A stretch of DNA of 64,000 nucleotides from Trueperaceae bacterium (GTDB taxonomy: Bacteria; Deinococcota; Deinococci; Deinococcales; Trueperaceae): NCBI GenBank assembly GCA_965215565.1, contig CBDCDZ010000004.1, positions 3,904,001 through 3,968,000 of the forward strand, in the 5' to 3' direction. Position 1 is the first letter of the stretch. Each line of letters begins with the position of its first letter. The position numbers and the translations under genes are program-made. Below, piece after piece: positions 1-64,000 of the stretch. Under the pieces are notes generated by a model, which was not told the origin of the DNA, searched no databases, and saw only the letters and a program-made list of their open reading frames with translations.

Positions 1-579
1 CCTATCGGCATCGGCGCGCGGCACTCGGCGTGGGCGATAGGCTTAAACGAGGTGGCGCGGCGCTCTATCACGAGCGACGCGGCGTGGCGCGGCGGCAGCT
101 ATCCGCTGGGCGAGCAGCCGGAGACGGGGCTCGGCTTGGCGCGGGCGGTGGCGATGCTCTCCTACCGTTCGGTGGACTCGCTGGACGCCAAGTTCGGGCG
201 GGAGCGCGTCTCTCACTCGCGCGACCTCTTGAGCAAGTCCTTCGAGATCGAGTCGTACCTCGACTATCAGGGGGTTAAACTCGTGCAGCGTTTCGACGCG
301 AACACGTACCTCTACCTCACCAAAGCGATGGACGACTACGACCTCTCCGAGAAACGCGGGCGGCTCTCACACGTCCTTAAAAAGATGACCATGCCCGCGC
401 TCGTCATGGGTATTAACAGCGACGTGCTCTACCCGGAAAGGGAGCAGCGGCAACTCATAGAGGGCTTGCCGAACGCGCTTTACGCCCGCATCACCTCGCC
501 GCACGGTCACGACGCTTTTTTGATCGAATTTCCGCAGCTCGCGGTGCGGCTCAGACGTTTTCTAGCTGAGAGCGTTTAG
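1..579 (+). CDS. metX: Homoserine O-acetyltransferase, 3' part (5' end outside window)
   Basis: Frame open from position 1; motifs ESYLDYQG, RFDANTYLYLTKAMD, SDVLYP and SPHGHDAFL (catalytic Asp/His). Confidence 0.92.
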   Translation, partial: PIGIGARHSAWAIGLNEVARRSITSDAAWRGGSYPLGEQPETGLGLARAVAMLSYRSVDSLDAKFGRERVSHSRDLLSKSFEIESYLDYQGVKLVQRFDANTYLYLTKAMDDYDLSEKRGRLSHVLKKMTMPALVMGINSDVLYPEREQRQLIEGLPNALYARITSPHGHDAFLIEFPQLAVRLRRFLAESV

Positions 580-607
580 CGTTTGAATAAGGGCGAAAAC
601 ACGCGCC

Positions 608-626
608 AAATGTGAACTTTCTAACA
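608..626. promoter_or_regulatory. CRP-family-like binding site
   Basis: AAATGTGA-ACTTTC-TAACA; 9/10 match to TGTGA-N6-TCACA; upstream of the GGDEF/EAL gene. Confidence 0.45.
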
Positions 627-806
627 CCTGAGGGTCTAAAAGCCACAATGATGTCGGTTCTCTCGGTTGCAAGGCGTCTTCTGTCATAAGCTGTTATCTA
701 ATGCTGACAAGTTGGACTAACTTAAACGTTTCTCTACGCTTTGCTTTGGTACATGCAGCAGAAAGTGCGGCGCAAGGTATAGCGCAAGGTACGGCGAACT
801 AGGGTC

Positions 807-3155
807 ATGTTCTGGATCATCTTCGCCTTTATCGTCTCGAGCAAATGCTTGGCCCTCGCCCTCTATGCGTATCGCAACCGGAGCGTGCCGGCCGCCTCCA
901 TCTTCGTGCCCTTTTCGCTGCTGCTCGCGCTCTGGTCAGCGGGCTACGGGATGGAGCTGCTCAGCGAGGGCGTCGCGGCGAAGCTGTGGTGGGCGAGGGT
1001 GCAGTACGTCGGCATCGCGCCCATCCCAGTGGTCTGGTTCGCGCTCATGCTCCAGTACGCCCACCGGACGAGTTGGCTCAAAATGCGCGTTCTCGTGGCG
1101 CTCTCGGCGGTGCCGATAGGGACGCTCCTTCTGGTCTACACGAATGGGGCACACGGGCTTTTCTGGCGCGGCGCTCAGGTTGAAGCGTGGGGCGCGATCA
1201 CGCTCCTGGACCTCTCCTACGGTCCCTGGTTCTGGGTGCACATGGGGTACTCCTACGCGCTCCTCTTCGCGGGGATGGGGCTTCTAGGGTGGATGTTCGC
1301 GGGCTCGCTCTACTTGCACCGCAAGCAGTCCTCGAGCCTCCTCTTGGGCGGGCTCACGCCCGTGGCGCTCAACGTGCTCTACCTCTTCTTTCCGAACTTG
1401 CCCATCGATCTCACCCCCTACGGCTTCGGCTTGGGGATGCTCGCGGTGGCTCTGGGGTTTTTTTACTTCTACATCCCTGACCCTTTGCCAAACGCGAGAG
1501 CCGTCGTCATCGAAAACATGGCGGACAGCGTGATCGTGTTGGACGCGCGTCACCGCGTCGTGGACTTAAACCGCGCGGCGCTCTCTCTTCTAGACGTGCC
1601 CGCGAGTGAAATCATCGGACGCCCTGTCACGCGGGTGCTGCCGATCTGGTCAGGTTTGGAGGACTGGTTGAGCGGTGCGCCCGACGAGCCGCAAGAGGTC
1701 AGCGTGCAGGAACCTTTATGGGGTCAGATGCAGGGTCAGGTGCAGGGCGCGCCGCCCAAGTACTACCGTCTGCGCGCCTCGAGCGTACGGGAGCCGCGCG
1801 CCGACTTCTCGGGTCAGGTCTTAGTGATTCAAGATATCACTGAGGAGAGGACGCGCCACCTTCTCGTCGAAAGGATGGCGTACAGCGACGCGCTGACGGG
1901 TTTGACCAATCGCCGTGGCCTTTTGGAGCGAGGCGAGGCGCTTTTAGAACGCGCTGAGGCGAGTGGGCAAAACGTGATGCTCTTCTACCTCGACCTCAAC
2001 CGCTTCAAAAACATCAACGACACCTTGGGGCACGCGGCGGGTGACCAGTTACTCGTCCAGGCAGCCGAACGCCTCTACAACGCGGTCAAAGAGGACTATC
2101 TCTTGGCGCGCTTAGGCGGCGACGAGTTCGCGCTCGTCGCGCCTGGGCTCGGTGAAACAGACGCGCAACGGCTCGCCGAACGCCTGCTCGCCGAGCTGCG
2201 CCGCCCCTTCACGCTGCAAGGGCACACCCTCCACGTGGATGCGAGCGTCGGCGTCGCGGTCTATCCCCACAACGGCGAAAGCGTAGACGGTCTCTTAAAG
2301 TGCGCTGATATCGCCATGTATAGCGTCAAGGAGGGGCGCTCTATCTCACCCTTTTATAGCGATTCGCAGGGGGCGCGGCGGCGCGATCTACTCACCTTAG
2401 AAGAGAGGCTCCGCTACGCCCTGCGTAACGAGCGGCTGCACCTGTGCTATCAGCCTATCTCGAGCCTCCAAACGAGCCGCGTGGTAGGCGCAGAGGCGCT
2501 CCTGCGCTGGGAAGACGCGGCGGGCGAAGTCGCCTCGCCCGCAACCTTCATCCCCTTCGCCGAAGAACTCGGGCTGATCCGCGAGATCGACGAGTGGGTG
2601 CTCGCCAAGGCGTTCGAGACCCTGGCGGCTGGCGCGGAAGCCAACCCTGAAGCAGGTAAGAACCCGGTGCCCACTTGGGTCTCGATCAACGTCTCCGCCC
2701 GCTCGTTCCGCGAGGGTTCGCTCGTCAGCTACCTCATCAAGTTGCTCAGCACCACGCTCATAGACCACAGGGCGGTGGTTTTAGAGATCACCGAGAGCGC
2801 CTTTTTAGACCCCGCCTCGAGCTTAGACATCCTGCATGACCTCAAAGCGATGGGGCTGCGCGTCGCTGTGGACGACTTCGGCACGGGCTACTCGTCGCTC
2901 TCGTACTTAGAGAGCCTCCCCGTCGACATCCTCAAGATCGACAAGCGGTTCGTGTGGGGTATCGGCAAAAGCCGCGCGAAAGAGGCTATCGTGCGCACCA
3001 TCATCACGCTCGCACACAACCTGGGCGTGAGCGTGCTCGCCGAGGGCGTCGAAACCGAGGCGCAGAGGCGCTGGCTCAGGGCGGAAGGCTGCGACTTAGC
3101 GCAGGGGTATTTGCTCGGCAAACCGCAGCCGCCGCAGGCGCTTCTGAAGTATTAA
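807..3155 (+). CDS. Membrane diguanylate cyclase/phosphodiesterase (HisKA_7TM-like, PAS, GGDEF, EAL)
   Basis: Multi-TM N-terminus; PAS-like DSVIVLD..VVDLN; RLGGDEF; AEALLRW; DDFGTGYSS; LKID; AEGVET. Confidence 0.93.
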   Translation: MFWIIFAFIVSSKCLALALYAYRNRSVPAASIFVPFSLLLALWSAGYGMELLSEGVAAKLWWARVQYVGIAPIPVVWFALMLQYAHRTSWLKMRVLVALSAVPIGTLLLVYTNGAHGLFWRGAQVEAWGAITLLDLSYGPWFWVHMGYSYALLFAGMGLLGWMFAGSLYLHRKQSSSLLLGGLTPVALNVLYLFFPNLPIDLTPYGFGLGMLAVALGFFYFYIPDPLPNARAVVIENMADSVIVLDARHRVVDLNRAALSLLDVPASEIIGRPVTRVLPIWSGLEDWLSGAPDEPQEVSVQEPLWGQMQGQVQGAPPKYYRLRASSVREPRADFSGQVLVIQDITEERTRHLLVERMAYSDALTGLTNRRGLLERGEALLERAEASGQNVMLFYLDLNRFKNINDTLGHAAGDQLLVQAAERLYNAVKEDYLLARLGGDEFALVAPGLGETDAQRLAERLLAELRRPFTLQGHTLHVDASVGVAVYPHNGESVDGLLKCADIAMYSVKEGRSISPFYSDSQGARRRDLLTLEERLRYALRNERLHLCYQPISSLQTSRVVGAEALLRWEDAAGEVASPATFIPFAEELGLIREIDEWVLAKAFETLAAGAEANPEAGKNPVPTWVSINVSARSFREGSLVSYLIKLLSTTLIDHRAVVLEITESAFLDPASSLDILHDLKAMGLRVAVDDFGTGYSSLSYLESLPVDILKIDKRFVWGIGKSRAKEAIVRTIITLAHNLGVSVLAEGVETEAQRRWLRAEGCDLAQGYLLGKPQPPQALLKY

Positions 3156-3221
3156 AGCGCTTCAGTTAGGTTCTGTTGATATTTCAAACCGTCTGTTTTA
3201 CCTCTTCATGTGTAAGAGAGG

Positions 3222-3329
3222 TAATACCAAAGTGATTCAAGGGTGTCACAACGTGACTTCCTTAAACGCTCTATGAGCGTAACTTCTAACGTCCTCACAT
3301 TGTGACACCTCCTTTTCAGTCTGGTATAA
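3222..3329. mobile_element. MITE-like element family A, copy 1
   Basis: TACCAAAGTGA...TCAGTCTGGTA termini plus inner IR GGTGTCACAA/TTGTGACACC; similar to 3465-3573. Confidence 0.6.
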
Positions 3330-3337
3330 GGAGCAAG

Positions 3338-3453
3338 GGTAGTGGCTCTGTCCGGGATGATAGCGGTGTCAAAGCAAGGGGTTTCAACCCCTTGTTTATC
3401 ACGCAGAGACGGTAGAAGAAGCGTACGGTGGCATTCGACTCAGAACCATTACC
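3338..3453. mobile_element. IS1-like MITE family B, copy 1
   Basis: TIR GGTAGTGGCTCTG / CAGAACCATTACC; 8-bp direct repeat GGAGCAAG at 3330-3337 and 3454-3461; similar to 23098-23212. Confidence 0.8.
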
Positions 3454-3464
3454 GGAGCAAGAAG

Positions 3465-3573
3465 TAATACTAAAGTGAAGTTTAGATGTCGTACTTTTGA
3501 CATCTAAACCGCGCGTGAGCGCGTACCCTCAGACGCTCTCAATTTACGACATCCTTGAATCAGGTTAGTATAA
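3465..3573. mobile_element. MITE-like element family A, copy 2
   Basis: TACTAAAGTGA...TCAGGTTAGTA termini; inner IR GATGTCGTA/TACGACATC; nearly the same length as copy 1. Confidence 0.6.
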
Positions 3574-3608
3574 GAAGGCTGTAAAGTACACGGGTTTACC
3601 TTGCTTGT

Positions 3609-3713
3609 TAGAGCGATTTTCTCAAAGGCCAAATGTCAACACAGCCAAATCAACGTTTCAGGCTTTTCTAACATACTGAAACGCTTCTCGGTGAGAAGGT
3701 CAAGGTTGCTCTA
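3609..3713. mobile_element. Possible MITE-like element (single copy in window)
   Basis: Imperfect TIR TAGAGCGATTTT / AAGGTTGCTCTA, ~105 bp. Confidence 0.35.
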
Positions 3714-3840
3714 CAAGAGGTTGAAGCGGTTGCTCATCCGTCACCGACAGCCCTGCTAGAAGTTTCACAGACGCTTCATGAGGTTCAGCGAACCTTAACT
3801 TTCTAACACGCTGACCCCCGCGTAACGCCTAACATGACCT

Positions 3841-4962
3841 ATGTTCCGTTACGGTTACGTTCCCTACATCTTCGCGGGGCTGCTCGGCTCCCTCGCCCTC
3901 GCCTGGACGCTCTTCGCCCCGTCCGCCGCCTGGGTCAACAGCGTCTATTCGAGCTACGTGTACCGTCACGTCGCGGCGGTGCTCGTGCCGCTGAGCGACG
4001 CGGTGCCCTTTTCGCTGACGGGGTTCGCCGCCCTTTTGCTCCTTGGCGGCGTACCGCTTCTCGTCGCCCGCTCGTGGCGGCGGCGCACGCCGACGAAAGG
4101 GGGCGTGCGCTGCTTCGCCCTCTTATGGTGTTGGCGCGTCGCGGCGTCCTCCGTCGCGCTCTACGCGCTCTTCTTGGCGACGTGGGGGGCGAACTACAGC
4201 CGCAGCCCGCTGGAGACGCGCCTCTCGTTAGAGACCACGCTCGCCACCACTGAAGAGATGACGGACCTCACGCTGAGCCTGGCGCAGATCGTCGCGGACA
4301 ACGCCGAGGCTGCGCGCAACCCCAACCTCGCTGCCTCACTGCGCGCCGCGCAAGCCTCCTTGAAAGAGGTCGTGTACGACTTCGAAGGGCAATTTGTAAC
4401 GCTCCCCTCGAGGGTCAAAGCCACCCCGCCCGGACTCCTGATACTGGGCGGACAGGCGTCCGGCGTGATCTCGCCATTTTTCCTCGAGGCGCACGTAGAC
4501 GGCGCGCTGCCCGACTACACGTTTTTAGCGGTAGGCTTACACGAACTCGCGCACGTCGCGGGCTACAGCAGCGAAGCCGAGGCGGACTTCGTCGCGGCGA
4601 TGGCGGGCTTAAAGGCGCATGACCCCTACGTGCGCTACAGCACCGCGCTGAGCCTCTTCTCGCGCTTCGCGTGGCGGCTCCCCGGCGAGACGTACAGAGC
4701 CGCTTACGATTTGCTCCCCGAAGTCGCTCTGGCTGACCTCGCCGAACGCCAAGCGGTGCGCGCCAAGTACAGCCCGCCCGCGCCCGTCCAGAAGGTGCAG
4801 ACCAAAGTCTACGATTCCTACTTGCGCACGCAGGGCGTGAGCGCGGGCATTCAGGACTACGGGCGCGTCGCGAACTACCTCGCCTCGGCGCAGCGCGAAG
4901 GGCTCCTCGCCCTGCCGCACATCGTCAGCATCCGGGCGAGCGCAGAAGTGAGGCTCGAGTAA
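3841..4962 (+). CDS. DUF3810-family membrane-anchored putative zinc metallopeptidase
   Basis: N-terminal TMs; WGANYSR; PFFLEA; HELAHxxGYxxEAEADF. Confidence 0.8.
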   Translation: MFRYGYVPYIFAGLLGSLALAWTLFAPSAAWVNSVYSSYVYRHVAAVLVPLSDAVPFSLTGFAALLLLGGVPLLVARSWRRRTPTKGGVRCFALLWCWRVAASSVALYALFLATWGANYSRSPLETRLSLETTLATTEEMTDLTLSLAQIVADNAEAARNPNLAASLRAAQASLKEVVYDFEGQFVTLPSRVKATPPGLLILGGQASGVISPFFLEAHVDGALPDYTFLAVGLHELAHVAGYSSEAEADFVAAMAGLKAHDPYVRYSTALSLFSRFAWRLPGETYRAAYDLLPEVALADLAERQAVRAKYSPPAPVQKVQTKVYDSYLRTQGVSAGIQDYGRVANYLASAQREGLLALPHIVSIRASAEVRLE

Positions 4963-5012
4963 AGAGGGAAGGTGACAAGAGGTTGTGCGTCGCCCTGATA
5001 AGCTAGGGCGTT

Positions 5013-5897
5013 TTGAACGTTACAAGCTCGAGTCCAACACCACCAACACTAGGTGTCGCGTTAGGCGGCGGCACAGCGCGGGCGTACGCGCACGTGGGAG
5101 CGCTCCGCGTGTTGGAAGAGGCGGGCTATGCTCCTGGCGTGCTCGCAGGCACGAGCTACGGCGCGCTCCTCGCGGCGCTCTACGCCCTGGAGCCGGACGC
5201 GCGAAAGATCGCGCGCTGGGCGAGCGAGCAGAATATGGTGACGTGGTGGTCGCGCAACCTCGACGCGGGCTTCTCCAGGGCGAGCTTAGTGGCGGGGGAG
5301 AAGATCGAGCGGTGGCTGGAGACGCTCTTCGGCGGGGCGACGTTCGCCGATACCTCCGTTCCGCTGCTTATCGCCTGTACGGACGTGGATACGGGCGAAC
5401 TGGTCCTCTTGCAAGAGGGCTCGCTGGCGCGCGCGGTGCGCTCGAGTTGCGCCCTGCCGGGGCTCTACGCCGTGCCTGAGGTGGCGGGGCGGCGTCTCAT
5501 CGACGGCGGCTTCGTTATGCCCGTGCCCGCCCGACCTCTTCTAGCAGTGAGCGAGGTGGTCGTCGCGCTGCACGCGGGCGTCGAGGTTGAGCGCGCCGCC
5601 TCGGTTCGTCTCATCAAGCGGTGGCACGCCTCCACACTCGGGCAGACGCTCCACGCCCGCTCCCTCCGCTCGGCGAGCCGCACCCCTTGGAGCGCTCTCA
5701 GCAAAGGACTCGCGCACGCGAGCGCCTCCTATAGCCGCGCGCAACCTCTTCCCGCCGAATGTTTGCTCGTCAAGACCGCGCCGCCTATAGCTTGGTGGGA
5801 CTTCCACAAGTCGGACGCGGCGGTGGCAGCGGGCGAGCGGGCGATGCGCGCGGCGCTGCCCGAGCTGACGAAGCGGTTCGAGGATACACTGAACTGA
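5013..5897 (+). CDS. Patatin-like phospholipase
   Basis: ALGGGTAR..AHVG, GTSYG nucleophile motif, DGG. Confidence 0.9.
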   Translation: MNVTSSSPTPPTLGVALGGGTARAYAHVGALRVLEEAGYAPGVLAGTSYGALLAALYALEPDARKIARWASEQNMVTWWSRNLDAGFSRASLVAGEKIERWLETLFGGATFADTSVPLLIACTDVDTGELVLLQEGSLARAVRSSCALPGLYAVPEVAGRRLIDGGFVMPVPARPLLAVSEVVVALHAGVEVERAASVRLIKRWHASTLGQTLHARSLRSASRTPWSALSKGLAHASASYSRAQPLPAECLLVKTAPPIAWWDFHKSDAAVAAGERAMRAALPELTKRFEDTLN

Positions 5898-5898
5898 T

Positions 5899-7104
5899 AT
5901 GTACGTCTTTCTGCCCCTCTCGAAAACAGCTTGGTTCGTCGCGCTAGAGAACCTGCATCACGTCCTCGCGGCTAAAGAGGTTGCTTCGGTGCGGCGGGCG
6001 TATACAGCGCTCTACACCGCGCTGAGCGAAGCCGCCGCGCCCGACTTAGCGAGCGCGGCGGCGCGGGATTTGCTCTATCTGGACTCGAGCCTCGCTCACG
6101 CCGCGATGCGCGCGGCCTCTTCTCAAGGGGTGCCGGTGGGACTCTTAGCGGGTGCGCGCGCTGACCTCGAAGACCTTCTCGACTTGCTCAAACGTGACTG
6201 GCAACGTGAGTGTGAGCAGATGGGGGAGAGCGTGCCGCCGCTCGCCGAGTTAGCACCCCCTCTTGCTTCAGAACTCGACCTGACCCAACTGGACGCCGAA
6301 GAGGTCTTGGACAAGCTCTTGGCGCACTACGCACAACATGGCGCGGGACTGCTCGCCCGCTACCGCGCGTTTCGCTGGACGGGTCAGCGCTTAGAGGGCG
6401 TGGCGCATCCCGCACAGAGGCGCGCGCGGTTAATCGGTCTTGAGCGTCCTTTGGCACGACTCGAGCAGAACACCGAGGCGTTTTTAGCGCGTCAGCCCGC
6501 GCAGCACACGCTCCTCTACGGACCGCGCGGCAGCGGCAAGTCCACCGCCGTCAAGCGCCTCTTGCCGCGCTACGCCGAGCGCGGCTTGCGTTTAGTCGAG
6601 CTTCCGGCGGCGCACCTCGCCGACTTGCTAAGCGTCACTGAACATCTGCGCGGACGCCCGCACCGCTACATCCTCTTCGTGGACGACTTGAGCTTCACGG
6701 GGGAGGACACGGGTTATGCGCCCCTCAAGACGCTCTTAGAAGGCTCGCTCACCGAGCGCCCCGAGAACGTCCTCATCTATGCGACGAGCAACCGCCGCCA
6801 CCTCGTCAGCGAGCGCTTCTCGGACCGCCCTGATCCCTTAAACGACCCCTCTTACAACGATGTACATGCCTGGGACACGCAGCACGAGCGCCTCGCTTTA
6901 GCAGACCGCTTCGGCTTGACGCTGACCTTTCCCAACGCCACGCAGTCGCGCTACTTGGGCATCGTGCGGGGATTGGCGGCGCAAGGGGGGCTGGAGGCGG
7001 ACGACTTGGAAGCGAGGGCGGTTCGCTTCGCCGAGTGGGGCAACGGCTACTCGGGGCGCACGGCGCAGCAGTTCGTGGACGCGATGCGCGCGGGCTTAGT
7101 GTAG
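5899..7104 (+). CDS. DUF815-family AAA+ ATPase
   Basis: Walker A GPRGSGKS; FVDDLSF; LKTLLEG; YATSNRRHL; LADRFG; SGRTAQQF. Confidence 0.9.
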   Translation: MYVFLPLSKTAWFVALENLHHVLAAKEVASVRRAYTALYTALSEAAAPDLASAAARDLLYLDSSLAHAAMRAASSQGVPVGLLAGARADLEDLLDLLKRDWQRECEQMGESVPPLAELAPPLASELDLTQLDAEEVLDKLLAHYAQHGAGLLARYRAFRWTGQRLEGVAHPAQRRARLIGLERPLARLEQNTEAFLARQPAQHTLLYGPRGSGKSTAVKRLLPRYAERGLRLVELPAAHLADLLSVTEHLRGRPHRYILFVDDLSFTGEDTGYAPLKTLLEGSLTERPENVLIYATSNRRHLVSERFSDRPDPLNDPSYNDVHAWDTQHERLALADRFGLTLTFPNATQSRYLGIVRGLAAQGGLEADDLEARAVRFAEWGNGYSGRTAQQFVDAMRAGLV

Positions 7105-7273
7105 CTAACTGCGAGCGGGGGTTGAGAACGCCGCGTTCACCAAATCTCCATGAAGCTCACATTGACGCCCTTGGAACGTTTTGAGCGCAGAGAGGTTGTT
7201 AGGCTGAGCCCACACACCTCATGACCTCATCCGCTACTTTGTCCTAAATATCACTCTGTCCTAATATTGCTTT

Positions 7274-7408
7274 CAGCACTTCCAGAACATACTGAGACAG
7301 ATTGCCGCAGGTATCATCTCCGAAAGTGGGTGCTCATCAATGTTTTATACAGTGAGAGTGTTTCAGACCAGCTCCGAACGTTAGTGAGACAGACTTTGAT
7401 ACCTGCTA
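7274..7408. mobile_element. MITE family C, copy 1 (with ~24-nt insertion)
   Basis: Shares AACATACTGAGAC...GTGTTTCAGACCAG...GATACCTGCTA with 49023-49133 and 49321-49431. Confidence 0.7.
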
Positions 7409-7431
7409 TTTGACCCAGCAAAGGTGACGAC

Positions 7432-8463
7432 ATGGCGAGACTTCTACCCCTCATCCTCCTCTTCTTAGGCGCGTGCAGCTTCTTGCCGCTCCGCCCTACC
7501 ATCGACCTCTTGAATTCGCTGCCGGGACCGACCTCGGGTAGTTTCACGCTGGACACGTCCGCGACTACACTTGATCTCTTGCCGCTGCTCGGCAACCCTG
7601 AAGGAAGCTTCCGCGAGACGCTGCCGGTGGGCGGCGCGAGCGTCCCCCTCTCGCTCACGTTGCCGAACGAAGCGGGGCAGCCGCTCGATTTGAGGGCGGA
7701 GCCGCTGCCCGTCACGCTGCAAGCTGCGACGCTCAGCTACGCTCTGAACTTGGCGAGTGAGAATTTGACGGGTGACCTGGAGGTGCAGCCCTACTTGGCA
7801 CCCTCTGGCGGCGGCTCTATCGTGCAGCCTGAATACGCTTTGGGCGAGCCCCAGCGCGTGACACTGGGCGGCGCGAATACCTTTCAAGCGGACGTGGCCC
7901 TAAATGACGCGCAGCTTGCGGGCATCAACGACAGAGGGTTGCGTCTGGCGCTTCGGGTCTCCGGCAGCGCGGGCGTCGCTTCGGCGGGCGAGGTGACGCT
8001 GAGCTACGAGTTTTCAGCCCTCGAGCTAGACGTCGGCGCACTCGGCGCGAGCACGAATACCCGCCTGCCCGACGCGGACGGTGAAGCGTTCGACTTCAGT
8101 GAGGTCCAAGTGCCCGGACCCGGGCGGCTCATCGGCGCTGACCTAGACTACGCCCTCACCCTGTCACACAACGCGGACTCGAGCGGCACCCTCACCGCGC
8201 AGGTCTACCTCGCGCCTCCCGGTACCGATGTGCTGTGGCAAGAGGCGTACTTGTTCGACACCGTGGAGGTAGACTTGCAGCAGCGAGAGGTGAACCTAGC
8301 GAGCCGCGCGAGCCTGAACGACGCGCAGCGCCCCCTACTGGACGAGAAACGGTTGCGCTTCGGCGTGCGCGTCACCGGAGACGGGGAAGTGACGCTCGGT
8401 GAACCGGTGAGCATCCTTTACAATATAGAGCAGCTCGACCTCACGGTGAGCTACGCGCTCTAA
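7432..8463 (+). CDS. Lipoprotein of unknown function with two tandem ~130-aa beta-rich repeats
   Basis: Lipobox LGAC; duplicated LP..G..D / YAL.L / YLAP / LNDAQ / LR...RV.G. Confidence 0.75.
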   Translation: MARLLPLILLFLGACSFLPLRPTIDLLNSLPGPTSGSFTLDTSATTLDLLPLLGNPEGSFRETLPVGGASVPLSLTLPNEAGQPLDLRAEPLPVTLQAATLSYALNLASENLTGDLEVQPYLAPSGGGSIVQPEYALGEPQRVTLGGANTFQADVALNDAQLAGINDRGLRLALRVSGSAGVASAGEVTLSYEFSALELDVGALGASTNTRLPDADGEAFDFSEVQVPGPGRLIGADLDYALTLSHNADSSGTLTAQVYLAPPGTDVLWQEAYLFDTVEVDLQQREVNLASRASLNDAQRPLLDEKRLRFGVRVTGDGEVTLGEPVSILYNIEQLDLTVSYAL

Positions 8464-9212
8464 CTAGGGCCCTCGAGCCAGCCCGCCAGCCACGCCTCGG
8501 CGTGCGGCATTCCGCTCTCCCGCGCAGCGTCTACGAGAGGTGCAATGTCATAAGGGACGCGGCGGAAGGTGAGGCTGGGTTGACCTTGAACTGCGCTTAG
8601 AAGGGCGTACTCTGCCCAGTGCGGATGCACCGCGCCCGCCGCTCCCTCGAAGAAGGCAAAGGGCAGCCCGGCGCTGCCGGGGTTGACCAAAAATCCCTCT
8701 CTGTAGCGACGTAAAAGCTGCGTATGCGTATGACCGCCCGCCATCACCTGAGCGTGTCCGCCTGCAGGTTCACCCGCGAAAAGGTCCTCCAGTGTTTCGT
8801 CCGGTGTCGTTGCGACAATCACGTCGTTGAAAGATTGGGGCGAGCCGTGGAAACAGAGGAGCGAGATACCCTCCTCCTCGAACCTCAGTGTCGGCTCGAA
8901 GGTGCGCACGAACGCTAGGTCGTCCTCTTCCACCTGTTCGGCGCACCACGCTTCGATGTCGAAGATGAGCTGCGCGTCGTCGCCTGTAACCTCTTCGCGC
9001 CGACGCGGCTTGAGCAGCGAGGCGTCGGTGTTGCCCATCACCACCGGACAGCCCAACGCTTTGATGCTCGAGAGCGCCTCACGCGGCTGCGGACCGAAGT
9101 TCGCCGCGTCGCCTAAACAGACGATTCGCTCCGCGCCAACCTCTTTGATGTCTCTAAGAACGGCTTCTAAACCGGGTAAGTTTCCGTGAATATCTGCGAT
9201 GAGCGCGATCAT
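8460..9212 (-). CDS. Metallophosphoesterase (calcineurin-like, YfcE-type)
   Basis: ADIHGN, LGD, GNTD, HGSP, GHTH, NPGS. Confidence 0.9.
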
Positions 9213-11284
9213 TCCTCTATACTACTCAACTCACCTCTTAGCTGCGCCACCCACGCGGCGAGCGCGTACGCCTCGCCTCTCGTGAGCGTGTCTGCGCCCG
9301 AAAACCTGTCCGCTGAAAACCCGTAGTGGCTCCAACTGGGCTCCAAACATAGACCCACTTCACAAGCGGCTACGGTGGTCATCTCGAGCGCCAACTGAGG
9401 GGTCAGCGCCCCCGAAGTGCCCCCGAAGGTAGCCAGGAGCGCTTGCCCCAGCGCGTCGCTATTCAAGAACCGCTGCCCGACGTTCGAGAGCAGGTAGAGG
9501 TAGCCCAGTGCCGACATCTCCGCGCTCAAGTTCGGCTCGTTCTCGTAGCCGCCCAGCGCCAAGCCGCGCCCCCTCAAGGTGCGGTACGCACTGAAGAACT
9601 CGTGAGAGGTGGGTCCTGAAGGCGCGCGCGCCTTGACCTCCGCCAAGTACGCGCCGCGCGCCTCCAAGCGTGCGCGCAGAGACTGAACCGCGTCCGTATC
9701 GTCCACAAACGTCGCGGGTGTCACCCCTTGCTGCGCGGCCCTAGCCGCCGCCACGCCCACCGCCTCGCCCAGCGCCATGCCGAAGGGAACGACGCGCGCC
9801 GAAGACGCCGCCAAGGGGTCATAGCCGGCGGCTTTGCCGACTACCCACAGGTTGTCGACCTCTTGGGGCACCGCCACGCAGAGCCGCGCCCCGTAGACCT
9901 CCGGCGTACCGTAGACGTAACCGTTGTCGTGAGGCGTGAGCGTCTGCACGTCCAAGGGGTAGCCGCCCGCCACCACGTCCTCGGCGGTGACGACGTTGCT
10001 CAGCACGTCGTCCACGGAGAGCGTGCAGCGCGTCTCAACGTGCCGCGTCTCGCGGATGTAGAGCGTGTCGGCCACGCCGCCGAACGTTGCGTTTTCGAAG
10101 CCAGGCAGCTCCTTCTTGAGGTAGTCGATGACGCGCGGAGCCTCGAGCCGCGCTCGCTCGTAGCCCGCCGCCACGCTCTCCGGGTCAAAGGGGTCCACGC
10201 CGTAGATGAGCAGCGCGTTGACCAAGACCGAGCCGTCCGCCTGCCTGCCCAAGTTGAGACCGCGCAGCCTGAGCCCCGCTTCCTGCGGCTCGTACGCAGC
10301 GGGATAGCCGCCGAAGTGTCCCCACGCGACGTGATCGTCTGCGACAGCATATGACTTGCCTCTCGAGCGGACGCCCCGCTTGAGGGCGGACCAGTCCACC
10401 CCGTCAATGCGGAAAACGAGCGTATCCGCCATGCGCTCGTCTAGCCCGAGCGAGGCGAAACCTAGCGAGAAGGGCGCGCCCGCTTGGGCGCTCAAGTCGG
10501 CTTCGGCGGTAGCGTCAATGACTTGGGACGCGCGCACCACCTCGGCGTCCATTCGGACGCCGAGGGCGGTTCTAGTTGCGTCGGTTCTAGCCACGTCTGG
10601 GGCAAAAGTTACACTTGTATCTTGAGGGCTCGTATCTTGGGGGCGCGAGCCGCCGATTGGGTTGGGACCTAAGCGCGCCGCCCCGCCGTCAATAGCGCCC
10701 TCGGCGTCTCTAAAAACAGGCTCCGCAGCGGTGTTCAACCTGAGGGCGACGCCCGCTTCGCCCAGCATCTCTACGAACGCATCCTCCGCCTCCCGCACGT
10801 CGAACGACCCGCCGCGTCCCACACGCTCCCACCACGCTAAAAAGAGCCCCTGCTGATAGAGCGTGGGCCGCGTGCGCAAGTCGAGCGAGTTCATCTGGCC
10901 GAGCACGAAGAGCCCGCCCACGCGCGCGTCTTCGCTGACGAGCAGCGTGCGCGCGCCCTCTTGCGCCGCCGCCACCGCCGCCGTGATCCCTTCGGGCTCG
11001 CTGCCGACGACGATCACGTCGTAGTCGTTGGGTGCGCTAGTTTGCGCCACGGTACTGTTTTGTGCTGAGGTGGGGTCTTGTACCGATGCGGTTGCAAGCG
11101 GTAGTGAGAGCAAGGCGAGTAGCGCGAGCAAGAGGTGACGTGGGGTGCGGAGCCGTGAGAAAGGGTGACAGAGTAACATCGCCATCAATGTACCAAGCCG
11201 AATACCGCGCGGTGTGTGAGCTTTTTCCGCCATCTTGCGTCCCCTTCCCGCTCGAGAGACGCCTTTAAGCCGCCCTTTAACCAA
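9209..11284 (-). CDS. Exported FAD-dependent oxidoreductase (FAD_oxidored family); true start probably downstream of 11284
   Basis: YDVIVVGSEPEGITAAVAAA; IDATAEADL; LYIRETRH; YPLD; SSARVVP; signal-peptide-like segment. Confidence 0.8.
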   Translation of the reverse strand: MVKGRLKGVSRAGRGRKMAEKAHTPRGIRLGTLMAMLLCHPFSRLRTPRHLLLALLALLSLPLATASVQDPTSAQNSTVAQTSAPNDYDVIVVGSEPEGITAAVAAAQEGARTLLVSEDARVGGLFVLGQMNSLDLRTRPTLYQQGLFLAWWERVGRGGSFDVREAEDAFVEMLGEAGVALRLNTAAEPVFRDAEGAIDGGAARLGPNPIGGSRPQDTSPQDTSVTFAPDVARTDATRTALGVRMDAEVVRASQVIDATAEADLSAQAGAPFSLGFASLGLDERMADTLVFRIDGVDWSALKRGVRSRGKSYAVADDHVAWGHFGGYPAAYEPQEAGLRLRGLNLGRQADGSVLVNALLIYGVDPFDPESVAAGYERARLEAPRVIDYLKKELPGFENATFGGVADTLYIRETRHVETRCTLSVDDVLSNVVTAEDVVAGGYPLDVQTLTPHDNGYVYGTPEVYGARLCVAVPQEVDNLWVVGKAAGYDPLAASSARVVPFGMALGEAVGVAAARAAQQGVTPATFVDDTDAVQSLRARLEARGAYLAEVKARAPSGPTSHEFFSAYRTLRGRGLALGGYENEPNLSAEMSALGYLYLLSNVGQRFLNSDALGQALLATFGGTSGALTPQLALEMTTVAACEVGLCLEPSWSHYGFSADRFSGADTLTRGEAYALAAWVAQLRGELSSIEE

Positions 11285-11370
11285 GGCTCATAGCCTCCTC
11301 TTGCGAGGGTGATAGCATACCGCATGGACCCATCTATCCATGTCGATACTCACGATCTCGAGGAGACCCC

Positions 11371-12498
11371 ATGCGTTACCTAACCCCGTTACTGTCTAGC
11401 CTACTCATCGTCTTACTCACGAGCTGCCTCCCCGAAGCCGACGAGGGGCTGAGCCTCCACGACGTCTCGCTCTACGGCGCGGCGGAACCTGAAAATGCCG
11501 CGACGCTCTACGGCTACTTCTACGGCCCGCCTACCGAAGTCAGCGTGGCTGGGCGCGCCCTGACGCTGAGCGAAGGGCGCACTGAGGGTCCCCTCGCCGT
11601 GCCGAGCGCCCTCTTGGTCAATGGCGAGCCCACCTTGAATCAGCGCCTCGCGCCGCTGGGCGCAAGCCCCCTGGAGGTGCAGCGCACCCGCTTCTCGACT
11701 GACCTTATCGTGCGCGCGAACGAAGACTTGGGCACCGTCGCCTACTTCGACGGCAGCTTGTGGTTCACCCTCACCGAAGAGGTGAGCGCAGGCGAGGAGC
11801 GGCGCGTGGTGCCGCGCGAGCGTGTGAGCGGGCTTTTCGGCTTAGGTGAGCTGACCCGCGAAGAGGCGAGGGCGTTCGAGCAACTGCTCACAGAGCGTGG
11901 TCCCGTCGTCGTCGCCGCGCTGCCCGAAAGGAGAACGCAGTCGAGGAGCGTCGGCGGGCTCAGCGAGTACCGGCGCACCGCACTCTTCACGCAAGAGGGG
12001 TTGGAGACTGAGATGAGTAGTGCGAACCAAGGTGCAGACCAGCGTGACATGGCTGAGGGGTCCGGTGAAGCCTCCGAAACGGGGTTGACCTGGGAAGAAC
12101 TCGCTAAAGGCAGTCAAGTCAGCGGCGGCGAGAGCCCGCGCTTTTTCGTCGCCACCTCGCAAGCCGAGCTAGAGAACCTCTGGGGCTTGGCTTACGGCAA
12201 CCTCCTCACCCCGCCTGACCTGCCTAGCGTCGACTTCAGCCGCGAGAGCGTCGCGGGTATGTTCCTGGGTCAAAGACCGACGGGCGGCTACAGCGTAAAC
12301 GTACAGGGGGTGTCGCTCGAGGACGGCGAAGTCTACCTCCAGGTGGACGTCACCGAGCCCGCGCCCGGCGCAATCACCACGCAGGCGCTCACCAACCCTT
12401 GGGTCATGGTGCGCGTCAGCCAGCCCAACCTCAGCAGCGCCTGGTTTAGAGAGGTAGGTTCGGAGGAGCTATTGGGCGTGGCGAGAGCGGGAAAATAG
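11371..12498 (+). CDS. Lipoprotein with C-terminal PrcB-like domain
   Basis: Lipobox LTSC; VDFSRE..GQRPTGGYSV..P.PG..TTQALTNPW. Confidence 0.75.
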   Translation: MRYLTPLLSSLLIVLLTSCLPEADEGLSLHDVSLYGAAEPENAATLYGYFYGPPTEVSVAGRALTLSEGRTEGPLAVPSALLVNGEPTLNQRLAPLGASPLEVQRTRFSTDLIVRANEDLGTVAYFDGSLWFTLTEEVSAGEERRVVPRERVSGLFGLGELTREEARAFEQLLTERGPVVVAALPERRTQSRSVGGLSEYRRTALFTQEGLETEMSSANQGADQRDMAEGSGEASETGLTWEELAKGSQVSGGESPRFFVATSQAELENLWGLAYGNLLTPPDLPSVDFSRESVAGMFLGQRPTGGYSVNVQGVSLEDGEVYLQVDVTEPAPGAITTQALTNPWVMVRVSQPNLSSAWFREVGSEELLGVARAGK

Positions 12499-12500
12499 GA

Positions 12501-12661
12501 AGCAATGAGTACCGAGCAATGAGTTGAAAGTTAAAGGCATTTGGTTTTCCACTTTCAACTCATTGCTCGTCGCTTTCAACTGTCTTTTACTCATTGCTCA
12601 CCGTTCGTTTCCTTCGGAAGACTGCGTAACCCCGAAAGGGGATTGCTTTTAACTCATTGCT
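12501..12661. repeat. Inverted heptamer (GCAATGA/TCATTGC) repeat element D1
   Basis: Repeated GCAATGAG and CTCATTGC; shares ACCGTTCGTT...GGATTGCTTTTAACTCATTGCTG with D2. Confidence 0.7.
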
Positions 12662-12667
12662 GGACTT

Positions 12668-13837
12668 TTACGTTAGCGCGTGCGGGTCGAAGAGCCGCTT
12701 ATACTCGTCGCCTGCGAAGCGGTCCGTCATCCCCGCCAGGTAGTCCGTGACCGTGCGAAGGACACCCTTTTCTTCGGCTCTAGCCTGCAGGTGAAAGGGC
12801 AGCATGGTAGGGGTCTCCAAGTAGGCGTTGAAAAGACTCTCCAAAATTCTATCCGCCTTTTTCGTCATGCGAATTAGGCGGTAGTGGCGGTAGAGGTTGG
12901 TGAACAGAAAGTCCTTGAGGACGCGCAACTTCTCGCTCATCTCGGGCGAGGTGCTGACCAATGTCTGCGGCGCGCGGCGAACCTCTTCTAAAGTTGTGAC
13001 ACCCGCTCTTTCCAAATGCTCATGCGTGCAGTGAATCGCGTCTTCGATCATCCGCCCTAAAAGCTTGCGAATGAGCAAGTAGCGCGTCTCGTTGGTGAGC
13101 GCATACGGGTCAATCTCTAAGTCGTGCATCAGCTCGCCGACGAGCGGCACCTCTTGAATCTGCGTTCCCGTGAGGTGCCCTGAGCGCAGACCGTCGTCCA
13201 AATCGTGTGCGTTGTAAGCGAGTTCGTCCGCGACGTTGACCACTTGCGCCTCTAGCGTCGGTTGCTTGTCGGGCTCCCAATCGGCGCGTGTCAGCGTGCC
13301 GTGCAGCGTCTTTGGTAGCACCATCTTCTCGTGCTTCATGATACCCTCTAAGGTCTCCCAGGTGAGGTTGAGCCCCGGAAAGTCCGCGTAGCGCTTCTCC
13401 AATTCGGTGACGACGCGCAAGGATTGCTTGTTGTGATCGAAGCCGCCCTCCTCTTTGGCGAGGCGGTCCAGCGTGCGTTCGCCCGCGTGACCAAAAGGGG
13501 GATGCCCCAAGTCGTGGGCGAGCGCGACGGTCTCGGTGAGGTCAACGGAGAGACCCAACGCCCTCGAGATGCTCGTCGCCACCTGCGCTACCTCCAGGGT
13601 GTGCGTGAGCCGCGTGCGGTAGTAGTCGCCCTCGTAATTCACAAAGACCTGCGTTTTATATTCCAAACGCCTGAACGCGCTCGTGTGGATGACCCGGTCG
13701 CGGTCCTTTTGATACGCGGTGCGGTACGTCGCTTCCGCTTCGGGGTAAAGGCGCCCTTTTGAAAGGCTCGAGAGCGCCGCATAGGGGGCGAGCGTGGCGG
13801 CTTCGTCTGCCTCGAGCCTCTCTCTTGTAAAGAGCAT
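12668..13837 (-). CDS. dgt: Deoxyguanosinetriphosphate triphosphohydrolase (dGTPase)
   Basis: DRDRVIH..AFRRL..KTQV; RTRLTHTLEV; AHDLGHPPFGHAGE; ADELAY..HD; DYLAGMTD. Confidence 0.95.
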   Translation of the reverse strand: MLFTRERLEADEAATLAPYAALSSLSKGRLYPEAEATYRTAYQKDRDRVIHTSAFRRLEYKTQVFVNYEGDYYRTRLTHTLEVAQVATSISRALGLSVDLTETVALAHDLGHPPFGHAGERTLDRLAKEEGGFDHNKQSLRVVTELEKRYADFPGLNLTWETLEGIMKHEKMVLPKTLHGTLTRADWEPDKQPTLEAQVVNVADELAYNAHDLDDGLRSGHLTGTQIQEVPLVGELMHDLEIDPYALTNETRYLLIRKLLGRMIEDAIHCTHEHLERAGVTTLEEVRRAPQTLVSTSPEMSEKLRVLKDFLFTNLYRHYRLIRMTKKADRILESLFNAYLETPTMLPFHLQARAEEKGVLRTVTDYLAGMTDRFAGDEYKRLFDPHALT

Positions 13838-13972
13838 GGAATGAGATTAGCATTTAAGGACGGGTAAGAATGTCTCAAATTGCAGTGTGGCTCAGTGAGG
13901 TACAGAAGAGGTGAGGTGAAATATCTCAAATTCACCCTTCTTCTCATCACCCTATCTCCCTTACGCCACCTC

Positions 13973-14001
13973 TTGACAAACTTAACGGCGTTAAGTAAAC
14001 T
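13973..14001 (+). promoter_or_regulatory. Sigma70-type promoter with palindromic operator between -35 and -10
   Basis: TTGACA (13973-78), 17 nt, TAAACT (13996-14001); CTTAACGGCGTTAAG at 13981-13995. Confidence 0.75.
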
Positions 14002-14010
14002 AGCAGCGTA

Positions 14011-14682
14011 ATGACAAAGACGACTCAAACTAAAAGTTCTAAGACTCGAGACGAGCGCATCCAGTCGCGCAGCGCCAAACGCCGCGCCAAGCAGAAGGAG
14101 GAACTGCGCTGCGCTATCTTGGCAGCCGCCAAAGACCTCTTCTTAGCGCACGGCTATGAAGGCTTCTCGCTGCGCCAAGTCGCGGAAGAGGTAGGGTATT
14201 CGCCCACCACGATCTACCTCTACTTTTCGGACAAAGACGAACTCCTTTTACATGTCTGCTTAGAGGGCTTTCAGACCTTTGGCGCGATGCTCCGAACGGG
14301 TTACGAGAGCAGCGACGACCCGAGGGAGAGGCTCGAGGCGTTGGGCGAGCAGTACTTCAAGTTCGGCCTAGAAAACCCCGCCAACTATCGCCTCATGTTC
14401 ATGCAGCGCACCGACATTCGCACCGAGGAACTGCCCGAAGGCTACGAATCTACCGAAGACAGCTTCGGTTACTTAGTCAGGACGGTTCACGAGTGTATCG
14501 GTGCAGGTTATCTGCACGGCGACCCACATACGCTCGCCAACTTCATCTGGAGCGGTATTCACGGCATCGTGGCGCTCGCGCTTGTTGACGACCCTCACTA
14601 CACCCGCAGGGATGCCGAGGCGTCGTTCGCGCTCTATAAAGAGCAGATGCACCGCATTTTGAACCGAGAGGAGAGAGGTTAA
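14011..14682 (+). CDS. TetR/AcrR family regulator (WHG-type C-terminal domain)
   Basis: HTH SLRQVAEEVGYSPTTIYLYFSDKDEL; WSGIHGIVAL. Confidence 0.92.
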   Translation: MTKTTQTKSSKTRDERIQSRSAKRRAKQKEELRCAILAAAKDLFLAHGYEGFSLRQVAEEVGYSPTTIYLYFSDKDELLLHVCLEGFQTFGAMLRTGYESSDDPRERLEALGEQYFKFGLENPANYRLMFMQRTDIRTEELPEGYESTEDSFGYLVRTVHECIGAGYLHGDPHTLANFIWSGIHGIVALALVDDPHYTRRDAEASFALYKEQMHRILNREERG

Positions 14683-14699
14683 AATTTTTTAATCCGTGA

Positions 14700-14717
14700 T
14701 TAACACTGTTAAGTAAA
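14700..14717. promoter_or_regulatory. Second putative TetR operator
   Basis: TTAACACTGTTAAGTAAA, same TTAAC-N3-GTTAAGTAAA pattern as 13982-13999. Confidence 0.7.
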
Positions 14718-14751
14718 TTTAAGCCGTTCTCATTTAGTAAGGAGCAAGATC

Positions 14752-15732
14752 ATGACCCCCAACCTGCCTAACCCCACTACCTTCATCCGCCGTCTCTGGC
14801 ACACCCACGCCCCCTTGACCGTCTCCGCCTTCCTCACCCTCGGACTGCTCGCCTTCTTCACTGCTGGTATTTTCTTAGATGAGCGCATCATCACAGGTCT
14901 CCCCGCTTGGCTCAAACCAACCAAGTTCGCGATTTCGATCAGTCTCTACACTTTCACACTGCTCTGGTTTTTAGGCTCTATCAGCACGGATAAGCCTTGG
15001 CGTAAGTGGCTCGTAAGCATCCTCGGCTGGACGGTGGCGCTGACCTTTACCGCCGAGTGGCTGGCGATCATCACCCAAGCGGCGCGGGGGACGACGAGTC
15101 ACTTTAACGTCTCCTCAACGTTTGACGCCGCGCTCTGGGGTTTGATGGCAATCTCTATCATGATTTTGTGGATTGCCAACTTCATCATCGCCGGGTTACT
15201 CCTCTTTCAGCGTTTTGAGAATTCCGCCTTCGCTTGGTCCCTGCGTCTAGGGCTCATCATCACGATTGTCGGGATGGGTTTAGGCTACCTGATGACGAGC
15301 CCCACCGCATTGCAGATGGCGCAGTGGGAGACGGGCGAGCCTGTCACGATTGTCGGAGCGCACAGCGTCGGCGTGCCGGATGGGGGAGAGGGGCTGCCTT
15401 TTGTCAATTGGAGCACGCAAGGGGGCGATTTGCGCATCGGTCACTTCGTCGGAATGCACGCGCTACAGGTGATTCCCTTCTTGGGCTGGCTCGTCATGCG
15501 CCGCCGCAGGTTAAATAGAGGTCAACAAACGGCGCTGGTGTGGACTGGAGCGGCGGGCTATTTGAGCATCACCTTACTTCTAACCTGGCAAGCGCTGAGG
15601 GCGCAGTCCATTATTCAGCCGGACGCCTTGACGCTTGGCGTGTTCGGGTCTATCGTCGCCGTAACACTACTGGCAGCCCTAACCATTCTTCGGCTCGGTG
15701 AGAGATCGGCTCGAGCCTTTCAGGAGGCATAA
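14752..15732 (+). CDS. Multi-pass membrane protein of unknown function
   Basis: ~7-8 TM segments; WLKPTKFAISI, QAARG..SHFN, AHSVG..DGG.GLP...WST.GGDLR..HF.G.HALQ. Confidence 0.8.
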   Translation: MTPNLPNPTTFIRRLWHTHAPLTVSAFLTLGLLAFFTAGIFLDERIITGLPAWLKPTKFAISISLYTFTLLWFLGSISTDKPWRKWLVSILGWTVALTFTAEWLAIITQAARGTTSHFNVSSTFDAALWGLMAISIMILWIANFIIAGLLLFQRFENSAFAWSLRLGLIITIVGMGLGYLMTSPTALQMAQWETGEPVTIVGAHSVGVPDGGEGLPFVNWSTQGGDLRIGHFVGMHALQVIPFLGWLVMRRRRLNRGQQTALVWTGAAGYLSITLLLTWQALRAQSIIQPDALTLGVFGSIVAVTLLAALTILRLGERSARAFQEA

Positions 15733-15735
15733 AAA

Positions 15736-16668
15736 ATGCGTTTAGGACGTATTTTCACGCTCGTAGGTCTTACTTTCGCTTCGGTGGCAATAGCGCTCGG
15801 CGCGCCCCGTTTGTCAGGCGGTATATCAGGACGTGTCGAGCACCACTTCACTGAGCATGACGGCGTAAAAACGCACTACGTCGGTACGGGAAGAGGTCCG
15901 CTCGTCGTCCTCGTTCACGGCATCCCCGAATTCTGGTATTCGTGGCGGCAGCAAATCGAACCTCTCGCGGCAGCAGGCTTTCGGGTTGTTGCGGTAGACC
16001 AGCGCGGCTTCAACCGTTCGGACAAACCTGAAGAGAGGGAGGCTTACGCAACGCAGCACGTTGTGGAGGATGTCGCGGCGGTCATCCGTCAAGAGGGGTA
16101 TGAACGCGCTCACATTGTCGGTCACGATTCCGGCGCACTCGTCGCGTGGCTCTTCGCAACCGTTCACCCTGAGATGACCGACAAACTCACCATCTTGAGT
16201 GTACCGCACCCAAATGCGTTTGCCGAAGAACTCGCCGCGAACCCTGCTCAGCACGAAGCGAGCGAATACGCCCGCAAGATGCAGCGCGGCGACTTCGATA
16301 TTCGCGCGCTGTTCCGCGTCGGACCGCTCGGCGTGCTGCGCGACCCACCCGGCTGGCTGCTCTATACGGCGGCAGATGCCCGCACCGACCACCGCGCCGT
16401 GTCGTCGTTCTATGAGGTGAATTATCCGAGGGAACCCTATGAGGTCAACGCGACGCTACCCAAAGTGCACGCGCCGACGCTGGTGATTCACGGCGTACAA
16501 GACCAGTTTCTGCTCGCTTCGGGGCACGCGCGCAACCACGAGTGGACAGAGATGGAACCCGAAACGGTGATGCTGGACGCGGGACACTTCGTCCATCAAG
16601 AGAAGCCCGAAGAGGTTAATAGGGTGATGCTCGAGTTCCTCACACGCGGTTTTGCAGGTTCCCAATGA
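15736..16668 (+). CDS. Alpha/beta hydrolase, epoxide hydrolase-like
   Basis: HGIPEFWYSW; DQRGFNRS; GHDSG; AGHFVHQEKP. Confidence 0.88.
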   Translation: MRLGRIFTLVGLTFASVAIALGAPRLSGGISGRVEHHFTEHDGVKTHYVGTGRGPLVVLVHGIPEFWYSWRQQIEPLAAAGFRVVAVDQRGFNRSDKPEEREAYATQHVVEDVAAVIRQEGYERAHIVGHDSGALVAWLFATVHPEMTDKLTILSVPHPNAFAEELAANPAQHEASEYARKMQRGDFDIRALFRVGPLGVLRDPPGWLLYTAADARTDHRAVSSFYEVNYPREPYEVNATLPKVHAPTLVIHGVQDQFLLASGHARNHEWTEMEPETVMLDAGHFVHQEKPEEVNRVMLEFLTRGFAGSQ

Positions 16669-17087
16669 CCTTCTCTCACAGCTTGAAAACAGACGCGCCT
16701 GAAGAGGTGTGGCGGCGTTGGCTAAAGGTTGAAACGTGGCACGAGTGGGACACCGAGGTTAAAGAAGCGTCGTTAGAAGGAGATTTCAAGCTCAGTGCGA
16801 AGGGAACGCTGACGCCGAAAACCGGATTTGAAGCGAGTTTCACCATCACCGAATTCACGCCGCAACAGAGCTACACGTTCACAACGGCTTTACCTCTCGC
16901 CAAACTCCACGTACGGCGCTACTTTTCAGAGAACAGAACCACGTTCACCCATGAGGTCAGCTTCACGGGACTGCTCGCACCTCTTTTTGGACGACTTCTC
17001 GGGCAGCGATTTCAAAAGGTCTTGCCTGAGGTGATGGCGAACTTGCGTGAGCTTGCTGAAACTTCGAAAGGTGTGGTGGCGTCGTGA
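16665..17087 (+). CDS. SRPBCC/polyketide cyclase-like protein
   Basis: PEEVW..W..VETW.EWD; FTHEVSFTGLLA.LF. Confidence 0.75.
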   Translation: MTFSHSLKTDAPEEVWRRWLKVETWHEWDTEVKEASLEGDFKLSAKGTLTPKTGFEASFTITEFTPQQSYTFTTALPLAKLHVRRYFSENRTTFTHEVSFTGLLAPLFGRLLGQRFQKVLPEVMANLRELAETSKGVVAS

Positions 17088-17818
17088 AAGCGTTAGCAAG
17101 AGGGGTTTATTAGCTTGACTTGGGTAAGGCGAATGTTTATGTACTCGAGGCAAAGGACGGCTTAGCGTTGGTGGACACTGAGGTCGTCGGGGCGAAAGAA
17201 CGCTTGGAAACGGCGCTGCAGAAAAACGGCTTCGCTCTCAAAGACATCAACCATATTCTCATCACCCACGCCCATGTGGACCATGTTGGCGGCTTGCGCG
17301 AACTTCAAGAGGTCACGGGCGCGGAGGTCTGGGCGCACCGCTTGGATGCGCCGTTTGTGCGTAGAGGTGAGCATCCGACCTACCCGGACACGTCAAAACT
17401 CGGCTTATTCGACAGAGGTATGGGCTGGTTCATAGGTTCATTTGTTGGCGCAGAACAGCCGAGTGCGCCCGTCCACCATGAGGTTGAACAAGGAGAGGTG
17501 CTCAGTGCGGTACGCGAAGACCTCACCGTGATTCACCTGCCTGGTCATAGCCCTGGACAGATCGGGTTTTGGCTACCCGAAGAACGTGTTTTACTCGGCG
17601 GCGACGTAGCGATGCACCTCTTACCCTGGCTGCATCTGCCTTTGGGTGCATATACGCCCGACATGGCAGAGGCAAAGCGCTCGATTCTCAAAGTTGCGAA
17701 ACTAAAACCCCACACCTTAGGCGTGGGGCATGGTGCGCCGCTCATCGGTGACGCCGAGGCGAAAGTAGCGCAATTCGCCGCGAAACTTCAGAAAACTCTG
17801 ACGCCCATAAGAGGTTAG
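17084..17818 (+). pseudogene. MBL-fold metallo-hydrolase with an in-frame TAG at codon 10
   Basis: GTG 17084 overlaps the upstream stop (GTGA) and reads VKALARGVY*LDLGKANVY; TAG at 17111-17113; THAHVDHVGG, PGHSPG, GD and GHG intact. Confidence 0.7.
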
Positions 17819-17860
17819 GCTCAGTTGAAGAGGTTAGCGGGTAGGTCCCAATGAAAAGAA

Positions 17861-17996
17861 TAGCAGGTATCATCTGGTCAGCTAAACCCTCACTAAAGAG
17901 AACATCATTTAGCACGCACTTGATTGTGATGAAGTTCCGTTACAGCAAAGCTGTGAAATCTGCGAAGAAGTGTAGCAACGATAAGTGGAATTGCTA
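17861..17996. mobile_element. MITE family C, copy 2 (reverse orientation, diverged)
   Basis: Begins TAGCAGGTATCATCTGGTC (reverse complement of the family C end); ends GGAATTGCTA. Confidence 0.65.
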
Positions 17997-18076
17997 GAAG
18001 TAAAGTATCATCTTCGCAACATGGGTGCTCAGAGGTGCTGTAACTACTGAGCGTGCCACTGACCAGATGCAGCCCG

Positions 18077-18520
18077 CTAGCCTGACGGCTGAGACCTGCT
18101 GTGCTCACTCACTTGCCGCTTGAGCCGCCCCATAATCGCGCTCATGCCGCGCAATCTAAGAGGTGAGATGACCTCGCCAAGTTTCATCTGCGTGTAGAAA
18201 TCATCGGGCGTCTCTAAAATCTGCTTGGGCGCTAAGCCGCTCAAGCCCTCGGACAAGATGCCTGCGAACCCTCTTGTGGTAGGCGCTTCGGGCGGCGCGT
18301 CGAAGTGAAAGACGACGTGCGCGTCGTCAGGAAATTCGGTGGCGATGAAGAAGGGTGTCTGGCACTCGTGGACCTTTTCCATTTGGTCGCGCTGACCTTC
18401 GAGTTCCGCTGGAAGAGGTGGAACCTTTTTAGAATACTCCAGAAGCATCTGGAGTCGGAGCTGCTTGGGGGCACTGCTGAAGTTGGAAACGATGCTCTGT
18501 AGCTGATCGGGAATACTCAT
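18077..18520 (-). CDS. sufE: SufE family Fe-S cluster assembly protein
   Basis: VHECQTP; EAPTTRGFAGIL; ISPLRLRGM. Confidence 0.88.
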   Translation of the reverse strand: MSIPDQLQSIVSNFSSAPKQLRLQMLLEYSKKVPPLPAELEGQRDQMEKVHECQTPFFIATEFPDDAHVVFHFDAPPEAPTTRGFAGILSEGLSGLAPKQILETPDDFYTQMKLGEVISPLRLRGMSAIMGRLKRQVSEHSRSQPSG

Positions 18521-18585
18521 ACTTCACTATAAGACGCTGGCGTGAAAGGGTGGGTCAAGGGGAGAACGAGGGGCGGGGAAGTAGC

Positions 18586-18712
18586 GAGCAATGAGCAATG
18601 AGTCTAAAGTCTTTCACTCATTGCTCACCGTTCGTTCCTTTCGCCTTCGCGAAAACTTTGTAAGCGGAAGCTAAAGCCACCAGCTTGACTGGATTGCTTT
18701 TAACTCATTGCT
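18586..18712. repeat. Inverted heptamer repeat element D2
   Basis: GAGCAATGAGCAATGAG...CTCATTGCTCACCGTTCGTT...GGATTGCTTTTAACTCATTGCT. Confidence 0.7.
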
Positions 18713-18788
18713 GTTCTATGAAGTCTTAACCCTGCCCCCAACACACGCCTAACCTCTTCTCACTCCCTACAAGGTTAAACTGTTCGCC

Positions 18789-21626
18789 ATGTGCGCTAAC
18801 TTCACCCGTTTTTCTATCTGTTTATTATGTTTACTCCTAAGCGTTCCCCTGCACGCCGCCGCGCAGGGCGAGTCGGCTCAGTCCGCACCCACCACACAGG
18901 AGGTCAGCGGCGACCTCGCTGATATTCGCTTCGAGGGCATCAGCAACGATACGACGAGAAGCCTCGTGCGCGTGCGCTTAGTGGCGCGTCCGGGCACGCC
19001 TGTCGAGCGTATCAATCTGGAGGCGGAGCGCAACCGTATTTTAGGGCTCGGCACCTTCTCGAGCGTGCGCCTCTCGCTAGAGCCCGGTGAAGAGGGTCCG
19101 GTGCTCGTCGTGCAGGCGGAGGAGAACCCGCCGATTGCGGCGGTGGATATTGAGGGCTCGAGCTTCCCCGTAGAGCGCCTCAAGGAGTTCTTAGCGCAGA
19201 GCCTCATCGAAGCAGACACGACGTACAACACCTTTAGAGCCAGAGAAGGCATCGAAATTTTGCAGCAGGTCTATCAGCAGAACGGCTATCCGGGCACCGT
19301 CCCCGTGACGCTGGACGTGGTGCCCGTCGAGCCGGGCGAGGAAGAAAGTGCCGACGCCGATGCGGACGAACCGGACCAAGACGCCGAAACGCCGAGCGCT
19401 ACCGACGAAGAGATTGCTCAAGCTGAGGCGGTGCGGCTCGTCTACACACTCAACGAGTCGCCGCCTTTAGACGAGGTCAACTTTTCGGGCGCGACGGTTT
19501 TTTCCGAGGAGCGGCTGCGCGAGCTGTTCGGACCGCTTGTTAATGGTGAGGACTTCGATCCACGCGCCTATAACGCTGGCGTACAAGCCGTCGCGGACGC
19601 CTACGAGGAGCAAGGCTTTCGGGGCAGCGGTGTAAACCCGAGGACGACGGTGCTGGAAAACGGTACCTTGAACGTCGAGATTCAAGAACTCAGCATCCTG
19701 AGTTTCGACACGACGGCAGTGGGCATCGACGCGGATGCGCTGAGCTTGGAGCGCGGCGACCTCTACAACTACGACGCGCTCTTAGACGATATTCAGCGGC
19801 TCGCGTCGGAGCGCTCGCAGGACATTCGCATCGAGACGACGGTCACGGAAAATGGCGGCGTGCGCGTCGCTTTAGAGTCGGGACCGCCCGACTCCGCCGG
19901 ACCGATCGACGCAGTCGAGATCGAGGGCAACACGGTCTTCTCGAATGAAGAACTGCGCGACGTGCTGCGGCTCGGCGTGAATGACACCTTCACCTCGGCG
20001 GCGGCAGAGGACGACTTTCGGCGGCTCGCGGAGTCCTATCAGAACGCGGGCTACTTGCTCGTCGTTCCCGCCCCTGCTACAGACTTCACCTATCCAGACG
20101 GCACGAACGTCTTTAACTACGTGGACGGCACCTACGTGCAACGCCTGCGCGAGGTCAAGATCGCGGGCTACGAGGTGGACTTGCAAGACGAGGACCCCCG
20201 CACAAATGACGACGTCATCACGCGCTACTTGCCCGACGTGGGCACGGTCTATAACCAGCGCGAGGTGGAGCGGGGCATCCTCGCTATCAACCGCCTGAAC
20301 ATCGTGCAGCTCACCCAGGTCGCGGGGCGCATCAGCCACGCGCTCGTTCCCACGGATCAGCCTGACGAGGTCATCGTGCGCTTTATCGCCTCTGAGCAGC
20401 CCGCCCGCACGATCCGCCCCTCCGCCGAACTCTCCACCGAAGGCGGGGTGAGCTTCGGCGCGGAGGTGGGCTATATCGACTCCAACCTCTTCGGCGAGGC
20501 GCATAGGCTCAGCGTGACGGCGGGCGCGCAGACCTCGGACGTTGGCTTTCAGCTAAGCGGCAACGTGTCGTACGACATCCCCTGGTTGTACGTGGACTTC
20601 TTAGACTTTCAAGAGGTGCCCACCGAACTCAACGTCGACCTCTTCAGCGAGGTGCAGAACAACCAGCCGCTGACAAATGACGGGGAGCGCCGCGTCTGCT
20701 TGGACTTAGGGCAGGCGTGCGCGGACGACCAAAAGGTCTTGATCGGCGAATATAGCCAGCGCGATACGGGTTTACGCTTCGGCGTCGCGCGCCCGGTGCT
20801 TCAAAATACCAGCGTGCGCCTGAGCGGACGCTTCACCTCCACGCGCTACACCACCGAGCCCTTTGATGAGCCGTGTGAAATCGGCGAAGACGGCAACCTG
20901 GCAGTGGAGAACCCTACCAACTGTCGGCTCGACCTAGACGAGGACGACCCCGCTACAGAGGCGAACCGGGCGTTCGTAGCGGACGCGAAGCCGCAGAACG
21001 GGTTCTCGAGCTTCGTCGGCGTGAGCGGCGCGTACGATACCCGTGACAACCCCGAGTTCCCCCGCAGCGGCTACCGCTTCACCGCGAGCACGGGCATCGG
21101 CTTCGGTAACGACTTTCAGCAAGAGGGCGAGCAGCGCGGCTACACCTACCAACCCGTCGAGTTCGGCGCGCGGACCTACTTAGCGCTCGCCAATCCCAGC
21201 CACGTCTTCGCGTTTCGCTTCAACGCAGGGCACCAGTTCAGCTACGGCGGCGACTACCCCACGAGCCGCTTTTTCATCGTCGGCGACACCAACAACGAAG
21301 CCACGCAGCTACGCGGCTACACCCGCGACGACATCAACCCGTCGCGCACCTACGCGGTAGGCACCGCTGAGTACCGCTACGACTTCGGGCTCTCCACGCC
21401 CGTGACGCAAACCATCGTGGGCATCGTCTTCACGGATGTGGGCTACGCCTCGGGTGTGGTGGGTGAAAACTTCGCCGAGCCGCTGCTCTTCAGCGCGGGG
21501 CTCGGGGTGCAGCTCAACATCGGCTTCGGCGGCGCGCTCGCCCTGCCCCCACTGCGCTTCGACTATGGCTTCAGCCCGGCGAACCCCACAGGAACGTTTG
21601 GATTTCGTTTGGGGTTCAACTTCTAA
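18789..21626 (+). CDS. bamA: BamA/Omp85 family outer membrane protein with multiple POTRA domains
   Basis: Signal peptide; repeated I.F/IEGN..F...L POTRA starts; YDTRDN..FPRSG; LRGY; C-terminal FRLGFNF. Confidence 0.85.
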   Translation: MCANFTRFSICLLCLLLSVPLHAAAQGESAQSAPTTQEVSGDLADIRFEGISNDTTRSLVRVRLVARPGTPVERINLEAERNRILGLGTFSSVRLSLEPGEEGPVLVVQAEENPPIAAVDIEGSSFPVERLKEFLAQSLIEADTTYNTFRAREGIEILQQVYQQNGYPGTVPVTLDVVPVEPGEEESADADADEPDQDAETPSATDEEIAQAEAVRLVYTLNESPPLDEVNFSGATVFSEERLRELFGPLVNGEDFDPRAYNAGVQAVADAYEEQGFRGSGVNPRTTVLENGTLNVEIQELSILSFDTTAVGIDADALSLERGDLYNYDALLDDIQRLASERSQDIRIETTVTENGGVRVALESGPPDSAGPIDAVEIEGNTVFSNEELRDVLRLGVNDTFTSAAAEDDFRRLAESYQNAGYLLVVPAPATDFTYPDGTNVFNYVDGTYVQRLREVKIAGYEVDLQDEDPRTNDDVITRYLPDVGTVYNQREVERGILAINRLNIVQLTQVAGRISHALVPTDQPDEVIVRFIASEQPARTIRPSAELSTEGGVSFGAEVGYIDSNLFGEAHRLSVTAGAQTSDVGFQLSGNVSYDIPWLYVDFLDFQEVPTELNVDLFSEVQNNQPLTNDGERRVCLDLGQACADDQKVLIGEYSQRDTGLRFGVARPVLQNTSVRLSGRFTSTRYTTEPFDEPCEIGEDGNLAVENPTNCRLDLDEDDPATEANRAFVADAKPQNGFSSFVGVSGAYDTRDNPEFPRSGYRFTASTGIGFGNDFQQEGEQRGYTYQPVEFGARTYLALANPSHVFAFRFNAGHQFSYGGDYPTSRFFIVGDTNNEATQLRGYTRDDINPSRTYAVGTAEYRYDFGLSTPVTQTIVGIVFTDVGYASGVVGENFAEPLLFSAGLGVQLNIGFGGALALPPLRFDYGFSPANPTGTFGFRLGFNF

Positions 21627-21690
21627 GTTCGTTCAAGGCGTACCTCCAGAGTTTTTATGAGCTTTGGAGGTCCTACTAAGAGGAGTTCGC

Positions 21691-22137
21691 GTGGCGCACA
21701 AGTCCTTAGTTTTTGGGTATATCGAAGGTTCCTGGTTTACCCCAGAATCTTGCCGCGCCTTTCACCGTCATAATACTTGGGTTATTCGCGGGTTGCCTAA
21801 AGAGGATGTCTACCCCTTTCTTACGGAAGGAATGTTCTGTGTACCAGACTTACAGGATAGAACAGTCGTATTCCGAACGCCAGTCATTCATTTCGGCTTC
21901 TCAGTTAAAAACTTTGAATTTGGCGATATACCTGAGTGGCTGGACAAGTTTGAAGGGCTCCTCGCTCGCCTCTTCTGGTTTGAAGCCGAAGTGCATATCA
22001 ATACGGACATCAGAGGAACGTTCAGTTTTGCCTATAGAGTTGATGACAGTATTCTTGACATGTACCACGTGGGTAATCCACAGCCCACAACAAAATGGGA
22101 AAGGGTGCAGTTCGGTAAGAACGACGCTGCCCCCTAA
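21691..22137 (+). CDS. Hypothetical protein with lower GC than its flanks
   Basis: AGGAG before GTG 21691; ~148-aa open frame; AT-richer codon usage. Confidence 0.65.
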   Translation: MAHKSLVFGYIEGSWFTPESCRAFHRHNTWVIRGLPKEDVYPFLTEGMFCVPDLQDRTVVFRTPVIHFGFSVKNFEFGDIPEWLDKFEGLLARLFWFEAEVHINTDIRGTFSFAYRVDDSILDMYHVGNPQPTTKWERVQFGKNDAAP

Positions 22138-22187
22138 CCTAACTTGGCTAAATCGACTTTATCTACGAATATGCTTTTGAAACGCCT

Positions 22188-22811
22188 CTATTCGCCCGCC
22201 ACCGTGCGCAGCAAGCCGATATCCACGAGCGCAATCTTGCCGTAGCCCGCGTTGATGGCACCTTGCCTCGAGAGTTCCCCCACTACTTTCGTGACCGTCT
22301 CGCGCACGGAGCCTACCGCCGCCGCTAAGTCGTCGTGGGTGATGTGCACGACGGGCTCGTCTTGTCCGCCCCGGCTTGCCAAGGCGCTGTCTTGCAAATC
22401 GAGTAGCTCGGCGGCGATGCGCGCCTTGAGGCGCTTGCCCGAGAGCCGGTAGAGCGAGCGGTAGAGCCGCTCCATCGCTTCAACCAAGTGGGTGGTGAGG
22501 TTGAGGTTTTCTTCAGGGTTGAGGGTCATGGGGCTCATCACTTCGACGTTGGTGGGCGTGACTGCCTCGGCGAAGTAGCGCCTCGGCAGACCGCAAACCG
22601 CCTCCTCGCCGAAATAGCCGCCCGGCTTGACGTAACGTAGCGTGAGCCCGTTGCCCTCGTCGTCCACGGTGTGAATGCGGACCAAACCTTCGTGGACGCG
22701 GTAAACGCTGCTGGGTTCGCCAGGGAAGAGGATGACCTCACTGGGACCGTAGCTCAGCGTGTCAGTATAATTGCTCGTTTGTTCTTTCGATGTCGACGCT
22801 GCGGCGCTCAT
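22188..22811 (-). CDS. sdrP: Crp/Fnr family regulator, likely SdrP (Thermus)/DdrI (Deinococcus) ortholog
   Basis: VYRV.EGLVRI..VDDEGN.LTLR.V.PGG.FGEEA; THDDLAAAVGSVRETVTKV.GEL..G.I..GYGKI. Confidence 0.85.
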   Translation of the reverse strand: MSAAASTSKEQTSNYTDTLSYGPSEVILFPGEPSSVYRVHEGLVRIHTVDDEGNGLTLRYVKPGGYFGEEAVCGLPRRYFAEAVTPTNVEVMSPMTLNPEENLNLTTHLVEAMERLYRSLYRLSGKRLKARIAAELLDLQDSALASRGGQDEPVVHITHDDLAAAVGSVRETVTKVVGELSRQGAINAGYGKIALVDIGLLRTVAGE

Positions 22812-23097
22812 ACACCCCTCCCCTCGAGTCCTTCACTTCGTGTAAAAAATGTTACTTTCACCTTCTAAACTATACGTTTTGCCTCCCCGCCGAATGAAAG
22901 TTCACGTTACTAAAATCACGTGCTCACGTGTAAAGTTTCTCATAACTTACAGCAAGCGTCACTTGGTCAGAAACGCGCACGTCCTACAAAGTGCCGTCTA
23001 GCACGACCATTCGAAGATGATGCTTGCGTCACCCTGCCCCGGCACGCCGCAACTGCTATGACCTTCAGAGAAACTTAACCTCTTCTTTAATCTAGGG

Positions 23098-23212
23098 GGT
23101 AGTGCCTGTATCTGGAATGACAGTGGTTCAAAACAAGGGGTTTCAACCCCTTGTTTATGACACGGAGGCGGTAGAAGAAGCACACGGCGGCATTCGACTT
23201 AGAACCACTACT
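23098..23212. mobile_element. IS1-like MITE family B, copy 2
   Basis: GGTAGTG...CACTACT termini; 8-bp direct repeat ATCTAGGG at 23090-23097 and 23213-23220. Confidence 0.8.
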
Positions 23213-23301
23213 ATCTAGGGTGCGGCTCTGGGACGAGGTCCTAAAGCAGAAGTGAGAAAGTTGTGTTGCCGGGTGTTCCGGGCGTCTTAGACTCTATCCA
23301 T

Positions 23302-23743
23302 ATGAACTACGCCTACTTACTGCTCACTGTTCTACCTCTAACGCTAAGCGCCTGCACCGTGTCGTACGAACCTGGCTCGGCGACGCTCACGGCTCAACCG
23401 GCTAATATACGCCCAGCCCGCCAGTCAACCCGCTAGGACGCAAGAGGTCCGCGCAGATGGGCTCGAGCTGCGCACCTACCCCGGCGCGAACACCTTTGAG
23501 CGTGAGGAGAGCCGCGACAAGCTCAGGTGGGAGTTCGGCACCTCGGACGACTTGGCGCGCGTCTACGCTCACTTTCATAGGCAACTGGCGCGGCAGGGCT
23601 GGCGGCGCACCGAGCTAGAGCAAAAAGGTGCTGCCACCAAGCTCGAGGCTAGCTACGGGAAGAACGGGCGGGAACTAGAACTCAAGCTGGACCAGAAGGG
23701 GAAGAGCGGGCGCTACAAGCTCGAGGTAGAAACCGACGATTGA
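23302..23743 (+). pseudogene. Frameshifted lipoprotein gene
   Basis: ATG 23302 frame gives MNYAYLLLTVLPLTLSAC (lipobox) and stops at 23436; the +1 frame continues ...LRTYPGA...VYAHFHRQLARQGW... to 23743. Confidence 0.6.
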
Positions 23744-23795
23744 GCCGAAATACGAGGTAGCAGCAAGCCACGTTCAAGGCTCGAGTTGTCAAACC

Positions 23796-23833
23796 AAAAA
23801 AGAGAGGGCGCTCTGTTCGGGAGCGCCCTCTTT
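23796..23833. terminator. Bidirectional intrinsic terminator
   Basis: Stem AGAGGGCGCTC/GAGCGCCCTCT with A and T tracts, between convergent genes. Confidence 0.75.
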
Positions 23834-23864
23834 CAATCTCTTTGAATAGAACGACGTTCGGAGC

Positions 23865-24713
23865 CTACTCCTCTTCTTGCATCTGCTGCGCGACGAGCGC
23901 GTCCACCGAGGTGACGACAGATATCGGCGTCTCGCTGTCTTCTGTAGGCGCACTCGCAAAGAAGCTGTAAATCACACCCGAGGCGATCTGCACGCCGCTC
24001 AAGTTGACCACCACGTCGCCGCCGTCCGCGCTCTGGACTTGCACCTGGTAAGAGCCTGCGGGCACTTCGGCGTATTCGCCCGCGGAGCCGGAGGAGAGAC
24101 CCGAGGTGAGGTTCGTGCCGCCCTGCATAGCTTGGCTGCCGCCTGTTTCGCCGCTACCCGTACCGCCGCCCGTGCTGCCGCCCGTCGCGCCGCCTTGCGC
24201 CTGTTGCTGCGCTACAACATTGACCGAAGGGGCGCTAGGCGCGGCGTGGACGATGCGGACCAAGGCGCTGCCTGCGGGGGGAAAGCTCGAGAGGTTGTCG
24301 CTCAGCACCTGAAGTTGCACGTTCACCGTCTGCTCACCCGAGTCACCGCCGCCCGTTTGCGAGCCGCCTTGCGCGCCCGTCGCGAGCACGGTGTAGTACT
24401 GACCCGCCTCTAAGGTGACGCTGCTAGACGTCAGAGGTTGCGTCTCGACGTCGCCACCCGTTTCACCTTCGGAGGGACCCTGACCCTCTTCGTACACGTC
24501 CACCTGGTGCTCGCCGGAGGGGAGGGAGGCGTAGCTCGAGACCGTGCCCGCTTCAACCCCTTGCAAGGCGCGCGCGCCGTCCACGTAAATATCGACGTTC
24601 GGTCCACCCTGCGCTAAATGTGCGACGCGCACGGCGGCGGACTCTTGTTGAGCATGGGCTACCGTGAAGGTAAGACCGATGAGTAGAGCGAGCGGTAAAA
24701 AACGTATGATCAT
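23865..24713 (-). CDS. Secreted DUF4397-domain protein (two repeats)
   Basis: Signal peptide (AHA); VRVAHL...PNVDIYVDG and VRIVHAAP.AP.V.V; Gly-rich linkers. Confidence 0.82.
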   Translation of the reverse strand: MIIRFLPLALLIGLTFTVAHAQQESAAVRVAHLAQGGPNVDIYVDGARALQGVEAGTVSSYASLPSGEHQVDVYEEGQGPSEGETGGDVETQPLTSSSVTLEAGQYYTVLATGAQGGSQTGGGDSGEQTVNVQLQVLSDNLSSFPPAGSALVRIVHAAPSAPSVNVVAQQQAQGGATGGSTGGGTGSGETGGSQAMQGGTNLTSGLSSGSAGEYAEVPAGSYQVQVQSADGGDVVVNLSGVQIASGVIYSFFASAPTEDSETPISVVTSVDALVAQQMQEEE

Positions 24714-24801
24714 GGTTAAATCTCCTTTATCCGAATCTTTTGTCCGAATCTTTGAGTTCTCCCTAGATACTTCGGGCGCAGCGTTCCTGCATTGACTTTA
24801 G

Positions 24802-24851
24802 CGTGTTGATCCCGACGTGCTGATCCCAACGTGCTGACCCTAACGTGCTGA
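24802..24851. repeat. 14-bp tandem direct repeat, ~3.5 copies
   Basis: CGTGTTGATCCCGA CGTGCTGATCCCAA CGTGCTGACCCTAA CGTGCTGA. Confidence 0.75.
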
Positions 24852-25126
24852 TAAGGCGATATCCAGCAGGCACCTCCCCGCAGTGGTAGAGCAGAAGTTA
24901 GGAATAGATATGACGTAGCCATCCCACCCCCTTGAACCGCTCTCTTTTATGATACGTATTTAGGCTATGGCATTGAGCGCTCGGAGTTTGGGCGTAACCT
25001 TACAAACGTGAAACATCCCTCTTTTGCAAGAGGGCTTAATGAAGACCGAATTGTATACGAGCGCGAGCGTCAGCAGGAAAGTGAGCGTGACAAACTAAGA
25101 CAGGTTAGCACCTGCTACAAACAATA

Positions 25127-25154
25127 GAAAACCCTCTCCGGTAGCGGAGAGGGT
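25127..25154 (-). terminator. Intrinsic terminator after the chemosensory cluster
   Basis: Stem ACCCTCTCCG/CGGAGAGGGT followed by a T-run on the minus strand. Confidence 0.7.
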
Positions 25155-25172
25155 AAGGGGGGTGACTGGCTT

Positions 25173-25988
25173 CTAAGCAGCTTGTAGCTCGAGCGCCCCT
25201 GCAATCTCAGGGAGCTGCTTGCGCAAGAGGTAGCGCACGACGTTGAGCGCGCCTGCGTCTTTGAGGCGCAAGACGAGCGAGGTGTCCTTGTCCACGCGGC
25301 TTAGGTAGAGGGCCTGCTTGTCGTACTCTAAGAAAAACCCCTCCAAAGACGACGCGCCGATGTGCGCGCCGAGGGCGTTCGCGCCGGAGAGCATAAAGGC
25401 GCAGTAGCTTCCTAAAATGTCGGGGGAGACGCTGCTGTCGCCGAGCTGCACCAGGCTCTCGCCCTGGCGGGTGACGAGCGTCGCCGCCAAGATTTCCTGC
25501 TTGTCCATGAAGGGCTGTAGGTGCGTTTCCAAACCGCCTTGGGGCTGGATTTGCGGTTGTGTTTGGGGCTGGGCTTGCGGGGCAGGTGCGCCCATTTGCG
25601 CAGGGGCAGGTGCGCTGGCTTGAGCCGCGCCTAGCGCCGCTTCGATCTTAGGGAAGATGTCATCGGGCGTAAAGGGCTTCTTGACGACGTCTACTGCGCC
25701 CGCTTCTTGCGCCTTGCGCTCGACTTCGCCGTCTACGACGCCCGAGATGAGCATGACGGGAACGTGGGCGTGCGCACTGCCCGTCTTGATGCTCTCGCAG
25801 AGTTCGAAGCCGCTCTGACCGGGCATGATGACGTCGGCGATGATGAGGTCAGGGGAGAGGTTTTGGAGGGTCTCGAGGGCGTCTTCGGCGCTTTTGGCGG
25901 CGACGACGTCCATCTCGCGCGTTTTGAGGATGCGTTCTAGCGCCTTGCGTACGCTTACACTGTCGTCGACGATTAAAATTTGGGGCAT
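25173..25988 (-). CDS. Response regulator: REC plus C-terminal Roadblock/LC7 (MglB-like) domain
   Basis: IVDDS, IADVIMP, KKPF; Pro/Gln linker; ILAATLVTRQG...LEGFFLEY. Confidence 0.8.
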   Translation of the reverse strand: MPQILIVDDSVSVRKALERILKTREMDVVAAKSAEDALETLQNLSPDLIIADVIMPGQSGFELCESIKTGSAHAHVPVMLISGVVDGEVERKAQEAGAVDVVKKPFTPDDIFPKIEAALGAAQASAPAPAQMGAPAPQAQPQTQPQIQPQGGLETHLQPFMDKQEILAATLVTRQGESLVQLGDSSVSPDILGSYCAFMLSGANALGAHIGASSLEGFFLEYDKQALYLSRVDKDTSLVLRLKDAGALNVVRYLLRKQLPEIAGALELQAA

Positions 25989-26005
25989 GATGACCTTTCT
26001 TTACC

Positions 26006-26788
26006 TTATCTCTTAATGGGATGGAGCGCGGCTTCGCGCTCGTGATCGAGTTCGACTGCGACTTTGAGCAGCAGTTCTTGGACGGTTGAACGGATCGTGG
26101 TGCTGCCCTTGGGCAGCGGCGTGTCGCTCGGCTCGAAGTAAAACTCGGCGTCTTTGTACCTGTCGGCTTCAGCGAAGATACGCACCACCGCGTCCTCGCC
26201 GACGACGCCCTCGAACTCGGCGTGGACGAAACGTCCCTTTTCAAAAAACATCATCGACTCAATGTCACCTAAGAGCACGTAGAGCCTGCCCGAGTTTTCC
26301 TTTTGCGTAAGCGAAACGACGAGATCGAAGAGCGTGAAGACCTCCAGGGTGCCGCTCACCTTTGCGTCGTTGCGCTGCAAGTTCGAGCGTAGCCGGTTGC
26401 GCGGCACCTGCCGGTCCTCTTGGATGTGACCGTTGGCGATCAGCAGTTCGAAGGCGGCTTTGAGGATGTCGGCAGGGTGGGCGCGCTCCTCTAAAAATTT
26501 GTCCGAGTTTGAAGAGGCGAGCTGCTGCGCGTCGGGGTCTAAAAGGATAAACGCAACGTTTTTCGCCGAGGAGTCGTCGCGGACGATTTCGTGGAAGTCG
26601 AGGCCGCTCATATCGCCTAAGTTCTTGCCGCTGATGATGAGGTCGGGCGTGTCGCGCTCCAACATCGTGAGCGCGTAGAGTGCCCCCTCCGCGTTCTGTA
26701 TCTCTAGCTCAGCGCCGAAACGCTTCTCGAAGCGTTCGTGCAGCGATTTGGCGAACGCCGCGTCGGTCATCGCGGTGAGCACCTTCAT
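26006..26788 (-). CDS. Pseudo-receiver plus DUF4388 (PatA_N-like) protein
   Basis: Degenerate REC (PDLIISG); C-terminal SGTLEVFTLFDL...SGRL...FFEKGRFVHA...LLL. Confidence 0.78.
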   Translation of the reverse strand: MKVLTAMTDAAFAKSLHERFEKRFGAELEIQNAEGALYALTMLERDTPDLIISGKNLGDMSGLDFHEIVRDDSSAKNVAFILLDPDAQQLASSNSDKFLEERAHPADILKAAFELLIANGHIQEDRQVPRNRLRSNLQRNDAKVSGTLEVFTLFDLVVSLTQKENSGRLYVLLGDIESMMFFEKGRFVHAEFEGVVGEDAVVRIFAEADRYKDAEFYFEPSDTPLPKGSTTIRSTVQELLLKVAVELDHEREAALHPIKR

Positions 26789-27071
26789 AGGGCCTCCCCT
26801 ACGCGCGCCACTGCGGAGACCGCGCGGACCAAAAGTTGTGCCTTGCTGGGCTTCATCACTTTATCTATCTTCCTACACGGGGTGCGCCTTAGCTGCGAAA
26901 AAGCTATCATTGCGGCGCGCGCAGCGCCGCTGGTAGCGCCGCTCACGGCGAGGTGTGGGGCTTCGCACTGAGGCGTGTGGGTGATAAGCATAGTTAAGGG
27001 GCGCTTCAAAAGCTCTACGTTGGCTCCAGCTCGAGCGAGCTTGGGTGATTGGACCCGCATGAAAGCCAGAA

Positions 27072-27096
27072 GAAGGGCTGGCAACGCCAGCCCTTC
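27072..27096 (-). terminator. Hairpin/terminator downstream of cheA
   Basis: GAAGGGCTGGC-AAC-GCCAGCCCTTC, perfect stem. Confidence 0.5.
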
Positions 27097-27120
27097 GGCA
27101 TCATCCGTAGGTCTCGTACC

Positions 27121-30100
27121 CTACAGGGTTTTCTCCAGATAGCCCAAGAGCTTGCTCTCGTCCACGGGTTTGCTCAGGTACTCGTTGGCACCGAGCGCAA
27201 AGGCTAAGTCCATGTGCTTAGCACCCGCGCGCGTCGTCATGACGCAGATGGGCGTCTTTTCGTTCTCGTCTCTGCGGCGCAGGGCTTCGATCAGCTCGTA
27301 GCCGTTCATACGCGGCATCTCCAAGTCGGTCAAAATCGCGTCAAAGCGTTCGCCGCGCATGACGATATCAAAGGCGTCCTGACCGTCAACTGCGGTGGTG
27401 ACGTTGTAACCCGCACGCTCCAACATCTTGCCGACGACGCGCCGCACGCTGACCGAGTCGTCCGCCAAGAGAACGCGCTGGACGCTTCTAGGCGTGAAGA
27501 CGGGCATTTGCGCGCGAACTTCGGCGGGCTGGGTAGCCTCTTTGGCTAAGCGGGTGAGTCCGGTGGGCTCGAGCAGCAAAATCACTTCGTTGGTGCTCGA
27601 GACCGTCGCCCCCGAGAGGTAGTAGAGCTTGGCGAGCGTGTCGCCCAAAGGCTTGATGACGACCTCGTCGATTTCGTCGAAGGCGTCTACAGTCAGGGCT
27701 AAACGTTCACCGGCAGCCTCGAGGATGACGAGCGAGACGCTCTGCGTTTGTGCACTCGGCAAGCCCAGTAGCTCGGCGAGGTTGTAAATCGGCACGGTGT
27801 GACCTTCGAACGCCACGCTGCCCTCTTTCGCCCCCTCTTGCGAAATCGTGCGAAGCTCGCGCACTGTGTTGAGCGAGAAGGCGTAGGCTTGAGCGCTCAC
27901 GCGAACCGTCAGAGCCTCCGACACGAGGAGCGTCAAGGGCAGCTTGAGCGAGAAGCGCGTGCCCTGCCCCGGCTTGGTGAAGACCTGAATCTCCCCTTTG
28001 AGCCGCTGAATGTTGGTAGCGACCGCGTCCATCCCGACGCCGCGCCCCGCCTCCGTCGTGACCGATTCGGCAGTCGAGAGACCGGGGATGAACATGAGTT
28101 GCAGCGCCTCTTGGTCGTTTAGGGCGTCTACCTCGTCCTGCGAGCGGAAACCCTTCTCGACGGCTTTGCGGCGCAACCTGTTCGCGTCGATGCCCGCGCC
28201 GTCGTCCTCCACGTCGATGACGATACTGTTTCCTTGCAAGTAGGCGCGTAAGGAGACCGTGCCCTCGGGCTCCTTGCCCTGGCGCTCACGCTCGCTGCGC
28301 GGCTCGACGCCGTGCGCAATGGCGTTTTTGACCAGGTGGAGCATCGGGTCGGTGATCTCTTCTAAAATCGCGTTGTCGATTTCGGCGCTCTCGCCGCTCG
28401 TCTTCATGCGGTAGGTTTTGTCGGCGCTGGACTGGACTAGACGGCTCAGGCGGTTAAAGAGCTGCCCGACGGGAACCATGCGAGCGCGGCTCACCTCGCT
28501 GCGAAGGGCGCGCGAAATCTTCTGCAAGTTTTCGGTCTCGTCCTCGAAGCCCTCGACGATGTTGCTGAGCTGACCCTGAATCTCGTCCAAGTCGTTCGAC
28601 ATCTCGGCAATCGAGCGTGCCAAGATGTTGAGGTCGTTGTAGGTGTCGAACTCCAACTCGTCGAACATCTCTTGAACGGGCGCGTTAGTTCGACTCTGGG
28701 GCATCTTAGGCGCTTGCGCCGCTTGTTTCTGCCCGCTCTGCTGACGCAGCTTCTCAGCGCTCTGCGCGGCTAGGCGCGGGTTTAAGTACTGCTCCTCGAA
28801 GTCGTTAATGGTGCGCGTCATGCGCCCCTGGCTGAGCGCCAAGAGTTGACGGATTTCGCCTAGCTGGTTAAGTTGCAGCCCTAAACGTGAACGCTGCGCG
28901 ACGGTCTCACCCGCTAAGTTCATCAGCGTGTCGAGTTTGTCCAAGCCGACGCGAATCGTGCGCACGCTCTTGGGCGCACTGCGAACTGGCGCGACCTCTT
29001 GAACGACTTGCTGCGTCGCCTGCGCCGCTTGCGGCGTCTCTGCTGTGGGCAGCGCAATACCCAAAAGCGAGGCGAGGCGCGTTTGCAGTTCGGGTAAGCG
29101 CGTTTCTAATTCCGTCTCGTCACCCTCGGCGGCGCTAAGCATCATCGCCATAACCCGCGCGCCGTCCAACAAGGCCTTGTGAATTTCCCTGTCGAAAGGA
29201 AGCTCGGTCTCGCGCACCTCCGCCATGAGGTCTTCCAAGAGGTGCCCCAAGTCGCCTAAGGGCTGCAAGTCAACCGTGTACGACGAGCCCTTGATGGTGT
29301 GCGCGGAGCGGAAGAGTTGCGCCATATGCTCGTCGCTCAGTTCGCCCGCGTCGGGGTCTACCTCGGCGAGCGTATCTTGCATCATATCCAAGTGCTCTTC
29401 GACTTCGGGCTTGAAGTACTCCCAAATCTCGTCGGCATTGGCAGCGTAGAAGGCGCGCAAGGTTGTCGTGAGCGTGGCGACGGGTTCGGCGAGCGCGACC
29501 TCTTCACCCTCAGCTTCGGGCTCAACCTCTTCAACGTCTTGCTGAGGCAGTTCTTCGCCTAAGCGTTCGGCGAGTTTGATGCGGACGCTAAGCAAAGACT
29601 CCTCGAGCCCCACCTCTTGCCCCTCGGCGGTCTGGATCATCTTCTCTAAAGTGTCCGTTCCATCCGAAAGCGCTTGCACAGTGGGCTCATCGAAGGGCTT
29701 GTCCGCTTCGCGCACGCCCATCATGAGGTCTTCGAGTTTGTGTGCCAAATCGCCAAAGGCGTTGAGGCCAACCATATACGCCGCACCCTTAAGGGTGTGC
29801 ATCGCGCGGAATAAAACGGTGATGCTCTCCTCGTCGATCTCTTTGCCGAGCGTGTCGCGCACCAACGCGACGTGCTCTTCGACTTCCAAGGGGAAGAACT
29901 CCCACACGTCCTCGTTTTGCACGCGGAAGCGGCGCAGTTCTTGGGTGAGCGTGACCTTCGCGACCTCTTGGGCTTGGACGCTTTGTTTCTGACCCGCTTT
30001 GCGGATGAAGAGCGCGGGGTGTGCCCGCACGAGTTCCATGAGCAGCTTGCTGCCGCCCAACTCGACCAGCTCGAGCCCCAAGTCGCCCTCTTCTTCGCCG

Positions 30101-30420
30101 CCCGAGATGCGCCCGAGTGCGCCTTGCAAACAGACTGTGACCTGTTCCAAAAAGGCGAGCAGGCGCTCCGAGTCGGCTTCGGCTAACTCGTGACCGTTCT
30201 CCAAAAGCTGCTCGACCATCTCCGCGAGTTTCGAAACCTGCGGGTAGCCGTAGAGTGCAGCGGTTCCCTTGAGGCGGTGGCTGACCACCGCCAAGGACTT
30301 GATCGTGCCCTCCTGCTCGCCCGCTTTAAGCTCCTGGGTGGCGCTCTCAAAGGTTGAAAGCGCGTCCCAGGCGTCGAGCAAGAAGCTCTCCTGCAAATCG
30401 TTAGGTGTATTCATGCTCAT
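27121..30420 (-). CDS. cheA: Hybrid CheA/ChpA-like kinase (3 HPt, dimerisation, HATPase, CheW, REC)
   Basis: HRLKG, HTLKG, HTIKG; LDTLMNLAGE; HLVKNAIAHG; DDGAG; GRGVGMD; C-terminal ADDS..TDLEMP..KP. Confidence 0.95.
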   Translation of the reverse strand: MSMNTPNDLQESFLLDAWDALSTFESATQELKAGEQEGTIKSLAVVSHRLKGTAALYGYPQVSKLAEMVEQLLENGHELAEADSERLLAFLEQVTVCLQGALGRISGGEEEGDLGLELVELGGSKLLMELVRAHPALFIRKAGQKQSVQAQEVAKVTLTQELRRFRVQNEDVWEFFPLEVEEHVALVRDTLGKEIDEESITVLFRAMHTLKGAAYMVGLNAFGDLAHKLEDLMMGVREADKPFDEPTVQALSDGTDTLEKMIQTAEGQEVGLEESLLSVRIKLAERLGEELPQQDVEEVEPEAEGEEVALAEPVATLTTTLRAFYAANADEIWEYFKPEVEEHLDMMQDTLAEVDPDAGELSDEHMAQLFRSAHTIKGSSYTVDLQPLGDLGHLLEDLMAEVRETELPFDREIHKALLDGARVMAMMLSAAEGDETELETRLPELQTRLASLLGIALPTAETPQAAQATQQVVQEVAPVRSAPKSVRTIRVGLDKLDTLMNLAGETVAQRSRLGLQLNQLGEIRQLLALSQGRMTRTINDFEEQYLNPRLAAQSAEKLRQQSGQKQAAQAPKMPQSRTNAPVQEMFDELEFDTYNDLNILARSIAEMSNDLDEIQGQLSNIVEGFEDETENLQKISRALRSEVSRARMVPVGQLFNRLSRLVQSSADKTYRMKTSGESAEIDNAILEEITDPMLHLVKNAIAHGVEPRSERERQGKEPEGTVSLRAYLQGNSIVIDVEDDGAGIDANRLRRKAVEKGFRSQDEVDALNDQEALQLMFIPGLSTAESVTTEAGRGVGMDAVATNIQRLKGEIQVFTKPGQGTRFSLKLPLTLLVSEALTVRVSAQAYAFSLNTVRELRTISQEGAKEGSVAFEGHTVPIYNLAELLGLPSAQTQSVSLVILEAAGERLALTVDAFDEIDEVVIKPLGDTLAKLYYLSGATVSSTNEVILLLEPTGLTRLAKEATQPAEVRAQMPVFTPRSVQRVLLADDSVSVRRVVGKMLERAGYNVTTAVDGQDAFDIVMRGERFDAILTDLEMPRMNGYELIEALRRRDENEKTPICVMTTRAGAKHMDLAFALGANEYLSKPVDESKLLGYLEKTL

Positions 30421-30430
30421 GATATTCCCA

Positions 30431-32779
30431 TCACGAGGTCAAGCGGAAGCGCGAGAGACCCTCGGTGAGTTGCGCGGACAGTTGCTGCAACTTCTCAGCG
30501 GTGTCACGCCCTTGCGTTACGCTACCCTGTGAGGCTTGCGAAATCTCGGTCATGGTCTGAACGATCTCGTTCACGCCCTCCACGCCCTGCACCTGCTCTT
30601 GGGTTGCTTGCGAGATGAAGCGGGCAAGTTCGGCGGACTTCGTGGAGATGTCCGCGATTTCGCGGAGGCGCTGTCCGGCTTCGGTAGCGACTTGATAGCC
30701 CTGTTCCACCTCTTTCGAGCCGCTCTCGGTCAGTTCAGAAACCTCGCGGATTTCGCTCTGAAGTTCGCGGACGATGCCAGCAACCTGACGCGCCGCGTTC
30801 GCGGAGTCCTCCGCCAGCGTCTGCACTTCAGTCGCCACGGTTGCGAAGCGCTTGCCCGCTTCGCCCGCACCCGCCGCCTCCAGCGACGCGGAGAGCGCCA
30901 AGAGGTTCGTCTGCGAGGCGATACGCGAAACCCTGCGGACGATACCGGAAATCTCCTCCGAACGCCTCGTCAAGCTCCGGGTGCGTTCTGAAATCGACTG
31001 CACCTCAGTGCGGATACCCTGCATCCCCTTCAAGGTGTTCTGCACGGCGGCTTCACCCTGACGTGACGCCTCGAGCGCCCGCGTCGAAGCGTTCGCCGAT
31101 TCGTCCGCCTGCTGCGCCATCTTGCGAATCGACGCGGTGACCTGCTCGGTCTCGGCGCGTGCCCGCTCCGCTTCGGCGGCTTGCCGCTCGGCGCTCTGCG
31201 CGATACTTTCAGTTGTCGCGATCATCTCGGACGCGCCCTGGTTCACCGACTGCGCCGCGTCTCTCGTCTGAGTGAGGAGGTACGCGACCTCTTCAACCAT
31301 GAGGTTAATGGCGTCCACGATGTTGCCCAACACGTCTTCGGTGACGTTACCGCGCTTCGTGAAGTCGCCCTCGGCGATGTCCATCGCAATGTCCAAGAAA
31401 GCGCTAACGTTGGTTTGGAGTTGTTCGCTTTGCTGACGCTCGAGTTCGTTTCTCTCTTCCACCTGACGCAGACCAGTAATCGCGGTGTTAAAGGAACCTG
31501 CCAAGAGTCCTAGCTCGTCTTGCACGCTGACGTTGGCAAGCTGTGAAAGGTCGCCCCGTCCGACGCGGTTTGCAACGTTAGCGAGTTCTCTAATAGGTTG
31601 CGTGACTTGCCGCGAGATATAGAGGACGAGCAGTGCGATAAGTGCGAGACCCAAAGCTAGACCGCCGAGCGTAAGAAAGAGGCTGCGCCGCGCCTCGGCG
31701 ACGCGATCATCTAAGCGCTCCACCAGCACGTCGAGTGAGGCGTTATAGGACACGATAAAAGCGTCGATAATCTCGGTCATTTGGTTGAAATACTGAGTTG
31801 AGTCGTAGGTAAGCGCGTCAGGGTTTTCGGCGTTTAGAAGCGCTTCATCGGTGAGTGAAAGCGCGGTTGGACCGAGCAGCAGCGCGTCGTTTAGCGCAAG
31901 CGAACCACTCAGTTCCGGGTCAGCCTCGAAGATATAGCCTGAGGCTAAGTTCACGCTTCTGAGGTAATCGTTGACCTCACCGACCATCGCTGTAAGCGTA
32001 GTGGCGTTTTGCTGCGTCATCTGGCCGCTCACCAAGACCCCCGCGCCGTAACCGCGCATCCGTCCCAATGTTTCGGTGAGGTTGGGCAGGTCGCGCGTGA
32101 CCAACTCGGAGAGGTAGACGATCTCTTGCCTGTTATCAAACTTGAGCGTCGAGGTGTTGCCCGCTGCGGCGAGCGTCAAGAAGAGTTCGTTTTGGAGCCA
32201 AGCGGTGTGCATGTTAAAGACTTCGCCCGAGGGAAGCGTGAAGAGGTTTTCCTCAATGTTGCGCCAGCCCGCTTCTAAGGCGGTTAGTTGGCTCGAGAGT
32301 TGCAGATTGCCGTCCACTTGCGCCTCAAATGCTAAAACTTCTGCTAAGTTTGTGTTTACACGGTTCTGCAAGTCTTGGCGACGTTCCGCCACTGACTCGT
32401 TACCGTTGCGTAAGGTGTTGGTAATCCCCCGGTGCTGCGGTACGAGCTGCACTAGGTCGCCTGCTTCGCGCAAGAACTGTGCGCCTTGGTCTTTTTGCAG
32501 CGCGGTGCTCACGTTTTCCTGAAGCGACGCAGCGTAGAAGAATACAAAGATGATAAGGGGTAAGGCGAGCGACGCCGCAATGAGCGCCAGCTTCTGCCAG
32601 ATTTTCAGGTTGGCGAGCAGACCGCCTGCCGCGCCGCTGTCCGTATTCTTAGCAACCTTCGTAGGCGCAGCCCGCTTCTTCTTGCCCTTCTTAACCTTGC
32701 GCGTCTGCCGCGCCTTCGTCCCCTCGCTCACCCCCTGTTGGGTGGGCTCGAGCTTTTCAATGTCAGGTGTATTGTCCAT
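30431..32779 (-). CDS. Methyl-accepting chemotaxis protein with a possible NIT-like helical sensor
   Basis: 2 TMs; HAMP; IASQTNLLALSASLEAAGAGEAG.RFA; periplasmic LVPQHRG and ETLGRMRGYG. Confidence 0.9.
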   Translation of the reverse strand: MDNTPDIEKLEPTQQGVSEGTKARQTRKVKKGKKKRAAPTKVAKNTDSGAAGGLLANLKIWQKLALIAASLALPLIIFVFFYAASLQENVSTALQKDQGAQFLREAGDLVQLVPQHRGITNTLRNGNESVAERRQDLQNRVNTNLAEVLAFEAQVDGNLQLSSQLTALEAGWRNIEENLFTLPSGEVFNMHTAWLQNELFLTLAAAGNTSTLKFDNRQEIVYLSELVTRDLPNLTETLGRMRGYGAGVLVSGQMTQQNATTLTAMVGEVNDYLRSVNLASGYIFEADPELSGSLALNDALLLGPTALSLTDEALLNAENPDALTYDSTQYFNQMTEIIDAFIVSYNASLDVLVERLDDRVAEARRSLFLTLGGLALGLALIALLVLYISRQVTQPIRELANVANRVGRGDLSQLANVSVQDELGLLAGSFNTAITGLRQVEERNELERQQSEQLQTNVSAFLDIAMDIAEGDFTKRGNVTEDVLGNIVDAINLMVEEVAYLLTQTRDAAQSVNQGASEMIATTESIAQSAERQAAEAERARAETEQVTASIRKMAQQADESANASTRALEASRQGEAAVQNTLKGMQGIRTEVQSISERTRSLTRRSEEISGIVRRVSRIASQTNLLALSASLEAAGAGEAGKRFATVATEVQTLAEDSANAARQVAGIVRELQSEIREVSELTESGSKEVEQGYQVATEAGQRLREIADISTKSAELARFISQATQEQVQGVEGVNEIVQTMTEISQASQGSVTQGRDTAEKLQQLSAQLTEGLSRFRLTS

Positions 32780-32887
32780 GTAGATGGTGTCTCCTGTAGA
32801 TGTTCAGCCGCGCCCCCCAAAGAAGCGCGGCTGAGAGAAAGGGTTAGTTGCGGTGAGGATGTTCTCCCCTAAGGTTGCTCCTATGGC

Positions 32888-32911
32888 AACAAGGGGTTGC
32901 AACCCCTTGTT
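32888..32911. repeat. REP-like 24-bp perfect palindrome
   Basis: AACAAGGGGTTGCAACCCCTTGTT; variants at 3375-3394, 23131-23156 and 38095-38114. Confidence 0.7.
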
Positions 32912-35304
32912 TAATTCAAGCGAAAGCGCTCCAAGTTCAAGGTGAGGTTGGCGGCTAACTGCTGCAACTTCTCCGCCGTCTGGCGGCCCTCTTGACCCGT
33001 CTCACGTGCGCGGACCGAAATCTGCGCCATCGACTGGACTTTATCCCCTACTTGCTCGACCCCTGCCACCTGAGCGTTCGTTGCTTGCGAAATGGACTGG
33101 GCGAGTTGCGCGGATTGGGTCACGATCTCCGCAATTTCGCGGAGGCGTTCCCCGGCTTGCGTGGCGACGCGGTAGCCGGTCTCCACCTCGCGCGTCCCGT
33201 CCTCCACCGAGCCAATGACCTCTTGAACCTCAGCCTGAACGTTCTTAATGAGACCGGCGATGCGCTGGGTGGCGCGCTCGGAATCCTCCGCCAGTTTGCG
33301 CACCTCACCTGCAACGATGGCGAAACGGCTGCCGGCTTCACCCGCACCCGACGCCTCGATCGCGGCGTTGAGCGCCAAGAGGTTCGTCTGTGACGAAATA
33401 TCGGAAATCGTATCCACAATCTCGGAAATCTCCAAGGAGCGGTCGCCTAAGCTCTTGATACGCTTAGAGATCGACTGCACCTCGCGGCGGATGCCCTGCA
33501 TACCCTCGAGCGTGTCCGTCACCGCAGCTTCACCTTGACGCGACGCCTCGAGCGCACGCTGAGACGCCGTAGCGGACTGCGACGCGCTCTGTGACATCTG
33601 GCGAATCGAAGTCGTGACCTCTTGCACGTTGCGCTCTGCAAGCTGCGCTTGGCTCGCCGCTTCGTCTGACGAGGCGCTAATCGCGTCAGTGATGTTAAGC
33701 ATCTCCTGTGACCCTTGGTTGACCGAGAGGGTCGCCTCTTGAACGTCACGCAGCAGGTACGCGACCTCTTCCACCATCAAGTTAATCGCGTCGACAACGT
33801 TCCCGAGAACGTCTTCTGAAACCGAGCCGCGCTTGGTGAAGTCGCCGTCGGCGATGTCCATCGCGACGTCTAAGAAGTTACCGATGTTGCTCTGGAGCAT
33901 TTCACGCTGGCGGCGCTCTTCGTCGCGGTCTTCCTCGGTCTGCACCATGCCGCGCAGACGGACCGTCGTCTGGTTGAGCGAGTTCGCCAAGAGCCCCAGC
34001 TCGTCGTTGGACTTGATGTCGAGAAGCTGCGACAAGTCACCGCGTCCGATGCGGCGCGCGGCGAAGGTGAGCTTGTAGAGCGGCGCGGTGATACTGCGCG
34101 CGAAAAGAACCGCCAAGATGCTGGCGACGATAGCGGCGATACCGCCGACGATGATGGCCTGAAGGGTGACTTGAGAAACGGCGGCGAGCGCTTCGGCGGC
34201 TTCCTGGCGGATAACGACGAAGAAGCCTAAGTCTTTGACAGCAGCCAAGGTGCGCTGCTCGAGCGTGCCTGCGCCCTCCGCTAACACCTCTTCACCGACA
34301 AGCAGGCTCGCGTAGCTGTAGAGCACCTCTTGACCGTTCGCGCCGATGAAGCGGCCCGTTCCCTCTAACTCTTCGCCAAACGAACTCGCTAACGCTGCGT
34401 TAGCGAGTTCGTTTGTCACGCCTTCCTGAGCGCGGGGATTGTAGACGAGGCTGCCGTCCGCGTTGGCGAGCACAGCGTAACCCGTTTCGCCGAAGGTCAC
34501 GGCGTTGACAAACTTGAAGAGCGCCGCGCCGTCCACCGTAGTGCGGAGCACACCCACGGGCGCTTGCCCGGTGCTGTCGTAAACAGGTACAGCGATGTCG
34601 AAAGAGGTTATGTTTGCGCTCTCGTCGAACCCGGGTGGTGAGATGTAGACTGCGCCTTCGCCGCTGTTCCAGGCTGCTTGCCACCAGGTCTCGTCGGCTT
34701 GGTTATAGTCTGAAAGCGTGTTGGTCGTTGCGACGGTTGCGCCGTAGCGGTCGGTCACGAAAACCTCAACATGCTCTTCAAAGCCGCTCGAGAACCTGGT
34801 GAGCTTAGCGGCGGCGGGATTCGCGGCCGCGTTGGTGAGCCCGGTAAATTCGGCTGCCGTTGCGCCGCTCTCGCGGTAGAGAACGTCCAATGCTTCGACA
34901 GCGCCGATGGTCTCCGCTTCGCTGCCCGTGTAGCTGGCGTTACGCTCATCTATAGCGGCGCGCAGCGTGTCTGAAAACGCGAGCACCTGAACGCGGCTCG
35001 CCTCTTCAACGAAGAAGAGGTCGATAAGTTCGGTAAGTTCCTCGGATGTCACCGTCTGTTCTTCGATAACCGTTTCGGTAATCGCGGCGCGCGTATTCAC
35101 CGTTACGACGATGATCGTCGTGATGAGCGCCACACCTAAAAGACCGATGATAATCGCGGGCAGCTTGACCGAAAGCGACAGGATGCTCATCTGGTTTTCG
35201 CGCGTCTGTTTGCGCTTCTTGCCGCCCTTCTTGACCTTTCTGGTCTTAGGCGACGCCCCTGCGTTTTGCGGGGGGATGACTTGGGGTTCGGATTGATCCA
35301 TCAA
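32911..35304 (-). CDS. Methyl-accepting chemotaxis protein with dCache-type sensor
   Basis: YNQADETWWQ..GAVYIS..FDES...IAVPV; HAMP; ISSQTNLLALNAAIEASGAGEAG.RFA. Confidence 0.92.
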   Translation of the reverse strand: MMDQSEPQVIPPQNAGASPKTRKVKKGGKKRKQTRENQMSILSLSVKLPAIIIGLLGVALITTIIVVTVNTRAAITETVIEEQTVTSEELTELIDLFFVEEASRVQVLAFSDTLRAAIDERNASYTGSEAETIGAVEALDVLYRESGATAAEFTGLTNAAANPAAAKLTRFSSGFEEHVEVFVTDRYGATVATTNTLSDYNQADETWWQAAWNSGEGAVYISPPGFDESANITSFDIAVPVYDSTGQAPVGVLRTTVDGAALFKFVNAVTFGETGYAVLANADGSLVYNPRAQEGVTNELANAALASSFGEELEGTGRFIGANGQEVLYSYASLLVGEEVLAEGAGTLEQRTLAAVKDLGFFVVIRQEAAEALAAVSQVTLQAIIVGGIAAIVASILAVLFARSITAPLYKLTFAARRIGRGDLSQLLDIKSNDELGLLANSLNQTTVRLRGMVQTEEDRDEERRQREMLQSNIGNFLDVAMDIADGDFTKRGSVSEDVLGNVVDAINLMVEEVAYLLRDVQEATLSVNQGSQEMLNITDAISASSDEAASQAQLAERNVQEVTTSIRQMSQSASQSATASQRALEASRQGEAAVTDTLEGMQGIRREVQSISKRIKSLGDRSLEISEIVDTISDISSQTNLLALNAAIEASGAGEAGSRFAIVAGEVRKLAEDSERATQRIAGLIKNVQAEVQEVIGSVEDGTREVETGYRVATQAGERLREIAEIVTQSAQLAQSISQATNAQVAGVEQVGDKVQSMAQISVRARETGQEGRQTAEKLQQLAANLTLNLERFRLN

Positions 35305-35311
35305 GGGCTCC

Positions 35312-35761
35312 TTAGATGACCTCGAGCTGCTGCTCGAGCGCCTTAAATAGGGTAGGGATATTGAGAACGGTGACGCTTTCGCCCGACTGCTTGACCTCGC
35401 CTAAACCGTAGTGCTGCATCTCGGCGGAGGCGTCTTTGAGGGGCATTAGAGCGGAGCGGTCGAGCGCCGAAAAGCCTACGACCTCGTCGATTTTGAGCGC
35501 GACAAAGCGGTCTTCATAGGTGATGAGCGCGGCTAAGTCGGCGGTGGTTGAGCTGTCTGTCAGCTCTAAAAGTGGCGCGAGGTCGATGAGCGGCAAGACG
35601 CTGCCGCGCACCGCGAAAACCCCTAAGAGGCTCTCGGACGTGCGCGGCACGGGTGTGAGGTTAGGAACCGTCACGACCTGCTGCATGTAAGCGCCCTCGG
35701 CGGCAAAAAGTTGACCGCTCAGGCGAAAAAAGCAGGCAGAACTGACCGTGGCGACTGGCAC
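35312..35761 (-). CDS. cheW: CheW adaptor
   Basis: LTPVP....LLGVFAVRGSVLPLIDL; ALKIDEVVG. Confidence 0.9.
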   Translation of the reverse strand: MPVATVSSACFFRLSGQLFAAEGAYMQQVVTVPNLTPVPRTSESLLGVFAVRGSVLPLIDLAPLLELTDSSTTADLAALITYEDRFVALKIDEVVGFSALDRSALMPLKDASAEMQHYGLGEVKQSGESVTVLNIPTLFKALEQQLEVI

Positions 35762-36121
35762 TTAGACGTGGCTTTGAACAGCCGCAAGGATGGAGTCGGG
35801 CGTGAAGGGCTTGGTCACGTAGTCGGCTGCGCCCTGGCGCTTGCCCCAGCGGATGTCGGTATCTTCGCTCTTGGAAGAGACCAAAATGACGGGGATGTCT
35901 TTGGTGGCGGCGTTGCGGCGCAGACCGCGCAAGACTTCGTAGCCGTTGCGAGCGGGCATGACGACGTCCAACATAATGAGGTCGGGCTTGTCGGCGGCGA
36001 CTTTGTCCTCGACGGCTGTCGCGTCGGTGTAGCTGCTCACGCTGTGGTTCGCGCCCTTCAAGATGCCCGCGAGCATGTCGATAGTCGCTTGTGAATCGTC
36101 GATTAGGATGATCTTTGCCAT
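35762..36121 (-). CDS. cheY: Single-domain response regulator (CheY/PilH-like)
   Basis: IDDS; LDVVMP..NGYE; D..WG.RQGA.DY.TKPF (PilH-like). Confidence 0.85.
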   Translation of the reverse strand: MAKIILIDDSQATIDMLAGILKGANHSVSSYTDATAVEDKVAADKPDLIMLDVVMPARNGYEVLRGLRRNAATKDIPVILVSSKSEDTDIRWGKRQGAADYVTKPFTPDSILAAVQSHV

Positions 36122-36589
36122 GTGTGTTTCCTCCTCAGGAACGTGAACCCTTGGGTCCTAAAGTGAGAGATGAAGTGTGAACTAAGATCGAGAGTTTTGC
36201 GGATACGTTTCTCAGTGGGTTTTAGGTCAACCTCAGTCGTCACACTCCTCCTCGTGTAGTCGCCGCCCGCTTGGATGGTATAGATAAATACGGGTCAAAA
36301 AGACGCAGCGCGGCTTTACGCCCTCAATTATGAGCGGCCGCCGCGCTGCTAAGCTGGTAAGTTTTCAACGTGTGCAGGGGGAGATTTTTCACTTAGAGAC
36401 GGGACGTGCGGCGCGCCCATAAAGCGCGACTCTAAAGCGTCGGCGGAAGTTTTTAGCGAGAGGCGCGACTACAGCGCATATCACCGTTAAACCGGGAGAG
36501 ATAGAAAGCGGCTCGCGCTTTCGCGAACTTTCTAAATGTAAAAAATCAACTGTGTAGGGCTCACAGCAGGAGACAGCTTGCGGCGAGGC

Positions 36590-36621
36590 AAAAAAGAAGA
36601 GGCGACTTTGAGGTCGCCTCT
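36590..36621 (-). terminator. Intrinsic terminator of the FmdB gene
   Basis: Stem AGAGGCGAC/GTCGCCTCT followed by a T-run on the minus strand. Confidence 0.75.
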
Positions 36622-36668
36622 GCGTTACTCAGATCAGCTATAAGCAAGAGGTAGTTTTGGCGCGCTCG

Positions 36669-37010
36669 TCAGTCTTTTGACGCGCCCGCTTTCGTCGTCT
36701 CTTTGGGCTCGCTCTTGTGCTTCACTTCGCCCTTGCTCTCCTTCTCGGGCTTGCCCTCAGTTTTGCTCTCGGGCTTACCTTCAGACTTACCTATGTCGTC
36801 TTTCTTCTCGCTAGTAGTCTCCTTGGGCGTGCTTGACCTCGAGTCGGTCACATAGAACCCGGAGCCCTTAAAGGCGATGCCTACAGGCTGAATCAGCCGT
36901 TTGACGGGCTCGCCCGTTTCGGGGTGCTCGGTGAGCGCCGACTCGGTGATGCGCTGCTGAAGCTCGAAGGTCTCGCCGGTAATGAGGTTTTTATAAACGT
37001 AGACAGGCAT
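36669..37010 (-). CDS. FmdB family protein (Cys-less zinc-ribbon variant)
   Basis: MPVYVYK...GETFE..Q; I.FKGSGFY.TD; Lys/Glu/Ser-rich tail. Confidence 0.85.
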   Translation of the reverse strand: MPVYVYKNLITGETFELQQRITESALTEHPETGEPVKRLIQPVGIAFKGSGFYVTDSRSSTPKETTSEKKDDIGKSEGKPESKTEGKPEKESKGEVKHKSEPKETTKAGASKD

Positions 37011-37062
37011 TCATCCTCCACAAAAACTGCTGCAACTATATCATCCTTGCTAAGCTGGAACG

Positions 37063-38058
37063 ATGTCGGACGCTTCACAAATTTCAAACCTGGCAGTCGT
37101 CGGCGCGGGCGCGTGGGGCACGACGCTGGCGGTGCTACTTGCTCAAATCAATCCAGAGCAGAAGATCACGCTCTGGGCGCGTCGCCCCGAGTTCGCTGAA
37201 CAACTCCGCAAAGCGCGTGAGAACCGCACTTACCTCCCGGGGTTGACGCTACCTGAAAACGTCTCCATTACCTCGGACTTACGAGAGGTTGGAGGCGCAC
37301 GAACGTTCATCGCCGTGCCGAGCAAAGGGCTCAGAGCGGTGATGGAAGCGTTGCCCGCTGTGCCCGCTCTCATCTGCTGCGCGAAAGGTTTGGAACTCGG
37401 CTCGTTCAAGCGGTTCTCTGAGGTGTTGGGCGAGTATCAGCCGGGCGCAGCCCTAGCCGCGCTCTCGGGTCCGAACTTGGCGAAAGAGATCGCGGCGGGG
37501 CTGCCTGCGTCGGCGACGGTGGCGTCAGAGGATGAGGGTTTAACGGAAGAGGTTCAGCGCCGGCTCTCAGGTCCTACCTTCCGCGTTTACACGAGCCGTG
37601 ACATTGTCGGCGTCGAGGTCAGCGGGGCGCTCAAAAACGTCATCGCATTGGCGGCGGGGATGTGCGACGGATTGGGGCTAGGCGACAACGCTAAAGCGAC
37701 GATCATTACGAGAGGTCTGGCTGAAATCGTGCGCTTAGGGACGCATATGGGCGGCGAGATGCAAACCTTTTACGGGCTGGCGGGTTTGGGTGACGTAGTG
37801 GCGACGTGTGGGGGCTCTGGCTCGCGCAACCACACCGCCGGGGAGCGCATCGCAAGAGGTGATACGCTCGCGGACTTAGAGCGCGATAAGCTCAACGCAG
37901 AAGGGCTTCCGACGGTTCGCGCGGTGGTGGCGTACGCCCAAAAAGAGGGGCTCGAGCTGCCCATCTCGCAAGAGGTCTACCGCGTCGTGTTCGAAGAGAA
38001 GTCGCCCCGGCAAGCGCTGCACGATCTGATGACGAGAGGCACGAAGGCGGAGTGGTGA
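37063..38058 (+). CDS. gpsA: NAD(P)H-dependent glycerol-3-phosphate dehydrogenase
   Basis: GAGAWGT; SGPNLAKE; GALKNVIALAAG; GLAGLGD; SRN. Confidence 0.95.
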   Translation: MSDASQISNLAVVGAGAWGTTLAVLLAQINPEQKITLWARRPEFAEQLRKARENRTYLPGLTLPENVSITSDLREVGGARTFIAVPSKGLRAVMEALPAVPALICCAKGLELGSFKRFSEVLGEYQPGAALAALSGPNLAKEIAAGLPASATVASEDEGLTEEVQRRLSGPTFRVYTSRDIVGVEVSGALKNVIALAAGMCDGLGLGDNAKATIITRGLAEIVRLGTHMGGEMQTFYGLAGLGDVVATCGGSGSRNHTAGERIARGDTLADLERDKLNAEGLPTVRAVVAYAQKEGLELPISQEVYRVVFEEKSPRQALHDLMTRGTKAEW

Positions 38059-38094
38059 ACGAGGTGCGTATGAGATAGCAAGGGACTGAGATAG

Positions 38095-38114
38095 CAAGGG
38101 GCTTGAGCCCCTTG
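38095..38114. repeat. REP-like palindrome
   Basis: CAAGGGGCT-TG-AGCCCCTTG between convergent gpsA and nth. Confidence 0.6.
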
Positions 38115-38170
38115 TTGGTTGGTGGAGGTGACGCTCCGCACGAGATGGACCTCATCTGCTCGAGAGGCGT

Positions 38171-38860
38171 TTACGCACGGTTCTCCGCGTACCATTCACA
38201 GATATCGGTGAGCGGACACTGTGCACACTTGGGCGCTTTCCACACGCATACCTGCTGACCGTGAAGGAGCAGCGCGATGTGGAAGTTGTAAAGGACATGT
38301 GGGTCTCTGGGCAAGAGCCCGGCAAGAGGTTTGTGCGCCGCCGTGGACGACTTGACCTTCTGCGAGATGAGCCCGACACGTTGGCTGACGCGGTACACGT
38401 GCGTGTCTACAGGAAGAATGGGTTTGCTGAAGCAAAAGAGCAAAACCAGCGCCGCCGTTTTGATGCCGACACCCGGCAGCGCGGTGAGCCAAGCTAAGCC
38501 GTCTTCCACGCTCGAGTCCTGCAAGAAGTCGATCTTCGCCTCGCCGCGCTCCTCTATAATCTGCGCGAGCGTCTTCTTGATCTGCGGCGCTTTGGTCTCG
38601 GGGTAGTTCGAGGGCGCGATGGCTTTGGCGAGGGCGCTTTCCGGCGCGTCCCTTATTCCCTCCCACGAGCCGAAGCGTTCCCACATCCGCTTGTACGCAA
38701 GCTCCTCGTTTGCCCACGTAGTGCGCTGTGACAAGATGGTCGAGATGAGTTCGTGCAGGGGGTCACGGCGCGGGGTGAGGTCACGTTCGCCGTAGGTTTC
38801 GACTAAGCGGGTGTAGACCTCTTTTGTTTTCGTGTCGCTGATGGTTTGCGCAGACTGCAT
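38171..38860 (-). CDS. nth: Endonuclease III family HhH-GPD DNA glycosylase with 4Fe-4S motif
   Basis: TILSQRT; LPGVGIKTA; PVDTHV; C-x6-C-x2-C-x5-C; ATG at 38860 preferred over the longer ORF. Confidence 0.88.
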   Translation of the reverse strand: MQSAQTISDTKTKEVYTRLVETYGERDLTPRRDPLHELISTILSQRTTWANEELAYKRMWERFGSWEGIRDAPESALAKAIAPSNYPETKAPQIKKTLAQIIEERGEAKIDFLQDSSVEDGLAWLTALPGVGIKTAALVLLFCFSKPILPVDTHVYRVSQRVGLISQKVKSSTAAHKPLAGLLPRDPHVLYNFHIALLLHGQQVCVWKAPKCAQCPLTDICEWYAENRA

Positions 38861-38915
38861 AAGGACAGCTTGCCGAGAAATATTCGTGGTGACAAGAGGT
38901 GGGGCTGCTTTTAAG

Positions 38916-38998
38916 GAGTTGAAAGCAATTAGCAACGAGTAATGAGTAAAAATCAAAGACTTTCAACTCATTGCTCATTGCTCGGAACTCATTGCTCA
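38916..38998. repeat. Inverted heptamer repeat element D3
   Basis: GAGTTGAAAG...AATGAG vs CTTTCAACTCATTGCTCATTGCTC...CTCATTGCTC. Confidence 0.65.
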
Positions 38999-39062
38999 AT
39001 CTATTCAGCGCAACGTGTCTCAAAGCCAAGCGGTGTAAGCTCAAACTCGAGAGGAGCTTTTT

Positions 39063-39425
39063 ATGATCGCAGTTGCTAACCGAATCTTTGTCAACCCCGA
39101 CTACGCCGAGGCGTTCGAGGCGCGTTTTCGTGACCGCGCCGGGCTCGTGGATGAGATGCCCGGTTTTATCTTCAACCAAGTTCTGCGCCCGAGCCAACCC
39201 GGAGACCCTTATGTGGTGATGACCTATTGGGAATCGCACGAACAATTCAAAGCCTGGACGGAGTCCGAAGCGTTTAGAGAGGGTCACGCTAAGAGTGGGT
39301 CACTCCCGAAAGAGGCGTTTGCGGGGCGCAATAAGTTGGAGATTCATCAAGTCATCCAAGATTCTCGCGAGCCAGATATGACGCCTGAGCCCCCTTTAGA
39401 ACTCAGCGAAAACGTCCACGGGTAG
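39063..39425 (+). CDS. Antibiotic biosynthesis monooxygenase family (IsdG/MhuD-like heme-degrading)
   Basis: VANRI.V......FE.RF..R...V..MPGF; WES...F.AWT.S..F..GH. Confidence 0.85.
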   Translation: MIAVANRIFVNPDYAEAFEARFRDRAGLVDEMPGFIFNQVLRPSQPGDPYVVMTYWESHEQFKAWTESEAFREGHAKSGSLPKEAFAGRNKLEIHQVIQDSREPDMTPEPPLELSENVHG

Positions 39426-39504
39426 GCTGGCTGAATTTGAAGACAAGTTCATAGTCTTTTGACCTCTTCGTGTCTTACTTTAGGGCGAGGAGGCAGATTA
39501 GATT

Positions 39505-39720
39505 ATGGCAGACCACCTGAGCAGTGACCCGCTAGAGAATCCGGCGGCCTCGAGGCAGTCCTACAAAGTCCACGAACTCGCCAAAGAACTCGACACGTCC
39601 GAGGAGCAAGTCAGAGTGTGGATACGCGAGGGCGACATCGAAGCGATGTCGGATGAAGAGCACGCCGGGTATCATGCGGACACCATCGAACAACTCCGCG
39701 CTTTTCAGAATAACGGCTAG
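39505..39720 (+). CDS. Small HTH protein (MerR/excisionase-like)
   Basis: RBS GAGGAGG; YKVHELAKELDTSEEQVRVWIREG. Confidence 0.65.
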   Translation: MADHLSSDPLENPAASRQSYKVHELAKELDTSEEQVRVWIREGDIEAMSDEEHAGYHADTIEQLRAFQNNG

Positions 39721-39888
39721 AGAGAATAGAGAGGGCGGTATAGCTTCGCATTCTTCTTTTGCTTTTGCAGAGCACTTCAGCATAGGTGAAGCACATAGTG
39801 CTTTGAGCTTCGCTCTAACCTATGTCAGCCAGTCAGCACTTCAGGTTTTCCTGATAAGCTGACTGGCTGATACGCTGACTAGCTTCTT

Positions 39889-40704
39889 CTACCTCTCCCA
39901 ATCCGGCCCACTCTGAGGGTCAACCAAGCGCTCTTCACGGCGCAAACCGTAAATTTGCTCCATCTCCTTATCTGACAGTTCAAAGTCGAAGATGTCGAAA
40001 TTCCCCTCGCGGTGCTCGGCGCTGCTCGCTTTGGGAATCGCGGCGACGTGGTCTTGTTGAACGAGCCACCTTAGCGTGACCTGCACGGGCGACTTGCCGT
40101 GCGCTTCGCCAATCTCTTTTAAGGTAGAGTCGCTTATGATATCGCCTTGTGCGATAGGGCTGTACGCCGTCAAGAGGTAGTCCAGGTTCTTTGCCTGCTC
40201 GATGAGTTTGTCTTGCGACAAGTACGGGTGATACTCCACCTGGTTTGCAAAAATCTTCGCATGTTGCTTGGCTTCTTCAACCAAAGAGGGCGTAAAGTTG
40301 CTGAGCCCCAAATGTCGCACGCTGCCCTCTTCGACGAACTGATTCAACGCGCCGAGCGTTTCGCCAATCGGTACGTCCGGGTTAGGCCAGTGCAAGAGCA
40401 AGAGGTCTACGTAGCCCGCATCAAGTTTCTCTAAACTCTCCCTCGTCGTGCTTACAGCCTTATCTTCTGTGAAGTTGTCCGGTCTCAGCTTTGTCACCAA
40501 AAAGATGTCCTCGCGGCTCACTCCTGCGCTCTTGAGCCCACGTCCAACCTCGGCCTCGTTGCTGTAACCCTGCGCCGTGTCGATGTGTCTATAGCCTAAA
40601 GAGAGCGCGTGTTCGACGCCCTTGACGCAGTCTTCACCCGAGAGTTTCCAGGTCCCGAAGCCCAGTGCAGGAACTTTTTGTCCTTGAATAGTTTCTAAAA
40701 TCAT
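39889..40704 (-). CDS. Aldo/keto reductase
   Basis: LGFGTW; GYRHIDTAQ.Y.NE; DLLLLHWP; GLSNF; NQVEYHP; AYSP; IPKAS. Confidence 0.93.
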   Translation of the reverse strand: MILETIQGQKVPALGFGTWKLSGEDCVKGVEHALSLGYRHIDTAQGYSNEAEVGRGLKSAGVSREDIFLVTKLRPDNFTEDKAVSTTRESLEKLDAGYVDLLLLHWPNPDVPIGETLGALNQFVEEGSVRHLGLSNFTPSLVEEAKQHAKIFANQVEYHPYLSQDKLIEQAKNLDYLLTAYSPIAQGDIISDSTLKEIGEAHGKSPVQVTLRWLVQQDHVAAIPKASSAEHREGNFDIFDFELSDKEMEQIYGLRREERLVDPQSGPDWER

Positions 40705-40959
40705 AGCCGCCTCCTATAGCAGGTTACTTCGTTTACGGAGTTTCCCTTTGGGAAAAGCTTCGCGCAATTATGCTGGTCAGAACCTATCTGAGAAGATGAA
40801 GCGTCGTCTATCACCTACAGAATGATGATGCCTGCGCCATCTCAGCTTGATGCTTCCGACAACCGCTATTTCCCAACCTAAACGTTGCTGAACAACTTGA
40901 CAGAAAGCTAAAATGCACTTTTGGAAACCTAAGAGGTCAAAATAGGTCATAATCCCCTC

Positions 40960-41742
40960 ATGGCAAATAAAAAAGCTGAAATTTTAGGTATCGACATCGG
41001 CGGCTCGGGCATCAAAGGGGCGACGGTGGACTTAGGGACGGGTGAACTCACCCGAGAGCGCTACCGCATTGAAACGCCGCAACCCTCCAAACCGGAGGCG
41101 GTGGCCGAAGTCGTGACAGACATCGTCAAGCATTTCGAGTGGGACGGTCCCATCGGCTGCACCTTTCCCGCTATCGTTAAAAATGGCGTCACCCTTTCGG
41201 CAGCAAACGTAGACGATGATTGGATAGGTACGGACGCCGCCGCACTGTTTCAAGAGGCGACGGGTTGCCCGGTGAGCCTCCTCAACGACGCGGACGCCGC
41301 TGGCGTGGCGGAGATGACCTTCGGCGCGGGCAAGGGCAAAGAGGGTGTCGTCTTCACCCTGACCTTCGGCACGGGCATCGGCAGTGGGATGTTCATCGAC
41401 GGTAAGCTCATCCCGAACACCGAACTCGGGCACATGGCGCTTAAAGAGCACGAGGACGCCGAGAAGTGGGCGGCGAGCAGCGTGCGCAAAGCCGAGGATT
41501 TAAGCTGGAAGAAGTGGGGCAAGCGCGTGAACGTGTACTTGCAGAAGCTCGAGGCGCTATTCTCCCCCGACTTGTTCATTATCGGCGGCGGCGTCAGCAA
41601 AAAGAGCGAGAAGTTCTTTGAGTTTTTAGAACTCAATACGCCTTTTGTACCTGCGGAGTTGCGTAATGAAGCGGGGATTGTGGGAGCGGCGATTGTTGCC
41701 TCGAGAGAGGTAGAAGTGGCGTCTCGAGTGGCGACCTCTTAG
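40960..41742 (+). CDS. ppgK: Polyphosphate glucokinase (ROK family)
   Basis: [47 protein letters not shown]. Confidence 0.9.
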
Positions 41743-41830
41743 CTATTAGTCTTTCAGTTTTGCTAATTGCCAAGAGCTAATGGCTAACAGCTTTCAATTC
41801 ATTCTCAGCGCCTAACGCTATAATCAACTT

Positions 41831-42217
41831 ATGCCAACAGTCACCGTCAACGGGCAGAGCAAAGAGGTCGAAGCAGATAAGCGCCTTACCTTAGCTATCA
41901 AAGAACTCGGCGTCAATATCGGACACCGCTGTGGTGGTCAGGCGAGATGTACGACTTGCCGCGTCGAGTTCGTCTCAGGCGAACCTAATGAGATGACCCG
42001 CGCAGAATTTCTCAAACTCGGGCTTGGGACGCTCGGACAAGAGCCCCCGACCTACCGCTTGTCGTGTCAAATCAAATGCTCGCAGGACATGGTGGTTGAG
42101 GCGGTCATGACTTTAGAGAATCAAGACTGGAGTAATACCGGACCCGAACTCGCCGAAGAGGTGGAGCCGGAGCCGATATGGTTTACGAAAGAGGAGTTGA
42201 TGCAGACAGCGGAATAA
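41831..42217 (+). CDS. 2Fe-2S ferredoxin
   Basis: HRCGGQARCTTC...RLSCQ. Confidence 0.88.
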   Translation: MPTVTVNGQSKEVEADKRLTLAIKELGVNIGHRCGGQARCTTCRVEFVSGEPNEMTRAEFLKLGLGTLGQEPPTYRLSCQIKCSQDMVVEAVMTLENQDWSNTGPELAEEVEPEPIWFTKEELMQTAE

Positions 42218-42252
42218 TTGCGTCGGCTCTCGAAAGCACGTATTCTAGTTCT

Positions 42253-42498
42253 ATGACTGTAGAACTGACTCGAGAGCAGGAGCAACTCATCAAAGGGCTG
42301 ATTGAAAGTGGGCGCTACGAAGATGATAGCGCCGTGCTCAGCCAGTCTTTGAAGCTGATTCAGGAATACGAGAGCAGACTCTCTTACCTCCGCGCCGAAA
42401 TTCAGAAAGGTGAAGACAGCGGCGACTATAAACCACTCGACGTGGATAGCATACTCATGAAGGCGAGAGAGCAGCACGAACAGCGCAAGCTAAAGTAG
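42253..42498 (+). CDS. parD: ParD-family antitoxin
   Basis: MTVELT.EQE..I...IESGRY...SAV; LRAEIQKG..SG; overlaps the toxin start. Confidence 0.85.
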   Translation: MTVELTREQEQLIKGLIESGRYEDDSAVLSQSLKLIQEYESRLSYLRAEIQKGEDSGDYKPLDVDSILMKAREQHEQRKLK

Positions 42499-42794
42499 TG
42501 CCGCGCGTTATTCTCCGCCCAGCGGCAGAGGTTGACCTCTTGCTGATTTGGGACTTCATCGCACAAGACAGTAGCGCTGCCGCTGACAACTACATCAAAT
42601 GGCTCACCGAAAAGCTGGAAGTGCTGGCGACGCAGCCCCACATGGGAAGAGCCCGCAACGAGCTAAAGCCTAACCTGCGCAGCTTTGCAGTCGGTAATCA
42701 CCTTGCGTTTTACTATCCGCTCGAGGACGGCGTAGCGGTTGAGCGCGTTCTGGATGGGCGGCAAGACATTCATGCAGTTTTTAGTGACGAATAG
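42498..42794 (+). CDS. parE: RelE/ParE family toxin
   Basis: P.AE.DL..IWDFIA.DS..AAD; P.MGR.R.EL...LRSF; RVL.GRQD. Confidence 0.88.
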   Translation: MPRVILRPAAEVDLLLIWDFIAQDSSAAADNYIKWLTEKLEVLATQPHMGRARNELKPNLRSFAVGNHLAFYYPLEDGVAVERVLDGRQDIHAVFSDE

Positions 42795-42985
42795 CGGTCT
42801 GCTCGAGTCTCATAAACTCATCCAGCTCTGCTCGCTCAACCTCGCTGATGACGTTCTCGCGCTCTTTCTCGAGCAGCAATTCAACGCGCTCCTGCTCGGT
42901 GTCGGAAAGGTGGTAACAACCTCTTGGGGTGAAGGATTGGTTTTGAAAAAGGTGATGAGGGCGTCGTGTACTAAGACGCTGTTCA
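42781..42985 (-). pseudogene. Frameshifted remnant of a small helical (antitoxin-like) protein
   Basis: SVLVHDALITFFKTNPSPQEVV in one frame, then YHLSDTEQERVELLLEKERE...ELDEFMRLE in another. Confidence 0.45.
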
Positions 42986-43127
42986 GCCGTTGAAGTAGTA
43001 AGGCTCGAGACTAGTATAGACTTAGCTGTCAGTGCGAACGATAGTGCTAATTGATTGTAAGAGAATCTACGCCTTCTACCGCAACTGTGAATAGTTGATA
43101 TAGTTGAATCTCTCACTAGGAGGTTTT

Positions 43128-43760
43128 ATGTTGGAACCAACCTTGCTTTGGTCGTTCATTGCGGTTTGCGCTGTAACGCTTATGGTACCTGGTCCTGATA
43201 TGCTACTCGTGTTGAGTAGCACGTTCGCGAATCAACGGCGTGGGGGTATCATCACTTCCTTTGGCGTTTGTAGCGGGTATCTCGTTCACATCGTTGCAGC
43301 CGTGCTGGGATTTACCGCAATTATTCTGGCTTCTGCCACTTTGTTCTCTCTCGTTAAGTTTATAGGAGCGGGATATCTCATCTATCTGGGGTTTCGTGCT
43401 TGGCATAGTAATAGTGCGCTCTTTCTTGATAGAGGTGAGCAAGATACATCGCTCAACCTATTTACTCAAGGCTTTCTTGGAAACGCGCTCAACCCAAAAG
43501 CTATCTTGTTCTTTATGGCGCTTATACCTCAATTCGTCAGCCCGAGTCTAGGCAATATAGCTCTACAAGTCGTTATCCTTGGGGTTGTTGATATAGGTAT
43601 AAGCCTTATCTGGTATATCAGCCTCGTGTTGTTGGCTAATCGAATCAGGTTGGTCCTTACTAGCCGTCCCAAAGTCGTTGCGTGGATAGATAGGGCGATG
43701 GGTAGCCTACTCGTCATTATTGGTGTGCGTCTTCTATTTACAAAACGTCCTGCCACTTAA
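43128..43760 (+). CDS. LysE/RhtB family translocator (low GC)
   Basis: PGPD; KFIGAGYLIYLG; F.QGFL.NALNPK..LFF...PQF; RBS AGGAGG. Confidence 0.92.
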   Translation: MLEPTLLWSFIAVCAVTLMVPGPDMLLVLSSTFANQRRGGIITSFGVCSGYLVHIVAAVLGFTAIILASATLFSLVKFIGAGYLIYLGFRAWHSNSALFLDRGEQDTSLNLFTQGFLGNALNPKAILFFMALIPQFVSPSLGNIALQVVILGVVDIGISLIWYISLVLLANRIRLVLTSRPKVVAWIDRAMGSLLVIIGVRLLFTKRPAT

Positions 43761-43783
43761 ACCTCACCAGGTACGATACCCTC

Positions 43784-45484
43784 ATGCCCACCCCCCGCTT
43801 CGACACGTACTACCGCTATGACGAGTTCTCGAGCCTCCTCCACGCCTACGCTGACGAATATCCAAACCTCGTCCAAATAGAGAGCATCGGCAAGAGCTAC
43901 GAAGGGCGCGACGTGTGGCTCCTCACCCTCACGAATATAGAAACAGGTGAAGCCCTCGAAAAACCCGCACTATGGATAGACGGCAACATCCACGCAACGG
44001 AAGTATCCCCTTCGATGGCGTGTCTCTACCTCTTGCACACGCTCACGAATGGCTACGGTAATGACGCCGACATCACCCGCTGCTTGGACACCCGCACCCT
44101 CTACCTCTGCCCCCGCGTCAACCCCGACGGCGCAGAGTGGGCGCTCGCCGATAAGCCCAAAATCATCCGCTCCTCTACGCGCCCGTATCCTTACGACGAG
44201 GACGCGCTGAGCGGTTTGGTGCGTGAGGACGTGGACGGCGACGGGCGGATGCTGATGATGCGTTTTCCTGACGAGAACGGACCCTGGAAAGTTTCAGAGC
44301 ACGATTCGCGCCTCTTGGTGCGCCGCGAGCCAGCGGAGACGGGTGGGACGTACTACCGCGTGCTGCCCGAAGGTACGTTGGAGAACTACGACGGCGTTTC
44401 GCTCGAGCTGAAGTCCGTCAAAGAGGGCTTAGACCTCAACCGCAACTTCCCCTCGGAATGGCGGCAGGAGGGCAAGCAAAAGGGCGCGGGGCTCTATCCA
44501 ACCTCGGAGCCGGAGGTGCGCAACGTGGTGGATTTCGTCGCGAAGCACCCCAACATCACGGGCGGCATCAGCTTTCACACGCACGGTGGCGTTTTGCTGC
44601 GCCCCTCGTCGCATCAACCCAACGAGGCGATGCCCGCCGAAGACCTCTGGACCTTCAAAAAGATAGGGCAAAAGGGCACCGAGCTGACGGGCTACCCGAA
44701 CGTTTCGGTCTACCACGACTTTCGCTATCACCCTAAAGAAGTCATGACGGGCGCGTTTGACGACTGGCTGTTCGACCACTTGGGCGTGTTCGGCTGGACG
44801 GTGGAGATATGGAGCCCGCAGGTGGAGGCGGGCATCGAGGGGCGCAAGTTCATCGAGTGGTACCGCGAGCATCCGGTAGAGGATGACCTCAAGCTTTTGA
44901 AGTGGAGTGACGAGGTCTTAGAGGGCAAAGGGTATGTAGAGTGGTACACATATGAGCATCCGCAACTCGGTGAAGTCGAACTCGGTGGGTGGAACATGCT
45001 CTACGCATTCAGAAATCCGCCGCCGCACCTCTTAGAGAAAGAACTCGAGCGCTTTCCCCAATGGGTCGTCTGGCACCTCCTGATTTCACCTAAGTTGGAG
45101 CTTTTAGGTGCAACGAGCGAACCGCTTGGGAATGACCACTACCGCATCAAACTCAACGTTCACAATACGGGTTGGCTACCGACGTACGTCACGAAGAAGG
45201 CGTTGGAAAATAAAGTCGTGCGCGGCGTCGTAGCGGAGATTGAGCTACCCGAGGGCGCAAACCTCATCTTCGGTAAAGCTCGAGAAGAAAGAGGTCAGCT
45301 AGAAGGACGCGCTTACAAACCTTCTGTGCCCCATCCCTTTTTCAGCGCGGACGAGACGAATGAGCGGATGGGGCTCGAGTGGGTCATCTATGCGCCGAAC
45401 GGGGGAGGGGTGAAGTTGACGGCGCGGCATGAAAGAGCGGGGGTGGTGAGGACAAAGGTAAAAGTTGAAAGAGAAAAGGACTGA
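43784..45484 (+). CDS. M14 family zinc carboxypeptidase
   Basis: GKSYEGR; GNIHATE; NPDG; DLNRNF; SEPE; SFHT. Confidence 0.9.
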   Translation: MPTPRFDTYYRYDEFSSLLHAYADEYPNLVQIESIGKSYEGRDVWLLTLTNIETGEALEKPALWIDGNIHATEVSPSMACLYLLHTLTNGYGNDADITRCLDTRTLYLCPRVNPDGAEWALADKPKIIRSSTRPYPYDEDALSGLVREDVDGDGRMLMMRFPDENGPWKVSEHDSRLLVRREPAETGGTYYRVLPEGTLENYDGVSLELKSVKEGLDLNRNFPSEWRQEGKQKGAGLYPTSEPEVRNVVDFVAKHPNITGGISFHTHGGVLLRPSSHQPNEAMPAEDLWTFKKIGQKGTELTGYPNVSVYHDFRYHPKEVMTGAFDDWLFDHLGVFGWTVEIWSPQVEAGIEGRKFIEWYREHPVEDDLKLLKWSDEVLEGKGYVEWYTYEHPQLGEVELGGWNMLYAFRNPPPHLLEKELERFPQWVVWHLLISPKLELLGATSEPLGNDHYRIKLNVHNTGWLPTYVTKKALENKVVRGVVAEIELPEGANLIFGKAREERGQLEGRAYKPSVPHPFFSADETNERMGLEWVIYAPNGGGVKLTARHERAGVVRTKVKVEREKD

Positions 45485-45564
45485 GGTTAAAGACTTTCCT
45501 CTCAGTCCTTTAACCTTTTCTCTCATTACGTCTTTCCGCTCCATCTCTCCGTATGATAACAACC

Positions 45565-45915
45565 ATGAACGTAAACCGCGAAGCTAACATCCGCCTGCGC
45601 GTGCGCCGCGACGACGAAGACAACATCGAAACGATTGACTGGCAAGCTACGGACGCGCCCACGAACGGCAAGCAGAGCGCCAACGCGATGATTTTGGCGC
45701 TCTGGGACCCCGAGGAGCGCAACTCGCTCCGCATCGACCTGTGGACGAAAGCGATGACCGTGGAGGATATGAACGACTTCTTCTTTCAGACCCTTTTGAC
45801 GATGGCGGATACGTACAAAAACGCGACGAACAACTTGGAAATCATGGCGGACATCAAGACGTTCGCGCGCGAGTTTGCGGAGAAAGCGGCGCAGAAAGAG
45901 CAGCGAGGCGTTTGA
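45565..45915 (+). CDS. gldC: GldC-like protein
   Basis: I.W.ATD...AM.L.LWD.....LRIDLWTK.M.V..M..FF.QTL..MADTY..AT; TATGAT 7 nt before ATG 45565. Confidence 0.8.
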   Translation: MNVNREANIRLRVRRDDEDNIETIDWQATDAPTNGKQSANAMILALWDPEERNSLRIDLWTKAMTVEDMNDFFFQTLLTMADTYKNATNNLEIMADIKTFAREFAEKAAQKEQRGV

Positions 45916-46694
45916 GAGTCTCAATTTTAGGTTGCGGCTGGGTGGGCTTGCCCCTCGGGGCGGCGTTAGCAGTGAAAGGTCATGAGGTGAGAGGGTCTAA
46001 AACCTCCCCGGAGAGGCTAGGCGATTTGAAGGACGCAGGGATTGAGCCTCACCTTGCTAAGCTCGAGCCGGAATTCGTGGGTAATAAGGCGTGGCTCGAG
46101 ACGGACGTGCTCGTCCTCACCTTGCCCCCCGAACGCCGCGACGACATCGAGACGCACTATCCCGCGCAAATTCAGAATGCTTTAGAGGTTGCCAACGCTG
46201 AGCACGTTATCTTTACCAGTTCAACCTCGGTCTATCCGAATTTGAACCGCGTCGTGACCGAAGAGGACGCGAAAGACCCTGATAAGAGGTCCGGGCGCGC
46301 AGTTTTGGCAGCGGAAGAGGTCTTGCAAGGCCATCCCAACGCGACGATTCTTCGTCTTGCCGGGCTCTACGGCTACGGGCGGCAGCCTGGGCGGAGGTTG
46401 GCGGGCGAAGAGGTCACAGGGGGAGATGCGAGTGTCAACCTCGTGCACCGCGATGATGTCGTTTCGGTCTTGGTCAAAGTGATTGAAGAGAATATTCGAG
46501 GGGTTTTCAACGTCTGCGCCGACACGCATCCGTCCCGCAAAGAGGTCTATACCGCGCAAGCTGAGCGGTTGGGCTTCGAACCGCCGCGTTTTGTGGAGCC
46601 GCACAAGGTGGACTACAAAGAGGTCAGCAGTGAGAAGCTGAAGGGTTTAGGGTATGCGTTTCAACATAGAGACCCGCTCGAGCCTGCTCCCTAA
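45912..46694 (+). CDS. Extended SDR / NAD-dependent epimerase (YeeZ-like)
   Basis: TTG start overlaps the gldC stop; ILGCGWVG; FTSSTSVY; ILRLAGLYG; VNLVHRDD. Confidence 0.85.
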   Translation: MRVSILGCGWVGLPLGAALAVKGHEVRGSKTSPERLGDLKDAGIEPHLAKLEPEFVGNKAWLETDVLVLTLPPERRDDIETHYPAQIQNALEVANAEHVIFTSSTSVYPNLNRVVTEEDAKDPDKRSGRAVLAAEEVLQGHPNATILRLAGLYGYGRQPGRRLAGEEVTGGDASVNLVHRDDVVSVLVKVIEENIRGVFNVCADTHPSRKEVYTAQAERLGFEPPRFVEPHKVDYKEVSSEKLKGLGYAFQHRDPLEPAP

Positions 46695-46703
46695 ACCGTA
46701 GAC

Positions 46704-47390
46704 ATGACGATTCCCGACTACTGGCTCCCGCGCCCCGAAGCTGAGCTTTCAAAGGAGGTGAGGTCTGAGCTAGAAACCCTCTACACCGAACATGTCGAGA
46801 AGGGACAAGGCGAGTGGCTGAGCGCACCTCTTCCGGTTCCTAAGTGGGTATTTTTAAGTTGGCTCGCTGACGAGAAGGGCTTGCTCATGCACGGCACGGG
46901 AGACTCAACTATCACAATGTTCGAGCCGCGCACGCCCAATGACAACTCGCCCGACGAGTTCAGCAAACAGAAGGCGGTTTTTGCGGCAGGTGACGGCATC
47001 TGGTCTATCTTCTACGCGGTGATTGACCGCGTGAACTTTCGCTTGCGGATGCTCAACGGTGCATTGCAGTTCGAAGTGGCTGAGAGTTGGACGCGGATGC
47101 ACTATTTCTTCTCAGTCACAGAAGAGGTCTTGAAGCGCTACCCCTGGTGTGAAGGGACGGTGTATGTACTTCCCTCAGAAGGATTCGTGCGGCAGCTACC
47201 GTATGTGCTCGGGAAGCACGGGAGGATATATGAGCCTCATTACGCGAATCCGAACTCCGTCCGACCTCTTGTAAAACTCCGCGTCATACCCGAAGACTTC
47301 CCCCTCTTAGCGCAGGTGAGAGGTCACGACAACGACGAGGTGATGGCGAACGCGGCGCGGGAGCCCTACGGGTTTCCTTGGCTCGAGTAG
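46704..47390 (+). CDS. Hypothetical protein
   Basis: 228-aa ORF with host-like codon use; LMHG...I..FEPR; AVFA..DGIW..FYAV; no function recognised. Confidence 0.7.
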   Translation: MTIPDYWLPRPEAELSKEVRSELETLYTEHVEKGQGEWLSAPLPVPKWVFLSWLADEKGLLMHGTGDSTITMFEPRTPNDNSPDEFSKQKAVFAAGDGIWSIFYAVIDRVNFRLRMLNGALQFEVAESWTRMHYFFSVTEEVLKRYPWCEGTVYVLPSEGFVRQLPYVLGKHGRIYEPHYANPNSVRPLVKLRVIPEDFPLLAQVRGHDNDEVMANAAREPYGFPWLE

Positions 47391-47472
47391 CTCACAATCT
47401 TTTCTAAACTCGTCAAGATGAACGGGAAGCCAACTCATGGTGACGCTTAGCGCCTCTTTGCTAGACTACCCT

Positions 47473-48753
47473 ATGAAAACCACAGCGTATCTTACCGTGT
47501 GCCTGCGCAGCCTTTGGCTCATCCTCTTTCTATGTTTGGGCGCAGCGACGGCGCAGCGTATCGCCTACGTCACGCCGGCGGGCGAGCTTGCAACCGTAGA
47601 ACCGGATGGTTCGCAGATGCGCGTCCTCGCAGACGCGGGGCGCTACCAGTTCCCGGCGTGGTCGCCTGATGGGGAGCGCGTCGCGGTCATCGGGGCAGAT
47701 GCGGAAGGCGCGGCGATTTTTAGCGTGGTGGACAGAGCGCTGAGCGAAAGCGTGCGTCACTACAGCAGCCAGCGCGAAGCGCCCATTTACCTCTATTGGT
47801 CGCCCGACTCCGAGACAATAAGCTTTCTCGCCAACCGTCCCGAGGTCGGGCTGGCGCTGCACCTCGCGCCCGTGAGCGGTGAGGATAACCCCGAAGAGAG
47901 CCGACTCCTCTCGGTGGGGAGCCCTTTTTATTGGCAGTGGAGCGCGGACGCGCGGCGGCTGCTCGTGCATACAGGGCTAACGGGCGAAGATGCGCGGCTC
48001 GGCTTTATGGCGGCGGCGGAGGACAACTTGACTGAGAACCTCTCGAGTCCTGGGCTCTTTCAAGCGCCAGGGATTTCGGCGAGCGGCGACTACATCGCTT
48101 ACGCGGAGATAGACGCTTCGGAAAGGGGGCGCGTCGTCCTGACGGATACGCCCGGCGACGAGCGCGACGCCGACACGGTGCGCGAAGTGCCGCACCAGGG
48201 GCTTGTGGCGCTCTCGTGGAGCCCGGCTGAGGACACGCTCGCGCTGATGAGCCCGCAAGTGGCCGCGCCGCACACGTATGGTCCTATTCGCCTCCTGGAC
48301 GCTCAGACGGGTGATTTGACGACGCTCATCGAAGAGACCGCCATCGCTTTTTTCTGGTCGCCGGACGGCAGTAAGATCGCCTACCTCTCGCCGCTCGCTG
48401 GTGATGATGGCGGCGGGCGCGTGACGGAACTGGGCACAGAGGTGGCCGGGATGAAAGTAAGCGCCGCCGCTCAGCCTAGAGCGCCGCTGCTGCTCAACCT
48501 TTCGGTGGTCGACGTGGCGAGCGGCGTCTCTGAGCGCCTCACTACGTTCGCGCCGAGCCCACTGTTCGTCGGTCAGTACTTGCCCTTTTTCGATCAGTAC
48601 GCGCTCAGCCACCGCGTGTGGTCGCCGGCGAGTGACGCGCTCGCCCTGCCGATGTTGGTTGGTGACGGTGTGACGCCGCAAATCGTCGTCGTGCCGCTCC
48701 GAGGGGAGCCGCAACCCGTCGCGCCGGGCGACATGCCGTCTTGGAGTCCTTGA
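47473..48753 (+). CDS. Secreted TolB-like (PD40) beta-propeller protein
   Basis: Signal peptide; repeated W-S-P-D-G/S motifs; TAGACT 5 nt before ATG 47473. Confidence 0.8.
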   Translation: MKTTAYLTVCLRSLWLILFLCLGAATAQRIAYVTPAGELATVEPDGSQMRVLADAGRYQFPAWSPDGERVAVIGADAEGAAIFSVVDRALSESVRHYSSQREAPIYLYWSPDSETISFLANRPEVGLALHLAPVSGEDNPEESRLLSVGSPFYWQWSADARRLLVHTGLTGEDARLGFMAAAEDNLTENLSSPGLFQAPGISASGDYIAYAEIDASERGRVVLTDTPGDERDADTVREVPHQGLVALSWSPAEDTLALMSPQVAAPHTYGPIRLLDAQTGDLTTLIEETAIAFFWSPDGSKIAYLSPLAGDDGGGRVTELGTEVAGMKVSAAAQPRAPLLLNLSVVDVASGVSERLTTFAPSPLFVGQYLPFFDQYALSHRVWSPASDALALPMLVGDGVTPQIVVVPLRGEPQPVAPGDMPSWSP

Positions 48754-49022
48754 CGTTAATAGCTCGAGTCCTTCCGTTCATCAACGCCGAGATAACCAGG
48801 TGGTGAGCTTCGGAGGAACGCCGCGATTTTGTTCAGCCGCACGGTTATACGAGGTTGCACGGCTTAGTTTGCAAAACTAAGCCGTGTATGTCACGGATGG
48901 GACGTAAACTCGGCGCGACCCGCTAGCTAAAGCTGAGCCGCTGAAAAGCTCTATGCACGAAGTAAAGTCGCAAGCTCCCGCTGGGCGAAGCAACGCCCTC
49001 AGTTGGGGTAAGTAAACTGTGC

Positions 49023-49133
49023 TAGCAGTTCCAAAACATACTGAGACGGATAAGCGCAGATATCATTTCGGGATGTGCGTGCTAAACGATGTTCTCCGTA
49101 GTGGGAGTGTTTCAGACCAGATGATACCTGCTA
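49023..49133. mobile_element. MITE family C, copy 3 (111 bp)
   Basis: TAGCAGTTCC...GATACCTGCTA; highly similar to 49321-49431. Confidence 0.78.
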
Positions 49134-49231
49134 TGCAATTCCGTATTACGGCAACAAGAGGTCGAGCGACGTGAGCTTGCTACTCGAGCCTCTGTGTCTA
49201 GCAGGCGTTACTCAGCCTCGAGTCATGAGAT

Positions 49232-49267
49232 AAAAGAGCGCACCGCGGGTCTCGCGGTGCGCTCTTT
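49232..49267. terminator. Bidirectional terminator
   Basis: AAAAGAGCGCACCGCG-GGTCT-CGCGGTGCGCTCTTT between convergent genes. Confidence 0.75.
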
Positions 49268-49320
49268 CATCTTGGTGTGCTTTCGTCTCAGTTTACTCTG
49301 AGGCGGCTATTTCAACTCTT

Positions 49321-49431
49321 TAGCAGTTCCAAAACATACTGAGACGGATAAGCGCAGATATCATCTCAGAATGTACGTGCTGCACGATGTTCTCAAAAGT
49401 GAGCGTGTTTCAGACCAGATGATACCTGCTA
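49321..49431. mobile_element. MITE family C, copy 4 (111 bp)
   Basis: TAGCAGTTCCAAAACATACTGAGACGG...CAGATGATACCTGCTA. Confidence 0.78.
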
Positions 49432-49450
49432 TCTTGTTCTACAGAGTGTT

Positions 49451-52400
49451 TTACCGAGAGAGAAATTCGGGCGCGAGCGCGACGGATTCGGCGTTGTCGA
49501 CTTCAGCCGAGGCGGAAGGTCGGATGTTCCAGTCGCCCTCGCCGTAGTCCAACAGACCTGCAAACGCCAACACGCGGTCCTTCGTCTTCTCTGCGACGAA
49601 GAGGGTGTCGCCGTCAAAGGTGATATCAACTGGGTTACCCAGAGTCGTGTTAGAGCCGCGCACCCGCGCTACTGGCTCGGCGTTGCCGTCTGCGCTGCTC
49701 GCATCGGTCAGCACGTAGAGTTCGCCGTCCGCGTCGAAGTCGGGCTGGTCCGGGGTCGTCGCCGCGCCCACGTCGGCGAGGATGAGGAGGTCTTTGTCCG
49801 CTACGTGGACGACGCCGTGCAGGTTCGCCGAAACTTTGTTACCCGCTCTCGTCGGGGTGATTTCTCGGTCAGGACCGCCCGCGCCGTAGTCCGCCGTGTA
49901 ATCTTCATAGACGAGCGCGGTGCCGTCGGTGCCCGCCACGAAGAGCGTGTCGCTGGTAGGGTCATAGTCCACGTCCCAGACGCTGCGCGTGTCGCTGCCG
50001 AGGTTTGTAGTGGTGAAGCGCGGGGAAGCGTTGCCGCCCACTTGGGTACTGAACACCTTGATGTCCTTCGCGCCGAAGTCCGCAACGATAACGACGCCCA
50101 GCGAATCCACCACCTCTAGACCCTTCGGCGCAACTAGACCCGTGTTGTCGCCCGTGATGGTGCGGTCTCTCGAGGCGTCGAAGGTCCCGCCGTCCCGCTG
50201 CGTCGCCAAGCGGTTGACGACAGCGATACCTCCCATGCTCGGCGTCGCGCCGTCGTCGAAGGTAAGGTAGGCGTCGCCGTTGCCACTGAAGGTGATGTTT
50301 TCGGGGTTGACGGTTGCGCCCGCTGTGTCAAAGGTACTTTCCATGGTGGAGAGGTCGGGCTCCACGCTGACCACGAAATCGTCCCCCGACTCGGGCGTAT
50401 TGCTGACGGCGAAAAGGGCGTCTATGACGGTCGCCGTGTCGTCGATATCCGTCACGTCGGGGTTGCCTAGTGCGAAGTCAGCAGCCTCGGCGACGAGCGA
50501 TTCAGGCTTGGACTCGTCCACGGCTAAGTCAGGGGCAACGTCGCCGCTCGCGCCGTCAAAGACGTTGTCGAACACGAGGAATTTGTCGCCCGCTTTCTCC
50601 GCGATGCGTGCCTCGTCGCCATTCAAGATGAGGTCGACGGGATTGCCGAGCAGCGTGCTGGGACCGCGAAGGATGCGGACGGGCTGCGTCTCGCCGCGCG
50701 CTTCGCTGGCGTTTTCAAACACGTAGAGGCTGCCGTCCGAATCAAAGCCGTCTTGGTCCGAAGTGGTCGCCGCGCCGACGTCCGTCACGACGAGGGCGTC
50801 TCTTTCGGCGTCGTAGGCGACGCCGTGAAGGTTGTCCGAGAGCTTGTCGCCGTTTTCGTCCACCGGGGTGAGGACCGTGACCGGCCCGTCGGGACCGTAA
50901 CCGCTCGCCACGTAGTCCTCGAAAACGCAGACCGTGCCGTTAACGCGGGCGACGAACAGGCGGTCATTCGCCTCGTCGTAAGCGAGGTCCCAGGGTGCGA
51001 CGGTAAAACCCGTGACGGCGAGCGGCGCGACGTTGCCGCCCGCCGCGGTGCCGAAGACCTTGACGTTGCTGTCGCCGAAGTCCGCCACGATGAGGAGACC
51101 CGCTTTCTGCGCGATATCGAAGCCTTTAGGCGCGACGAGTCCCGTGCTGTCCCCTTTGATCTCGCGGTCGAGTGTGGCGTCGTATGCGCCGCCGTCAGGA
51201 CGGTTGCGAATCTGCGAGAGCACGCGGAGGCTGCTGCCGCTCTCCCTGTCGCCTGCGTGATAGAGGTTGCCTAGCGCGTCTAAGTCGACGCCTTCGTTGT
51301 TGCCAGATTGAAAGGTTTTGAGCCTCTGGAAAAGTGCGTTGAACGTATCCAGCTCGCCGACGTTGTCAGGACCGTTGTTCGAGCCGTAGATGTTGAGGTC
51401 GAAGTCGGAGTTAAAGCCGCCCCCGGGCTCGGGGCTCGGATTGGGGTTTTGGTCCGGGACGAAGTCTTCGGGCGCTGCCACGAGTGACTCGGGCTTCGAC
51501 TCGGGCTTGACCAGGTCCGGCATGACCTCGCCGTCCGGCGCGTCAGGCGCGAAGAAGTCGTCGAATACGAGCAAGACGTCGTTCGCCTTTTCGGTGATGC
51601 GCACTTCGTCGTAGCCGTTAAAGATGACGTCCACCGGGTTGCCCAGGAGCGTCCAGCGCCCTCTCACGACGCGCTCCGGGTCAGCGTTGCCGTCCAAGGT
51701 GCTCGCGCCTAAAAAGGCGTAGATGCTGCCGTCGGTCTTGAAGCCGGGTTGCTCCGGGGTGGTGGCTGCGCCCACGTCGGTCACGACGAGCGTGTCCGAG
51801 CCTGAGTCGTACGCAATACCGTGCAGGTTGTCGGAGATTTTTTCACCGTCCCGGTAGGGGGTGATGGTGCGTGCGGGACCGTCCGCGCCGTAGTCCTCCA
51901 AGTAGCTGTCGAACACAGCAACCGTGCCGTCGGTGATCGCCGCGAAAAGGCGGTCCGTGTTCGGGTCATACGCGACGTCCCAGGCGGGCGTATCTAAAGT
52001 GGTGGTGGCGACGGGGGCGACGTTGCCATCTACCGAAGCGCCGAAAACCTTGAGAGAGCCGTCGCCGAAGTCAGCGACGATGAGGAGCCCGGCGTCCTCG
52101 GCTAGCTCGATCCCTTTGGGCGCGGCGAGCCCGGTGGCGTCGCCGCTGATTTCGCGGTCTATGTCGGGGTCAAAGGTGCTGGCGTTTTCGGGGCGGTCAT
52201 AGAGCTGCGAAACGACGCGGATACTAGGACCGTTCTCCCCGTCGCCTGCTTGGTAGACGTTGCCGGAGCTGTCCACCTCGACGCCTTCGTTGTTACCCGC
52301 GTTAAACGTGCTCTGAAGCGTAAAGGTTTCGTCGAAGGTGTCGATGAGCCCGGCGTTGCCCGGTCCATTGTTCGAAACGTAAACGGTTCTTTCATCAGGC

Positions 52401-52870
52401 GTAAACGCGCCCGAGCTTGGGTTGACAACGATGACGATGGTGACGCTCAAGGTCTCGCCGCTCTCCGTCTCGAGCCTCAGCGTGAGCGTGTAACCGCCCA
52501 TCGCGAGGTCTGAGAGGTCGACGGTGAAGGTGTCGCCGTCCAGCGTGACCGGGTTGTCCGCGCTGATGACCTCGTCGGCGCTGCCCTGCACGGTGTAGCG
52601 CACGCTCGTCACCGGGACGTTCACCGTGCCCGCGAGGGTCAGCGCGCCGTCACTCATCATGAGCGTGCAGTCGCCCGATACGTCCGCGCAGACGGCGGGC
52701 TCGCTCAGCGTCACGGGGGAGGCGCTCGGGTCGGTTGGATTTGTCGGCTCGGTGAGCGGGCTGCCGCACGCCGCGAGCAGTCCAGCGGTGAGTAGAAGTG
52801 TCAGAATGAGGCGTGTGTTTAGGATAAGACGTGGGCGAAGTGATTTCTCTCTGCGGATGGGTTGCTTCAT
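49451..52870 (-). CDS. Large acidic lipoprotein: Ig-like domain plus three tandem ~300-aa beta-propeller-like domains
   Basis: Lipobox LAAC; thrice-repeated GL.APKG, ADFG, WD..YD, NLHG, DVGAATT, LGNPVD, [TA]EK, ES[LV]. Confidence 0.85.
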   Translation of the reverse strand: MKQPIRREKSLRPRLILNTRLILTLLLTAGLLAACGSPLTEPTNPTDPSASPVTLSEPAVCADVSGDCTLMMSDGALTLAGTVNVPVTSVRYTVQGSADEVISADNPVTLDGDTFTVDLSDLAMGGYTLTLRLETESGETLSVTIVIVVNPSSGAFTPDERTVYVSNNGPGNAGLIDTFDETFTLQSTFNAGNNEGVEVDSSGNVYQAGDGENGPSIRVVSQLYDRPENASTFDPDIDREISGDATGLAAPKGIELAEDAGLLIVADFGDGSLKVFGASVDGNVAPVATTTLDTPAWDVAYDPNTDRLFAAITDGTVAVFDSYLEDYGADGPARTITPYRDGEKISDNLHGIAYDSGSDTLVVTDVGAATTPEQPGFKTDGSIYAFLGASTLDGNADPERVVRGRWTLLGNPVDVIFNGYDEVRITEKANDVLLVFDDFFAPDAPDGEVMPDLVKPESKPESLVAAPEDFVPDQNPNPSPEPGGGFNSDFDLNIYGSNNGPDNVGELDTFNALFQRLKTFQSGNNEGVDLDALGNLYHAGDRESGSSLRVLSQIRNRPDGGAYDATLDREIKGDSTGLVAPKGFDIAQKAGLLIVADFGDSNVKVFGTAAGGNVAPLAVTGFTVAPWDLAYDEANDRLFVARVNGTVCVFEDYVASGYGPDGPVTVLTPVDENGDKLSDNLHGVAYDAERDALVVTDVGAATTSDQDGFDSDGSLYVFENASEARGETQPVRILRGPSTLLGNPVDLILNGDEARIAEKAGDKFLVFDNVFDGASGDVAPDLAVDESKPESLVAEAADFALGNPDVTDIDDTATVIDALFAVSNTPESGDDFVVSVEPDLSTMESTFDTAGATVNPENITFSGNGDAYLTFDDGATPSMGGIAVVNRLATQRDGGTFDASRDRTITGDNTGLVAPKGLEVVDSLGVVIVADFGAKDIKVFSTQVGGNASPRFTTTNLGSDTRSVWDVDYDPTSDTLFVAGTDGTALVYEDYTADYGAGGPDREITPTRAGNKVSANLHGVVHVADKDLLILADVGAATTPDQPDFDADGELYVLTDASSADGNAEPVARVRGSNTTLGNPVDITFDGDTLFVAEKTKDRVLAFAGLLDYGEGDWNIRPSASAEVDNAESVALAPEFLSR

Positions 52871-53253
52871 CGTTTCCTCTCTAGGTTCGTCGCGTCTGAG
52901 CCGGCTGATACGTTAGCCGGTAAGACGGTTGGGGTCTCTACTAAAACGTTGCTGAGCGCGTCGTTTTTCTCAGCGCTTCTAAATACCGAGGCAGAACGCC
53001 GCAGCTCAACAAAACTTCATCGCGGTAGCGTGCGTGCTGAGCAGTGTTTTTTGCAGTGAGCGTGTTTCTGGTCAGAATCATTGTACGAAATTTCTTCCGG
53101 CTCCTCTGGAGCGCGAAGCGTTTGCTGAAAGCAAAATTTCATAATGGAAAACTTCTGTGAGCGAAGTAACTTGCTATCTAAGCCTCCCCTAAAACTAGAA
53201 CGCGCCGCCGAGCCGCTAGCTGACCCTCAGCGCTTTTCCTACTTGTCTTACGA

Positions 53254-53279
53254 AACGCGCAAAACTTCACTTTAGATGC
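53254..53279 (-). promoter_or_regulatory. Putative ECF-sigma promoter facing the large lipoprotein gene
   Basis: Minus strand GCATCT-N16-CGTT. Confidence 0.5.
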
Positions 53280-53347
53280 GTATTAGATGCATAGGTGTCG
53301 CCGAGTTTAGCGTCACGCAGCCCGAGTGAGCGAAGACGACTCCCCTC

Positions 53348-53373
53348 GCATCCAAACTTCGCTAACGTGCGTT
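53348..53373 (+). promoter_or_regulatory. Putative ECF-sigma promoter
   Basis: GCATCC-N16-CGTT. Confidence 0.55.
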
Positions 53374-53554
53374 TCTTAACAGATGAAGGGGGCGCAATGA
53401 GGTTTCCGGGTAATTTCTGTAGGAATTACCCCGAGCGTAGCGAGTTGAAAAAACTACGGATTCTGATGAGTACGGAATCAACTCCGACTCCAACGAAGTG
53501 CGCAGTGTCGGAGTCGATGTAGTAGTCAATCGGAATCCGTACAAGGGAGGCGCT

Positions 53555-53779
53555 ATGGTAAACTACAAACACGACGAAATCGGCGTAGAAGCGGAGCTGA
53601 GCGGAAACGTCCAGCACATTTCGAAAGGTGATCTGCTGGCGCTCATCCGTCGAGTTGAAGATGCTGTGTTTAGAGGCACGGCGCAGATGCGGGACTACGA
53701 GACGTTTGTGTGCTGCCAAGAGGAGCTGTTGAGGCGTGAAGTTCTCCACTTTGAACGTGAGCGGGCATCCAATCGCTAA
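53555..53779 (+). CDS. Small hypothetical protein (74 aa)
   Basis: RBS GGGAGG before ATG 53555; ends just upstream of the sigma gene. Confidence 0.55.
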   Translation: MVNYKHDEIGVEAELSGNVQHISKGDLLALIRRVEDAVFRGTAQMRDYETFVCCQEELLRREVLHFERERASNR

Positions 53780-53791
53780 GGTGCGCGCGTA
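53765..53791 (+). promoter_or_regulatory. Putative autoregulatory ECF promoter
   Basis: GCATCC-N17-CGTA, 14 nt before the sigma GTG. Confidence 0.6.
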
Positions 53792-53805
53792 AGGATGGAT
53801 AGAGC

Positions 53806-54393
53806 GTGAAGGGCTCACCACCGGACGCACCGGCAGACCCGCCGGTGGACCCGGAGGCAGCCCTCGTCATCCGTTTAGGACGTGGCGACGAAAGCGTTCT
53901 GGACGAGCTTTATGCTCGTTTAGGCGGGGGCGTTTTCGCCGCCGCGTTCGATCTACTCAAGAGCAGAGAGGAGGCTGAAGAGGTCGTGCAAGACACGTTC
54001 TTAACGCTGTGCCGCAAGGCGCACCTTTACAACACACCCGAACGCTCGCCTCGAGCCTTCATCTACACCGTAGCCCGCAATAAGGCGCTCTCGAGGCTGC
54101 GCAGGCGCAAAGCGCGCCCCGCGAAGGCGAGCGGCTGGGACGTGCATGAGCCCAGCGTCCCTTTCGCCGCGCCTCAGGGCGAGGACCAGGCGACGCGCCT
54201 CTACGCTGAAGACCTCTTGGCGAAGCTGAGTGACGAGGAGCGGCGGCTCTTGGAGGGCGCGTTTTACCAAGGTCATACGCACGCTGAACTCGCTGAGCTG
54301 ACCGGGCTGCCTCTAGGCACCTTGAAGAGCAAGCTGCGCCGCGCGCTGCTCAAACTCAAAGACTACGCTCGAGCCGAGACGAAGCCGTCATGA
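53806..54393 (+). CDS. ECF RNA polymerase sigma factor (SigK-like)
   Basis: AEEVVQDTF; IYTVARNKA..RLR; G.THAELAE..G.PLGT.KS.LRRAL. Confidence 0.93.
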   Translation: MKGSPPDAPADPPVDPEAALVIRLGRGDESVLDELYARLGGGVFAAAFDLLKSREEAEEVVQDTFLTLCRKAHLYNTPERSPRAFIYTVARNKALSRLRRRKARPAKASGWDVHEPSVPFAAPQGEDQATRLYAEDLLAKLSDEERRLLEGAFYQGHTHAELAELTGLPLGTLKSKLRRALLKLKDYARAETKPS

Positions 54394-55472
54394 ACGAGCT
54401 TCTGACCATATCCAGTGACCACCCCAAAGACCTCTTGCCGGACTACGTTTTGGGACTGCTCACCCCCGAAGAGGTCGAAGAGGTCGAGGTACACCTAGCG
54501 GGCTGCGCCGAATGCCAAAGGGAGGCGTGGGATCTAGCCGAGCCGCTCGTCCTGCTCACCGAAGCGCTGCCGAGCGAACCGCCGCCCGCGCGCATCCTGC
54601 AGGCGGTTAAAGCGGAACTGGCTGACGCCCCGCTGCTGCCTGAAGTCGCCGCTACAAACCCGGTAGGTGATAGAGACAGTACCCGCGAAACTGCCCCACC
54701 TATTCCACCACAGACGACGCGCCCGGCGGTGCGTTACGCCTGGCCGCTCACCGCCGCCTTTGCCCTCTTGCTCGCCCTCGGCGGGCTCTTGTGGGGCGCG
54801 GACACCTACGGAACGCTTCAGCAGGTCCGCGCTGACGAACGCCTGCTGAGCGGCTACCTCGCGCGCCCAGAGGTGCAAAAAGTCGTGCTCGAGAACGTCT
54901 TGACAAGTGACCGTACCGAGCCCATCGGCAGCGCCCTCCTGGTTTCGGAGAGACCCTCCGAGGTGCTCTTTGTGCTTAGTGAGAACGCACCTCAAGGACG
55001 CACCTACCAGGCCTGGGGACATACCAGCAGCGACTGGGACCCGGAGGGCGGCGAGCGCTTGACCTCTCTGCTCACCTCGCAAGATGAGGTCTTCGAGGTG
55101 GACGCGGCAGGGTTCGCCTCGCTCTACCTGAGCCTCGAGCCCGCTGGCGGCAGCCCCCAACCTACGGACCCGCTGAGCAAGGTGTCCCTCCTCAACCCGG
55201 TGGCGGACGCGCCCATCGAGATCACTACGCCCGAAGACGGGAGCACCGTGTCGGCGGACAGCCTTATCGTCAGCGGCGCAGTCGATTCTGCCATAAGGGA
55301 CCTCAGCTACACGCTTAATGGTGGCGAGCCCACCCGGACGAGCGCGGCGAATAACCGCTTCAGCTTCACGGTGAACGGGCTGCGCGAGGGGCGCAACACA
55401 GTCGAAGTCGCCGCTACGGATGGAGACGGCGGGCGCGTAGTCGCGTCCGTTCAGGTGACCTATACGCCCTGA
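54390..55472 (+). CDS. Anti-sigma factor (ZAS, TM, RskA-like domain, C-terminal Ig-like domain)
   Basis: HLAGCAEC; one TM; G.TYQAW; SLEP.GGSPQPT; IEITTPEDG...LREGRNTVEV. Confidence 0.88.
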   Translation: MNELLTISSDHPKDLLPDYVLGLLTPEEVEEVEVHLAGCAECQREAWDLAEPLVLLTEALPSEPPPARILQAVKAELADAPLLPEVAATNPVGDRDSTRETAPPIPPQTTRPAVRYAWPLTAAFALLLALGGLLWGADTYGTLQQVRADERLLSGYLARPEVQKVVLENVLTSDRTEPIGSALLVSERPSEVLFVLSENAPQGRTYQAWGHTSSDWDPEGGERLTSLLTSQDEVFEVDAAGFASLYLSLEPAGGSPQPTDPLSKVSLLNPVADAPIEITTPEDGSTVSADSLIVSGAVDSAIRDLSYTLNGGEPTRTSAANNRFSFTVNGLREGRNTVEVAATDGDGGRVVASVQVTYTP

Positions 55473-55589
55473 TTGGCCAAGTCTCTAACCCCTTGTGCCA
55501 ACCCCTTGTGTACTGCCCCGGTGTGGCGCGGTCTTCATGACGAGCTGTTAAACTGTCCCTGCGAGCAAAACGCTCTCAGGGAGGCTTCA

Positions 55590-56717
55590 ATGAAGAGACG
55601 AGTGCGTGCGTTCAGGATCAACATCCTCTTATTCACCCTGTTCGTACTCTTGGCGGGAGGGTTAGCAGGCGCTGGCTTCGCCTCTGCGCAGCGTGAGGGT
55701 GCAGGTCTCATCATCGTGAGCAAGCCGCCGCCGCCCGCCGTGCCGAGTGACCCCTCTCAAGGGCTGATCTTTCGCGCACCCCTCGACATGTCCGCCTCGA
55801 GCATCACCTTCGACACCTCCAATACAGCAGAAGGTGAAGCTGTAGACGCCCCTAAAAGCCTCGAGTACCTCCGCCTAGACAGCGCTGGCGACGCCTATAT
55901 CACCTTCGACGACGGACCCGCCGAAGCTGCGCCCGGCGGCGTTATGGTCATCGAAGACTTCATGAACCGGACGGGCTTTGGTTCGTCTAAAGACCGCCTC
56001 ATTACGGGCGAAGCGGCGGGCTTAGTCGCGCCAAAAGACCTCGTGGTGGCGGACGACTCAGGCGTCGTCATCGTCTCGGACTTCGCCGAGGCGAAGGTGG
56101 CGGTTTTCGACGTTCTAGCTGACGGCGATACTGCGCCGCGCTTCGTCACGCCCGAGCTTGGTCTAACGGAGGCGGGCGAGCCGCGCCGCCCTTGGGGTCT
56201 CGCCTTCGACGCGGCGGCAGACAGGCTTTTCGTGGGTGGCACCGACGGCACGGTGCTCGTCTTTGACGCCTACCTCGCCGACCGGGGCGAGGGCGGACCG
56301 GACCGCGTATTCACGCCCTTTCTGGGAGGCGAACAGGCGTCCGCTAATATTCATGACCTCGTCTACCTAGCAGACGAAGACGTACTTATCGCGACGGACG
56401 TGGGCGCGGCGACTACTGCCGACCAGCCGGGTTTCGACGCGGACGGCAAGGTGTTTGTGCTCGAGAATGCGAGCACCGCCGAGGGCGAAACCGAAGTCAA
56501 GGCGCAACTCGCCGGGTCAAGTACCATGCTGGGCAACCCCGTCGGCGCGGCGTCCCACGGCAGCGACCTCTTCATCACTGAGAAGACGAAGGACGCCGTG
56601 CTTCGTTTCAGCGGCGTTCTCGGCATGTCGGGTGCGGTTGACATTGCGCCGACGGGCGCGGTCACGGTGGCGAAACCCGAGGCGGTGGCGTTGGTGTCTG
56701 AAGCAAACGCCGACTGA
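55590..56717 (+). CDS. Secreted single-domain paralog of the propeller-like repeat
   Basis: RBS GGGAGG; signal peptide ending ASA; GLVAPKD, SDFA, NIHD, DVGAATT, LGNPVG, TEK, KPEAV. Confidence 0.82.
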   Translation: MKRRVRAFRINILLFTLFVLLAGGLAGAGFASAQREGAGLIIVSKPPPPAVPSDPSQGLIFRAPLDMSASSITFDTSNTAEGEAVDAPKSLEYLRLDSAGDAYITFDDGPAEAAPGGVMVIEDFMNRTGFGSSKDRLITGEAAGLVAPKDLVVADDSGVVIVSDFAEAKVAVFDVLADGDTAPRFVTPELGLTEAGEPRRPWGLAFDAAADRLFVGGTDGTVLVFDAYLADRGEGGPDRVFTPFLGGEQASANIHDLVYLADEDVLIATDVGAATTADQPGFDADGKVFVLENASTAEGETEVKAQLAGSSTMLGNPVGAASHGSDLFITEKTKDAVLRFSGVLGMSGAVDIAPTGAVTVAKPEAVALVSEANAD

Positions 56718-56956
56718 TTAACGTTTCAGATCAGGTTCGAGCAAGGCGTCGCTAGCGGCTGCGCGAAGCTATGGACTCGTGTGCCATAAGGTGCAGCGCG
56801 GATAGTTACGAAGGGGCGCTAGATGAAGGCTTCGTAAACGTTTCTTCAAGCCTCAACCAGGTGTTTTTGTGTGCCCTGAGCCTGCTTAGCCCTCCGAAAT
56901 CCTTATAGTAAAGAAAACTAGCGAAATCTATAGCTAAGTTGTCACCGTAAGATGAC

Positions 56957-56989
56957 CGCAGCAAAGAACGCAGCAAAGAACGCAGCAAA
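56957..56989. repeat. 12-bp tandem repeat, ~3 copies
   Basis: CGCAGCAAAGAA CGCAGCAAAGAA CGCAGCAAA. Confidence 0.75.
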
Positions 56990-57005
56990 AGCGACGTGTA
57001 GGCAA

Positions 57006-57116
57006 TAGGAACGAACATAACCACTGAGCTTGAATCACACAGGGATCATCACTAAAAGTACGCGTTACGCGGTGTTCCTGAAGGTGAAATTGGCTCAAAC
57101 CAGATGATACCTGCTA
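57006..57116. mobile_element. MITE family C, copy 5 (diverged, 111 bp)
   Basis: Ends CCAGATGATACCTGCTA; starts TAG...ACTGAG at the same spacing as copies 3 and 4. Confidence 0.55.
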
Positions 57117-57132
57117 TCTTCAAAGGAGAACC

Positions 57133-59127
57133 ATGAACACGGCAGCGAAAAGCGTCTCTCGGGTGCCCCACCCTTCCGCACCCGGGCCTACAGGCACCTA
57201 CACCGCACCTGAAGGGACAGGGCACGCCGTTTTGGGGCGCACGCTGCCCTCCTTGCTCGACGAAGCGTGCCGCAACAACCCGAACGAGCGGGCGTTCAAC
57301 CAGTTCAGGGAGGGCGTGTGGCAGCCCCTATCCACCGCCGACTTCCGCATTCAAATCGAAGCTTTGGCGCTCGGACTCACTGACTTGGGTTTGAGGAGAG
57401 GCGACCGCGTCGCCTTCTTCACGCACAGCGACCTCTCGTTCTGCCTCCTCGACATGGCGTGCGCCGTTGCGGGCCTGGTCAGCGTCCCGATCTACCTCAC
57501 GCACACGCCCGAAGCGATTCACTTTATCTTGGATGAGACCCGGGCGAAGGTGCTCGCCGTTTCGGACGGGGTACTTCTGGCGGATATCGAACCGCTGTTA
57601 GGTGACGTGGAAGGGCTCGAGTCCCTCCTCCTCTATGACGCCGAGAACAGTGCCCCAACCTCTAAGCGTCCCCTCCTCACCTACAGCGACGTGCAAGAGC
57701 GTGGTGAGCGTGTACGCCGCGAAGACCCGGGCGCGATTCAAACACTCCGCGCGGACCTGCAACCCGACCATCTCGCCACCATCATCTATACCTCCGGCAC
57801 GACGGGCACACCCAAAGGTGTGATGCTCAGCCACGAGAACCTAACTTCGAACGCGGTCGCGGCCTTTAGCGGCATCCACGAACTCAAGCGCGGCGAAGAG
57901 GTGGCGCTCTCCTTCTTGCCCCTCACGCACGTGTTCGCGCGGGCGATTCAGTACGGCTACATGGCGTGGGGCGTCGCGGTGTACTTCACGACACCGGACA
58001 AGGTCGGCGAGCACCTGCGCGACGTGGAGCCTACCGTCTTCGCCACCGTGCCGCGCGTGTTGGAGAAGGTCTACGAGCGCATCTTGACGGCGGGCAGCGC
58101 CCTCAGCGGTACCAAAAAGCGGCTCTTCGACTGGGCGCTAGAGCTGGCGCGGCGCTACCGCGTCGGCGAGATACCTAAAAGCCTCTACGCGCTGCAACTT
58201 CGCGCCGCCGACAGGCTCGTCTTAGCGCGTTGGCGTGCGGCTTTAGGCGGCGAGATGCGCCTCGTCATCGTAGGCGGCGCGGCTCTGCGCCCCGAGCTGG
58301 TGCACCTCTTCGGCGCAGTCGGCATCGACGTATTGCAAGGCTACGGTCTCACCGAGACGAGTCCGATTATCGCGTACAACCGCCCCGAGGCGAACCGCGC
58401 CGGGACGGTTGGGCAAGTCTTAGCTGGCGCAGAGGTCAAGCTGAGCGAAGAGGGCGAAATCCTGACGCGCGGTCCGCATGTTATGAAGGGCTACTACAAT
58501 AACCCCGAAGAGACGAACAAGGTCATCGACGAAGCGGGCTGGTTTCATACCGGCGACTTAGGCGAAGTGTCCGAAGACGGCTTTCTCAGCATCACCGGGC
58601 GGGTCAAAAACCTCTTCAAGCTCTCGACGGGTAAGTACGTGATGCCGCAGCCCTTAGAGGGCATGTTGGAAACCAACGACCTCATCGAAACCGCGCTAGT
58701 CGTGGGCGAAGGCGAGAAGTACACCGCCGCGCTGCTCTTTTTAAGCCAAGATCAACTTAGGAGCTTCGCCAAGCGCCTCGAGCTAGCGGGGGAGACGGCG
58801 GATTGGTTGGGGTCCGACGCTCTGCAGACTCACCTCAAAGAGGTCTTAGGGCGCGCCAACCGCAGCCTGCCGCACTGGTCACACATCAAACGCGCGGCGC
58901 TGATTGCGGAGAGTCTGACGCTCGAGAATGGGCTCCTCACGCCTACTCTAAAAGTTAAACGCCAAGAGGTCGTGAAGCGCTATGAGGCGCAGCTAGACGC
59001 TCTATTCGGGCGCGGCGGAGCGCCTAGTGAGACAAGCAGCGCGCAAGATAGCGAGGGACACAGCGGAAAGGTCCCGCCTGCGAGTGCTATCATAAATGTC
59101 GAAATGCAAAAAAGCGTCCAGGCTTAG
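57133..59127 (+). CDS. Long-chain fatty acid-CoA ligase (AMP-dependent)
   Basis: TIIYTSGTTGTPKG; SFLPL.H; QGYGLTET; WFHTGDLG; GR.KNLFKLS.GKYV.PQ; LTPTLKVKR. Confidence 0.92.
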   Translation: MNTAAKSVSRVPHPSAPGPTGTYTAPEGTGHAVLGRTLPSLLDEACRNNPNERAFNQFREGVWQPLSTADFRIQIEALALGLTDLGLRRGDRVAFFTHSDLSFCLLDMACAVAGLVSVPIYLTHTPEAIHFILDETRAKVLAVSDGVLLADIEPLLGDVEGLESLLLYDAENSAPTSKRPLLTYSDVQERGERVRREDPGAIQTLRADLQPDHLATIIYTSGTTGTPKGVMLSHENLTSNAVAAFSGIHELKRGEEVALSFLPLTHVFARAIQYGYMAWGVAVYFTTPDKVGEHLRDVEPTVFATVPRVLEKVYERILTAGSALSGTKKRLFDWALELARRYRVGEIPKSLYALQLRAADRLVLARWRAALGGEMRLVIVGGAALRPELVHLFGAVGIDVLQGYGLTETSPIIAYNRPEANRAGTVGQVLAGAEVKLSEEGEILTRGPHVMKGYYNNPEETNKVIDEAGWFHTGDLGEVSEDGFLSITGRVKNLFKLSTGKYVMPQPLEGMLETNDLIETALVVGEGEKYTAALLFLSQDQLRSFAKRLELAGETADWLGSDALQTHLKEVLGRANRSLPHWSHIKRAALIAESLTLENGLLTPTLKVKRQEVVKRYEAQLDALFGRGGAPSETSSAQDSEGHSGKVPPASAIINVEMQKSVQA

Positions 59128-59180
59128 TGGCGTTGTAACCGCAAATAGCAAACGTGTAAAACCCAAGATTGGAGCACTAC

Positions 59181-60533
59181 ATGGCGATTAAAAACCCTAT
59201 GAAGATGATGGAGCTGATGAATAAGCTCGACGTGGATAAGGTTGCGAAACTCTCCGAAAAGGTTGACCTCAACAAGCTCATCGGCATGGTCTCCTCGATG
59301 GACGAAAAGACCCTTAACCGCATGATGAAGATGGCTGCGCCGAAAAAAGCGAGCGACTTACCTCCTGCCAACGGCGACTTCTACGACATGGCGTCCACCT
59401 TCACCGAGCGCCAACGCAGCATTCAGATGAAGCTCCGTCACTTCATGGAGCGTGAGGTCGAGCCCATCATCAACGACTACTGGCAGCGCGACGAGTTCCC
59501 CAAAGAACTCATTCCCAAGTTCCGCGAGTTGGACCTCATCAAAGAGATTTTTGACGAAAATGGTGAGCGTACACCCGACGCTTCGATGATCGAGGGCATC
59601 ACCACGATGGAGATGTCGCGCATCGACGTGTCTACCACTGTCTTTTTCGGCGTCCACGCCGGTCTCGCTATGTGCTCAATTCTGGTCGGCGGCTCCGAAG
59701 CGCAAAAGCGCAAGTGGCTCCCCAAGATGCGCGATATGGAGATCATCGGCGCGTTCGGTCTGACCGAGCCCGACGTCGGCTCCGCCGTCTCGCAAGGGAT
59801 GAAGACCACCTGCCGCCGCGAGGAGGACGAGTGGGTCCTAAACGGTGAAAAGTACTGGATCGGTAACTCGACGTTTAGCGACATCACGATTATTTGGGCA
59901 AGGGACGAGGACGACGGACAGGTCAAAGGCTTCATCGTCCGCAACGACACGCCCGGCTTCAGCGTGAAGAAAATCGAAGGTAAAATTGCCCTTCGCGCTG
60001 TCGAAAACGGCCACATCACCATGCAGAACTGCCGCGTTGCCGAGGAGGACCGCCTCCAGAACGCCAACTCGTTTCGCGCCACCGCTGATGTCTTACGCAT
60101 GACCCGCGCGGGCGTCGCCTGGCAAGGCGTCGGCTGCTCGATGGGTGCGTACGAAAAAGCGCACGCCTACGCGCAGAGCCGCACGCAGTTCGGTCGCCCG
60201 ATTGCCAACTATCAGCTCGTCCAAAACCTCCTGGTGCAGATGCTCGGCAACACCACCGCGCTGCAAACCATGTGCATACGGCTTTCGCAACTGCAAGACG
60301 AGGGTGAGATGACCGACGAGCAAGCCTCACTCGCCAAAGTCTTCTCCGCGAAGCGCTGCCGCGAATCCGTCGCCTTGGGCCGTGAAGCGTTCGGCGGCAA
60401 AGGGATATTGTTAGAGAACCACGTCGCCCGCTACTTCTGCGATACCGAAGCGATCTACTCGTATGAGGGAACGAATGAGATCAACACGCTCGTTGTTGGG
60501 CGTGCGGTGACGGGATTGAGCGCGTTTGTTTGA
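59181..60533 (+). CDS. Acyl-CoA dehydrogenase (glutaryl-CoA dehydrogenase/ACX4-like)
   Basis: [47 protein letters not shown]. Confidence 0.92.
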
Positions 60534-60555
60534 GCTTAGCTGTTAAAGTAACGTT

Positions 60556-60583
60556 GAGGACACTTAAAGTGTCCTCTTTTTTT
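60556..60583 (+). terminator. Intrinsic terminator
   Basis: Stem GAGGACACT/AGTGTCCTC followed by T7. Confidence 0.85.
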
Positions 60584-60604
60584 AGGCATATTTTAAGGAG
60601 AGCG

Positions 60605-60781
60605 ATGAAATACAAACGTGTTTCGGTCAAGCTGAGCGGCGGCGCGGTAGCCGGGAAGCGAGAGTTCGGTTTTGATCACGAGAGTTTAGCGCATCTCGTC
60701 AATGAACTTCTATCTGTAGCGGAAGCGGGCGTGGCGCTAAGTGTTGTCATCGGCGGCGGCAACATCTTAGTCCACCCTTAA
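60605..60781 (+). pseudogene. pyrH: Truncated UMP kinase fragment (58 aa)
   Basis: RBS AAGGAG; MKYKRVSVKLSGGAVAG...VVIGGGNI then a stop; the rest of the gene is absent. Confidence 0.75.
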
Positions 60782-61032
60782 AGTAAGCGGCGCGCCTAGT
60801 ATCCTTTAAGTCAAACCTCACCCTCGAGCGTTGCTCCAAATCTCATCAGGAACAGAAAAACTAAGCGTTAAAAATCTTAAAAACACCCTACAAAAGCGGC
60901 GTTACGCCTCTATGCTAAGGCTCTCGTAAGAAATCTATACGCTCTACCCTTATATGTAGCCTCTGAATTGCTCGAGGTTTAGAAGGTGTCCGTTGTCTTT
61001 ACTGAGAACGACACCCATAGGGAGAGGGTTCT

Positions 61033-62868
61033 GTGATACAGCCGAGAAAAGGTTTAGTGACGTTATTTCTACTTTTGTTAGGGTTTCTTGTAAGTTGTGG
61101 TGGATCAGGTACTCAGAGCGGATCAGTTGAGGCGCAGGCGCAACTCCGGTTGGAGCCGCAAGGAATTTCAGTAATGGACGCTGGCGCTGAAGGTGGGCAG
61201 GCTGTTGCGCTGTGGAGCGGCGCAGACGGCGCTTACTTCTCTCTTGACAAAGTGCCTGACAGTTGCTACGAGATAAGCGTGCGAGTTAGAGCTGACCTCT
61301 ATGAAGGTCCGCCCAAACTGCGTCTAAGTGTAAACGGTAGCCTTGCAAAGGACCCTAAACCCGTCGCGAACACGTCTTATAAGGACCTGTCGTTTGGTTA
61401 CGTCTGCTTAGAAGGTGGACGCATCGACGCTAACCTTCTTGATGACCGCTATGACGGCGCAGGTAAAGACCGCAACCTTTACGTTGACAGTTTGACCCTC
61501 ACCACACCTGCTGAAGAGAACATCTCCAAGCCTATAGCGCCGCCGCCCATCGAGCCCGGAACTCAACCTGACGCTAAAGGGCTTAGTTTGAGCATCGACG
61601 CGAACGCGAGAGGTAAGGCTGTGCGTCCGGTAGGACTTGCGCTCAACCCGATCAGAGACACCATGAGCTTAGAGGCGGCGGCGCAAGGGGTAGGTGCGAA
61701 GACCTTGCGCTGGGGCGCGATGGAAGCCTATTTCGACAAGGCGGCGGCTCCCAAATTCAAAGTCGGGGTTCAAGACCCCAATCACTGGATGGCGTGGGCT
61801 ACCGATAGCTCAGGTCACCGCACGCTCGACTTGCCTTTTGACGACTTTATGAAGCTCGCTCAGAACATGGGGGCAGAGCCCATCCTCGTCGTCCACATTC
61901 ACTCCGCTCTTTACGAAGGACCGCTTCCCCATGGCGACTGGAATACCATCGTCCAAGCCGCGGCGGACTGGGTTGAATACGCCAATATTACTCAAGGATA
62001 CGGCGTCAAACGTTGGGAAATCGGCAACGAAGTGGACCTAAACGGCTGGTCACCCGAACAGTACGCCAAGATGGTCAAAGACATTTCGGCGGCGATGAAA
62101 GCTGTTGACCCTACGATTAAAATCAGCGCGAACAGCATGGGCGGCAAGGCCTGGTGGGACAAGGTCATGCCGAGTATCGCTGGCGATATAGATTTTTTGG
62201 TGACGCACCAGTACTCCTGGTACACGGACTACGATCAGTGGAAGGACGATCCCTACAGCGTCGGCAACTTCATCGACGACGCACTCTACGCACGTGACAC
62301 GTACCTGCCGGGCGCGCCGCTCGTCCTGACGGAGGTTAGCGCCTTACAGCCTAACCAGGCTACGGAAACGAACTCCGTGTGGCGGGCGGTTCATAACGTT
62401 GAGGTGCAAGCCACGGCGCTTCACAAGGGCGTCGATCAAAATTACTTTTGGGTGAGCCGCTGGTTTGGCGACGAAAATGCCGACATGACCCGCGCGTTCA
62501 ACGCCGACTACCAACCGCTCGCTACCGGAACGTCATTAATGTTCCTCAACCGTTTTGTCGGCGGCAATATCCTGAGCTACGATCCATTTGTGAGTAGCAG
62601 CGTGCGCTCCTGGTCTTTTGTGGACGAAGCGGGTAACCTTACGGTCCTCATGCTCAACAAAGCAACCGAGCCCCAAGCGTTAAACGTCAACCTGCAAAAC
62701 TACCGAGGTACGCTTGAGAACAGCCGCGCTTCGCTCTCAGGTGACGCGCCGAACTCGACCGAGATTCGTATCACTGATGAAGCACCCGTAGGCGCGACGA
62801 ACGAAGGCTTCAACCTCACGCTCCCAGGACTTTCCGTCACGGCGGTTCGGTTTGGCACAACCCCTTAG
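61033..62868 (+). CDS. Lipoprotein glycoside hydrolase (clan GH-A-like) with N-terminal carbohydrate-binding module
   Basis: Lipobox LVSC; DRYD...DRNLYVDSL (CBM60-like); WEIGNE; LTE; C-terminal beta-sandwich LP..SVT. Confidence 0.75.
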   Translation: MIQPRKGLVTLFLLLLGFLVSCGGSGTQSGSVEAQAQLRLEPQGISVMDAGAEGGQAVALWSGADGAYFSLDKVPDSCYEISVRVRADLYEGPPKLRLSVNGSLAKDPKPVANTSYKDLSFGYVCLEGGRIDANLLDDRYDGAGKDRNLYVDSLTLTTPAEENISKPIAPPPIEPGTQPDAKGLSLSIDANARGKAVRPVGLALNPIRDTMSLEAAAQGVGAKTLRWGAMEAYFDKAAAPKFKVGVQDPNHWMAWATDSSGHRTLDLPFDDFMKLAQNMGAEPILVVHIHSALYEGPLPHGDWNTIVQAAADWVEYANITQGYGVKRWEIGNEVDLNGWSPEQYAKMVKDISAAMKAVDPTIKISANSMGGKAWWDKVMPSIAGDIDFLVTHQYSWYTDYDQWKDDPYSVGNFIDDALYARDTYLPGAPLVLTEVSALQPNQATETNSVWRAVHNVEVQATALHKGVDQNYFWVSRWFGDENADMTRAFNADYQPLATGTSLMFLNRFVGGNILSYDPFVSSSVRSWSFVDEAGNLTVLMLNKATEPQALNVNLQNYRGTLENSRASLSGDAPNSTEIRITDEAPVGATNEGFNLTLPGLSVTAVRFGTTP

Positions 62869-62955
62869 ACGTGTAAAGAGTCAGTCCGTTGTAAGCTTTC
62901 TCGAGGTTAGCGCGAGGGTGCGCTTCACTGCACCCTCTTAGCCCAAAGAGGAATT

Positions 62956-63804
62956 TTGCGAATGAGACAACCGCTTACCCTTGTCACCGCTCAAAGCTAT
63001 ATTTCGGCAGATGTAGCAGAAAACGGACGCGAAGTGCGCCGCTTGATGAGGCAAGCTCGTCAGGGGGGCGCGGACCTTGTCCATTTTACAGAGGGTGCGT
63101 TATCCGGTTGTGTCAAAAAACAGATACGGAGCTGGGAAGAGGTTGACTGGACGCTGTTGAGGCGAGAATTGGACGCTATAGCAAACTTAGCAGGTGAGCT
63201 GAGCATCTGGACCGTGTTGGGCCGCAACCACCGTCTAACGCCTCCGAACAAACCTCATAACAGTCTCTACATCATCTCCGCTGAGGGTCAATTAGAGACC
63301 CGCTACGATAAGCAGTGGTGTTCGCACACTGAAGTATCTGACTGGTACACGCCAGGCCAAGGTCTATGCATCTTTGAGGTTGAAGGATGGCGTTTTGGGT
63401 GCGCTCTCTGTATTGAAATCCAGTTTCCTGAACTCTTCCTTGCCTACGCCGAAAATACGGTTGACTGTGTGCTTTTCTCGTCCTATTCAGACTCGGCGAT
63501 GTTCGGCATACAAGCACAAGGTTACGCCGCGTCTCACAACGTCTGGTTTAGCGTCTCTGTACCCGCGCAGATGAGCCACGCGCTTTCCCTTTCCAGCCGA
63601 ATGATTGCGCCAAGCGGAGAACTTCAAGAAGTCTGTGGGCGCGAAGCTTCGACGTTCGTTCTTAGCGTGCTCGATCCCAGAGCGCCCGAGCTAAACATTC
63701 CTCTAAACTATGCCAAACCGTGGCGGAGGGAGGCTCGAGCCGGTGACATCTACCGCTCGCGTTACGTCGCCGACACTCGAAGTGAGGAGAAGACAAAGTT
63801 CTAG
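62956..63804 (+). CDS. Carbon-nitrogen hydrolase (nitrilase superfamily)
   Basis: FTEGAL (Glu), RYDK (Lys), LCIE (Cys) triad. Confidence 0.85.
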   Translation: MRMRQPLTLVTAQSYISADVAENGREVRRLMRQARQGGADLVHFTEGALSGCVKKQIRSWEEVDWTLLRRELDAIANLAGELSIWTVLGRNHRLTPPNKPHNSLYIISAEGQLETRYDKQWCSHTEVSDWYTPGQGLCIFEVEGWRFGCALCIEIQFPELFLAYAENTVDCVLFSSYSDSAMFGIQAQGYAASHNVWFSVSVPAQMSHALSLSSRMIAPSGELQEVCGREASTFVLSVLDPRAPELNIPLNYAKPWRREARAGDIYRSRYVADTRSEEKTKF

Positions 63805-63831
63805 CTCCGTTGGTACGTAACCTTGCTAGTT

Positions 63832-64000
63832 TCAATATCCCCGCCTCTTATCCACCACATGCGTCAGCGCTTCCCCTCTCTCATACAGCCGCAAATTCTC
63901 CAAAAAAATCTTGAGCGCTCTTTCATCATAGTGGGGCGTATCCCCCGAGTAATGCGCTGTCACGATGACGTTCTCCATCTCCCAAAGCGGCGAGTCTTCC
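63832..64000 (-). CDS. D-2-hydroxyacid dehydrogenase, 3' end (rest outside window)
   Basis: Manual translation: EDSPLWEMENVIVTAHYSG...FLENLRLY..GE.L..VVDKRRGY*. Confidence 0.8.
   Translation of the reverse strand, partial: EDSPLWEMENVIVTAHYSGDTPHYDERALKIFLENLRLYERGEALTHVVDKRRGY

What the first reader, a model, noticed from the sequence alone, without database searches (positions are those of the whole stretch)
49451..56717. Candidate undescribed surface sensing/effector system: SigK/RskA-type ECF pair flanked by four copies of one unassigned propeller-like domain
Seen: a divergent locus. On one side is a lipoprotein with three tandem ~300-aa repeats. On the other are a small ORF, an ECF sigma, a ZAS anti-sigma and a secreted one-domain paralog of the same repeat. 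Known: SigK/RskA-type pairs commonly control neighbouring exported-protein genes (e.g. mpt70/mpt83 in M. tuberculosis). Inference: a self-contained regulon in which the triple-domain lipoprotein is the output and the co-oriented single domain is a sensor or accessory for the anti-sigma. I cannot place the repeat in a characterised family.
Basis: partly seen in the sequence, partly recalled or inferred. Interest (0 to 1): 0.82.

Follow-up and report, generated by a model that had tools for sequence, protein, structure and literature searches.

The report
Propeller co-sensor for RskA anti-sigma
A bacterial sigma/anti-sigma gene pair sits between a surface lipoprotein it likely switches on and a secreted beta-propeller protein predicted to clamp onto an extra domain of the anti-sigma factor, which would give this little-understood class of stress switches a dedicated, testable sensing partner.

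Summary
The four repeats (35-57% identical) are a six-bladed NHL/YWTD-like beta-propeller of a widespread unnamed family. The locus is an RskA-type (ECF18/19-like) system with an added third part.

Output: one promoter motif (GCATCYAA-N13/14-GCGTW, like the published ECF18 motif) occurs three times in the window (0.01 expected), facing the lipoprotein, the small ORF and the sigma. It precedes the lipoprotein in 8 of 8 genomes that have one.

Sensor: the anti-sigma carries an extra Ig domain and a short insertion, and the single propeller has its own clade-specific insertion. In 301 phylum genomes the Ig-extended anti-sigma and the full-length propeller occur in the same 13 (one unpublished), adjacent in 16 of 17 genes. 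The predicted complex scores 0.91 against a best control of 0.00, with both insertions in the interface. The anti-sigma Ig is homologous to the lipoprotein's own Ig, so the sensing pair resembles a split copy of its output.

Not shown: binding, direction of control, signal, biochemical activity. Outside the phylum, propeller genes rarely lie beside such a pair (2 of 43). New variant of a known kind.

The parts
49451..52870 (-). Output lipoprotein: lipobox (Cys35 at 52766-52768), Ig domain (52421-52717), three propellers R1 51446-52405, R2 50471-51406, R3 49454-50440 (A-A'-B types)
53186..53233 (-). Conserved hairpin at the 5' end of the predicted lipoprotein transcript (approximate limits)
   Evidence: 15 pairs, 2 with compensatory change, only 3 sequences of one genus
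53254..53279 (-). Predicted ECF promoter facing the lipoprotein (GCATCT / CGTT)
   Evidence: (rank 2 in genome)
53348..53373 (+). Predicted ECF promoter facing the small ORF and sigma operon (GCATCC / CGTT)
   Evidence: (rank 1 in genome)
53555..53779 (+). 74-aa small protein; second copy of a family-wide small protein, recruited to this locus
   Evidence: 77 of 102 same-family genomes; copy beside the sigma in 7 genomes
53765..53791 (+). Predicted ECF promoter directly before the sigma gene (GCATCC / CGTA)
   Evidence: (rank 29, weak)
53806..54393 (+). ECF sigma factor, ECF18/19-like, without the sigma-4 cysteine pair
54390..55472 (+). Anti-sigma: HHCC zinc motif 54420-54515, TM 54735-54800, RskA_C ectodomain with clade-specific insertion 55020-55043, added Ig domain 55209-55469 (predicted docking strand 55347-55373)
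55590..56717 (+). Secreted single six-bladed propeller (signal peptide to A33; clade-specific loop 55728-55754), predicted partner of the anti-sigma ectodomain

Best explanation
This is an RskA-type ECF sigma/anti-sigma pair followed by a secreted propeller that is predicted to bind the anti-sigma's outer domains and likely acts as its co-regulator, while the freed sigma likely transcribes the divergent lipoprotein and its own operon. Steps: (1) SHOWN: gene order, domains, three motif copies, co-occurrence. (2) INFERRED (about 0.85): this sigma or one of its two paralogs reads the motif and drives the lipoprotein, its own operon and a few unlinked exported proteins. (3) PREDICTED (about 0.75): the propeller docks on the anti-sigma by pairing an edge strand with the Ig domain and laying its 47-55 loop on the RskA insertion, leaving its conserved polar face free. 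(4) INFERRED by analogy with RseB (about 0.45): the bound propeller shields the anti-sigma from the first cut; a cue caught at its conserved face loosens it, proteolysis follows, and the sigma is released. (5) GUESS (about 0.35): the cue is envelope, oxidative or drying damage, and the lipoprotein's three propellers bind or process the same ligand.
For: Promoter: 3 matches in the window against 0.01 expected, all in the intergenic region. A matrix from 10 sites of three other genomes ranks two of them 1st and 2nd in 4.49 Mb. The motif precedes the multi-propeller lipoprotein in 8 of 8 genomes holding one. It resembles the published ECF18 motif TGCATCTT/CGTA (PMC7826278 supplement). Partner: full-length propeller in 13 of 301 genomes; Ig-extended anti-sigma in the same 13 (17 genes), while 51 other matches in 48 genomes stop before the Ig; 16 of 17 are adjacent. 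Loci fetched by the anti-sigma alone: 3 of 3 with Ig have the propeller next, 2 of 2 without Ig have none in the locus (one is only 1.4 kb). Single propellers form their own clade (SH-aLRT 98, quick tree) and follow the anti-sigma even in 5 genomes without the lipoprotein. Complex: score 0.91 in three runs, best of 3 controls 0.00, runs agree in at least 96% of contacts, partner pLDDT at least 91; the mark was reached by 116 of 157 solved complexes and 2 of 215 mismatched pairs (counts hold roughly). The interface contains both clade-specific insertions: propeller 48-52 is a gap in 88-97% of 225 other domains, and the anti-sigma insertion is absent from all 35 short RskA proteins aligned. No RskA ectodomain or close propeller relative was found among solved structures by sequence, so a pass from memory is less likely.
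Against: No expression or binding data. The closest control, a lipoprotein repeat as partner, could not be run; close cousins can pass this test. The pair resembles halves of an Ig-propeller protein, and such split pairs tend to pass. The 13 genomes are kin and probably inherited one cassette; 14 of the 17 anti-sigmas were in the search model. The motif was first seen by eye in this window, so the matrix test is not fully blind, and below 21 bits hits approach chance (46 against 21-35 at 15 bits). Three paralogous sigmas share the motif, so the responsible sigma is unknown. In the third paralog the propeller lies 3.7 kb away. Ferritin_2 genes carry the motif only within the genus (2 of 14 genes, both in the same-genus genome). 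Only 34 of 69 anti-sigmas keep HxxxCxxC.
Confidence: 0.62

Rival explanations
1. The propeller binds the anti-sigma but acts as an activator: when loaded with ligand it promotes cleavage or a conformational switch, rather than shielding.
For: Same co-occurrence and complex evidence. RskA is reported to act as both activator and inhibitor (PMC7509140 abstract). The conserved polar residues are kept in the single form.
Against: A partner encoded just downstream in an autoregulated operon fits a negative regulator such as RseB (PMC8103513 passages); nothing tested here separates the two directions.
Confidence: 0.22
2. The single propeller is simply another exported output of the sigma. The predicted docking is a relic of an ancestral Ig-propeller contact with no regulatory role.
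For: Ig-propeller fusions exist, including this lipoprotein. Family members fuse to fasciclin, CHRD and DUF7282, and fasciclin is a published ECF18 neighbour. One paralog is separated from its anti-sigma.
Against: Both partners carry insertions that meet in the predicted interface and are missing from their relatives. Anti-sigma T327, in the best-scored contacts, is invariant in 68 anti-sigmas but is P in the closest lipoprotein Igs. Other outputs swap (DUF4394, CHRD, multi-propeller) while the single propeller stays.
Confidence: 0.12
3. The propellers are metal-dependent hydrolases. The single copy is an enzyme-derived sensor that traps substrate, and the lipoprotein is the bulk catalyst (BlaR1-like logic, recalled).
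For: K149, D164, W202, N253, H255, D270, D285, E331 and E364 are conserved in both groups and none is in the predicted interface. Six-bladed enzymes (PAL, lactonases, PON1) appear among fold matches at Z 20-22.
Against: The best fold matches are non-enzymatic YWTD propellers (Z 26-29). No enzyme family passes Pfam or NCBIfam. The geometry of the residues was not inspected.
Confidence: 0.2
4. Feedback by mimicry: once made, the lipoprotein's own Ig or propellers compete for the sensing pair and tune the response.
For: The lipoprotein Ig is 41% identical to the anti-sigma Ig in one relative. In this genome the Ig profile hits only the three anti-sigmas and this lipoprotein.
Against: The docking strand and the 47-55 loop are not conserved in the lipoprotein. 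The window's lipoprotein Ig is only 20% identical.
Confidence: 0.08

Closest known systems
SigK/RskA and ECF18/ECF19 systems (PMC7826278 passages and supplement part 8; PMC7509140 abstract and introduction)
   Same: ECF sigma with a +1 single-pass RskA_C anti-sigma, optional zinc finger, GCATC/CGTA-type promoter, exported-protein neighbours (fasciclin, DUF4394, DUF4331 in related loci).
   Different: Extra Ig domain and insertion on the anti-sigma, a dedicated propeller gene after it, no sigma-4 cysteine pair. No such partner appears in the passages read.
RpoE-RseA-RseB (PMC8103513 passages)
   Same: Operon-encoded exported protein that binds the anti-sigma's outer domain (predicted here) and would gate proteolysis.
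   Different: Unrelated proteins: a propeller rather than RseB, RskA_C-Ig rather than RseA. The partner here is a paralog of a regulon output.
Thermus sigmaE/anti-sigmaE (NCBIfam PRK13919/PRK13920; organism link and promoter work recalled, paper not held)
   Same: Among the best-scoring NCBIfam models for sigma and anti-sigma.
   Different: Both scores are below cut-off. Short RskA proteins of the phylum lack the Ig and the insertion.
NHL / YWTD six-bladed propellers (PknD sensor domain, nidogen, LDLR family)
   Same: Six four-stranded blades; Z 28.9, rmsd 2.5, 259 aligned to 5b4x; Z 22.0 to PknD 1rwi.
   Different: 13-23% identity, long conserved loops, no family-level model; own sequence family of 155 clusters at E<=1e-30.

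Membership tests
RskA-type ECF system (ECF18/ECF19) | ECF sigma with sigma2 and sigma4 only | tested here: met
RskA-type ECF system (ECF18/ECF19) | Anti-sigma at +1 with RskA_C domain and one TM helix | tested here: met
   RskA_C 39.7 bits against cut-off 29.4; one hydrophobic segment near 116-137
RskA-type ECF system (ECF18/ECF19) | Promoter of type TGCATCTT / CGTA (ECF18) or ATC / CG (ECF19) | tested here: met
   GCATCYAA / CGTW; by sequence only
ECF18 / SigK proper | Cysteine pair in sigma4; SigK model cut-off | tested here: not met
   only Cys69; SigK model 88.2 bits against 226. The pair is not defining for ECF19
ECF19 | Assignment by the ECF group profile set | not testable with these tools
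   no such library is offered; ECF19 includes Deinococcus-Thermus members
ZAS anti-sigma | H-x23-26-HxxxCxxC motif (pattern recalled) | tested here: met
   H11, H35, C39, C42; zf-HC2 over cut-off. HxxxCxxC kept in 34 of 69 homologs
NHL-repeat propellers | Six-bladed propeller fold | tested here: met
   pLDDT 92.6, six four-strand groups
NHL-repeat propellers | Pfam NHL repeats over cut-off | tested here: inconclusive
   lipoprotein 36.9 bits in total but no single stretch passes; single domain 15.8 against 20
RseB/MucB co-anti-sigma | Sequence family membership | tested here: not met
   no RseB-type Pfam or NCBIfam match; it may still work like RseB
RseB/MucB co-anti-sigma | Binds the anti-sigma's extracytoplasmic domain and gates its cleavage | tested here: inconclusive
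   binding predicted only; gating not testable
Metal-dependent six-bladed hydrolases (SMP-30, PON, PAL) | Metal site and catalytic activity | not testable with these tools
   conserved polar residues present; no family match

The most novel reading that the evidence does not exclude
The receptor was built from its own output. An RskA anti-sigma captured the Ig domain of an Ig-propeller lipoprotein, and a freed copy of the propeller re-docks on it through new matching insertions. The cell then senses with the same conserved pocket that the induced lipoprotein uses to bind or destroy the ligand. That ligand would be a long-sought RskA-class signal, and the propeller family a new cross-phylum member of RskA-type regulons.
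Probability: 0.3. Interest if true: 0.78.

Novelty: new variant of a known kind. Interest (0 to 1): 0.63.

Why it matters
RskA-type anti-sigmas are widespread (191 of 301 genomes in this phylum), yet the first extracytoplasmic step of their activation is reported as unknown (PMC7509140 introduction). A lineage that added a discrete soluble partner with a conserved pocket offers a purifiable handle for ligand fishing and structure. It also places an unnamed multi-phylum propeller family in these regulons, and may show a sensor evolving from a duplicate of its effector.

Tried and rejected
No PDB sequence match for the single domain. The family profile hits only short NHL stretches. No NCBIfam family is shared by the 36 aligned members. 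Atlas hits were unnamed or NHL-labelled clusters for the propeller and uninformative for the small ORF. No fused anti-sigma-propeller protein was found among longer proteins (weak evidence). No RNA holder was listed. No sigma-70 promoter, and no terminator-like site between anti-sigma and propeller. No earlier findings. Strict gene-neighbourhood linkage outside the phylum was rejected (2 of 43). A family-wide Ferritin_2 link was rejected. Five weak partial propeller matches (E 1e-11 to 1e-17) were left out of the count of 13. The careful tree did not finish. RskA_C was not assessed by the fold search, which was filled by the Ig domain. Nine literature searches listed no description of this partner or family; most subscription papers are not searched, and only one part of the ECF supplement was read (the file is cut).
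Full report
OBSERVATION. The five ORFs are present as described. The lipoprotein has a lipobox, an Ig domain and three repeats. These repeats and the single domain at 55590 are 35-57% identical. The sigma matches Pfam sigma70 r2/r4. The anti-sigma matches zf-HC2 and RskA_C over cut-off and ends in an Ig domain. The lineage is Deinococcota, probably Trueperaceae; this is my inference from homologs and recall, and no tool named it.

THE REPEAT. AlphaFold2 on 103 sequences gives a confident six-bladed propeller (pLDDT 92.6). The best fold matches are YWTD and NHL propellers at 13-16% identity (Z 28.9, rmsd 2.5, 259 aligned). Pfam gives only diffuse NHL scores, and NCBIfam and PDB sequence searches give no family. 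The family is broad: 909 clusters at E<=0.001 and 155 at 1e-30. Of 147 top hits, 93 have two domains, 52 one and 2 three. Named loci come from Cyanobacteriota, Pseudomonadota, Myxococcota, Chloroflexota, Rhodothermota and Bacteroidota. Among 32 hand-picked long members, 5 are fused to fasciclin, 2 to CHRD and 1 to DUF7282. A quick tree (68 domains; careful search unfinished) shows an A-B two-domain form shared across phyla, an A-A'-B arrangement here, and a separate clade of single propellers (SH-aLRT 98).

OUTPUT SIDE. GCATCYAA-N13/14-GCGTW occurs three times in the 64 kb window, all between the lipoprotein and the sigma, against 0.01 expected. One copy faces the lipoprotein and two face the sigma operon. 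It resembles the ECF18 motif TGCATCTT/CGTA (PMC7826278, supplement part 8). A matrix from 10 sites of three other genomes ranks two window sites first and second in 4.49 Mb. The next four precede two Ferritin_2 genes, a paralogous sigma and a PKD/beta-helix lipoprotein. The second paralogous sigma ranks 10th and the third window site 29th. At 21 bits or more there are 7 sites against 0, 0 and 4 in shuffles; lower scores are near chance. I had seen the motif by eye first, so this test is not blind. The motif precedes the multi-propeller lipoprotein in 8 of 8 genomes that have it. Ferritin_2 includes DRB0118, whose loss sensitises D. radiodurans to drying (PMC11616004 and PMC6300522 passages), but the motif precedes Ferritin_2 genes only within this genus (2 of 14 tested), so this is a weak hint at the signal.

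OUTSIDE THE PHYLUM. The 43 loci come from one peptide pattern and many are truncated. Of these, 2 have an ECF+RskA_C pair next to the propeller, 1 has an adjacent ECF, and 2 have an ECF 3-4 kb away. The strict motif lies upstream of 9 of 38 propeller genes against 5 of 411 other ORFs. Eight of the 9 are related gammaproteobacteria; counted once, the figures are 2 of 31 (p 0.08) strict and 6 of 31 (p 0.011) relaxed. All 5 of those genomes tested hold an unlinked RskA_C gene, with the motif before the sigma in 4 of 5 and before the downstream gene in 4 of 5 (DUF4331 in the three scanned). There the propeller looks like a distant target. Five cyanobacterial loci show no motif.

SENSOR SIDE. In 301 phylum genomes, RskA_C is in 191, the full-length propeller in 13 (five weak partial matches dropped), and the Ig-extended anti-sigma in the same 13, as 17 genes. 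The 51 other matches in 48 genomes end before the Ig. The single propeller directly follows 16 of the 17; the exception is this genome's third set, 3.7 kb away. These counts include unpublished G255; without it they are 12 of 300 and 15 of 16. The genomes are kin, and 14 of the 17 genes were in the model. An independent fetch by the anti-sigma gave 3 of 3 Ig-extended loci with the propeller next, and 2 of 2 short ones without (one only 1.4 kb long). The other neighbours vary (multi-propeller lipoprotein, DUF4394, CHRD, Big_9).

PREDICTED COMPLEX. Anti-sigma 138-360 with propeller 34-372 scored 0.91 in three runs, best of 3 controls 0.00. The runs agree in at least 96% of contacts, with partner pLDDT at least 91. 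The mark was reached by 116 of 157 solved complexes and 2 of 215 mismatched pairs, counts that hold only roughly here. This supports binding and does not show it. Ig strand 320-328 meets propeller 356-361 and 66-70, and the contact lists include propeller 47-55 and anti-sigma 212-219. Both of these last segments are clade-specific. Positions 48-52 are gaps in 88-97% of 225 other domains, and the anti-sigma insertion is missing from all 35 short RskA proteins aligned. The family's conserved polar residues (K149, D164, W202, N253, H255, D270, D285, E331, E364) are kept in the single clade and are not in the interface list. That they form a pocket on one face is inferred from their blade positions. 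The cousin control (a lipoprotein repeat) could not be run.

SPLIT-COPY ORIGIN. The anti-sigma Ig is homologous to the Ig at the start of the lipoprotein: 41% over 85 residues in a relative, and probability 94% for the window's copy. In this genome the Ig profile hits only the three anti-sigmas and this lipoprotein. The sensing pair thus mirrors the output's Ig-propeller unit. This makes real contact plausible, but also means the prediction could reflect an ancestral domain contact. The docking strand has diverged in the lipoproteins. No fused form was found (weak).

SMALL ORF. It is a second copy of a protein found in 77 of 102 same-family genomes and none of 198 in other families. It lies before the sigma in 7 genomes and is absent there in others, so it is not essential to the cassette.

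VERDICT. It works like SigK/RskA with an RseB-like third part built from an unrelated fold. It is not SigK or ECF18 proper (no cysteine pair, below cut-off), and ECF19 membership could not be tested. Nine searches listed no description; subscription papers and unread parts of the ECF supplement may bear on this. New variant of a known kind, interest 0.63.

Noticed in passing
window 49020-49145 and 49320-49435, also near 57100: Intergenic repeat of about 110 bp with 295 blastn hits in the genome (150 of 80 bp or more); REP/MITE-like.
   Followed up: partly
window 3460-3575 and at least 5 other genome sites: A second repeated element of about 110 bp contains a near-match to the ECF promoter motif (18.8 bits; 22 hits). 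It could be a mobile promoter or a false positive.
   Followed up: partly
window 53186-53233 (-): Conserved hairpin at the start of the lipoprotein leader, with two compensatory pairs in three genomes.
   Followed up: partly
L183 (G000:C4:1269087-1276167) and L184 (G000:C4:4073395-4079858): Two paralogous sigma/anti-sigma-Ig/propeller sets. One is followed by CHRD and Big_9 proteins; in the other, glyoxalase-family and TPMT genes lie between anti-sigma and propeller.
   Followed up: yes
L185:3326-3514: Stand-alone paralog of the 74-aa small protein; an unnamed family apparently confined to this bacterial family.
   Followed up: partly
L221:1329-2894: Sigma and anti-sigma read as one 521-aa ORF (also P0285); a fusion or an assembly frameshift.
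   Followed up: no
L048:5123-9432: Chloroflexota locus with a triple-fasciclin-propeller gene divergent from an ECF/RskA_C pair, a parallel arrangement.
   Followed up: partly
window 47437-48753 and 61033-62868: An unrelated TolB-like PD40 propeller, and a predicted lipoprotein with CBM60 and a weak GH79-like match.
   Followed up: no
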